The position numbers and the translations under genes are program-made. The notes beneath the pieces were generated by a model that searched no databases, was not told where the DNA came from, and worked only from the letters and a program-made list of their open reading frames with translations. Below are positions 1 to 33,644 of a stretch of DNA of 33,644 bases, in pieces. Origin of the DNA: a virus (lineage: Duplodnaviria; Caudoviricetes); the IMG/VR virus record IMGVR_UViG_3300005512_000168, positions 1 to 33,644 of that record. One strand, 5' to 3'. How positions within the stretch are numbered: position 1 is the stretch's first letter; the number at the start of each line of letters is the position of its first letter.

Positions 1-123
1 ACTGAGAGAGGTACTGATAAAAGGATACAGACTGACTCAACTGCTGCTGAGTCAACTCAAAGCGGATTAATTACCGCCTTTAATACTGACGGGCATTCAC
101 TAGGTAGCCACTCCAATGTGAAT
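1..123 (+). repeat. Terminal direct repeat, copy 1 (circular assembly overlap)
   Basis: Bases 1-123 are identical to 33522-33644, and the reading frame runs through the junction. Confidence 0.95.
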
Positions 124-1713
124 TATTCAGGGGAGGACTATGTAAACTGGACATTCCGCAAAGCCCCACGATTCTTCGATGTGGTTACTTATACGGGGAA
201 TGGTGTTTCATCATCAACAGCCAGAACAGCAAGAATACCACACAGTTTAGGAGTTACCCCTGGTTTTGTAATCATAAAGCGTACAGATACAACTAGCGAG
301 TGGATAGCAGCACACCACGCAAACGGTACTACTGGTAAAACATTATACTTAAACCTAACCAATGCGTCTGTTGGTGATATCGCATGGTCAACTTATTTTG
401 ATGATACTGACTTTAGTATTAACTGGTCTCCAGAAGCTAACTTTAATGTGTTAAATGCAACCTACGTAGCCTACATCTACGCCCACGACCCACTAGGCCC
501 ATCAGGTGATGGTAGTGATGGGTTGATTGCTTGTGGGAGTTATGTAGGGAATGACTCAACAGGCACGCATGATGGTCAAATTATTAATTTAGGATGGGAA
601 CCACAATATATACTAATTAAAGAGTCTTCAGATGGTGGTAGAGCGTGGGAGATTGTTGATACTATAAGGGGTATCCCTACAGGTGGTAATGCAAGTAGAC
701 TTTTTCCTAATATAGGCAATGCTGAATCCCAAAGTGTTATTGATGCAGAAGTAGATAGTACAGGATTTGTTGCAAAAGGGTATAACATAAATCAAGACGG
801 AAGAACCTACATCTACATGGCAATCCGTCGTGGCCCTATGGCTGTGCCTGAGAGTGCTAGTGAGGTGTTTGCTATTGATACAGCAAATGCAACTAATCCA
901 GATTACGTAAGTAATTTTGTCACGGATATGGCTATTGAAAATGATACGGACGGATTTAATCACAGTATCAACTCAAGACTTACTCAAGGAAAATACCTCC
1001 GTACTAATACTGCCGACTCTGAGTTTACTGATGCCAATCAAGCCGCCTATGATTTTATGAACGGATTTGGGCAAAATTTCGGTAGTAATGACAGCACAAG
1101 ACTATCCTATATGTTCCGCCGTGCGCCCGGCTTCTTTGATGTGGTGGCTTATACGGGGGATGGGTCTACTCAAAACGTGACTCATAACTTAGGCGTAACT
1201 CCTGAAATGATTTGGGTTAAACGCAGAAGTGGAACAGGGTCTTGGATGGTTTATATTAACGCTGTGCCATCAATAAATCTGTCGCTTAATATCGTTGATT
1301 TTTTTAGTTCAAGTAAAAGGATAAGCACTGCGTCAGACTCCACATTTACAGTAGTGAATTCTACGGAAGCTAATTCAAGCGGTGAAACTTATATTGCCTA
1401 TCTATTCGCAACAGTCCCCGGTGTATCCAAGGTGGGGAGTTTTACTACAACAGGTAGTGATTTAAATGTGGACTGTGGCTTCACCAACGGCGCAAGATTT
1501 ATCTTACTTAAAAAAACAAGTGCCACTCAAGACTGGATTGTTTTTGACACAGAACGTGGCATCGTTGCAGGAAATGATCCTTACCTTGCCTTAAATACCA
1601 CAGCCGCTGAAGTTTCAAATTATGATGCAATTGACCCCCTTTCATCTGGTTTTACACTGGTCGGAAGTTTTTGGGGGTCAGGTAGTAACTACATATTCCT
1701 AGCAATCGCATAA
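1..1713 (+). CDS. Tail fibre / virion structural protein, 3' part (begins at 33315 across the circular junction, ~639 aa total)
   Basis: Frame is open from base 1 and in frame with ATG 33315. Repeated FRxAPxFFDVVxYTGxG and YxAYxxA modules. Lies after the tail genes. Confidence 0.75.
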   Translation, partial: TERGTDKRIQTDSTAAESTQSGLITAFNTDGHSLGSHSNVNYSGEDYVNWTFRKAPRFFDVVTYTGNGVSSSTARTARIPHSLGVTPGFVIIKRTDTTSEWIAAHHANGTTGKTLYLNLTNASVGDIAWSTYFDDTDFSINWSPEANFNVLNATYVAYIYAHDPLGPSGDGSDGLIACGSYVGNDSTGTHDGQIINLGWEPQYILIKESSDGGRAWEIVDTIRGIPTGGNASRLFPNIGNAESQSVIDAEVDSTGFVAKGYNINQDGRTYIYMAIRRGPMAVPESASEVFAIDTANATNPDYVSNFVTDMAIENDTDGFNHSINSRLTQGKYLRTNTADSEFTDANQAAYDFMNGFGQNFGSNDSTRLSYMFRRAPGFFDVVAYTGDGSTQNVTHNLGVTPEMIWVKRRSGTGSWMVYINAVPSINLSLNIVDFFSSSKRISTASDSTFTVVNSTEANSSGETYIAYLFATVPGVSKVGSFTTTGSDLNVDCGFTNGARFILLKKTSATQDWIVFDTERGIVAGNDPYLALNTTAAEVSNYDAIDPLSSGFTLVGSFWGSGSNYIFLAIA

Positions 1714-1731
1714 GCTCACAGGAGAATCAAC

Positions 1732-2331
1732 ATGAGCGAATACAGAGTAAGAGCAACTGGTGAGGTCAAGAATCAAGGCCAAATCAGGAGAGACAACCCC
1801 AACGTATCCCTACCACGAGTATGGAACGATAACGTCTGTAACGTCTTGGGCATTGACCCAGTGCTAGCCGCACCGAAGCCTACCCCAACGGGTGACTACA
1901 AGTCAGTAGTACGCAATGGTGTCGAGCAAGACGCTAACGGCAACTGGGTTTACGCTTGGACTGAGCGTGATATGTTCAGTGACTACACCAATGATGAGGG
2001 TGTGACTGTCACTAAGGCAGAGCAGGAACAAGCATACACTGCTAAGAAGTTGGAGCAGTTGAAGCAATCTATTGAGAGTGCTGCTCAACGCAACCTTGAT
2101 AGTGCTGCTAAAGAGCGTGGGTATGATGATGCAGAGCGTTGCATCTCTTACATCACCTCAACTAACCCTACATGGAAGGCAGACGCTGATGCAATGAACA
2201 CTCACCGTGACGCTGTGTGGTCTAAGCTGTTTCAGATCATGGGTCAGGTAGAGAGCGGTGGTCGCGCTGCACCTACTGGGTATGATGAGATTGAACCAGA
2301 GCTTCCAGTGATTGATTGGACGCTGGCATGA
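1732..2331 (+). CDS. Tail-fibre-associated / assembly protein
   Basis: AGGAG RBS, directly follows the fibre gene. C-terminus (LDSAAKERGYD...YITSTNPTWKADA) resembles phage fibre-assembly proteins. Confidence 0.6.
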   Translation: MSEYRVRATGEVKNQGQIRRDNPNVSLPRVWNDNVCNVLGIDPVLAAPKPTPTGDYKSVVRNGVEQDANGNWVYAWTERDMFSDYTNDEGVTVTKAEQEQAYTAKKLEQLKQSIESAAQRNLDSAAKERGYDDAERCISYITSTNPTWKADADAMNTHRDAVWSKLFQIMGQVESGGRAAPTGYDEIEPELPVIDWTLA

Positions 2332-2489
2332 GGCCTCTCCACGTAACCATCCTCCTCTTTATGTTCACGCTATCAGGCTGTGAGCTATCAGAGGACGTGC
2401 AGATTGACGGCGAGATCTCACCAACAGAGTCAATGATCCTGCATGAGCTGATGAACAGGGTGGAAGAGAAGTACAACGAGAAAGAGTGA
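2328..2489 (+). CDS. Small lipoprotein (53 aa), possible spanin-like lysis accessory
   Basis: Hand translation MRPLHVTILLFMFTLSGC... shows a signal peptide with lipobox LSGC. ATGA and TGATG overlaps with both neighbours. Below the ORF-track cutoff. Confidence 0.6.
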   Translation: MRPLHVTILLFMFTLSGCELSEDVQIDGEISPTESMILHELMNRVEEKYNEKE

Positions 2490-2911
2490 TGTATGAGAAT
2501 CTGCTGCCGCATGAAACCTCACTGGAATACATTTCGTACCATGAAGATAGCTTCAAATACCAGTTGCTTGAGGAGTTAGCGGTGCAGACCCGTATCTACC
2601 CCACCGTACCCATCCATACAAAGGATATTGATTTGATGGCCAACGGGGTGCTACGTATTGCAGCAGGTTTTCCCTCTGATGGGCCTAGCGGTCCCACGAT
2701 TGATACTGATACCTTCATGCGTGGCGCGTTTGCTCATGATGCACTATATAAGCTGCTGCGTGAGGGTTTGCTTGATCAGAGGTGGCGCGTACCAGCAGAC
2801 CGAGAGCTTCAGCGTATATGCCTTGAGGATGGAATGTGGTGCGTCCGCGCGTGTTGGGTATATACTGGTTTACAGATAGCAAAGGGAAAACACGCTAAAC
2901 CAGCCGCATAG
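2489..2911 (+). CDS. DUF1353-like protein
   Basis: Motifs GFPSDGPS, AHDALY and ADRELQRI recall DUF1353. ATG overlaps the upstream TGA. Confidence 0.65.
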   Translation: MYENLLPHETSLEYISYHEDSFKYQLLEELAVQTRIYPTVPIHTKDIDLMANGVLRIAAGFPSDGPSGPTIDTDTFMRGAFAHDALYKLLREGLLDQRWRVPADRELQRICLEDGMWCVRACWVYTGLQIAKGKHAKPAA

Positions 2912-2920
2912 AGAGCCGTA

Positions 2921-3478
2921 ATGTGCAGTAACACCGAACTGAAAGATATAATCACAGAGCAAGGAAAGGCGTTCAGTGCTCACGTAGAGGACGAGATGGA
3001 GGGGCAGAAAGAGATTCGACAGATTCTGCACGACATCAACGAGCGCCAGAATGAGCTATTCCACCATCACCGCCAGCGTGCCGAGTGGGCTGCTCGCATT
3101 GATAAGCGACTGAGTAACGGGGTGCAATCCTTCCAGCAACTTGCGATCAATGACCAAAAGGCCGATGATCGTATTGATTCTGTAATTCGAAAGGTCTCAG
3201 AGTTAGGCTGTGCGGTAGACAAAAACGCCGATGGGATTATGAAAAGCAGGGCAGATATTAAGAGGCTTACCGCCGCTATTGAGTCTCTCGCAAAAGGTCT
3301 TGCTCCGATACTGGAGGTCATGCACAAGTTCACCGCTGCCATGCCATTCTTTGAGATGATCGGCAAGGCAACCACATGGGTAATTGAGAAGATCGCCCCG
3401 ATACTCGCAGTTATTGCAGCTATATGGGCCTACGTGAGCGAACCGTGGCGCTACTTCTCTGACTTCTTGAAGCACTAA
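2921..3478 (+). CDS. Coiled-coil protein with C-terminal membrane anchor (holin/spanin-like?)
   Basis: Helical body followed by hydrophobic IAPILAVIAAIWAYV. Last gene of the late arm. Confidence 0.5.
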   Translation: MCSNTELKDIITEQGKAFSAHVEDEMEGQKEIRQILHDINERQNELFHHHRQRAEWAARIDKRLSNGVQSFQQLAINDQKADDRIDSVIRKVSELGCAVDKNADGIMKSRADIKRLTAAIESLAKGLAPILEVMHKFTAAMPFFEMIGKATTWVIEKIAPILAVIAAIWAYVSEPWRYFSDFLKH

Positions 3479-3599
3479 TGATTGCCTTTTGTCAGTTTTC
3501 AGAAACCATGTGGATATGGATTTGCGCAGTATAAACATGGGCAAGGCAGCAGAATTACTACTGAAGCTAGCGGCGTGGTGATCTGGTCACTGATCCCAT

Positions 3600-3647
3600 A
3601 AAAAACACCCCTCATGGTGCGCAGATCCAACGGGATGCGTGAGGGGT
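3600..3647 (-). terminator. Intrinsic terminator between the convergent arms
   Basis: Stem ACCCCTCAT (3607-3615) / GTGAGGGGT (3639-3647), with an A-tract on its left that reads as a U-tract on the minus strand. Confidence 0.55.
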
Positions 3648-3689
3648 TAGGGAGGAGTTGGAATAACTCTAGGAAGTGGGGTTAGTGTA

Positions 3690-4037
3690 TCATCTATCAT
3701 CACCATCGCCAAGTAGTGTACCTCTACGTTGTCGGTCAGCCAGTTTGTCGATATTGGTCTTGGCTACATCAGACAGCTTGAACCCTAGCTGTGTGGCTAT
3801 CTCTGCAACGCTCCAAAGGCAATCACCCAGTTCCTTTTTAGCTGCAGCAACATCTATCTGCTTATTGTCACCCCTTAACTTTACCTTTGTAAACTGACTG
3901 GTTAGCTCTCCAGCCTCTTCATGCAGCAGCATCATTGGGTACATATCATTCCTGTAGTTTGCTGTCTTGTGCGCCAGATATTGATATTCATCAAGTTCCA
4001 TTGATTCTTCCTTAGTCAGTAATGAGTCCTGGGTCAT
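3690..4037 (-). CDS. mazG: MazG-like NTP pyrophosphohydrolase
   Basis: EEAGE...KELGDCLW motifs and C-terminal NIDKLADRQRRG..GDGDDR. AGGAG RBS before ATG 4037. Confidence 0.85.
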   Translation of the reverse strand: MTQDSLLTKEESMELDEYQYLAHKTANYRNDMYPMMLLHEEAGELTSQFTKVKLRGDNKQIDVAAAKKELGDCLWSVAEIATQLGFKLSDVAKTNIDKLADRQRRGTLLGDGDDR

Positions 4038-4319
4038 TGCTTTTTCTCCTTGGTTGAGTTGGCAGGTGTTTGGAGTGATTATTTTCGTCCTCACAATACT
4101 GGCATCGTGATTGGTCTAAATGCCGCCAGCCACACCATCGGCACCCGTCATATTTAGGGTCAGATTCGTGAAGCGGCTCATTCATCCTCTTTCTTCTCCT
4201 CTGCTTGATTGGGTCTCGGCATTTTCACCTCGAAATAACGCATCCCATTCGCTATACATTGCTGATAGCTTTGATCGGAGCACGACCATCGGCAGTTATC
4301 GCAGCAAGGCGTTGTAGTT

Positions 4320-4898
4320 CTATCCATTCCTACTTCCTCCAAACACGTTAGGGCATTCAATCTGTAACTGTCGCTCAATCTCTAGCGCCACTTGTCTGAT
4401 CTCCCACTGTGCAGCCTTGTCGGTACGCAGTGCGATAAAGTCAAGCCAACTCTGGAGATTGCCTGTCACCACAAGTTCTGTAGTAGCGGCATTAGGTAGC
4501 ACCATACGGGCATCTTCTTTCTTCATGCCCGCATCAATCAGCATGCCATAGTAATCTCTGGCGGAATCCATAGCCTCTGCGAAAATGGACTCGACGTGAT
4601 TATTGTCAGCAATGTCGATGTATGCAAAGTTCTTCTCGCTGCAATATCTCTGAGATCTTTGTAGGAAATCCAAGTGTTTCGATCTAACAAATTGATGACT
4701 ACAGGCTCTACTAATACCCTCCACCCTGAAGGTAGCGATAGCGTGTCTGAGTGTAGACAGGTGCTTAACCCTCATCAGATGCTTGATACGCTTCTCATTC
4801 TTCATCGGGTCGGTTGTATCGCTGTCATAGCAGACTGCGCTGTACCTGCTGATGAGTTCTTCAGCGTTTGGGGTTATGTGTTCTAGTGTGATTTTCAT
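4320..4898 (-). CDS. thyX: Flavin-dependent thymidylate synthase
   Basis: H.S.L.H, ISRACSHQFVR, SQRY, EDARMVLP and AQWEIR motifs. Confidence 0.9.
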   Translation of the reverse strand: MKITLEHITPNAEELISRYSAVCYDSDTTDPMKNEKRIKHLMRVKHLSTLRHAIATFRVEGISRACSHQFVRSKHLDFLQRSQRYCSEKNFAYIDIADNNHVESIFAEAMDSARDYYGMLIDAGMKKEDARMVLPNAATTELVVTGNLQSWLDFIALRTDKAAQWEIRQVALEIERQLQIECPNVFGGSRNG

Positions 4899-5143
4899 TC
4901 TTTCAACCCCTTTGCTATCAGGTTCCGCCTCTCCGTAAGCTGCTTCACCATTGCGTGAAGATGGGCTGCGTCTGTTGGTCCGATCAGTCTAGCCATCTCA
5001 CGCTCTATGCAGTAAGGGCATTTCCAACCACCTCTGGCTGGATGTTCATCGCACTGCTGGCAGGTTGAGAATGTAGAATGGTATGCTGGGTATTGGTACA
5101 GTAGGTTGCTATATAGCCTATCGAACTGGTCTACTTTAGACAT
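4895..5143 (-). CDS. Hypothetical Zn-finger protein
   Basis: Two CxxC pairs; 4-bp overlap with the thyX start. Confidence 0.55.
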   Translation of the reverse strand: MSKVDQFDRLYSNLLYQYPAYHSTFSTCQQCDEHPARGGWKCPYCIEREMARLIGPTDAAHLHAMVKQLTERRNLIAKGLKE

Positions 5144-5194
5144 TGTTCTTCTCCCTACCTTTGTTGCTCCAGTTTTTGCAAGTCGCGCAGGTCA

Positions 5195-5839
5195 TCACTC
5201 TATCCTCCCCCATATTTTTCCTGTTTTTATGTCTGTAATTGTGGATGGGCTTACTTCAAATTCTCTAGCTATATCCGCTGCCTTAGCACCTTCGTTGATT
5301 GCTAATCGGATTGTGGTTACGTCTAATATATCGAGCCTTGATACTCTTCTGTTTCTCGACTGCTCTAAGTTGGTTGCCCATCCGCAATTGCTTGGCTCAT
5401 AATTTCCGTTTGGATCTATCCTGTCGATTGTGAGTTCAGCTTTATATCCATTGGTAAAAGCCCACCATCTAAATACTGTAAAGTCTAGCCATTCATCACA
5501 AACGACAATACCTCTGCCGCCGTAATTGTTGTATCCATTGGTATTTGGGTCATAGCATCGACGCTTCATGTTTACCCATTTTTTGTAGATGTCGGTCCCT
5601 GTGCCGTGATGCGTGGCATTGGCTTTTCCTGACTTTGATGCTGCTGCTTTTTGTAAGCACCCGCATGATTTTGTGCTCCCTGATCTCAGGCTGCTGGTTT
5701 CTATGGCTTTTGCTTTACCGCAATCGCACAAGCAATACCATCGAGTTCTTCTTGGCTTTATAGCTCTCGCCTGACTGATGACTTCTAGTAGTCCGTATCT
5801 GTGGGCGGTTAGGTTGAGCTTGTTGTGTGCTTTACGCAT
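5195..5839 (-). CDS. HNH homing endonuclease-like protein with C-terminal HTH
   Basis: WxCxCDCG, SCGC, YGGRGI.VC..W, TIDRIDPNGNYEPSNC motifs and a terminal HTH (IAREFEVSPSTI). Confidence 0.85.
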   Translation of the reverse strand: MRKAHNKLNLTAHRYGLLEVISQARAIKPRRTRWYCLCDCGKAKAIETSSLRSGSTKSCGCLQKAAASKSGKANATHHGTGTDIYKKWVNMKRRCYDPNTNGYNNYGGRGIVVCDEWLDFTVFRWWAFTNGYKAELTIDRIDPNGNYEPSNCGWATNLEQSRNRRVSRLDILDVTTIRLAINEGAKAADIAREFEVSPSTITDIKTGKIWGRIE

Positions 5840-5877
5840 AATTTACCCCTTACAGTAAATGACCTTAGAGAAAAGTG

Positions 5878-5926
5878 TGTGCCAGCCAACTAAGGTATTG
5901 GTGTTCAGCCGCTAAGCCTAGGCACA
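5878..5926 (-). ncRNA. C4-antisense-like cloverleaf RNA upstream of the HNH gene
   Basis: Minus strand: closing stem TGTGCC(T)AG/CTGGCACA with two inner hairpins. Loop ACCTTAG is complementary to downstream CTAAGGT and to TAAGG in the RBS. Confidence 0.6.
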
Positions 5927-5943
5927 GATTCAATATACATGGC

Positions 5944-6180
5944 CTACCCGTCAGTTGCAATATTCATCAGCACAGGTGTGCACATTTTTAACTCAATATC
6001 CCCCTCTCCGTTGGTTTTGGTGCGCTTGCCTGTTAATAGACTTAGATCCTCATCTCTGATGCACGTATCTTGAGATAAATATGGAACGCTGCGTTCAATG
6101 GTTTTTATTGTGTGTTGGCTAAAGTCTCCTTGTGGCACCGTCCAAATTGATAATGCCCATCCAATTACTATCGTTTTCAT
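5944..6180 (-). CDS. Hypothetical protein
   Basis: AGGAG RBS and ATG; hydrophobic N-terminus. Confidence 0.5.
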   Translation of the reverse strand: MKTIVIGWALSIWTVPQGDFSQHTIKTIERSVPYLSQDTCIRDEDLSLLTGKRTKTNGEGDIELKMCTPVLMNIATDG

Positions 6181-6249
6181 CTCTGATTCTCCTAAAATTA
6201 AATACCCCTTTCACACGCATCCAAGGCGGGGCGAACCTCTGATTCGACA

Positions 6250-6441
6250 CTACTTTTTTGCCTTGCTTTTATCGCTTAGCTCAAGGGTCGGGGTCGGCCC
6301 TATATTGCCGTGGCAAGAGTCTGTGCGTGCTCCAGACTTGGATTCTCTATCAATAATCTTTTGCTGATCCTCCGAGACTTTCTTATTGCTCAGAAAGGAG
6401 GGGTTCCAAGACTTCCACGGGTGAGCTTTGTTATTTCTCAT
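6250..6441 (-). CDS. Hypothetical protein (63 aa)
   Basis: ATG 6441 overlaps the upstream stop (ATGA). Confidence 0.4.
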   Translation of the reverse strand: MRNNKAHPWKSWNPSFLSNKKVSEDQQKIIDRESKSGARTDSCHGNIGPTPTLELSDKSKAKK

Positions 6442-6608
6442 GCTTTCTCTGCCTTTGCTAAATATTCTGACAAGCAATCTAACGCTATCTCACAACGCCT
6501 CATCCGGTCATACCAGTAATCAACTCTGCGTTGTTCATACATCCGCCGTGCGTGGATAAGCTGCGCTAGTAGGCTTCGCTTGAAACCTGAAATAGTTGGA
6601 GGGTTCAC
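6438..6608 (-). CDS. Hypothetical protein (56 aa)
   Basis: Hand-translated MNPPTISGFKRSLL...; GTGA overlap upstream and ATGA overlap downstream. Confidence 0.5.
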   Translation of the reverse strand: MNPPTISGFKRSLLAQLIHARRMYEQRRVDYWYDRMRRCEIALDCLSEYLAKAEKA

Positions 6609-6994
6609 GACCACCTCCGTTGGCAGATCATGTGGACATCAAAAGAGTAGGGTCGATCAGTCATAATGGACCTCTTCTCATTCTTGATTATCCGGAGCCT
6701 TGCTCGCTCCTCTTTGCGCCTCTCGCTCAGTAGCTTGTTTCTCTGCTTCTTTTCTGCGACATATTTGGCAGGAACTTTCCTCTCTGGAAGCAGGCGGTAC
6801 TCTATTAGGCTGTCAGTTTTACGTTTCTCTGCGAATCCCTGTATCACAGCCTTATATAGAAAGTTGCCGAGCCTCCCTTGATATTGTGGGAGTTCAATAT
6901 TCTGGCGCTTTATCTCTCTCCTTACATCTTTGACGGTTGCCCAATCACCTATAGAATCGAGCACATCTCTTATTGTTTCTGCGATTGACTGCAT
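6605..6994 (-). CDS. Basic hypothetical protein, possibly winged-helix DNA-binding
   Basis: AAGGAG RBS; helical N-terminus and Arg/Lys-rich C-terminus. Confidence 0.55.
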   Translation of the reverse strand: MQSIAETIRDVLDSIGDWATVKDVRREIKRQNIELPQYQGRLGNFLYKAVIQGFAEKRKTDSLIEYRLLPERKVPAKYVAEKKQRNKLLSERRKEERARLRIIKNEKRSIMTDRPYSFDVHMICQRRWS

Positions 6995-7082
6995 TATTCT
7001 CTCCTTAATATAGAGTGCCTGCTGTGCGCTAACGAAGGCAGGCGCTCCGCTCTATATCCTGACGCACTCAGGTGGAGGACGG

Positions 7083-7388
7083 TCAAAATGGTATACTGCT
7101 ATCCAGATCGTCATGTTGTTGCGGTGCTGCTGGCGCTTGCTGTGCTGGTGCTTGCTGGTTGCTGCGATCAAAGACACTAGCAATCAGGTTAGTGCGCACC
7201 TCTTTTCCTTGCTTGTGGTTCATCATGTTTTGAAGTGCAAGGCACCCTGCTAGATCAACGGTTGGTTCGAGCAGCATATATTCGCCATTCTGCCCTTCCA
7301 TGATTGTTCCGATCTTGATGTATTTAGTTTTTTCCTCTCCCTGCTTGTTTAAGTATTTTTCTGTGGCAATTGATACATCTTTAGGCAT
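7083..7388 (-). CDS. Single-stranded DNA-binding-like protein
   Basis: Q/A/P-rich linker and acidic tip DDLDSSIPF; lies in an operon with ERF and the exonuclease. Confidence 0.7.
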   Translation of the reverse strand: MPKDVSIATEKYLNKQGEEKTKYIKIGTIMEGQNGEYMLLEPTVDLAGCLALQNMMNHKQGKEVRTNLIASVFDRSNQQAPAQQAPAAPQQHDDLDSSIPF

Positions 7389-8056
7389 TACTTTGCTCCT
7401 GTCATTTTTTGAAAAATTTCATAGGTCAGTCTACAATCTTCTTTGCAATATTCGGCGCATTCACTGTCCGTCATATCGAGAGAAGCGGCACCGTCACCAT
7501 TCTTGGTTTCGCCCAATAGAGCAAAGGCCAAATCATCCAGTTTGACGTAACCAGCGGCACCATAGACAAACTGCCCTGACCACTCTATTTGAGTATCAAA
7601 CACATCAGTAGAGTATCTGGTGTAGTAGCAACCCATCCAGTTAGGCATTTTCACGCCAAGAACAATAGCTCTCTTTCTGATGAAGGTTAGATCAAACGCT
7701 TTCACGTTATGCCCTACAATAGTCGGCACATAAGGCAATCCGTCTGCATCCGTCTTGTGCAGTGCATTCATTATGCTGAAGAACCGCTCCAGAATGTCTT
7801 TCTCGGCCCCTGTAAGGACTTCAGGCTCTCCATCATTAAACTGATAGCCGATCATCTTGATAGAGCCGTACAGAGGCTCTAAGGCGGTTTTACGCTGTGC
7901 CTCAACCTTCTGGTCGTTACCCTTCTCTCTCCACCACTTCTCAATAGCATCCTCGCTCTTGTAGTTGGCTGGTGGTGTTACCTTACTACACACTCGCTCA
8001 ATCACTGCTGGATCGTGTGAGTAGTCACTTTCGATGTCGATTGTGATAATTGTCAT
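7388..8056 (-). CDS. DEDD 3'-5' exonuclease (PolB-exo/RNase H-like)
   Basis: ExoI DIES, ExoII GHNVKAFD and ExoIII YCKED. ATG 8056 overlaps the erf stop. Confidence 0.85.
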   Translation of the reverse strand: MTIITIDIESDYSHDPAVIERVCSKVTPPANYKSEDAIEKWWREKGNDQKVEAQRKTALEPLYGSIKMIGYQFNDGEPEVLTGAEKDILERFFSIMNALHKTDADGLPYVPTIVGHNVKAFDLTFIRKRAIVLGVKMPNWMGCYYTRYSTDVFDTQIEWSGQFVYGAAGYVKLDDLAFALLGETKNGDGAASLDMTDSECAEYCKEDCRLTYEIFQKMTGAK

Positions 8057-8646
8057 TTCCCTGCTCCCATTACTTCTTTTATCCACTCATGGCAGTCATC
8101 ACTAAGCTGGCTCCATACCCATGCTTTACGATCTCCGATCAAACCCTTCAGTTCGTCACGCAGACTGTCGGTATCGCCATTCTGGTGCGCTACACCAATG
8201 ATTTTCACCTGCTCTTTATCAGCCTGAGAGGGCTTGTAAGCGGCTTTCTTGGTTGTATGAGCTACCGCAGCATTACCATCATCATCTACGCTAGGAACGC
8301 CAGCGAGAGCCTGTAGGCCGTATCTCTTGGCGTATGTGATAGCTGAACCGTAACCTTGCGCGTCATTCTTGGTTGGTGGGAGCACGGTATCTGACTCAAT
8401 CCATTGTCCTGATGAGTGCATGATTCTAGTCTTTACTGAGATGTTACCCTCTGTAAACTCTGCTCCCTGTACGAATGACAGATCATGCTCTGCAAATGGT
8501 GTACTGATAGCTGCCATTACCTCAGACAAGTCTGAATACTTGGATTTGAAGAAAGGGTTGTTTGCCGCTTTCTTTGCTCCAGTCATTTCAGCTTGCGCTT
8601 TGGATAGTGCGGATGCAATCTCGTTAATTTCTGTCGATGTTTTCAT
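8053..8646 (-). CDS. erf: ERF-family single-strand annealing protein
   Basis: NPFFKSKYSDL, HSSGQWIES, GSAITYAKRY and DDDGN motifs. Confidence 0.92.
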   Translation of the reverse strand: MKTSTEINEIASALSKAQAEMTGAKKAANNPFFKSKYSDLSEVMAAISTPFAEHDLSFVQGAEFTEGNISVKTRIMHSSGQWIESDTVLPPTKNDAQGYGSAITYAKRYGLQALAGVPSVDDDGNAAVAHTTKKAAYKPSQADKEQVKIIGVAHQNGDTDSLRDELKGLIGDRKAWVWSQLSDDCHEWIKEVMGAGK

Positions 8647-8852
8647 TGCTCTCTCTCCTGCAATGCGAAGCCCAACTTGGCGACCACTGCCTCCGCCTCT
8701 TCTGGCGTAAGGGTCAGGCCATCATCGCCGAGACTGATGTGGATCAGGTCGCCCTCATCCTCTATCGTGACCACGCTATCAGGACGTGGGAATGTGTGGT
8801 TGAAAGTGTCTGGAAATAGTGCATCCAGCGGATTGTATTGAAGCGGATTCAT
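8643..8852 (-). CDS. Hypothetical protein
   Basis: 4-bp overlaps at both ends. Confidence 0.55.
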   Translation of the reverse strand: MNPLQYNPLDALFPDTFNHTFPRPDSVVTIEDEGDLIHISLGDDGLTLTPEEAEAVVAKLGFALQEREQ

Positions 8853-8938
8853 AGTGCTAGCCCCAAAAAAATGATTGATACAAGTGAGATGGCAAACACG
8901 ATATTGTGGGTGATCTCGACACGATCTTGCTTAGTCAT
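8849..8938 (-). CDS. Small membrane peptide (29 aa)
   Basis: MTKQDRVEITHNIVFAISLVSIIFLGLAL; GGGAG RBS; fills the gap and overlaps both neighbours. Confidence 0.5.
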   Translation of the reverse strand: MTKQDRVEITHNIVFAISLVSIIFLGLAL

Positions 8939-9125
8939 TGTTGATCTCCCAGTCTGCGGTGTTGAAGTGGTTTTCGCATTCCGCTTGAATCTCATCCAAT
9001 ATAATCTCCAGTTTCAGAGCCATCTCATCCCACGCCATCTCTGCATCAATACCGCGATTTCCAGCGGCCTGCGAATATATCCACTTCAATGAGGTGAGTG
9101 CTTGATTGAGCTTTTCCATGATCAC
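8931..9125 (-). CDS. Hypothetical protein
   Basis: GGAGG RBS; part of a tightly packed operon (start may be ATG 9119). Confidence 0.55.
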   Translation of the reverse strand: MIMEKLNQALTSLKWIYSQAAGNRGIDAEMAWDEMALKLEIILDEIQAECENHFNTADWEINND

Positions 9126-9319
9126 GCCTCCCTTGCAGCTATGTACTGCTTAGCCTGCCCAATGCTCATGCGGATACCGTTCAGAACGATAACCTTTGAT
9201 GCCGAGTAAGTTGAGCCGAGTGAGCTATGCTTGCGCACACCTGCTTTTGGTTGACTGATAACGACTGATGAGATGCCAGCTTCAATGGCGCGGCTGTGTA
9301 ATTTAGTTACTGCTTTCAT
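9122..9319 (-). CDS. Hypothetical protein
   Basis: GGAGG RBS and ATG. Confidence 0.6.
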   Translation of the reverse strand: MKAVTKLHSRAIEAGISSVVISQPKAGVRKHSSLGSTYSASKVIVLNGIRMSIGQAKQYIAAREA

Positions 9320-9331
9320 GATCTTTTCCTC

Positions 9332-9646
9332 CTATGCGTAGGTGGCTTCTGTGATTTCCCAGAGCTCCATGCCTGTTGCGGCATGGATCTTCTCAATGTT
9401 GTCATTGATCCGGCGGCGTGTTGTCACCACCAGATCAGACAGTGAGCCATCAACAAGCGACTCCAGAGAGAGCGAGGCAAGCTGATCGTTCAGCAGCTTG
9501 GTTTCATTCAAAAGGCTTTCGGCCATGTACTCCTGCTCAAGCTGCTCATTTTCAGCAGCCTCAAGCATTCTGCATTCTGCCTCAAGCGCAAAGGACTCCA
9601 TCGAGGCCTCATCTTCAGGCGTTGGGTTGTGAATATCTGTATTCAT
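9332..9646 (-). CDS. Acidic hypothetical protein, first gene of the leftward early operon (104 aa)
   Basis: AAGGAG RBS before ATG 9646. The longer track start crosses the promoters and is not credible. Confidence 0.65.
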   Translation of the reverse strand: MNTDIHNPTPEDEASMESFALEAECRMLEAAENEQLEQEYMAESLLNETKLLNDQLASLSLESLVDGSLSDLVVTTRRRINDNIEKIHAATGMELWEITEATYA

Positions 9647-9695
9647 GATCTTCTCCTTGTTTATAGATAGGATGATTGCCTCATCCATGACTAGC

Positions 9696-9723
9696 ATTAT
9701 ACGGGTTAATTTTAGGATTGCAA
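9696..9723 (-). promoter_or_regulatory. Leftward sigma70-like promoter
   Basis: Minus strand TTGCAA-N16-TATAAT in the AT-rich divergence region. Confidence 0.65.
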
Positions 9724-9744
9724 CAAGTTTTTTTAACTTTTTTT

Positions 9745-9772
9745 TAGCAAAGCGGTTAAAAGCGTGTATAAT
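9745..9772 (+). promoter_or_regulatory. Rightward sigma70-like promoter
   Basis: TAGCAA-N16-TATAAT upstream of the Arc-like gene. Confidence 0.55.
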
Positions 9773-9798
9773 GTATAGCACACAAACCGGAGATAGAT

Positions 9799-9939
9799 AT
9801 GAAGAGAAAATGTGCAGATGTGAAAGATGAGTTATGGCAGTATTTGAAAGAGAGAGCAAAGCGGAATGGCCGCACTGTTCATGGTGAGTTGAATTTTTTA
9901 CTGGAGGGCTTGAAGAAAAGAGATAAGGCTGTACAATGA
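9799..9939 (+). CDS. Arc/Mnt-like ribbon-helix-helix regulator 1 (46 aa)
   Basis: MKRKCADVKDELWQYLKERAKRNGRTVHGELNFLL resembles Arc helix motif A..NGRS...E. GGAG RBS; cro-equivalent position. Confidence 0.75.
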   Translation: MKRKCADVKDELWQYLKERAKRNGRTVHGELNFLLEGLKKRDKAVQ

Positions 9940-9963
9940 AATTACGCGCTGTAGGAGCGCATA

Positions 9964-10074
9964 GTGAGCGGAAAGCAGTCTCCTTTGGGCTGGTCTTTCC
10001 GACCGTATCAAACACTGTACCAACCAGTGCCGCTTACCGGAATCCCTACCGGAGAGATCAGCACTAAAGGAGAT
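9964..10074 (+). promoter_or_regulatory. Structured RNA leader with alternative anti-SD pairing
   Basis: 9978-10001 can pair (24 bp including G-U, one bulge) with 10050-10074, which contains RBS AAAGGAGA. Alternatively it folds locally inside stem 9964-9971/10030-10037. Confidence 0.6.
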
Positions 10075-10077
10075 TAT

Positions 10078-10278
10078 ATGTATTCAGATTGCTTTTTAAC
10101 CAATGATTATGATGGCATGTGCTGCGTCACAGGCTGTGATAGTCAGGTTAAGTTATCTTTTGATGTGAACGGTGTAATCCATTGTTTTGTGATGGATGAA
10201 GTGGAGGCGAAAGACTTGTTTGGTTGCCTTAATGGTGCCTTGAATTATTTGAGCGGTGAGCACAATGAGGTGGTTTAA
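10078..10278 (+). CDS. Hypothetical protein (66 aa)
   Basis: Strong AAAGGAG RBS before ATG 10078. Confidence 0.6.
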   Translation: MYSDCFLTNDYDGMCCVTGCDSQVKLSFDVNGVIHCFVMDEVEAKDLFGCLNGALNYLSGEHNEVV

Positions 10279-10861
10279 GCATGACTCAGACGCGCATCGT
10301 GACGCGAAGTTAAAAAAGCTGATGATGTCGTATGGCCTAGAGGGGTATGGGCTTTATTGGTACTGTCTGGAGTTGATAACTGGAGATGTGAACGAGAAAA
10401 AGTACACGTTTTCGCTTGAGCATGATGCAGATGTGATTGCTTTTGATACTGGATTATCACCAGAAAAAGCAATGGACATAATGAAGAAAATGGTTGATCT
10501 TGAGTTGTTTGAATCAACGGATGGAGTGATTAGCTGCTTAAAGCTGGCCAAAAGACTGGATCAGTCTATGACATCCAACCCGATAATGAGGAAAATCATT
10601 GATGGAGTCAAAAAACAAGGAGTTATTTCTAATAGTCATGACGCGGTCATGATTCAGTCATGTGAAAGTCATGATGCAGTCATGCAAGAAGAGACTAGAT
10701 TAGATAAGATTAGATTAGATAAACAGCATATAGCTGAAAACTCTCCTGCTTCCGACAAGTCGAAAGCTATCCCGTACCAGAAGATCATAGATCTATATCA
10801 TTCACTAACAATAACTGAAATAGGGATTAGTTATGGCGCGAAAATATGTAGAGGTAGATGA
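10265..10861 (+). CDS. Replication initiator-like protein 1 (Lin1244/DUF4373-like N-terminal wHTH), probably C-terminally truncated
   Basis: N-terminus MRWFKHDSDAHRDAKL..L...YGLEGYGLYW..LE, internal iteron-like repeats and RLDKIRLD linker. Ends shortly after IPYQKIIDLYH. Confidence 0.7.
   Translation: MRWFKHDSDAHRDAKLKKLMMSYGLEGYGLYWYCLELITGDVNEKKYTFSLEHDADVIAFDTGLSPEKAMDIMKKMVDLELFESTDGVISCLKLAKRLDQSMTSNPIMRKIIDGVKKQGVISNSHDAVMIQSCESHDAVMQEETRLDKIRLDKQHIAENSPASDKSKAIPYQKIIDLYHSLTITEIGISYGAKICRGR
10635..10684 (+). repeat. Iteron-like array: five GTCATG at exact 11-bp spacing
   Basis: GTCATG at 10635, 10646, 10657, 10668 and 10679, followed by AT-rich TAGAT/AAGAT repeats. Confidence 0.75.
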
Positions 10862-10973
10862 CGAAAAGTGGACACAGCTTAAAGAGTTCGCAAAGAAAAA
10901 TGGCAGAACCTTGTCTGGTCAACTGGATGAGATTCTGAAAAATTGGCTTGCAAAGCAGTCAAAAAAGTCATAA
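10833..10973 (+). CDS. Arc/Mnt-like ribbon-helix-helix regulator 2 (46 aa)
   Basis: MARKYVEVDDEKWTQLKEFAKKNGRTLSGQLDEIL; 19/46 identical to 9799-9939 without gaps. Confidence 0.75.
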   Translation: MARKYVEVDDEKWTQLKEFAKKNGRTLSGQLDEILKNWLAKQSKKS

Positions 10974-10982
10974 TGTTTTAGT

Positions 10983-11032
10983 CGCGGCTAGGGAATGCAA
11001 CCCGAACCTCTGAACCTAGACAGACTGCCGCG
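10983..11032 (+). ncRNA. C4-antisense-like cloverleaf RNA upstream of initiator 2
   Basis: Closing stem CGCGGC(T)AG/CTGCCGCG with hairpins GGG/CCC and TCTG/CAGA. Loop CCTAGA is complementary to TCTAGG (11043) and CTAGG (11058, overlapping the RBS). Confidence 0.65.
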
Positions 11033-11070
11033 CATTTTTTTATCTAGGCAATTTCTACTAGGAGAGATTG

Positions 11071-11739
11071 ATGCACTACTACCAATTTAATATTGGCGAC
11101 TACAAGAGCCACACCGACCACCTAGATCCTTTGGAAGATATAGCTTACCGGAGGATGATAGATTGGTTGTATCTTCACGAAAAACCGCTCCCAGATGATG
11201 TTAATCAGATAGCCAGATTGATTAACATGCGTTCGCATAGCGATTGTATAGCGATTGTAATGCAGGAGTTCTTCGAGACTACCTCAGAGGGTCTTATCAA
11301 TAAGCGCGTTTCACTAGAGATTGATGCTTTTCACAGTAAAGGTGAGAAGGCTAGAGCTTCTGCAAAGGCTAGATGGGATAAAGTTAAAGCATTGAAGGGC
11401 AAGGGTAATGATGCGAACGCATTGCGAGCGCAATCCGAAGGCAATGCTAACCATAAACCAATAACCAATAACCATAAACCAATAACCAAAGAAAAGAAGG
11501 GGGGTAAACCCCGATTCTCGCCACCAACGCTAGAAGAGGTTAAGCAAGAGGTTTCAGAAAAACTCTACCGTGTGGACCCTGAAGCCTTCTTTTTTCACTA
11601 CGAGGGCAACGGCTGGATGGTGGGCAAAAACAAAATGAAGAATTGGAGGATGGCTCTTGCAAGCTGGAACAAGCGAGAGGGTCAGAACCAAAAGCAGAAA
11701 GGCACTGGATTCAACCGCCTGATGGAGTTGGCGCAATGA
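11071..11739 (+). CDS. Replication initiator-like protein 2 (YdaU/DUF1376 family)
   Basis: MHYYQFNIGDY...T.HL..LE..AYRR, NHKPITNNHKPIT linker and C-terminal FSPPTLEEV...F..HYE.NGW.VGKNKMKNW domain. Confidence 0.85.
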   Translation: MHYYQFNIGDYKSHTDHLDPLEDIAYRRMIDWLYLHEKPLPDDVNQIARLINMRSHSDCIAIVMQEFFETTSEGLINKRVSLEIDAFHSKGEKARASAKARWDKVKALKGKGNDANALRAQSEGNANHKPITNNHKPITKEKKGGKPRFSPPTLEEVKQEVSEKLYRVDPEAFFFHYEGNGWMVGKNKMKNWRMALASWNKREGQNQKQKGTGFNRLMELAQ

Positions 11740-12113
11740 TTACAGAGAGAGATATTAAACGGGCATCCAGATTGATTTTGCGCTTGCAGGTTAGATTTCC
11801 GAATTCATTTAACAATTTCAAAGATAACGATCCAATGCTCGACTTGATGGCAGAAGAATGGGCTAGGGATCTGCAAAAGTATTCAGATGATGATCTGTTG
11901 CGAGGTTTGGAGTCTGTGCGAACTAGCGGCACTACATTTTGCCCTTCGCTTCCAGAATTCATCGCTCTTTGCAGGCCAGCGCGATCTCATGCGGCTCACC
12001 GTCTGGATACTCTACCGCCACCAGTGAAGGTGGTTAGCGATGAGGAAGCGGCAAAGAATGTTCGCAAGTTGAAACAAATTATGTCTGGAGCTGTTACTGA
12101 TGGATTGGAATAA
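11736..12113 (+). CDS. Helicase loader-like protein (lambda P / G39P position)
   Basis: ATGA overlap with the initiator; W..DL and FCPSLPEF..LC motifs. Confidence 0.65.
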   Translation: MITERDIKRASRLILRLQVRFPNSFNNFKDNDPMLDLMAEEWARDLQKYSDDDLLRGLESVRTSGTTFCPSLPEFIALCRPARSHAAHRLDTLPPPVKVVSDEEAAKNVRKLKQIMSGAVTDGLE

Positions 12114-12315
12114 ATTGTGTGAAGAGTTAAGTGATGATCTTAGTATGATGAACTTTGCTTATGAGGAAAAGCAGAGGTTGGATGCTGAGTATCTGGAAAT
12201 GCTGAAGGGTGTTGCTGCTGGCAAAAAAGCGCCAGATTTTCCGCAAAAGATAACTATGGAGGAAATTCTCGCAGAGGCTGGGGTTTCTGCTAAGCGATAC
12301 GATGGAGGTGTATAG
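12100..12315 (+). CDS. Hypothetical protein
   Basis: GGAG RBS; overlaps the upstream gene. Confidence 0.55.
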   Translation: MDWNKLCEELSDDLSMMNFAYEEKQRLDAEYLEMLKGVAAGKKAPDFPQKITMEEILAEAGVSAKRYDGGV

Positions 12316-12488
12316 TGCCTTGGCCTACAGGTGATCGCCATCATAAGGCGCGGCTATCAGATCAGGACGTAGAGCTAATGCGTCAATTGAGAGAGGGCGG
12401 CATGACCTACAGAGAGATAGCGGAGAAGTTTGAGTGCTCTCTGTGGACTGCGCGATCAATCGTCACATACGCGTCAAGATATCGCTAA
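12315..12488 (+). CDS. Small HTH DNA-binding protein (57 aa)
   Basis: GTG start with GGAGG RBS; GDRHHKARLSDQDVELMRQLREGGMTYREIAEKFECS. Confidence 0.75.
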   Translation: MPWPTGDRHHKARLSDQDVELMRQLREGGMTYREIAEKFECSLWTARSIVTYASRYR

Positions 12489-12510
12489 AAAAGCATTACG
12501 GAAGAATATA

Positions 12511-12741
12511 ATGGGAAAAATAAAAATACCATATCAAGAGCTACTTGATAACGGATTTACAAAACACGGGAACTGGTACATCAGAGGCAATGTCTCTATA
12601 AATCTATTGGGCCAGTCATTATTGCATGGTGGCAATCCGTCGTTTTATATCGACATGGATGAATTTGAGCCACATGGAGATATAACATTGAAGGACGTAA
12701 TGGCTTTGTCTGAAGTTATGGCGAAGCTAACGGGATATTAG
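12511..12741 (+). CDS. Hypothetical protein (76 aa) abutting the first attC-like site
   Basis: ATG 12511; stop lies 2 nt before the GCCCAAC core. Confidence 0.5.
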   Translation: MGKIKIPYQELLDNGFTKHGNWYIRGNVSINLLGQSLLHGGNPSFYIDMDEFEPHGDITLKDVMALSEVMAKLTGY

Positions 12742-12743
12742 AA

Positions 12744-12807
12744 GCCCAACGACCATGTTTTGCGGCGTGTAGCGCAGCGGAACGTCCGAAACAACTACTT
12801 GTTATAT
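12744..12807 (-). other. attC-like recombination site 1 (64 bp)
   Basis: Minus strand ATATAAC-AAGTA-GTTGTTT-CGG-A-CGT-TCCGCTGCGCTAC-ACG-CCG-CAAAAC-ATGGTC-GTTGGGC: R'', 5-nt spacer, L'' with extra bases, L', 6-nt spacer, R'. Confidence 0.85.
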
Positions 12808-12829
12808 TGCGATTTGAACGGTTGAGAAT

Positions 12830-13585
12830 ATGGAAAAAGTAACGATAGAAAAAGCTGACCTTTATTGTGGCGACTGCCTGGATGTTTTCCCGTTAGTTGG
12901 AGGCGTTGACCTAATTTTAACCGACCCACCATATTCATCAGGCGGGGCATATAGATCAGACAGGACTCAAACAACAGACAAGAAATACCAACATACAGCA
13001 GAAACCACTCGCAGTTATGCGACTTTTAGCGGCGACAACAGAGATCAGCGTAGCTTTGAAAAATGGTGCGCGGAATGGATGCGCGGATGCCTTGATATAA
13101 CAAATGAGGGTGGAGTTATTGGTGCATTCATAGATTGGAGGAATATTGCTTCGGTAATTGATGCAATGCAGGTTGCTGGATGGGTTTACCGTGGGGTCGT
13201 GCCTTGGCACAAAGGAGAAGATCAACGACCGCGGAAAGGGTGGTTTAGGGCTAATGTTGAATATGTAGTTCTTGGTTCGGCTGGGCCGATGCTGACAGGG
13301 CATAAGGCTGACGGATTATGCGCGGATGGGGTTGTATATTGCAGGATCAACGGAAACGAGAAATTACACCAGACAGGAAAGCCGATAGATTTGATGACTT
13401 ATTTGATGCAGGTGCGCGGAGATTGGGATGTTGTTTTTGATCCTTTTATGGGTAGCGGCACAACTGGAGTAGCAGCGTTGAATTTAGGAAAAAAATTTAT
13501 CGGCGTTGAAAAGGAAAAACATTATTTTGATGTTGCCTGCTCGCGCATCAAGGCGGAACGCGCTCAAGGTAGATTAGCAATATAA
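12830..13585 (+). CDS. DNA N6-adenine/N4-cytosine methyltransferase, beta class (cassette-borne)
   Basis: DPPY precedes HQTGKP and DPFMGSGTTG; stop TAA lies within the TAAC core. Confidence 0.9.
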   Translation: MEKVTIEKADLYCGDCLDVFPLVGGVDLILTDPPYSSGGAYRSDRTQTTDKKYQHTAETTRSYATFSGDNRDQRSFEKWCAEWMRGCLDITNEGGVIGAFIDWRNIASVIDAMQVAGWVYRGVVPWHKGEDQRPRKGWFRANVEYVVLGSAGPMLTGHKADGLCADGVVYCRINGNEKLHQTGKPIDLMTYLMQVRGDWDVVFDPFMGSGTTGVAALNLGKKFIGVEKEKHYFDVACSRIKAERAQGRLAI

Positions 13586-13666
13586 CGACCTGATAAGCGG
13601 GCCGCAACGGGCATTACAGAAAACACGGCGGAGCATCACGGCTCCGTCTTTATTAACTTGTTAGAT
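13580..13666 (-). other. attC-like recombination site 2 (87 bp)
   Basis: Plus strand ATATAAC...ATAAGCGGGCCG / CGGC(T)CCG(T)CTT(T)AT...GTTAGAT; unpaired bases all lie in the right arm. Confidence 0.85.
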
Positions 13667-13677
13667 TGAGGGTTATT

Positions 13678-13878
13678 ATGGAAACGAAACAGGTAGAGAT
13701 TGGTGCAACATGTCATTTGACTAGCACAGTTTATAGCGGCGGTAGCATGGATGTTTATCTGGACTACATAGAGCATTCAGCGGACCACTGGCACAGCGAC
13801 ACAGAAACCAGTCTGGATATCGACAAGGATAAGGCGGTTGAGATAATTAACTTTCTCAAAGATGCCTTTTCAATCTAA
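13678..13878 (+). CDS. Cassette-borne hypothetical protein (66 aa)
   Basis: GAGG RBS, ATG 13678; stop TAA lies within ATCTAAC. Confidence 0.7.
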   Translation: METKQVEIGATCHLTSTVYSGGSMDVYLDYIEHSADHWHSDTETSLDIDKDKAVEIINFLKDAFSI

Positions 13879-13958
13879 CGCCTGAGCTGAGCCGCCAGCC
13901 ACGGATTGCCTTTGGGAAAAGGCAGCTTATTCTGGTCGGCTCTAGCGTATTGTTATAA
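13873..13958 (-). other. attC-like recombination site 3 (86 bp)
   Basis: Plus strand ATCTAAC-GCCTGA-GCTGAGCCGCCAG...CTGG(T)CGGCTC(T)AGC-GTATT-GTTATAA, with inner hairpin TGCCTTT/AAAGGCA. Confidence 0.9.
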
Positions 13959-13983
13959 TGCAGGGCTTTATTGGAGGTAGATT

Positions 13984-14163
13984 TTGAAAATAGGAAAAGT
14001 TAGCATGATGGTAGAGGTTGACGGAAAGGCTTGCGTGGTGGTGCTGCCAAAAGAAAGAATGCTGATGTTGGTGGACTTGGCAGCGAGTTTAAGCGATTCA
14101 GGAAAGCTCCCAGTTAAAAAACTTGGCAGCGAGTATAAATTTGAAACTATAGAAGCATTATAA
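13984..14163 (+). CDS. Cassette-borne hypothetical protein (59 aa)
   Basis: GGAGG RBS, TTG start, MKIGKVSMMVEVDGKACVVVLP...; stop TAA lies within TTATAAC. Below the ORF-track cutoff. Confidence 0.7.
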   Translation: MKIGKVSMMVEVDGKACVVVLPKERMLMLVDLAASLSDSGKLPVKKLGSEYKFETIEAL

Positions 14164-14176
14164 CAGTGTGCTATAC
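14158..14176 (-). other. Candidate attI/attG-like cassette entry site
   Basis: Minus strand GTATAGC-ACACT-G/TTATAA: degenerate L box, 5-nt spacer, R core, and no hairpin arm. Confidence 0.5.
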
Positions 14177-14414
14177 GGAATTGAAGCCTGAACCACTACA
14201 ACTTGACCTTGCCTTTCTCAAAGAATGCACCAAGCACAGCAGCTACGACGAAAAGGCACAGATCTGGAAGGATTGGAAAAAGAATTTTGAGGAAGGTATG
14301 GAGGCAGCGCAGAAACAGGGGTTGCCAGATTATAAGATTCAAAATGCTGGCAGATTCAGAGCAAACTCCCTCTTACGGGAGCGGATAGCACTTAGGAAGG
14401 AGTTGAGAGGGTGA
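14166..14414 (+). CDS. Hypothetical protein (start uncertain)
   Basis: Open frame overlapping the ninB start; no clear RBS. Confidence 0.45.
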   Translation: MCYTELKPEPLQLDLAFLKECTKHSSYDEKAQIWKDWKKNFEEGMEAAQKQGLPDYKIQNAGRFRANSLLRERIALRKELRG

Positions 14415-14794
14415 TGCGCTTTATAATAAACAGCAAGCAGGTCAAGCGTAATTGTCTCGATGCGGTCATGGAAATACGAGGTGATGACCAGATGGAGGTT
14501 GTTATCCAGAAGCACAAGAGGCGAAAGACGGACGAGCAGAGATCTTTCTGGCACGTCCTGTTATCAATTCTAGGTGAAGAAACAGGTTATACGCTAGGTG
14601 AGGTTAAATATCTGGTTAAAGCCGCTGTAATCGGCTCTGAAACGGTTTCAGTGGGTAATATGACTGTAGAGGTGGTTCCAAGTAGCGAAAAGCAGGATAG
14701 AGAGCGTTATTCTGAACTGATTGAGGCTACATATCGGATTGCAGCAGAGGCAGGGATTGAGCTGCCGCCAGCGAGGTTTATTGGTGATGGCTAA
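14414..14794 (+). CDS. ninB: NinB/Orf-like recombination protein
   Basis: VVIQKHKRRKTDEQRSFWH, and SELIE...AAE.GI near the C-terminus; lies upstream of ninG. Confidence 0.7.
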   Translation: MRFIINSKQVKRNCLDAVMEIRGDDQMEVVIQKHKRRKTDEQRSFWHVLLSILGEETGYTLGEVKYLVKAAVIGSETVSVGNMTVEVVPSSEKQDRERYSELIEATYRIAAEAGIELPPARFIGDG

Positions 14795-15359
14795 ACAGAA
14801 GAAATGCTCCCAATGCGGCAAAGGCTTTCAGGCTAGTAATTCCATGCAAAAAGTCTGCTCCCTTGATTGTGCGCTGAAGGTTGGTAGAAAAAAGGCAGCA
14901 CAGGAAAAGCAGAAGGCTCATAGAGCGGCTAAACGCAAGCTGCTGGATGAGGATAGAGGGCACTGGCTGAAGGCTGCACAAAATGCGTTTAATCAATTTG
15001 TGAGAGAGCGAGATAAGTTAGAGCCTTGCATCTCTTGCGGTCGATTCCATGATGGTCAGTACCATGCAGGTCACTACCGTACTGTTGGCGCTCATCCAGA
15101 GTTGAGATTTCACCCGTTTAACAACAACAAGCAGTGCGCTCCTTGCAATAACCATAAGTCAGGGGATATTGTGAACTACCGCATCAATCTGAAGGATAAG
15201 ATTGGGGAGGCTAACTTAGAATGGTTGGAGGGGTATCACGAACCTTGCAAGTGGACGATAGAAGATCTGAAAGAGATCAAGGCGTATTACATGGAGCAAT
15301 TGAAGATTTTGAAGAGTAAGGACAATTTTGAACGATGGACGGAGGGATTGAATGGCTGA
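14787..15359 (+). CDS. ninG: NinG/Rap-like endonuclease
   Basis: AQNAFNQFVRERD..PCISCG...HAGHYRTVGAHPELRF...QCAPCNNHKSG motifs. Confidence 0.92.
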   Translation: MAKQKKCSQCGKGFQASNSMQKVCSLDCALKVGRKKAAQEKQKAHRAAKRKLLDEDRGHWLKAAQNAFNQFVRERDKLEPCISCGRFHDGQYHAGHYRTVGAHPELRFHPFNNNKQCAPCNNHKSGDIVNYRINLKDKIGEANLEWLEGYHEPCKWTIEDLKEIKAYYMEQLKILKSKDNFERWTEGLNG

Positions 15360-15555
15360 TGATGCAGATAACGCAATGACTTACATTGAGCAGGAGCGTG
15401 AGATGTGTATTGCCAGAGCTAGAAAGACGTTACCAAAAGTAACCAAGGGTATTTGTCAGAATTGCGGAGAAATAAGCACTACTCTGAGAAATATGACCTG
15501 CACAGACTGTAGAGCGGAGCTGGAGCAGTTGGCAGGTAGATTTGCAGGTTATTGA
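15352..15555 (+). CDS. TraR/DksA-type C4 zinc-finger protein
   Basis: MADDADNA N-terminus, CQNCGE and CTDC. Confidence 0.75.
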   Translation: MADDADNAMTYIEQEREMCIARARKTLPKVTKGICQNCGEISTTLRNMTCTDCRAELEQLAGRFAGY

Positions 15556-15579
15556 CTCTGCATAAAAAATAGGCATAAT
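15552..15579 (+). promoter_or_regulatory. Putative promoter for the packaging module
   Basis: TTGACT-N16-CATAAT. Confidence 0.5.
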
Positions 15580-15611
15580 TCACCTATCTTGTTGGTAACA
15601 GGGAAAATATC

Positions 15612-16874
15612 ATGTCCGGTGGACTAGAGCAGGTATCAGTCAGTGACTTGGTGCCCTACGTTAATAACGCCAAGACACATCCAGAGGAGCAGGTCTTAAA
15701 AATTGCGTCCTCTATCAAAGAGTTTGGCTTTAATGCTCCTATTTTGGTTGATGGCAATAATGGGATCATTGCAGGTCACGGTAGACTGCAAGCAGCAAAG
15801 AAGCTGAAGTTATCAACAGTCCCAGTAGTACGGCTGGATCATTTATCCGAAGCGCAGAAGAAAGCCTATATACTTGCAGACAATCGCTTGGGTGAAGTTG
15901 GCGGTACAGATTGGGATATGGATCTGGTCTCTCTTGAGCTTCAAGACTTGCAGGAGATGGATTTCGACATTGATCTCACTGGCTTTGAGATTGATGACAT
16001 TATCCCTGAGGAGGTCGAAGGGCTGACCGATGAGGACGATGTACCGGACGCACCAGAGGAACCAATCACCAAAGAGGGTGATGTTTGGATACTTGGGCGA
16101 CATCGGCTGATGTGTGGCGACAGCACCAGTATTGACGCGGTGGAGAAACTGATGGATGGGCGGAAGTCGGACATGGTGTTTACCGACCCCCCTTATAATA
16201 TTGGAAGTGAAAACAAGGGTGTTGCTCAAGACGTATCAAAAGCACATAAAGACCTTATGGCGGCTGATTGGGATAAAGATTTTCAAATTGAGGTGCCTCT
16301 AAATTGTGCGCTTGCTGTTATGGCGAAGGATTGCGCGGTTTATGTCTGCACGTTACATCATTTGGCTGGAAGGATTTGGGCGTGGATGAAGGAATGGTCA
16401 GATCATCACTCGTTCTGCGTGTGGAGTAAGCCAGACCCGATGCCTTCGCTGACAAAGCGACACTGGACATGGGATACAGAATTAGTCCCGTATGCAACGC
16501 GCGGAAAACACATTTTCAACGCAGAAAATGGACAGCACTCGCCAAGCACTTGGCGTATCAACAGGCAACAAGGCGGAGAAAAAACTGGCCACCCGACACA
16601 AAAGCCGGTAGCCGTTCCTCAGCATGCAATTGAGAAAAGTAGCCGCAACAACCAAATAATTTTAGACCTATTCGGCGGCTCAGGCTCAACGCTTATCGCC
16701 TGCGAAAAGACAAACCGTGACTGCCGCATGATGGAACTCGACCCAAAATACTGCGATGTAATCATCAAGCGATGGCAGGACTACACAGGCAATCAAGCAG
16801 TACATGAAGCTACTGGTGCTCTGTACGACAATATCCAGAATGTTGATATAATTCAGGAGGTTGCTAATGGCTAA
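15612..16874 (+). CDS. ParB-like N-terminal domain fused to a beta-class DNA methyltransferase
   Basis: PYVNNAKTH..FGF..PIL..IIAGHGR..ADNR, then DPPY, HPTQKP and DLFGGSGST. Confidence 0.92.
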   Translation: MSGGLEQVSVSDLVPYVNNAKTHPEEQVLKIASSIKEFGFNAPILVDGNNGIIAGHGRLQAAKKLKLSTVPVVRLDHLSEAQKKAYILADNRLGEVGGTDWDMDLVSLELQDLQEMDFDIDLTGFEIDDIIPEEVEGLTDEDDVPDAPEEPITKEGDVWILGRHRLMCGDSTSIDAVEKLMDGRKSDMVFTDPPYNIGSENKGVAQDVSKAHKDLMAADWDKDFQIEVPLNCALAVMAKDCAVYVCTLHHLAGRIWAWMKEWSDHHSFCVWSKPDPMPSLTKRHWTWDTELVPYATRGKHIFNAENGQHSPSTWRINRQQGGEKTGHPTQKPVAVPQHAIEKSSRNNQIILDLFGGSGSTLIACEKTNRDCRMMELDPKYCDVIIKRWQDYTGNQAVHEATGALYDNIQNVDIIQEVANG

Positions 16875-17223
16875 AACAGGACGACCACCTAAAAAGCTAA
16901 CAGATGATCAGATAGCGCAAGTTGAGGCGCTGGCTGCATATTTGACCAGCGAACAAATAGCCGATTATCTCGGCATTGGTAGGACTACTTTTTACTCCAT
17001 CATGGATAGAGAGCCTGAGGTTTCTGAACGCTATCAAAGGGGTAGAGCTGCAGCTATTGGTAAAATGGCACAGTCTCTTATTCAGTCTGGTCTATCTGGC
17101 AACACTACTGCACAGATCTTCTATCTCAAGACACAGGGAGGGTGGAAGGAGCCTGACAGGAGTGATGATGGCGATGGATTGGCTGATGCACTTCACAAGT
17201 TGGCTGATAGCCTGCCGTCGTGA
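16867..17223 (+). CDS. terS: Terminase small subunit-like HTH protein
   Basis: GRPPK, an HTH and AQIFYLKTQGGW; lies directly before terL. Confidence 0.75.
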   Translation: MAKTGRPPKKLTDDQIAQVEALAAYLTSEQIADYLGIGRTTFYSIMDREPEVSERYQRGRAAAIGKMAQSLIQSGLSGNTTAQIFYLKTQGGWKEPDRSDDGDGLADALHKLADSLPS

Positions 17224-18536
17224 ACCCCTCCATTCAGCGCGAACATGATAGGTGGTATCCACTGATTGATCATGACGTGCAGCTTGAGCTGGTGGATGCA
17301 ATCCCTAACGGCATAAGGTTTCCGGTTGTTCCTGCTGGCCGACGTAGCGGAAAAACAGAGCGATTCAAACGGTTTCTTGCGAAACAGGCAATGCAGAACC
17401 CGAACCAGATATACTTTGCAGCCGCGCCAACACATGACCAAGCCAAGAAGATATTTTGGAACGACCTCAAGCTAATGACGTTTAGCTCGACGCACCCAAA
17501 GAAGCCGAGCGAGTCCGACCGCAAAATATTCCTCCCTAACGGTACTGAGATCCACGTTATCGGTCTGGATAAGCCGCAACGCATCGAGGGTATTCCTTGG
17601 TCAGGTGGGGGTATTGACGAGATAGCAGATATTAAAAGGGACGCATGGGAGGCGAATATTCTCCCTGCTCTCAACACGGTAAACCCAACTAGGCCAGATT
17701 ATAGAGCATGGTGCTGGCTGCTTGGTGTTCCTGATGGTTTGAATCACTACTATGATCTGGCGATGTACGCACAAACCGCCAATGATCCAGAGTGGGGTTA
17801 TTATCACTGGAAGAGTGCCGACATTCTGCCAGATGATGTGATTGAGGCTGCCAAGCGCCAGATGAGCGCGAAACAGTACAAGCAGGAGTACGAGGCCAGC
17901 TTTGAGACTGCAGGCGGCAGAATTTACGAGGATTACTCCAGCGATAACCACACCAATGAAGAAATAGAGCCGCATGAGCAGCTATTGTGGGCGCATGACC
18001 AGAACTATACCCCATTATCATCCTGTATCAGTGTGGTGAGGGATAATACGCTATTTATTCTGGATGAGATAATTCTGGAGAGCGCGGTATCTGAGCAGTC
18101 GGCGCTTGAGTTTGTGGAGAGATACAAAGATCACAAGAATAAGCACGTTATAATATACGGTGATCCTGCTGGCAGGGCTGGAGAGAAGCATGGGCAACAA
18201 TCGGCCTATACTGCGATTGAAGATGTGTTGAGATCAAACGGCTGGAAGTTCACAAGAAAGGTAAAACGCAAACATCCGGCTATCAAGGATCGCCAGAACG
18301 CGGTCAGGGCGAAGATCAAGAATGCTGTCGGTGAGATCAGTCTTTTTGTCAATCCGAATAAGTGCGAATATACAAACAAGGGTCTGTCTACTGTGCAACT
18401 TAAAAAGGGGTCAACCTTCCTTGAGGATGACTCTGATAAATATCAGCACATTACAACTGCGATCGGTTATCATGTAGACTACGAATGGCCTGTCGTGTCC
18501 AATGCAGCAAAGAAAGCCGTAATAGTTGGTATTTAA
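17220..18536 (+). CDS. terL: Terminase large subunit
   Basis: Walker A AGRRSGKT, Walker B GIDE, QEYEASF and nuclease domain with YGDPAG. Confidence 0.95.
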   Translation: MNPSIQREHDRWYPLIDHDVQLELVDAIPNGIRFPVVPAGRRSGKTERFKRFLAKQAMQNPNQIYFAAAPTHDQAKKIFWNDLKLMTFSSTHPKKPSESDRKIFLPNGTEIHVIGLDKPQRIEGIPWSGGGIDEIADIKRDAWEANILPALNTVNPTRPDYRAWCWLLGVPDGLNHYYDLAMYAQTANDPEWGYYHWKSADILPDDVIEAAKRQMSAKQYKQEYEASFETAGGRIYEDYSSDNHTNEEIEPHEQLLWAHDQNYTPLSSCISVVRDNTLFILDEIILESAVSEQSALEFVERYKDHKNKHVIIYGDPAGRAGEKHGQQSAYTAIEDVLRSNGWKFTRKVKRKHPAIKDRQNAVRAKIKNAVGEISLFVNPNKCEYTNKGLSTVQLKKGSTFLEDDSDKYQHITTAIGYHVDYEWPVVSNAAKKAVIVGI

Positions 18537-18537
18537 T

Positions 18538-19827
18538 ATGATTGATAGTAAGCATCCAGATTATATAGCCAGAGAGAGTCAGTGGCAGCGTTGCCGTGAT
18601 ACCTTCGACGGTGATGACAAGGTTAAAGAGAGAGGGGAAGAATATCTTCCGAAATTAAAAAAACAATCGGAAGAGGATTACAAGTCTTATAGACAACGTG
18701 CTGACTTCTTTGAAGCGGTGGGTCGCACTGTGCAGGGCTTGACTGGTGCTGTGATGCGTACAGATCCGGTGATTGAGGGCGATATTGAAAATGCTGGAGA
18801 CATTACAGCGACAGGGATCAGTCTTAATAGCTTTATCACTTACGCACTAACAGAACGGCTACTGATGGGGCGGCTCGGCATCTTGGTTGACCATAACGGA
18901 GAGAGAGCCTATCTAGCCGGCTACAACACTGAGCAAAACATCAACTGGCTCGATGATCGGGTGATTCTCTCTGAAAAGGTTGTCGAGTCTGCTGCTGATG
19001 ACATTTACAAGCAAAGCCAGATTCAGCAGTATCGTGAATTGGTGCTGGAGGATGGTCGCTATCTTGTCAATATCTGGCGCGAGAAGGGTAAAGGGTGGGA
19101 GGTCGTTGATACCATCGAGCCTACCAAGCAGGGAAGTAGGTTAGATTTTATCCCGTACGTTTCTATCTCAGTGGATGGCGCTAACTTCTCACCAGAGAAG
19201 CCACCTATTCTCGGTCTGGCGAATATGAACCTGTCACATTATCGCACCTCTGCTGACTTGGAGCACGGTCGGCACTATACAGCACTGCCCACGCCGTGGG
19301 TGACTGGCTTGAATGAGGGAGAATTGTATATCGGCTCTCAAGTAGCATGGATTCTCCCTGAAGGGTCTCAGGCTGGTTATCTTGAGTTTACGGGTCAGGG
19401 GTTGCAGGCGCTTGAGAAGGCTTCAGAGGATAAGCGCGGCATGATGGCTGCACTTGGCGCTCAATTGCTACAGAGCCAAAAGAACGGGGTTGAGGCTGAA
19501 GGCACTCAGAAGCTGCGCCACAATGCAGAGGCCTCTGTCTTGGTTACAGTGGTTAAAGACGTTGAGGACGGTATCAATGCTGCTCTTGAGATGATGGCAG
19601 AGTGGGAGGGAAAAACACCTGCAACCATCAAATTGAACACCGACTTCTCTGACATTGGTATTTCAAACGATGATCTCACCGCACTTATGCAGGCGTGGCA
19701 GAGTGGCGGTATTTCTCACGATACTTTCCTGTGGAATCTCCAGAAGGGTGAGGTATTACCAGAGGGTCGCACCATTGAGGAAGAGAAGGATTTGGTTGAT
19801 ATGCAGCTAGGGAATCTTGACGCATAA
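18538..19827 (+). CDS. Portal protein (DUF4055-like)
   Basis: HPDY..W, YLPKL, Y..Y..RA.F and NLSHYRTSADLEHG.H motifs; follows terL. Confidence 0.88.
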   Translation: MIDSKHPDYIARESQWQRCRDTFDGDDKVKERGEEYLPKLKKQSEEDYKSYRQRADFFEAVGRTVQGLTGAVMRTDPVIEGDIENAGDITATGISLNSFITYALTERLLMGRLGILVDHNGERAYLAGYNTEQNINWLDDRVILSEKVVESAADDIYKQSQIQQYRELVLEDGRYLVNIWREKGKGWEVVDTIEPTKQGSRLDFIPYVSISVDGANFSPEKPPILGLANMNLSHYRTSADLEHGRHYTALPTPWVTGLNEGELYIGSQVAWILPEGSQAGYLEFTGQGLQALEKASEDKRGMMAALGAQLLQSQKNGVEAEGTQKLRHNAEASVLVTVVKDVEDGINAALEMMAEWEGKTPATIKLNTDFSDIGISNDDLTALMQAWQSGGISHDTFLWNLQKGEVLPEGRTIEEEKDLVDMQLGNLDA

Positions 19828-20864
19828 TGCCGTCTGTTAATGACCAGATTCAGGATCATATAATTGACCATCTGGTTGATGTGACACGGTTCTCTACAGG
19901 TGAGATTCGCAAGGCTCGCAAGCTGTTTGAGAGTCTGAAAAAGGATTTGAACACAGTTATATCTAGTCAGGAAACAACCGCATATTCAAAGGCCAGAGCA
20001 AAAGCCATATTGTCATCCGCAAGTGAGTTTATTGGAGACTCCTATCAGGAGCTAACAGATAGAAACTCTGGCATCTTGGAAGAGATAGCGGCTATTAGTC
20101 AGGAGAGTACGGCAAACGCTATCAATTCCGCACTACAGGTAGATATAGTCAGTCCTGCTATTGACGAAAGGTATCTTCGGCGCATAGTTAGCAATCACCT
20201 CATTGAAGGCGCACCGAGCGCTGAGTGGTGGGGCGAGCAGGAAAAGAAGGTAAGACGGGTATTCTCTACAGAGCTACGCAAAGGGATGGTGCTAGGGGAA
20301 ACCAACGCCCAAATATTCAAGCGGATAGAACCTGCACTTGATACCAGCCGAAGATCTGTAGAGGCGCTTATTCGCACCTCTGTTCAGTCTGTCGCCAATC
20401 AAGCCAGTCTAGATATGATGGAGGCGAATGACGACATTGTGAAAGGCATTGAGTGGGTCTCCACTTTGGATGGGCGCACATCAACTATCTGTCAAGTGTT
20501 GGATGGTAAAACATGGGACAATGACAGGAAACCAATAGGACATAAACACCAATTCCCAGGACCTACCGCCCACTGGAACTGTCGATCTACACAGACTCCG
20601 GTGTTGAAATCGTGGGAGGAACTGGGTGCTAAAGGCAGGTTCAAGGAGATACCCGAAACCTCTCGTGCTAGCATGGACGGACAGGTTGCAGCAGGCGTGA
20701 ACTATGAGGACTGGCTTAGGGGTAAAAGCGAGAGTTTTCAAAAAGAGAAACTAGGGGTAGGAAAGTGGCGGCTCTGGAACGAGGGCAAGATAGGTTTCAA
20801 GGATCTTGTTGACCAGACAGGCAATGAGTTGACGCTTGAAGAATTGAAAAAGAAGTTTGTTTAA
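19827..20864 (+). CDS. Head morphogenesis protein (SPP1 gp7 / Mu F-like)
   Basis: WVSTLDGRTSTIC..LDG and PTAHWNCRS motifs. Confidence 0.9.
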   Translation: MPSVNDQIQDHIIDHLVDVTRFSTGEIRKARKLFESLKKDLNTVISSQETTAYSKARAKAILSSASEFIGDSYQELTDRNSGILEEIAAISQESTANAINSALQVDIVSPAIDERYLRRIVSNHLIEGAPSAEWWGEQEKKVRRVFSTELRKGMVLGETNAQIFKRIEPALDTSRRSVEALIRTSVQSVANQASLDMMEANDDIVKGIEWVSTLDGRTSTICQVLDGKTWDNDRKPIGHKHQFPGPTAHWNCRSTQTPVLKSWEELGAKGRFKEIPETSRASMDGQVAAGVNYEDWLRGKSESFQKEKLGVGKWRLWNEGKIGFKDLVDQTGNELTLEELKKKFV

Positions 20865-20898
20865 CGCTACGGAGTAGCACTTTGATCGGAGATCATAC

Positions 20899-21636
20899 AT
20901 GGCTTTACAAGCAACAGTAGATAGTTTGGATAACGTGCCAGAGGCACTACATGAGTATTACGCACAGTCTGACGGTAAATACGTCCTTGGTGTGCAGGGC
21001 ATGGTTACTAAGGACAAGGTTGACGAGTTCCGCAATAACAATATCGACCTTAAAAAGCAGATGGACGAATTGCAAAAAACCGTCTCATCAATCGATCTGG
21101 ATAAATACAACGAGATCATCAAGCAGCAGCAAGACGATCAAGCCGCGAGCCTCATTAAAGACGGCAAGATTGACGAGCTGATTGAGCTGAAAACCAGAGC
21201 GCAAACAGACCACTTCAATGCCGAGCTTCAGAAGATCACAGGAGAGCGCGACACTCTGACCCAGCAGCTTGAGCAGGTGACTATTGATAACGCTGTGCGT
21301 AATGTTGCTATGCAAAACGGTGTAGCTGCTACGGCTATTGATGACGTTCTAATGAGGGCGAAAAGCACGTTCAAGCTGCAAGATGGTAAAGCTATCCCCT
21401 TTGACGGCAAAAACCCAATATATCAAGCAGGCACCACTGATCCACTATCGGTTGAAGGGTGGGTAAAGGGCTTGAGCGAGTCTGCGCCTCACTTGTTTGC
21501 AAATTCTAGCGGTGGTGGTGCTCGCCACAACTCAGGCGCACCAACCGGAAAGACTATTAACCGATCTAATTTTAATGAGATGAACCCCGTGCAGCAGAAG
21601 TCGTTTGTGAAGGATGGCGGGAAAGTAGTTGATTAG
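20899..21636 (+). CDS. Capsid scaffolding protein
   Basis: Coiled-coil, PHLF..SSGGG tail; lies before the capsid gene. Confidence 0.75.
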   Translation: MALQATVDSLDNVPEALHEYYAQSDGKYVLGVQGMVTKDKVDEFRNNNIDLKKQMDELQKTVSSIDLDKYNEIIKQQQDDQAASLIKDGKIDELIELKTRAQTDHFNAELQKITGERDTLTQQLEQVTIDNAVRNVAMQNGVAATAIDDVLMRAKSTFKLQDGKAIPFDGKNPIYQAGTTDPLSVEGWVKGLSESAPHLFANSSGGGARHNSGAPTGKTINRSNFNEMNPVQQKSFVKDGGKVVD

Positions 21637-21639
21637 CGG

Positions 21640-21667
21640 TTGACATTGCCTATAATTTAGGCACAAT
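21640..21667 (+). promoter_or_regulatory. Putative promoter for the major capsid gene
   Basis: TTGACA-N16-CACAAT overlapped by inverted repeat TGCCTA/TAGGCA. Confidence 0.5.
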
Positions 21668-21778
21668 TCAATAAAAGAGAGGCGGCGCTTCTCCTTGTTA
21701 CGGTGTAACGTAGTGATGAGGGGTGCCGTTTTTGTCATTCCTCAGATTTAATTTTTTTACTTTTGAGGAAATCAAAAA

Positions 21779-22933
21779 ATGGCTGAAAACACTCTAACGG
21801 CTATCATCCCTGATATTTACGAGGCGCTCGATGTTGTCTCTCGTGAACTGACAGGCATGATCCCTGCTGTAACCATGAACGCAAGTGCTGAACGTGCTGC
21901 GAAAGATCAAAACATCAATGTTGATATTGCACCTGCAATCGCTGGCGTTGACATCACTCCATCCAACACTATTCCTGATCCTGCTGGCCTGACTTCTACC
22001 GCTCAGACTATCCAGATCACCAAAGAGCGTGCTGCTCCATTTGGTTTTAATGGAAACGATTACAAGGCTCTGGAAACTGGTGTCGGTTATCAGAATCACC
22101 GTGCAGGCAAGATTGCACAGGCTATGCGTACCTTGGTCAATGAGGTAGAGACTGATCTGGCTGCTCTGCATACCACTTGCTCACGCGCATACGGTACTGC
22201 TGGCACTACTCCTTTCGCTACCGCAAGCGATTACACAGACGCTTCTAATGTGCTGAAAATTCTCAAGGACAACGGCGCACCTGTAAGCGATAATCAGTTG
22301 GTTATTGATACCTCAGCAGGTGCCAACTTCCTTGGTAAGCAGTCTGCGGTCAATGCTGCTGGCACTGACTCTATGCTTCGTCAAGGCGTTCTCCTTGATT
22401 TGGCGGGTATGCCTGTTCGTGAGTCTGCTCAGATTGTTACTTCAACCGCTGGCACAGGCGCAAGTGCCACTACAGATACTGCCGGTTATGCAGTCGGAGC
22501 AACTACAATTACTCTGGCTTCTGCTGGTACTGGTACTATCGTGGCCGGTGACGTTATCACTTTTGCTGGTGACAGCAATCAGTACGTGGTTGCTTCTGGT
22601 GATGCTGACGTATCAGATGGCGGCACTATCACTCTAGCTGCGCCAGGTTTGCGTCAGGCTATCGGTGGTTCTGCAACTGCAATCACCGTTGTTGCTGCTG
22701 CGGCTCGTAACATGGCGTTTAACCGATCTGCTATCGTGCTGGCTACTCGTATGCCATCACTGCCAGCAGAGGGTGATCAGGCTGAGGATCGCATTACCGT
22801 AACTGATGATCGTTCCGGCCTTAGCCTTGAGTTCAGCATGTATAAGATGTATCGCAAGGTACGTTATGAGGTGGCGCTGGCTTGGGGTGTTAAGAACATC
22901 AAGCCCGAATTCTCTGCAATTCTGCTGGGGTAG
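21779..22933 (+). CDS. Major capsid protein (P22-coat-like, HK97 fold)
   Basis: NTLT..IPD.Y.ALDVVSREL.G.IP start and WGVK.IKPE...LLG end; GAGG RBS; synteny. Confidence 0.88.
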   Translation: MAENTLTAIIPDIYEALDVVSRELTGMIPAVTMNASAERAAKDQNINVDIAPAIAGVDITPSNTIPDPAGLTSTAQTIQITKERAAPFGFNGNDYKALETGVGYQNHRAGKIAQAMRTLVNEVETDLAALHTTCSRAYGTAGTTPFATASDYTDASNVLKILKDNGAPVSDNQLVIDTSAGANFLGKQSAVNAAGTDSMLRQGVLLDLAGMPVRESAQIVTSTAGTGASATTDTAGYAVGATTITLASAGTGTIVAGDVITFAGDSNQYVVASGDADVSDGGTITLAAPGLRQAIGGSATAITVVAAAARNMAFNRSAIVLATRMPSLPAEGDQAEDRITVTDDRSGLSLEFSMYKMYRKVRYEVALAWGVKNIKPEFSAILLG

Positions 22934-22959
22934 TCTTGGTTATCAAGCCTGAATGATGT

Positions 22960-22995
22960 ATAGTGGTATCTCCAATAAAAAGGGGATACCACTAT
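22960..22995 (+). promoter_or_regulatory. Hairpin sequestering the RBS and start codon of the HNH gene
   Basis: ATAGTGGTATCTCC / GGGGATACCACTAT, a 14-bp stem with one G-U pair. Confidence 0.7.
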
Positions 22996-23611
22996 GATAA
23001 TCAAGAATGAAAATGTTTTTAGATCGTTACGCCATAGATATAATCACATGATTAGAAGGTGTTATGATGAGAACAATCGGAGTTATCATTCGTATGGCGC
23101 TAGAGGGATTAGGGTTTGCCAGAGATGGAAAGATAACTTTTGGAATTATGTGAATGATTTGCCAAAAGGTCACTCTATTGGTTTAGAGTTAGACAGGATT
23201 GATAACAATGGTGATTATGAGCCAGATAATGTTAGATGGGCGACAAGGGCACAGCAGAGCAGAAATCGAAGATCAAACAAGTTTATAGAATTCGATGGCA
23301 AAACGCAGTGCGTTGCAGATTGGGCAAAAGAGATAGGGATTAGCCAAAGTTCATTAGATGAGAGATTGCAGCGAGGGTGGTCATTAAAGGATGCCTTAAC
23401 ACAGCCGAAAGGTGCAAGGCTTCACAATAGATGGGATGGGCATATAAAGAAGCCTGAGAAGCCCAAAAGGAACACGAAACTATATGATTACAAGAAGCAA
23501 CGCCTTACAATGAAACAGTTATCAGAAATGTCTGGAGTGCCGGTCAAGCTACTAAGAAAAAGAATAGATGAGCGTGGCTGGACTGTTGAAAGAGCTATGG
23601 AGACACCATGA
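22994..23611 (+). CDS. HNH homing endonuclease-like protein
   Basis: M.RRCY, YGARGIRVC.RW and LDRIDNNGDYEPDNVRWAT..QSRNRR; two C-terminal R..RGW repeats. Confidence 0.88.
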   Translation: MIIKNENVFRSLRHRYNHMIRRCYDENNRSYHSYGARGIRVCQRWKDNFWNYVNDLPKGHSIGLELDRIDNNGDYEPDNVRWATRAQQSRNRRSNKFIEFDGKTQCVADWAKEIGISQSSLDERLQRGWSLKDALTQPKGARLHNRWDGHIKKPEKPKRNTKLYDYKKQRLTMKQLSEMSGVPVKLLRKRIDERGWTVERAMETP

Positions 23612-23760
23612 AAGTTGAAACAGTTGTAATCGACACTGAGAATGGGCCTGTTGTTATTAACAAGTCTGATTATGATGAAAAGGCTCACGTTTTGATAGGC
23701 GAGAAAAAAAAGCCTGTTAAAAAGAAAGTTGTTAAAAAAAAGTCTGTTAAAAACAGTTAA
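23608..23760 (+). CDS. Small Lys-rich head-associated protein (50 aa)
   Basis: MKVETVVIDTENGPVVINKSDYDEKAH followed by a Lys-rich tail; GGAG RBS; ATGA overlap. Confidence 0.6.
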   Translation: MKVETVVIDTENGPVVINKSDYDEKAHVLIGEKKKPVKKKVVKKKSVKNS

Positions 23761-23762
23761 AG

Positions 23763-24269
23763 ATGCTATCTATAAGCACCACCGTTTCTGACCTATTCTT
23801 TCAGGAGATGCTGAAAGGCAATGCTTATGTAATGAGCGGTGATTTGACGCTGGCTGCCTCTGGTGTCACTGATTTCCATATAAAGACTGGTGTTCGAGAC
23901 ATTATTATCTACGGAGTGAACGTTAGTGTGGACGGAGCTGAGACGCTGGTGCAAGGTTTCGCGGAATCAACGGTAAGCGCCAATGGGGCTGGTTTTAATG
24001 TTCAGGCGCAGAATCGATCAACAAACAGACAACCAGACACCGTGTATTTCTACTCTTCCCCCACTGTAACAGATGATGGGGAAGAGGTTATACACATGGT
24101 TGCTTATGGTGAGACTCAGGGAAGTAAAACCAAACTGGCGAACGCCAGTGAAGGGCTGTGGTTTTTGCTGAAAAAGAATAGCAGTAACCTGTTCAGGATC
24201 ACCAATAGAGACGGAGCTAGCAGTGTGAAAGTATCCTATAAACTGCAATTTATCGAGGTGGAATTGTAA
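23763..24269 (+). CDS. Hypothetical virion protein (beta-rich)
   Basis: Tightly packed in the head-neck module. Confidence 0.55.
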   Translation: MLSISTTVSDLFFQEMLKGNAYVMSGDLTLAASGVTDFHIKTGVRDIIIYGVNVSVDGAETLVQGFAESTVSANGAGFNVQAQNRSTNRQPDTVYFYSSPTVTDDGEEVIHMVAYGETQGSKTKLANASEGLWFLLKKNSSNLFRITNRDGASSVKVSYKLQFIEVEL

Positions 24270-24775
24270 TGGCTCTGGATTCAACCATAGGTGGTGCAAG
24301 TGCAGACAGTTATATTTCTGTGGCAGATGCAGATACTTACCACGGTAATAATCTGAATGTAACAGATTGGACGGGCGCTTCATCATCAGATAAAGAGAAG
24401 GCCCTGAAAATGGCAACTCGCCTACTTGATGAGCGTATCGATTGGAACGGCAGCAAGTACACCGAGGCACAGTCTTTGCGCTGGCCTCGCTCTAACGTAA
24501 CTGATCCTGACGGGTACGCTGTTGGTACGGATGAGATCCCAACTGCTGTTACTAATGCAACCGCTGAGTTTGCTAAGTTCCTGATTGCAGGCAATCGGGT
24601 CGATGATTCTGATGGTAAAGGTATCAGCAGGGTCAAGGCTGGAAGTGTGGAGGTTGATTTTGATAAGACAGATACCGCTGACGTTCTTCCTGAAATCGTG
24701 TACGAGATGCTACGCGGATGGGGGACGATTCACACCCGTGGTAAATTTGGCGCTGTTGCAGTGGTACGCACATAA
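24269..24775 (+). CDS. Head-tail adaptor (DnaT-like family)
   Basis: ADSYISVADADTYH, QSLRWPR and IP..V..AT.E.A motifs. Confidence 0.8.
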   Translation: MALDSTIGGASADSYISVADADTYHGNNLNVTDWTGASSSDKEKALKMATRLLDERIDWNGSKYTEAQSLRWPRSNVTDPDGYAVGTDEIPTAVTNATAEFAKFLIAGNRVDDSDGKGISRVKAGSVEVDFDKTDTADVLPEIVYEMLRGWGTIHTRGKFGAVAVVRT

Positions 24776-25146
24776 TGGGACTCAGAGCAACGATAGCTTC
24801 AGCAGTTGGTACGGCATTTAATGCTATTGGTGATGTTGCTGTAAGTGTTACCTATAGAAGCAAGGGGTCGCAAGCATATAACCCCGCTACGGGCGCAGTT
24901 AGCTCTACTGATGTTGATTACACGATTCAGTGCATTATTGAATCTGCTGCTGATGAAGGCGTTGAGAATGTTATTAGAAGCGGGGATGCGCCAACACTGT
25001 GCATGACTTTTGATTTATCAAGTCTTGCAGTTACTCCCGACACTGGCGATGTGGTTGTCTACGGTGGAGATACTTACAGTGTAGATGTGATTGAGATTGA
25101 TCCAGCAGGGGCGACCTGTAAACTAACTGTTAGTGAGGTTTCGTAA
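24775..25146 (+). CDS. Head closure / head-tail joining protein
   Basis: YNPATG motif; size and synteny. Confidence 0.65.
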   Translation: MGLRATIASAVGTAFNAIGDVAVSVTYRSKGSQAYNPATGAVSSTDVDYTIQCIIESAADEGVENVIRSGDAPTLCMTFDLSSLAVTPDTGDVVVYGGDTYSVDVIEIDPAGATCKLTVSEVS

Positions 25147-25541
25147 TGGGTTTTGAGAGCGAGAGGGCGGCGATTGAGGGCAAGATGAGCGAGTTTACCA
25201 CTACTTCTATTGCTTATGATAACGCACCGTTTGAGGCTGATAATAATGAACCGTGGGTGCGCCTTACTATCTTGAACGGCGCATCATCCTATCGCACATT
25301 GAACGGTGACACTAAGCATAACGGGCTGATTGATATTAGCGTGTTTGTTCCTAAAAATGAGGGGAGCAAAGAGGCGCGAACTATTATTGATGAGCTTGAT
25401 ACCTTGTTTAGATTGCAGAGTCTGGATAGCGGGTCGATTAAGATTGGTGCAGGTTCCGTGACTACTTTAGGGGTCACAGGTGCATGGAAGCAATACAACA
25501 TCTCTTTTCCATTCCGTAGAGTAGAGAATGACGGTATATAA
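25146..25541 (+). CDS. Tail terminator-like protein
   Basis: IAYDN..F...PWVRL and G.I.ISVFVP...G motifs. Confidence 0.7.
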   Translation: MGFESERAAIEGKMSEFTTTSIAYDNAPFEADNNEPWVRLTILNGASSYRTLNGDTKHNGLIDISVFVPKNEGSKEARTIIDELDTLFRLQSLDSGSIKIGAGSVTTLGVTGAWKQYNISFPFRRVENDGI

Positions 25542-25932
25542 CGCATCAAAGCGCGGAGATCTCCAGAAACTCGCCGATAAGATGAGTTTGAATCTCGATA
25601 CAGTGGTTCGTAAGAGTTTGCTGGAGCTGACTGGAGATATCATTAAGAGGACTCCGGTTGATACCGGACGCGCCAGAGGGAATTGGCAAGCGACTGTCGG
25701 GAGCCCTGCAACTGGCGTACTTGATGCTGCTGACAAGAGCGGTGATAAAACGACAGGAAAGGCTCAAGATGCTATTTCCAAAGCTACCGGAAACATTTAC
25801 TATTTGACGAATAACTTGCCCTACATCCAAGCATTGGAATACGGGCATAGTAAGGAACAGGCACCGCATGGGTTTGTCCGACTTGCGGTTGCTGATTTTG
25901 AGGACTATGTTAAACAAAATATTAGGAGTTAA
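25528..25932 (+). CDS. HK97 gp10-like tail completion protein
   Basis: TPVDTGRARGNW and NNLPYI..LEYGHS..QAP.G motifs. Confidence 0.85.
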   Translation: MTVYNASKRGDLQKLADKMSLNLDTVVRKSLLELTGDIIKRTPVDTGRARGNWQATVGSPATGVLDAADKSGDKTTGKAQDAISKATGNIYYLTNNLPYIQALEYGHSKEQAPHGFVRLAVADFEDYVKQNIRS

Positions 25933-25935
25933 TAT

Positions 25936-26382
25936 ATGGCTGCTCAAACTTCAGCAGGTACTACTATTGCAATCACCGCTACAGGGCCATCTACGTATGA
26001 TGACAACGTAACTACGGGCTTTCCTTCTCTGACATTTACGACAGTGGGTGAGGTCGTGGATGCTGGCGAATACGGGCGCACTTATAACCTCGTTACCTAT
26101 AACCCGCTTGATTCTCGCAAGACAGTCAAGAAGAAGGGATCTTATAACGATGGCACAATGACGCTTCAGGTAGCGCGTGATCCAGACGATGCAGGACAGG
26201 CGATTCTAGTAACCGCTTTGGATAGTGATAACGACTACTATTTTGAGGTTACATTGCAGGATGGAACAGTACAGTATTTTGCTGCACAGGTTCTCTCCTA
26301 TACTACAGGCGTGGGGTCTGCTGACCAGATTACTAATGCCACCATTCAGATTGAGTTGACTAACTCAATCATTGAAGTTTAA
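25936..26382 (+). CDS. Major tail tube protein, copy 1
   Basis: GE..D.GEYGR...LVT..P...R...K.KGS.N.G motif; AGGAG RBS. Confidence 0.8.
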   Translation: MAAQTSAGTTIAITATGPSTYDDNVTTGFPSLTFTTVGEVVDAGEYGRTYNLVTYNPLDSRKTVKKKGSYNDGTMTLQVARDPDDAGQAILVTALDSDNDYYFEVTLQDGTVQYFAAQVLSYTTGVGSADQITNATIQIELTNSIIEV

Positions 26383-26398
26383 TAATAGGAGGTAGAAC

Positions 26399-26836
26399 AT
26401 GGCTGCTCAAACTTCCGCGGGCACTACGATTGAGATTAGTGCCTCCAATCCAGCCACATATAACGCGGCTGGTTTTGGTGCTCTCTCTTACTCAGTAGTT
26501 GGTGAAATTGTTGACGCTGGCGAGTATGGACGTACTTACAATCTGGTAACTCATAACCCACTGGATTCTCGTAAAACAGTAAAGAAGAAAGGCTCCTACA
26601 ATGATGGGACGATGACTTTACAGGTAGCACGCGATCCCTCTGATGCTGGTCAAGCTATTTTGGTGACTGCTTTGGATAGCGATTCAGATCATTCGTTTAA
26701 GGTTACTCTGCAAGACGGTACGATTCAGTATTTCGCTGCACAGGTTCTCTCTTATACGACTGGCGTGGGTAGTGCCGATCAGATTACAAACGCAACCATT
26801 CAGATTGAATTGACGGATGCAATTGTAGAGGTTTAA
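26399..26836 (+). CDS. Major tail tube protein, copy 2
   Basis: About 83% identical to copy 1 by hand alignment; AGGAGG RBS. Confidence 0.8.
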   Translation: MAAQTSAGTTIEISASNPATYNAAGFGALSYSVVGEIVDAGEYGRTYNLVTHNPLDSRKTVKKKGSYNDGTMTLQVARDPSDAGQAILVTALDSDSDHSFKVTLQDGTIQYFAAQVLSYTTGVGSADQITNATIQIELTDAIVEV

Positions 26837-26848
26837 ATCCGCAAGGAT

Positions 26849-26890
26849 CGTGAGGGGTGGGCCTGTCAGCGCCCTCTCACGTTATTTTTT
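26849..26890 (+). terminator. Intrinsic terminator after the tail tube genes
   Basis: CGTGAGGGG...CCCTCTCACG stem followed by TTATTTTTT. Confidence 0.7.
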
Positions 26891-26930
26891 AGTCGATACT
26901 GGCAGGAACTAACTGACAGGAGTATTTTGT

Positions 26931-27317
26931 ATGGACTTTTCCGACTTAGATGTGACCACAGCGGCAGACAAAGGCGCAGAGATGCAGGTGCGCCACCCTG
27001 TAACGGGCGAGGCGATGGATGCAAGTATTGTACTTTTGGGATCTGACTCAAAAACATTCCGTGACATTGTGCGTGATCGTGCAAGAGATGCAATGAATCA
27101 GCGTAAACGCAAGAATGTATCTCTCGAAGAGGCAGAAGAACAGGCATTGTCTACATTGGTTCGCTGTACGGTGTCATGGAAAGGAGTACAGGAGAAGGGT
27201 GAAAGCCTGAAGTGTACCCCTGAAAATGTTGAGCATATGTACAAGGGTTACCCGTGGTTGCGTGAGCAGGTTGATGAGTTTATTGGTGATCGGGCAAATT
27301 TTTTGAAGAGTGCTTAG
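26931..27317 (+). CDS. Tail assembly chaperone (gpG-like)
   Basis: Lies between the tube genes and tape measure; HPVTGE, LGSDS and PWLREQVD.F..DRANF motifs. Confidence 0.8.
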   Translation: MDFSDLDVTTAADKGAEMQVRHPVTGEAMDASIVLLGSDSKTFRDIVRDRARDAMNQRKRKNVSLEEAEEQALSTLVRCTVSWKGVQEKGESLKCTPENVEHMYKGYPWLREQVDEFIGDRANFLKSA

Positions 27318-27748
27318 AATCGTGGATTTTATGGGTAAGACAAGAAGCGTGGCTCAATACTGTACCGGAGAAGGCGAAACAGTCTCGACGGCACACAGTA
27401 TCAGAGAGCGCCTCTGTTTTGCCAGAGGTTCTTGGCACAATGTTTTATATCGATGCCCTACATGATGCTGGCACGCTCGATATTGTAGGCATGGGCGGGT
27501 ATGCGCCTTTAAGTTGGAGAGAAATTTGCGCGTGGAATAGGGCGGCTGGATATGGTTTAACAGGTACAGAGTTAAGCACAATTCGGAAGCTATCAAAAGA
27601 GTATGTTGCTCAGGCAAATGCAGCACGAAAACCAAACTGTCCAGCGCCTTATGTTGAGGCGATCGACAGAGAAAAAGTGGGACAAAAGGTGGGTAATTTG
27701 TTTAGACTAGCATCAAAACGAATAGAGGCGAAAAAGCATGGCAACTGA
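27296..27748 (+). CDS. gpT-like extension reached by a -1 programmed frameshift
   Basis: Slippery A-AAT-TTT at 27296-27302; the -1 frame is open from 27302 to the stop at 27748. Confidence 0.7.
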   Translation, partial: KFFEECLESWILWVRQEAWLNTVPEKAKQSRRHTVSESASVLPEVLGTMFYIDALHDAGTLDIVGMGGYAPLSWREICAWNRAAGYGLTGTELSTIRKLSKEYVAQANAARKPNCPAPYVEAIDREKVGQKVGNLFRLASKRIEAKKHGN

Positions 27749-30700
27749 CTTTATGAAATTGGGTATTTCTGTTGATACTCGTGAAGTTAAGAAAGCAGAA
27801 AAGGAAGTCTCCAGCCTCGCCACCACGACTGAGAAAACCGCTCGCCGCTCAGTAAAAGCCACCGATCAAATGAAGGGTGGCTGGTCTAGCATGAGGAGTG
27901 CTATTGGGCTAGTTGGAACAGCAATGGCGGCTCTTGGTGTTCGCGAATTGATACAAGTCAATCGGCAGTTTGCCGTGATGCGTTCTAGCTTGGTTACAGT
28001 TACAGGGTCTGCTGATAAAGCAAATGCAGCATTTCAGCAGATCAGCAGTTTTGCGGCACAAACCCCATTTTCCATTCAAGAGGTCACAAACTCATTTATC
28101 AAGCTGAAATCTCTCGGTCTTGACCCCTCAGAGGCTGCTATGCGCTCCTATGGCAACACAGCGGCAGCTATGGGTAAATCCATGAATCAGATGATTGAGG
28201 CCGTTGCAGATGCCTCTACAGGTGAGTTTGAGCGCCTAAAAGAGTTTGGTATCAAGGCGAAGTCTCAAGGGGATCAAGTGTCCCTTACCTTCCAAGGTGT
28301 GACCAAAACCATTGGTAAGAATAGCGAGGAAATCCAGCAGTATTTGATGGATATTGGAAACGTCCAATTTGCTGGAGCAATGGAAAGACAAGCTGCCTCA
28401 CTGGATGGCGCGTTAAGCAATCTCGGTGACTCATGGGATAGTTTTCTTGATCGGCTCATGGGGCCGAACCTTGAATCTGCTACAGGCGCAGTCATTTCTG
28501 CGATGGCTGAGATACTTAGAGCGGCGGGTGATGCTGCTGAATTGCTTGATGGCCTGTTTGCTGATGGTGATCGATTTGAGGCATCTAATGCTGCTCATGC
28601 TGCAAAAGTCTTAGAGGACTCTATCAAAAGTCTTGAGGGGCAGATCAGCCAAACAGAAGCAGCTATGCGACAGCAGCTTGAAGCACTGGAGACACTAGAG
28701 ATACAGGCACAGAATAACTCACAAATGGAAGAGTTGCTGGCAGGCTCCATAGCATCTACCAAGCAGCAATATTCCGATTCAGAGGCCAAACTAGCGGAGT
28801 TGAAAGCGCAATTGGCGGCATACCTTGCACAACAAGGGGCGGCACCCGCGACAATTGCGGCAACTACTGGAGCGATTCAGGCACAGATAGGCGCATTACA
28901 GGAACAAAGCGCGGCGTTTGCTGGAGTGATGGCGCAACTTGCTGACCATAACCGTAAACTGACTATGACAGCAGAACAGTACCAGTTTGCCACGTATGCG
29001 GCTAAGGGGATGACTGCCGCAGAAATCAAAGAGGCTATGGCGTTGTGGAATACTAATAACGCCCTTAAAGAGAATAAAAAGGCCACAGAAGCAGCGGCAA
29101 AAGCAGCAGCGAAGGCCGCAAAGTCCACCGCAAAAGCAGCAGCGAAGGCCGCAAAGTCCACCGCAAAAGCATCAGAGAAAGCCGCAAAGTCCACCGCAGA
29201 AGCATCAGCGAAAGCAGCTAAACAGGTTGAGGAGGATGCGGCGAAAATGACAGAGGCTGTCAACGGCTTCATTGATGATTTTGTAGATGCAGCGTTTGAT
29301 GGCTTTGAATCTGTCGGGGGTATGTTTGAAGATCTGCTTGTTAACATGGTTAAACAGGCAGCAGCTAATCAGATCCGTCTTGCGTTGGATATGGATGTTA
29401 CTGGTGGCGGTCTGTCTCTGTTTGGTGGCGGCGGTTCTACTGGCATACTTGATATTGCAAGCGGCCTCAACACTGGGTATGGGTTACTGACAGGCACCAG
29501 CGCCCTCAGCACTGCGTTAGGATATGGAACCAGTGTTGCAGGACTAACAGCGGGCGGAATGGGTATGTCGCAGGCTTCGATGCTAGCGGCTCAAACTGCT
29601 GAGTTCGGACTTGCTGGTACGAGCGCAACAATGAGTGCAGCAGGTTATTCCGCCTACACTGCTTTGGCCAACGCTGTACCTTACATAGCAGCAGCAGTTG
29701 CCTTGTATTCTATTTTTGGTGACGACGACCCCCCAGACATTACGGGAGCGGGTGACGTTGATCTCACTCTCAATAAGCTTAATACCGCCCTTATGGGTGC
29801 CGATGTCACAGAAGATAATGCAGCAATCGGGACAGCAATGGCGGAAGCAGTGCTTGGGCTTAACAATGCAATTGAGCAGATCACAGGTTTTGACCCTACG
29901 GGTCGTTTCAGGATGTGGTATCGCCCAGACCAAGGTGCTCCATTCCAAATATCACCAGGGGGCGAGGGTACCCCTGCAGAAACCTTCAAGACCTATGAAG
30001 AGTGGTTGGCGAGAACGAATGAATTGCTCCTTGAAGGGGTTGGGTTAACAACAGAAGAATACCAACAAATAATCGATTTAAAAACTATGCAGACAGCCTT
30101 CACTGAAGGGTTGAAGCCATTACAACAGCGTCTACAAGAGGCAGGACTAGAGCTTCCCGCCACACAAGAGGCATTCAATCAGCTACTCACAGAGCTTGAT
30201 CTGACGACAGAAGCAGGTCGAAACACCTTCGCAACATTCTACAGTCTGCGAACTGAAATTAGCGCCCTCTATAAAGAGATGGAGCAGAATAAAGAGATGG
30301 AGCAGACCCTCTATAAAGAGATGGAGCAGAATGGTTTGGGTGCAATGTGGGCGAATGTCGCCAAAGAGTTTGAGACGGCGGTCTCTTCATCCTTCAAGGT
30401 GTTGTCCGATGCTGTAGAGACTCAGAAAACGGCTGTAGAGGAAGCGTATGAAGCGTCAGCAGACTCTATTGCAAACCAGATAGAGACTAAGCTAGGTAGC
30501 GTTGAGGTCGTTAGAGAGCTGTCTGATGCGTTAGCTGCTGCGATTGGTGATGCTGCTATCTCTGGTGGTATGGATAGATTCGCTGCAACCAGATACCTGC
30601 AAGGGGTTATCGCTACTGCGAGAAGTGGTGGCGGTCTACCTACAGCAGAGGGTATTTCTGGTGCGCTAACTGCATTAACTGGGGTGACTGGTGGACAGTT

Positions 30701-31505
30701 TGCCTCTCGTCTTGAGTATCAGCGTTATCAGGCGACCACTACAAGCCTGCTTACTGATCTAAAATCACTTGCTGATGACGAGATAACTACTGAAGAACTA
30801 TCCCTTGAAGAACTAGAGAAGCAGAGCGAGACACTAACTGCCACCTATGAAGCAGAGATAGAGCGTCTTGATGGTATTCTTGAAAACGCACAAGAGCAAT
30901 TAGATACCCTGAATGGCATTGATAATACTCTGGTGGGTGTTGAGGCCGCACTACTGGCATTCAATAACTCCATTCAGGCGTTGGCCTCCAGTCAAACAGC
31001 GTTTGGTGGCGCTGCTGCATCGGAGGCAAGCTCAGCAGCAGTGGCAATGACGGGTCGTGCTACGCGTGAGGAAGAAATAGCGTACCTTGCAGGCGCTGAC
31101 TTACAAGCTCAGGCTACAGTAGACGCCATCGCTGAATATACGGCGAAATACAATATTGGAGCGGGTGAGGCTGCTGGAATCTTCAGTGAGGCATTAGGAG
31201 AGACTGTAACAGCCTCTGAATTACGCACCGCTGGACTTGCGTTTGCCAATGGCGGTTTTCATGCTGGTGGTTTGCGCATGGTGGGAGAGCGGGGGCCAGA
31301 GCTTGAGTGGACGGGTCAATCTAATATTATGAGTAACGCCAGTTTGCGAGATATGCTTGATTCTACTGATGTGGTTAACGAGATCCGCGAGCTTAGACAG
31401 GAAAATCGAGCCGCTTTGTATAGTGTTGCTAAAAATACAAATTCCATTCGCAAGCTAAATGACCAGTGGAATAACGATGGTCTGCCACCGGAGCGCACAC
31501 AATGA
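27738..31505 (+). CDS. Tail tape measure protein
   Basis: 1255 aa, Ala-rich and helical; FAAQTPFSIQEV domain and C-terminal FANGGFHAGGLRMVGERGPELE. Confidence 0.93.
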   Translation: MATDFMKLGISVDTREVKKAEKEVSSLATTTEKTARRSVKATDQMKGGWSSMRSAIGLVGTAMAALGVRELIQVNRQFAVMRSSLVTVTGSADKANAAFQQISSFAAQTPFSIQEVTNSFIKLKSLGLDPSEAAMRSYGNTAAAMGKSMNQMIEAVADASTGEFERLKEFGIKAKSQGDQVSLTFQGVTKTIGKNSEEIQQYLMDIGNVQFAGAMERQAASLDGALSNLGDSWDSFLDRLMGPNLESATGAVISAMAEILRAAGDAAELLDGLFADGDRFEASNAAHAAKVLEDSIKSLEGQISQTEAAMRQQLEALETLEIQAQNNSQMEELLAGSIASTKQQYSDSEAKLAELKAQLAAYLAQQGAAPATIAATTGAIQAQIGALQEQSAAFAGVMAQLADHNRKLTMTAEQYQFATYAAKGMTAAEIKEAMALWNTNNALKENKKATEAAAKAAAKAAKSTAKAAAKAAKSTAKASEKAAKSTAEASAKAAKQVEEDAAKMTEAVNGFIDDFVDAAFDGFESVGGMFEDLLVNMVKQAAANQIRLALDMDVTGGGLSLFGGGGSTGILDIASGLNTGYGLLTGTSALSTALGYGTSVAGLTAGGMGMSQASMLAAQTAEFGLAGTSATMSAAGYSAYTALANAVPYIAAAVALYSIFGDDDPPDITGAGDVDLTLNKLNTALMGADVTEDNAAIGTAMAEAVLGLNNAIEQITGFDPTGRFRMWYRPDQGAPFQISPGGEGTPAETFKTYEEWLARTNELLLEGVGLTTEEYQQIIDLKTMQTAFTEGLKPLQQRLQEAGLELPATQEAFNQLLTELDLTTEAGRNTFATFYSLRTEISALYKEMEQNKEMEQTLYKEMEQNGLGAMWANVAKEFETAVSSSFKVLSDAVETQKTAVEEAYEASADSIANQIETKLGSVEVVRELSDALAAAIGDAAISGGMDRFAATRYLQGVIATARSGGGLPTAEGISGALTALTGVTGGQFASRLEYQRYQATTTSLLTDLKSLADDEITTEELSLEELEKQSETLTATYEAEIERLDGILENAQEQLDTLNGIDNTLVGVEAALLAFNNSIQALASSQTAFGGAAASEASSAAVAMTGRATREEEIAYLAGADLQAQATVDAIAEYTAKYNIGAGEAAGIFSEALGETVTASELRTAGLAFANGGFHAGGLRMVGERGPELEWTGQSNIMSNASLRDMLDSTDVVNEIRELRQENRAALYSVAKNTNSIRKLNDQWNNDGLPPERTQ
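29097..29218 (+). repeat. 33-bp in-frame tandem repeat (~3.7 copies) in the tape measure gene
   Basis: GCAAAAGCAGCAGCGAAGGCCGCAAAGTCCACC is exact at 29097 and 29130, with variants at 29163 and 29196. Confidence 0.9.
30265..30332 (+). repeat. Nested in-frame duplication in the tape measure gene
   Basis: AAAGAGATGGAGCAGA occurs three times; a 26-bp unit is exact at 30265 and 30307. Confidence 0.85.
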
Positions 31506-32413
31506 AGATTATTAGACCGCTTGATGTTACAGATGCTGTCTTAACAGATTCTAACCTGACAGAAACAGAGCATTCAGAGTGGAGCAGTGCAACCACCTAC
31601 GCTCTCGGAGATAATGTGCAGGTGACTACGGGCGGCGTTCATAGTATTTATGAGTCTGCGCAAGCGTCAAACCTGAACAACGACCCAACAGATGCGACTA
31701 ATATCCCCACTTGGTGGCTTCTCGTTTCCGCCACAAACAAATGGAAAGCGTTTGACGAAAAGATTGCAGATCAAACTGTAAACACCGCTTCAATCACCTA
31801 TGAGTTTACTCCTGCTGAGTGGGTCAATGCGGCTGCGTTCTTCAACCTCGACGCAACTGATCTCAATATCACCATGACTGATCCTACAGATGGAGAGGTT
31901 TACAACGAGGATTATTCCCTAGTGGATAATACAGCTATCTCGAATTGGTACGATTACTTTTTTGAGCCGATTGTTCGTATTTCTGAGACATTGATTTTAG
32001 ATCTCCCTAACTACAAGGATGCTGTGATTGATGTTTCGATCTCCGTCACCAGCGGCAATGCGGAGGTGGGAGAGGTTGTGCTTGGTACACAGAAACTGAT
32101 TGGAGATGCTGTATTTGGCACCTCTGTAGGAATCCAAGACTACTCATTGAAAGAGCGTGACACCTTTGGTAATGCTATTATTACAGCTAGAGATTTCTCA
32201 TCGCGTGTTGAGTATGATTTGGTGATCAATACCGCGTCCATTCGCGGCATACAACGCACATTATCTGATCTCAGAGCAACGCCGATTGTCTGGACTGGTA
32301 CTGATGATGGAGATTATGGGACATTGGTTTATGGTTACTATAAAGATTTTGATATTGTGATTAGTGAGCCAGTAACATCCAGAGCAACAATTGAAGTCGA
32401 GGGACTAACATAA
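31502..32413 (+). CDS. Distal tail / tail tip protein
   Basis: Follows the tape measure gene; WSSATTYALGD.V small carbohydrate-binding-like motif and GIQDYS.KE.D.FG. Confidence 0.65.
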   Translation: MKIIRPLDVTDAVLTDSNLTETEHSEWSSATTYALGDNVQVTTGGVHSIYESAQASNLNNDPTDATNIPTWWLLVSATNKWKAFDEKIADQTVNTASITYEFTPAEWVNAAAFFNLDATDLNITMTDPTDGEVYNEDYSLVDNTAISNWYDYFFEPIVRISETLILDLPNYKDAVIDVSISVTSGNAEVGEVVLGTQKLIGDAVFGTSVGIQDYSLKERDTFGNAIITARDFSSRVEYDLVINTASIRGIQRTLSDLRATPIVWTGTDDGDYGTLVYGYYKDFDIVISEPVTSRATIEVEGLT

Positions 32414-33315
32414 TGCCGATTACAGCTTTACCAACACCGCCACAACGGACGGACGACCCGACCACGTTTGCCAATCGTGCAGATGCGCTATTATCAGCTT
32501 TACCCACTTTTGTCACTGAAGCTAACACACTGGAAACAGATGTTGATTCTGATAAGGTTGCATCAGAAGCAGCGCAGACCGCCGCTGAAACTGCTCAAAC
32601 GGCAGCAGAGACCGCACAGACCGCCGCTGAAACAGCCCAAACAGCAGCAGAGACAGCGCAAACGTCAGTAGCAGCAGATAAAGCGGCTTTTGATGCAGCA
32701 TATGATGTATTTGATGATCGTTATCTTGGTTCCAAAGCATCCGCTCCAACATTAGATAATGATGGTGACGCACTGCAAGATGGGGCAATGTATTTCGATA
32801 CTACTCTAAACTATTTGCAGGTCTATGATGTAGGCACAACAACATGGATCTCCATACCACCAACAACAATCGCTTCATTAACTGATGTAACCCTGACATC
32901 TATCGAAACGGGTGAAATTCTGAAGTGGGATGGTGCTGGATGGGTTAACCAGACGTTAGCAGAGGCAGGGATTGCTCCAGCTAATAATCCGACATTTTCA
33001 GGTAATGCTACTTTCGTAGAGATCACAGAGACCACCTACAACCTCACAGGTACAGATATTGACCCTGCGAATGGTCAGGTGCAGACCAAGACACTCTCAG
33101 CTAACACAACCTTCACCGAATCACTCGAAGATGGACAGGCGGTGCTATTGGGTATTGATGACGGTACGGCTTACACAGTAACACACCCGACGATAACATG
33201 GACGAAGGCAGGTGGATCAGCCGCTGCACCAACGCTTGCAACCACTGGTTATACGTGGATTCTGTACTGGAAGGTCGGAAGTACCTTGTACGGTTCAGAG
33301 GTGGGGCAACCATAA
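32413..33315 (+). CDS. Tail fibre / spike proximal protein
   Basis: ITALPTPP.R.D.P.TF..RADA N-terminus, AAETAQT heptad repeats and FDDRYLG.KAS.PTLDNDG motif. Confidence 0.7.
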   Translation: MPITALPTPPQRTDDPTTFANRADALLSALPTFVTEANTLETDVDSDKVASEAAQTAAETAQTAAETAQTAAETAQTAAETAQTSVAADKAAFDAAYDVFDDRYLGSKASAPTLDNDGDALQDGAMYFDTTLNYLQVYDVGTTTWISIPPTTIASLTDVTLTSIETGEILKWDGAGWVNQTLAEAGIAPANNPTFSGNATFVEITETTYNLTGTDIDPANGQVQTKTLSANTTFTESLEDGQAVLLGIDDGTAYTVTHPTITWTKAGGSAAAPTLATTGYTWILYWKVGSTLYGSEVGQP

Positions 33316-33644
33316 TGAGTGTATTACTTAAAGCGGGGGCTATGGCTGGAAGGGCAGACGCCGCCCTAAACATTGAGGATGTGTTCTCTACCTATGTGCA
33401 TACCGGCACTGGCGTAGCTAAAGACATTGTAACTGGTATTGACCTATCTACTGAAGGTGGGATGATCTGGTCAAAGTGGCGGTCAGGAGCTATAGGTACT
33501 GGAAGTAATTACATTTTCGATACTGAGAGAGGTACTGATAAAAGGATACAGACTGACTCAACTGCTGCTGAGTCAACTCAAAGCGGATTAATTACCGCCT
33601 TTAATACTGACGGGCATTCACTAGGTAGCCACTCCAATGTGAAT
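33315..33644 (+). CDS. Tail fibre / virion structural protein, 5' part (continues at base 1)
   Basis: TAATG overlap; MSVLLKAG...IEDVFSTYVHTGTG...IDLSTEGGMIWSK is open to the window end. Confidence 0.75.
   Translation, partial: MSVLLKAGAMAGRADAALNIEDVFSTYVHTGTGVAKDIVTGIDLSTEGGMIWSKWRSGAIGTGSNYIFDTERGTDKRIQTDSTAAESTQSGLITAFNTDGHSLGSHSNVN
33522..33644 (+). repeat. Terminal direct repeat, copy 2
   Basis: Identical to 1-123. Confidence 0.95.

Follow-up and report, generated by a model that had tools for sequence, protein, structure and literature searches.

Cassette arrays in phages

Clusters containing two or more attC sites with no integron integrase gene (intI) nearby are called CALINs (Cury 2016, PMC4889954), and 17 of them have been reported among 10,705 phage genomes (Qi et al. 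2023, PMC9892861). Integrase-less attC clusters in phages, some of them carrying DNA methyltransferases, are already published in that report. The integron integrase (IntI) cleaves the AAC of the bottom strand of the site, the extra bases lying on the other arm, and cassettes facing the promoter are described as unobserved in mobile and chromosomal integrons (PMC5027507), a statement that concerns the orientation of insertion and not the layout of a gene relative to its attC. Secondary sites, known as attG, have a GWT core, to which hotspots add CRGM at +6 to +9; insertion into them can yield SALINs and small CALINs, and the domestication of cassettes through attC loss has been suggested (bioRxiv 10.1101/2022.09.11.507474).

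The phage genome and the search for an integrase

The window (the whole stretch of DNA analysed, 33,644 nt) is the contig IMGVR_UViG_3300005512_000168, a tailed phage with a 123-nt terminal repeat. Its genes, named through Pfam and PHROGs, include those for head and tail, Erf, an exonuclease, ThyX, MazG, lambdoid replication, NinB and NinG. Matches of the terminase and NinG point loosely to proteobacterial phages, and the sequencing runs that contain part of the region are mostly labelled seawater, aquaculture, biofilm or aquatic. Neither Pfam nor PHROGs named an endolysin, a holin or a CI-type repressor despite the lambdoid layout, which bears on the completeness and the lifestyle of the phage.

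The original prediction was of a closed genome without a tyrosine recombinase. The second half of this claim held: no tyrosine recombinase was found among the 59 ORFs (Pfam, PHROGs) or by motif scan, a six-frame PF00589 search of the genome gave no match at E<=10 (the positive control matched 14 of 14 genomes), and no resolvase or serine recombinase (PF00239) was found in the phage genome. By Pfam, PHROGs and the six-frame search, the array has no intI nearby, as in a CALIN, and lacks the intI of a complete integron, in a genome whose completeness is estimated by CheckV at 49%, leaving room for missing genes. Closure stood only in part, since the terminal repeat has to be set against that estimate; a 691-codon tail-gene frame is continuous across the junction of the contig ends, as fits a circular genome. 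Given 49% completeness by CheckV and no named endolysin, the genome is likely, though not certainly, closed.

Some other features of this genome were observed. Two Rfam int-alpA matches lie at 5863-5928 (-) and 10981-11048 (+), with 43 and 34.3 bits against a gathering score of 35.8, each just 5' of a gene (an HNH endonuclease and the DUF1376 replication gene). Positions 10256-11739 hold a tandem pair of initiator-like ORFs (Lin1244_N, DUF1376), and the replication module is variable too, contigs of runs X1, X4 and X6 jumping from ~10075 to 11533. Tail-tube genes also occur as a tandem pair (25936-26836, both phrog_158), and a second methyltransferase, fused to a ParB-like domain, is encoded at 15612-16874, immediately ahead of terS; in the relatives L003, L005 and L006 the methyltransferase portion of this gene is different or interrupted.

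Three attC sites in the nin region

The array contains three imperfect palindromes, each with the R''-spacer-L''...L'-spacer-R' layout and AAC/GTT cores of an attC site, read on the minus strand and weak in site 2:

12744..12807, minus strand (top strand), attC site 1; model 17.8 bits, E 0.017; polarity 8.5 vs 7.0
13580..13666, minus strand, attC site 2, the weakest of the three; model 11.8 bits, E 0.81; polarity 7.0 vs 6.0
13873..13958, minus strand, attC site 3; model 52 bits; polarity 9.5 vs 6

These sites were searched for with a home-built covariance model, made from 11 attC sites outside the window, each oriented by its gene: phage TJE1 supplied three, a bacterial MAG five, and the other three are class 1 plasmid sites. 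The model gave 10 matches at E<=10 in the 33,644 bases, the best three being sites 3, 1 and 2, which recovered to the base the palindromes that had been predicted by eye from the sequence; the fourth match reached 9.7 bits, and those above 10 bits fell exclusively on the minus strand. Taken singly, site 2 lacks significance (E 0.81), and the score of site 3 is inflated, because six of the 11 training sites were reached via likeness to it. In free folding, sites 1 and 2 were no better than shuffled sequences (z from +0.07 to -1.39), and site 3 had a z of about -2.5. A first-pass scanner detected two of the three sites, with an average of 0.53 hits per genome in shuffles (n=15). Another match of the model, in L060, falls within a methyltransferase coding sequence and was dismissed as chance.

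Site 3 is close in layout and sequence to the attC of the class 1 cassette cmlA: 22 nt of its minus strand are 95.5% identical to the attC behind cmlA, on the cmlA coding strand. Besides this cmlA attC end, nothing but short, weak matches came from BLAST searches of phage and plasmid records with sites 2 and 3 and with the entry site described below. A pattern scan with the arm of site 3 found no viral contig and one bacterial genome, a Gemmatimonadaceae MAG, of which the 3174-nt contig L054 carries a cassette array with five similar attC sites of normal polarity; no integrase was seen by ORF inspection of this short contig. The MAG is not taken as a clue to the host.

All three 10-bp inverted repeats that had been predicted to bracket the genes lie at the predicted coordinates and are perfect, and the two ends of one cassette do match better than the two ends of one site, as proposed: beyond GTT/AAC, own ends agree at 7/7 positions, against 4-6/7 in the six cross pairs. 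The chance of three such matches is ~4e-6, counting for each match just its three non-consensus positions. Reading the palindromes as terminators, or as other RNA elements of the nin operon, would account for the terminator-like hairpins inside sites 2 and 3; it is practically untenable, since such hits number 9 against 5.9 +/- 2.8 in shuffles, an Rfam scan found no family at the array, and both the repeats across genes and the allele breakpoints described below are left unexplained. With three attC sites within 1.2 kb, the array consists of attC-type sites bounding single-gene cassettes and is a genuine CALIN in a phage, of an inverted kind.

Polarity and cassette units

The three cassette genes all lie on the plus strand, which is the bottom strand of the sites, the attC top strand being the minus one. 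In all three sites the extra-helical bases stand on the arm before the plus-strand GTT, opposite the plus-strand AAC; arm-scoring calls plus the bottom strand in three of three sites and makes the opposite call for the gene strand in eight bacterial control sites (three class 1 and five MAG; L051, L052, L054), and the plus-strand fold of each site is 0.8-1.9 kcal/mol better than its minus-strand fold. The minus-strand model hits and the arm that bears the extra bases mean that each hairpin belongs to the gene after it, with G/TT on the minus strand (AA/C on the plus strand). The genes are thus antisense to their attC sites, and the crossover is at the left AAC, which for site 1 is plus-strand AA/C at 12749/12750. 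Cuts after 12749, 13585, 13878 and 14163 delimit three units, 836 + 293 + 285 = 1414 bp:

12750..13585, cassette unit 1, 836 bp; hairpin body 1 and the methyltransferase gene, with its own 10-bp inverted repeat
13586..13878, cassette unit 2, 293 bp; the 66-aa gene
13879..14163, cassette unit 3, 285 bp; the 59-aa gene

An array of IntI-type cassettes had been predicted, and its attC sites and single-gene units stand; the conventional polarity assumed with it, with integration at plus-strand G/TT, does not, given the minus-only hits, the extra bases on the wrong arm and the short allele described below. The conventional reading (gene, then attC) draws on the fact that every site reads AAC...GTT on the plus strand and that three stop codons overlap AAC. 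It is hardly tenable, because the model hits are confined to the minus strand, the extra bases sit on the wrong arm, hairpin body 1 is removed in the short allele and no fourth hairpin lies 3' of gene 3. Recombination of ordinary cassettes through their top strands was also considered and rejected, because the reversed arm carries the extra bases themselves. Nor are the genes arranged as in a complete integron, where cassette genes lie on the attC top strand and are driven by a Pc promoter; here all of them are on the bottom strand.

Published phage arrays were re-read in the same way (n=3), and two of the three are inverted. In PH101, 4/4 model hits are on the plus strand and 14/14 annotated genes on the minus strand; in MW202573, the four hits above 18 bits are on the minus strand and the genes on the plus strand. 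The TJE1 array has normal polarity, so inversion is not universal in phages. The latter array (L048 1-1520) begins at the first bases of its record with a GTT box. TIGR02249 had no match in TJE1, PH101, MW202573 or two virus contigs. The text of PMC9892861 makes no mention of gene-versus-attC inversion, which its figures and Dryad file may show, and no publication on inverted phage cassette arrays was found in literature searches that left out most subscription journals.

Cassette genes and flanking genes

The cassette genes, the site on their right and their neighbours are as follows:

12315..12488, plus strand, small HTH gene of the backbone, left flank; Pfam HTH matches
12511..12741, plus strand, c0, a 76-aa gene preceding the array; GCCCAAC box at its 3' end
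12830..13585, plus strand, orphan N6/N4 DNA methyltransferase, 251 aa; PF01555 E 4e-28, phrog_67
13678 (ATG) to 13878, plus strand, gene 2, 66 aa; four unnamed homologs, 50-69%
13984-14163, plus strand, gene 3, 59 aa; six homologs, 71-83%
14158..14176, minus strand, entry site; a 7-nt box (weak, inverted) separated by a 5-nt spacer from G/TT at 14164-14162
14181..14414 (start 14181 or 14166), plus strand, o82, backbone gene of the right flank, before ninB/ninG

The methyltransferase has phage homologs at 40-46% and, from what is known of orphan phage methyltransferases, probably shields phage DNA from restriction. The homologs of genes 2 and 3 are few and metagenomic, and the Atlas gave no named family for either; a structure lead from gene 2 to DUF3276 is below the naming threshold. 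The phage contig L059 encodes a homolog of gene 3 (66%) with no attC nearby, suggesting that this gene is phage-type cargo.

No family was found for c0 by Pfam, PHROGs or further search. In run X13, one contig carries, 5' of c0 and immediately before 12498, an attC-like arm whose last bases are GTTGGGC, and the N-terminal extension of P0017, a c0 homolog, fits the sequence that precedes c0 in X13. With the GCCCAAC box at its 3' end, c0 is a former cassette, its own attC now lost from this genome, and holds the oldest position of the array. Neither this former cassette on the left nor the entry site on the right was part of the original prediction. Farther out, the HTH gene has 71% homologs in L002/L004 that abut an o82 homolog directly, array and entry site being absent; homologs of o82 itself, at 43%, occur in L002/L004/L019/L020, also with the entry site absent.

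Alleles of the array

The original prediction proposed that related phages be aligned for empty or differently filled alleles, and both kinds were found. The comparison covers seven distinct runs out of 24 listed, with likeness set to 85%; missing coverage over the cassettes in X1, X2, X3, X6 and X13 was not used as evidence. In X4 and X10 (two of the seven runs, from one study) a contig links position 12747 with 14162 and leaves out 1414 bases, which is the exact sum of the three units, and all three hairpin bodies are lost along with the three genes. The loss of hairpin 1 agrees with what reversed polarity predicts, and the joint is where a crossover at the G/TT of R' would leave it, with a short flank and from one study. 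Three letters of the joint fit either side, and its shorter side is 27 nt, below a threshold of 30-31 nt; with this side, 85% likeness and one study, the joint is not proof by itself.

Other contigs carry other cassettes. Those of X3 and X13 depart from the window beyond 12751 and continue as different attC-like arms; in X13 the window is also entered before 14159 from a different gene end. In the overlapping metagenome loci L039/L043, whose upstream genes are unrelated, another cassette occupies the same right-hand site; its gene encodes 93 aa, it has an 8-bp inverted repeat of its own, and its attC, also inverted, scores 21.4 bits. Together with the short allele, these show that gene content varies at this position. 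The model detected no array either among the remoter relatives (L003-L006, L019-L021 and L023; best score 11.1 bits) or among five further virus records. In L043, an extra short AAC...GTT palindrome (~3489-3600 in gene direction) lies 5' of the alternative cassette, with the next AAC almost adjoining; it may represent a cassette that is decayed or has no gene. Close by, 37 nt match window positions 4017-4053 reversed.

The flank to the right of 14164 is constant across alleles, being joined to other cassettes in L039/L043 and X13 and to c0 directly in X4/X10, and the conserved site at 14158-14176 is likely the entry point. An attI site consists of two boxes with a 5-nt spacer. The entry site is not a hairpin, and its likeness to such boxes is weak (a 5-of-7 box that 90 of 1069 genomic GTT equal in score), so that an attI-like status is weakly supported. 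It has the GTT core of attG and may be an attG-type secondary site turned hotspot; its original right half, replaced by the first cassette, is seen in no allele. Pattern search and BLAST did not find this site in other phage records: the pattern had two viral matches, one near-identical to the window and one chance, and six metagenomic matches, of which L039 and L043 are informative, L040 and L041 near-identical to the window, and L042 and L044 chance. L041, 99.95% identical to the window over 8019 nt, may have been drawn from the same sample and does not count as independent support.

The main rival to an external IntI is that the block is relic cargo, assembled by IntI elsewhere (e.g. in an integrase-encoding phage or prophage) and now varied by homologous recombination in its flanks through Erf, NinB and NinG. 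This phage has all three proteins, the hairpin of c0 is lost, and L043 is 98% identical over 111 nt to the right of the site with unrelated genes upstream, as recombination in the flank gives. We regard this explanation as unlikely, because five types of allele break at the same AAC boxes, the three inverted repeats remain perfect and several different cassettes directly adjoin c0 in near-identical backbones. Much less probable still is that the units are moved by a different tyrosine recombinase of the host (Xer-like) or by hairpin-driven slippage during replication, their likeness to attC being ancestral or incidental. No IntI is seen, the entry site is no more than a two-box core and the 3 nt shared at the joint could be used by slippage; yet site 3 has a 22-nt stretch and its whole layout in common with a class 1 attC, and slippage accounts for loss but not for different cassettes, with their own matched ends, at one position.

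A probable borrowed integrase

From the observed anatomy, polarity and boundary-exact alleles we infer an enzyme, its source, its present activity and the expression of the cassettes as follows. The array is a row of three integron-type cassettes, with genes opposite to the attC strand; an externally supplied integron integrase probably inserts and excises them, acting on folded plus strands. This IntI would come from outside the phage, most likely from the host and possibly from a co-resident prophage or plasmid; during infection it would bind the folded plus (bottom) strand and cut at AA/C. Circles would be inserted at the 14162-14164 site or between attC sites, pushing older cassettes leftward, with c0 the oldest and fixed through the loss of its hairpin. 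Contigs, as used here, cannot reveal such excised circles. The activity of a bacterial enzyme on phage sites has a precedent, since IntI1 in E. coli recombined five of six phage attC sites tested (Qi et al. 2023, PMC9892861); two of the recombined sites are from PH101, whose array is inverted. The entry site lies downstream of the genes, so no Pc-like promoter there can drive them, and a promoter scan was at chance level (13 vs 11.4). Being inverted, the genes would instead be readable along with the rightward replication/nin transcript of the phage, each from its own ribosome-binding site.

The array offers part of phage mosaicism a site-specific route, by which small accessory genes of the nin region are exchanged as exact cassette units. 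A more tentative idea, which we put forward only as a possibility, is that phages keep a mirror-image cassette pool and a docking site for borrowed IntI, reversed polarity filtering out host cassettes. Phage cassettes would be read from the operon of the phage. Host cassettes, many of them anti-phage, would land antisense and go unexpressed there, and a phage cassette placed behind a host Pc would likewise be silent. The phage population would then be actively reshuffling the genes of its nin region by means of the adaptation machinery of its host. Anti-phage cassettes are the subject of two reports (bioRxiv 2024.07.02.601686 and 2024.07.02.601719). Inverted polarity also bears on the creation of cassettes, the step at which the orientation of gene versus attC is set, since phage-type cargo carries the opposite one.

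Comparison with known systems

The array shares with bacterial integrons (e.g. class 1 cmlA) the R boxes, the 5/6-nt unpaired spacer, the L boxes with extra bases and the G/TT crossover, as well as the matched ends of each cassette and the position of the newest cassette next to the entry site. It differs from them in that it has no intI and that its genes are antisense to attC, and the entry site, unlike bacterial attI/Pc, is 3' of the genes relative to transcription.

At attG sites, IntI likewise puts cassettes at a short GWT core outside integrons, and the domesticated c0 resembles the attC loss suggested for such insertions; those insertions were shown for ordinary cassettes entering E. 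coli chromosomes without strand bias (bioRxiv 10.1101/2022.09.11.507474), whereas in the phage one site is reused by many cassettes and all of them are inverted.

The closest systems are the phage CALINs of Qi et al. (TJE1, PH101, P12002L and ctTUS972/MW202573; PMC9892861), which equally have at least two attC sites, single-ORF cassettes, no intI and orphan N6/N4 methyltransferases as cargo. As far as that report describes them, the empty and alternative alleles, the fixed entry site and the domesticated cassette are seen only in the present locus. To the 2023 report it adds natural short and differently filled alleles of one locus; integrase-less phage attC clusters were already known, and what is new here is an inverted CALIN with natural short and alternative alleles.

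Follow-up and report, generated by a model that had tools for sequence, protein, structure and literature searches.

Does a phage carry integron cassettes whose genes run against the polarity of their own attC sites and, if it does, what moves these cassettes and what expresses them? The question is raised by a whole virus record of 33,644 bases with direct terminal repeats (CheckV completeness estimate, 49%), referred to here as the window, which derives from a marine phage. The integron rule that a gene lies on the top strand of its attC site, with the site behind it, is taken as a guarantee of expression. A sequence-only reading of this DNA proposed that the rule is reversed in an array of three cassettes, in which the top strand of every attC site is minus, every ORF lies on plus and each site precedes its gene, and that such units form a phage-adapted class.

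Genome setting of the array

The phage has a lambdoid-like layout. The leftward arm carries ERF, exonuclease, ThyX and MazG genes, while the rightward arm carries replication initiator-like genes, a P-like loader, NinB, NinG, terminase and structural genes; the cassette array lies between the P-like gene and ninB. No match to the integron integrase family TIGR02249 or the tyrosine recombinase family PF00589 was found anywhere in the phage record. Two fixed ORFs on the plus strand, neither assigned to a family, bound the array: upstream, a 76-aa ORF (12511..12741) that stops 3 nt 5' of it and is present within the contigs of relatives, and downstream, an 82-aa ORF (14166..14414) that overlaps the attI-like site described below and is followed by ninB and ninG.

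A candidate rightward early promoter at 9744..9772 on plus, identified by its consensus match (10/12), stands back to back with a leftward promoter-like site at 9723. In the region as a whole, promoter-like sites are not enriched (13 found, 10.0 +/- 3.3 expected); one with a TG, also 10/12, lies inside the 66-aa gene of the array (13820-13847, +) and belongs to a class not above chance regionally. On the minus strand, a consensus scan from 12540 to 15700 detected no sigma-70-like site and hence no Pc-like promoter facing the array.

Several other features of the genome deserve mention. Two different replication-initiator-like genes lie in tandem on plus (10256-10861, PF14297; 11068-11739, PF07120), each with short internal repeats (10634-10722 and 11412-11489). 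An Rfam int-alpA RNA is found at 5863-5928 (-) in this integrase-less phage, at 43 bits against a gathering score of 35.8; it is the sole Rfam match in the window, with none over the attC sites. The tail region holds paralogous neighbours of 145-148 aa (25936-26382 and 26399-26836, +), possibly a duplicated tail tube gene, and outside the array there are two HNH endonuclease genes (5195-5839, -; 22994-23611, +) and a second DNA methyltransferase, fused to ParB-N (15612-16874, +).

Anatomy and polarity of the attC sites

All three attC sites have minus as the top strand and plus as the bottom strand: site 1 at 12744..12807 (28.0 bits), with its AAC crossover at 12748-12750 and unpaired C and T in the right arm; site 2 at 13580..13666 (24.0 bits), with three unpaired bases (T, T, T); and site 3 at 13873..13958 (47.9 bits), with unpaired T and T and a layout of the aadA/cmlA type. 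Their lengths of 64, 87 and 86 nt fall inside the 57-141 nt range for attC. The RYYYAAC...GTTRRRY cores retain AAC and GTT in all three, with some outer core positions off consensus, and the stem of site 1 has one mismatch. Spacers measure 6 nt on the left and 5 nt on the right in sites 1 and 3, just as first described, and 5 nt on either side in site 2. The array had been taken to extend over 12744..13958, which is correct for the three sites but stops short on the right, as the third cassette runs to 14163 and a half-site begins at 14158.

A pairing model, which asks on which strand the arm 3' of AAC contains the unpaired bases, gave scores of 10.5, 10.75 and 12.5 for sites 1 to 3 with plus as the bottom strand and 2.0, 1.0 and 2.0 with minus, in agreement with the original placement of the unpaired bases of all three sites in the right arm on plus. 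Among 30 Markov-resampled controls of 33.6 kb, no site scored at least 10 and two sites scored at least 9. This polarity caller reproduced the direction of intI at 116/116 chromosomal sites and 71/72 class 1-like sites. Our own covariance model, trained on 60 of 106 distinct bacterial attC top strands in an orientation anchored on intI, matched all three sites with exact boundaries and on minus only (the next-best match in the window reached 9.5 bits). The strand of covariance matches had been proposed as a check, and its outcome supports minus as the canonical orientation and plus as the recombinogenic bottom strand. The covariance and pairing tests are not fully independent because the same caller selected and oriented the training sites. 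Reversed polarity, with the top strand of the three sites on minus and all genes on plus, is confirmed.

Site 3 was thought to resemble the reverse complement of an aadA-type attC; indeed, its plus strand is laid out like the bottom strand of attCaadA7 in the available part of Table S3 of PMC9892861. A 22-nt match of its left arm to the cmlA5 attC (95.5%, E = 9) is a lead only, and blastn of the site against plasmids returned only matches of 22-36 nt at E 3-9. The first unpaired base of sites 1 to 3 (C, T and T) is atypical. This base is usually G according to the available text of PMC5027507, and in our sets it is G in 163/191 viral and 114/160 bacterial sites and T in 3 viral and 8 bacterial sites; 46/160 bacterial sites have a base other than G. 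The fold z-score of site 3 is -2.9 on plus and -2.5 on minus, the folds of sites 1 and 2 do not surpass those of shuffled sequences (-0.27 and -1.29), and the minimum-energy fold predicted for site 1 is not the recombinogenic hairpin. The atypical first base and the weak folding of sites 1 and 2 speak against full activity. Terminator-like hairpins with T-runs occur on plus inside sites 2 and 3 (13627-13648 and 13906-13925), with 7 such motifs found and 4.6 +/- 2.5 expected, which does not exceed chance for the region.

The polarity might nevertheless be conventional, with plus as the top strand, each attC after its gene and the last attC truncated. Such an arrangement is compatible with stops that lie in RYYTAAC cores, as they do in 12/29 class 1-like cassettes, and with folding energies that differ by only 0.8-1.9 kcal/mol between the strands, which makes them a poor discriminator of polarity; yet it puts the unpaired bases in the wrong arm and lacks a plus-strand covariance match at any site. 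The natural alleles described below bear on it further.

Cassette units and their cargo

The three units make up 1414 bp (836+293+285; 12750-14163), each in the order attC, ribosome-binding site, gene, TAA. Cassette 1 (12750..13585, +; 836 bp) consists of the attC bottom strand followed by the gene for a 251-aa N6/N4 DNA methyltransferase (12830-13585, +; PF01555, E 4e-28; phrog_67), with whose TAA the unit closes. Cassette 2 (13586..13878, +; 293 bp) has an attC, an RBS-like GAGGG and a 66-aa ORF (13678-13878), and cassette 3 (13879..14163, +; 285 bp) an attC, a GGAGG ribosome-binding site and a 59-aa ORF (13984-14163). As had been noted, every ORF is on plus with its TAA in a core, namely that of the next site (13583-85, 13876-78 and 14161-63). 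The three ORFs score 26.6, 16.3 and 10.4 on plus, versus 1.0, -0.1 and none for the best ORFs on minus. All three genes break the classical cassette rule of a gene on the top strand with attC downstream.

The units behave as units at their ends, which are complementary at 10/10 positions in all three: over 10 nt, the right core of a site is exactly complementary to the left core that follows. This exact complement is found nowhere else in the window; similar cores cross-match at 7-9/10, and the two cores of site 1 match each other at 5/10.

The 66-aa protein belongs to a small family seen in phage contigs (4 homologues at 50-69%), and homologues of its gene occur in 9 viral loci without a detected attC. 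An Atlas search with this protein (ORF2) returned viral clusters at 0.87 and DUF3276 clusters at TM 0.76, the latter below the bar for naming a family. The 59-aa ORF has 6 homologues at 71-83%, and a 66% homologue of its gene lies in another phage, at one viral locus without a detected attC; the Atlas search with this protein (ORF3) gave no match. For the methyltransferase, one locus without a detected attC holds a 37% homologue. Protein searches with the flanking genes and the methyltransferase yielded no informative viral relatives, and when the array was compared with cultured phages by blastn, short methyltransferase motifs were found among 40 of 90 matches listed.

An attI-like half-site at the right-hand end

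The array ends at a fourth core (14158-14164, AAC at 14162-14164), at which no hairpin or fold was found. It forms part of a fixed docking half-site on minus (14158..14195), with a 5-6-nt spacer and an L-box-like motif, and stands where attI belongs when an integron is read along the bottom strand. On a profile built from 18 bacterial attI sites alone, the 14158 site ranks first of the 592 YAAC positions in the window, with a modest 7.5 bits (the next has 5.3), and 12/16 of its bases are identical to those of the attI of locus L272. A regular expression for the L-box is matched by 14/42 viral terminal sites, 9/17 bacterial sites and 21/854 background positions; the match of the window's own site is not counted because the pattern was widened after this site had been seen. 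A terminal site of this type closes many other viral arrays. When viral contigs were searched for exact copies of the docking motif, they yielded this phage again (L236) and one chance match within a gene (L237). The 14158 site is regarded as a candidate phage attI.

It could also be that the right-hand site is a chance attG or a decayed attC, at which host IntI drops ordinary cassettes and selection keeps the rare reversed ones that are expressed. The available text of bioRxiv 10.1101/2022.09.11.507474 describes insertion of cassettes by IntI at many genomic GWT sites (attG), where nearby promoters can express them, and both the modest attI match and the limited share of viral terminal sites with the L-box pattern would be in keeping with this idea. 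Several independent alleles, however, use one and the same AAC. Moreover, a conventional cassette could be expressed via an oppositely facing target, and therefore selection alone needs no reversal. We consider this explanation quite improbable, and the survey of other cassettes described below speaks against it as well.

Natural alleles of the locus

Part of the region 12000-15000 is contained in 20 of 24 listed sequencing runs, from 11 studies, and alleles were read from the contigs of 5 runs from 5 studies. Contigs cover both array flanks in all 5 runs, none of which holds a contig spanning the whole locus; only joints were used as evidence, and missing cover over the three cassettes was not. 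One contig (run X6) joins 12747 to 14162, skipping 1414 bp with three shared letters, AAC, which is the predicted empty site. This joint is provisional, being read from a single contig with a short side of 27 letters at 85% likeness and possible letters in between. In contigs from two other studies (runs X5 and X8), the space between 12751 and 14161 is filled by 282 other letters. Loose contig ends after 12751 and 12755 start like other attC bottom strands, while loose ends before 14159-14161 consist of other sequence running into the TAA core. Altogether, the natural alleles break at 12748-12751 and at 14159-14164, and relatives diverge from site 1 at 12750-12755; loss of single units among the three cassettes was not seen in the alleles examined.

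In a metagenome contig (L235), 111 bp at 98% identity to the window, from 14160, follow a different reversed attC with a 93-aa gene, and the DNA upstream of these is unrelated. The attI-like half-site is thus retained in relatives behind other cassettes. The same contig also encodes a further methyltransferase (3653-4450), whose stop lies within a TAAC motif, and has a second reversed attC match at 528-593, 4 kb upstream. Three other contigs (L222, L233 and L234) share 99.9% identity with the window and do not count as independent.

The left core of site 1 is where the variable part starts, a position in keeping with an AAC crossover on plus and incompatible with conventional polarity. A conventional array whose last attC is truncated was the case that the sequence-only reading had named against itself, and it fails: relatives lose or replace site 1 from the left core onward, which is unexpected of conventional units, and the fourth core, without a hairpin, is attI-like. 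We find this case hardly credible.

A different possibility is that the reversed units are real but are exchanged today by phage homologous recombination (ERF, NinB, NinG), acting between the flanks and between similar hairpins, or by another tyrosine recombinase, with the hairpins retained mainly as RNA elements of the transcript. ERF, NinB and NinG are encoded by the phage, IntI is absent both from it and from 47/48 array-bearing viral records (among the matches listed), the first unpaired bases are atypical, and hairpin and T-run motifs lie on plus in sites 2 and 3. However, the boundaries fall at AAC with an unrelated variable side, a precision not required for homologous recombination; an attI-like site ends the array, and the reversed sites of phage PH101 are IntI1 substrates. 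Exchange without IntI therefore appears unlikely, and exchange at AAC by IntI remains our preferred reading.

Gene-to-attC polarity in viruses and bacteria

The proposed survey of phage contigs for the relative orientation of attC and ORF was carried out with one bottom-strand attC pattern, which gave at least 128 loci, with full flanks for 80. The viral set comprises 141 distinct cassettes in 51 loci among the matches listed, the IntI-bearing L007 and L055 being left out; the chromosomal set was drawn from 21 of 40 chosen intI regions. Strands were called by a codon-trained per-cassette score and checked against PHROGs. An earlier gene caller was dropped as too noisy in GC-rich loci (among 249 sites, both neighbours were called bottom at 95 and top at 33, the rest being mixed or uncalled).

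Among the matches listed, 124/141 viral cassettes have their gene on the bottom strand, as in the window, with 5 on top, 8 ambiguous and 4 without an ORF. In chromosomal integrons beside intI the corresponding numbers are 1, 79, 2 and 0 (n=82), and in class 1-like integrons 1, 29, 2 and 1 (n=33; 80 loci). The difference between the viral cassettes (among the matches listed) and the chromosomal ones has a Fisher p of 3e-50, a value that ignores kinship and compares unmatched samples, the viral sample being collected with a single attC pattern and the bacterial sample drawn from the surroundings of intI genes. PHROGs matches were obtained for 25/70 sampled bottom-strand ORFs (of 121 eligible) versus 0/47 ORFs on the opposite strand of the same cassettes, and the matched cargo includes five methyltransferases, two Mom-like proteins and one Lar-like protein. 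In these small samples, 0/124 viral cassette proteins have a counterpart among the 108 bacterial ones, against 16/124 and 16/108 with a match inside their own group. These data fit a separate cassette pool that would have been built from phage genes.

The survey bears directly on the attG explanation, in which ordinary bacterial cassettes supply the reversed ones: the sole reversed cassette among the 82 chromosomal ones is a weak 41-aa call, viral and bacterial cassette proteins do not match in these samples, and all three genes of the window have homologues in phages without a detected attC. IntI scored above the cut-off in 1/48 viral array records (among the matches listed) and in 0/11 of those at least 90% complete. 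One viral contig, L223 (G035), carries a complete reversed integron (4116-7792), in which a true IntI (425 bits, cut-off 265) reads in the same direction as the reversed cassettes and a terminal half-site. Its combination of the reversed layout with IntI counts against exchange without that enzyme. One cassette of this contig encodes a D12-class methyltransferase, and the array adjoins serine recombinase, sigma factor and lysis genes.

Conventional polarity also occurs in phages. The complete phage L012 has conventional arrays in both divergent early arms (1091-1426 and 2998-3642), each starting at a near-identical attI-like site. Among the viral bottom-strand ORFs (among the matches listed), 20/124 start inside attC, and none of the three in this window does so. 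In L008, L014, L023, L065 and others, a ribosome-binding site and start codon lie inside the hairpin loop of a long viral attC. Taken together, the covariance matches, the allele breaks at AAC on plus and the survey back the proposal of a phage-specific class of units in which attC precedes the gene.

Relation to known systems

A CALIN, as defined in the available text of PMC4889954 and PMC9892861, is a set of two or more attC sites on one strand, less than 4 kb apart, with no integron integrase. The window array falls under this definition; it thus counts as a CALIN rather than a complete integron, and would operate as an integron platform supplied in trans. Phage CALINs are known from TJE1, PH101, P12002L and ctTUS972 (PMC9892861), and IntI1 recombined 5 of 6 phage CALIN sites assayed, with a preference for the bottom strand (Qi et al. 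2023, PMC9892861). These arrays share with the window the integrase-less attC clusters and, often, N6/N4 methyltransferase cargo. The main text of PMC9892861 calls the TJE1 and PH101 arrays typical and leaves gene-to-attC polarity undiscussed, although the figures or Dryad files may show arrows; unlike the present locus, no phage attI or allelic series for virulent phages is described in its available text.

Read from the sequence records, PH101 and ctTUS972 are reversed like the window, TJE1 is conventional and P12002L is ambiguous, while no convincing attC site was found in jenny 12G5, H188 or 3/49. A strict attC pattern found no site in five published phages, and the PH101 sites, missed by the detector at threshold 8, were located through short motifs. 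The bottom strands that Qi et al. assayed in PH101 coincide with the coding strand of all 12 local CDS, and IntI1 recombined the PH101 attC sites, the bottom strand better than the top (PMC9892861). According to the pairing model, the first unpaired base of PH101 attC2 is T, and this site recombined in the published assay (PMC9892861). The PH101 locus (KR534323, 75919-77987) contains four reversed attC-like sites, of which those at 76529 and 77931 are nearly identical copies.

With classical integrons, as described in the available parts of PMC5027507 and PMC2727003, the window shares R and L boxes, a 5-6-nt spacer, unpaired bases in one arm with T as the last, a bottom-strand crossover at AAC, cassette ends that complement each other and an attI-like site at the end of the array where one is expected. 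It differs in having its genes on the bottom strand, with attC leading the gene, in the absence of intI and of a Pc-like promoter on minus, in a first unpaired base other than G and in phage-type cargo. The attG insertions mentioned above resemble the locus in that IntI acts in trans on an integron-less replicon with expression from resident promoters; they involve scattered GWT motifs and ordinary cassettes, whereas the window has one attI-like site reused across the phage population, with reversed cassettes. The "reverse" integrons of Treponema and others (PMC4889954, available text) likewise have one orientation flipped relative to the textbook integron, but there it is intI that is flipped relative to attC, while here it is the gene relative to its own attC. 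Inversion of whole cassettes through top-strand recombination (outlined in the part of PMC5027507 consulted) was rejected by reasoning, because gene and attC turn together. A search of titles and abstract openings, with subscription papers mostly outside its scope, found no description of reversed phage cassettes.

A model for the phage array

The data presented above have led us to favour, as the likely explanation, an integrase-less phage integron platform in which three reversed cassettes occupy an attI-like site, host IntI likely inserts and excises them at AAC, and an early rightward transcript would express them. Host IntI is inferred as the enzyme because the phage has no recombinase of this kind. 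With the canonical bottom-strand anatomy of these attC sites, host IntI is expected to cut at AAC on plus, going by the available text of PMC5027507 and PMC2727003. Folding and cutting of the plus strand by IntI would follow the canonical bottom-strand reaction, a step for which the PH101 bottom strands recombined by IntI1 provide published support, and new cassettes would enter at the right-hand attI-like site, the newest last, so that the methyltransferase cassette would be the oldest. Expression would come from the rightward early transcript, possibly from the candidate promoter at 9744-9772.

Repeats in the initiator-like genes suggest a replication origin to the left of the array, and under lambda-like replication geometry an origin in this position would make plus the lagging-strand template. 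Such a position raises attC recombination (PMC5371416, available text). Reversal would thereby place the recombinogenic strand on the coding strand, the presumed lagging-strand template, and may favour shuffling. Reversed cassettes would be silent from the host Pc and host cassettes silent in the phage, which would keep the two pools apart. The cargo may serve early infection, for example in evading restriction.

A more general proposal, whose chances we regard as evenly balanced, is that phages possess a mirror-image integron system, in which an attI in the early operon is combined with a large pool of reversed cassettes derived from ordinary phage genes, IntI is borrowed from the host, and the reversal shields this pool from host cassettes, which are often anti-phage.

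Biological implications

The locus adds to the known phage arrays a natural allelic series, in which the same position holds three cassettes, one other insert or, apparently, nothing, together with a candidate phage attI. Because the same genes occur in other phages without attC, reversed-cassette loci could be used to trace the birth of cassettes, and the acquisition of attC by genes, a long-open question, becomes testable. If the reversed class is widespread in phages, integrases serve both sides of the conflict between phage and host, and phages would shuffle methyltransferases and other early genes with the machinery that their hosts use for defence cassettes.
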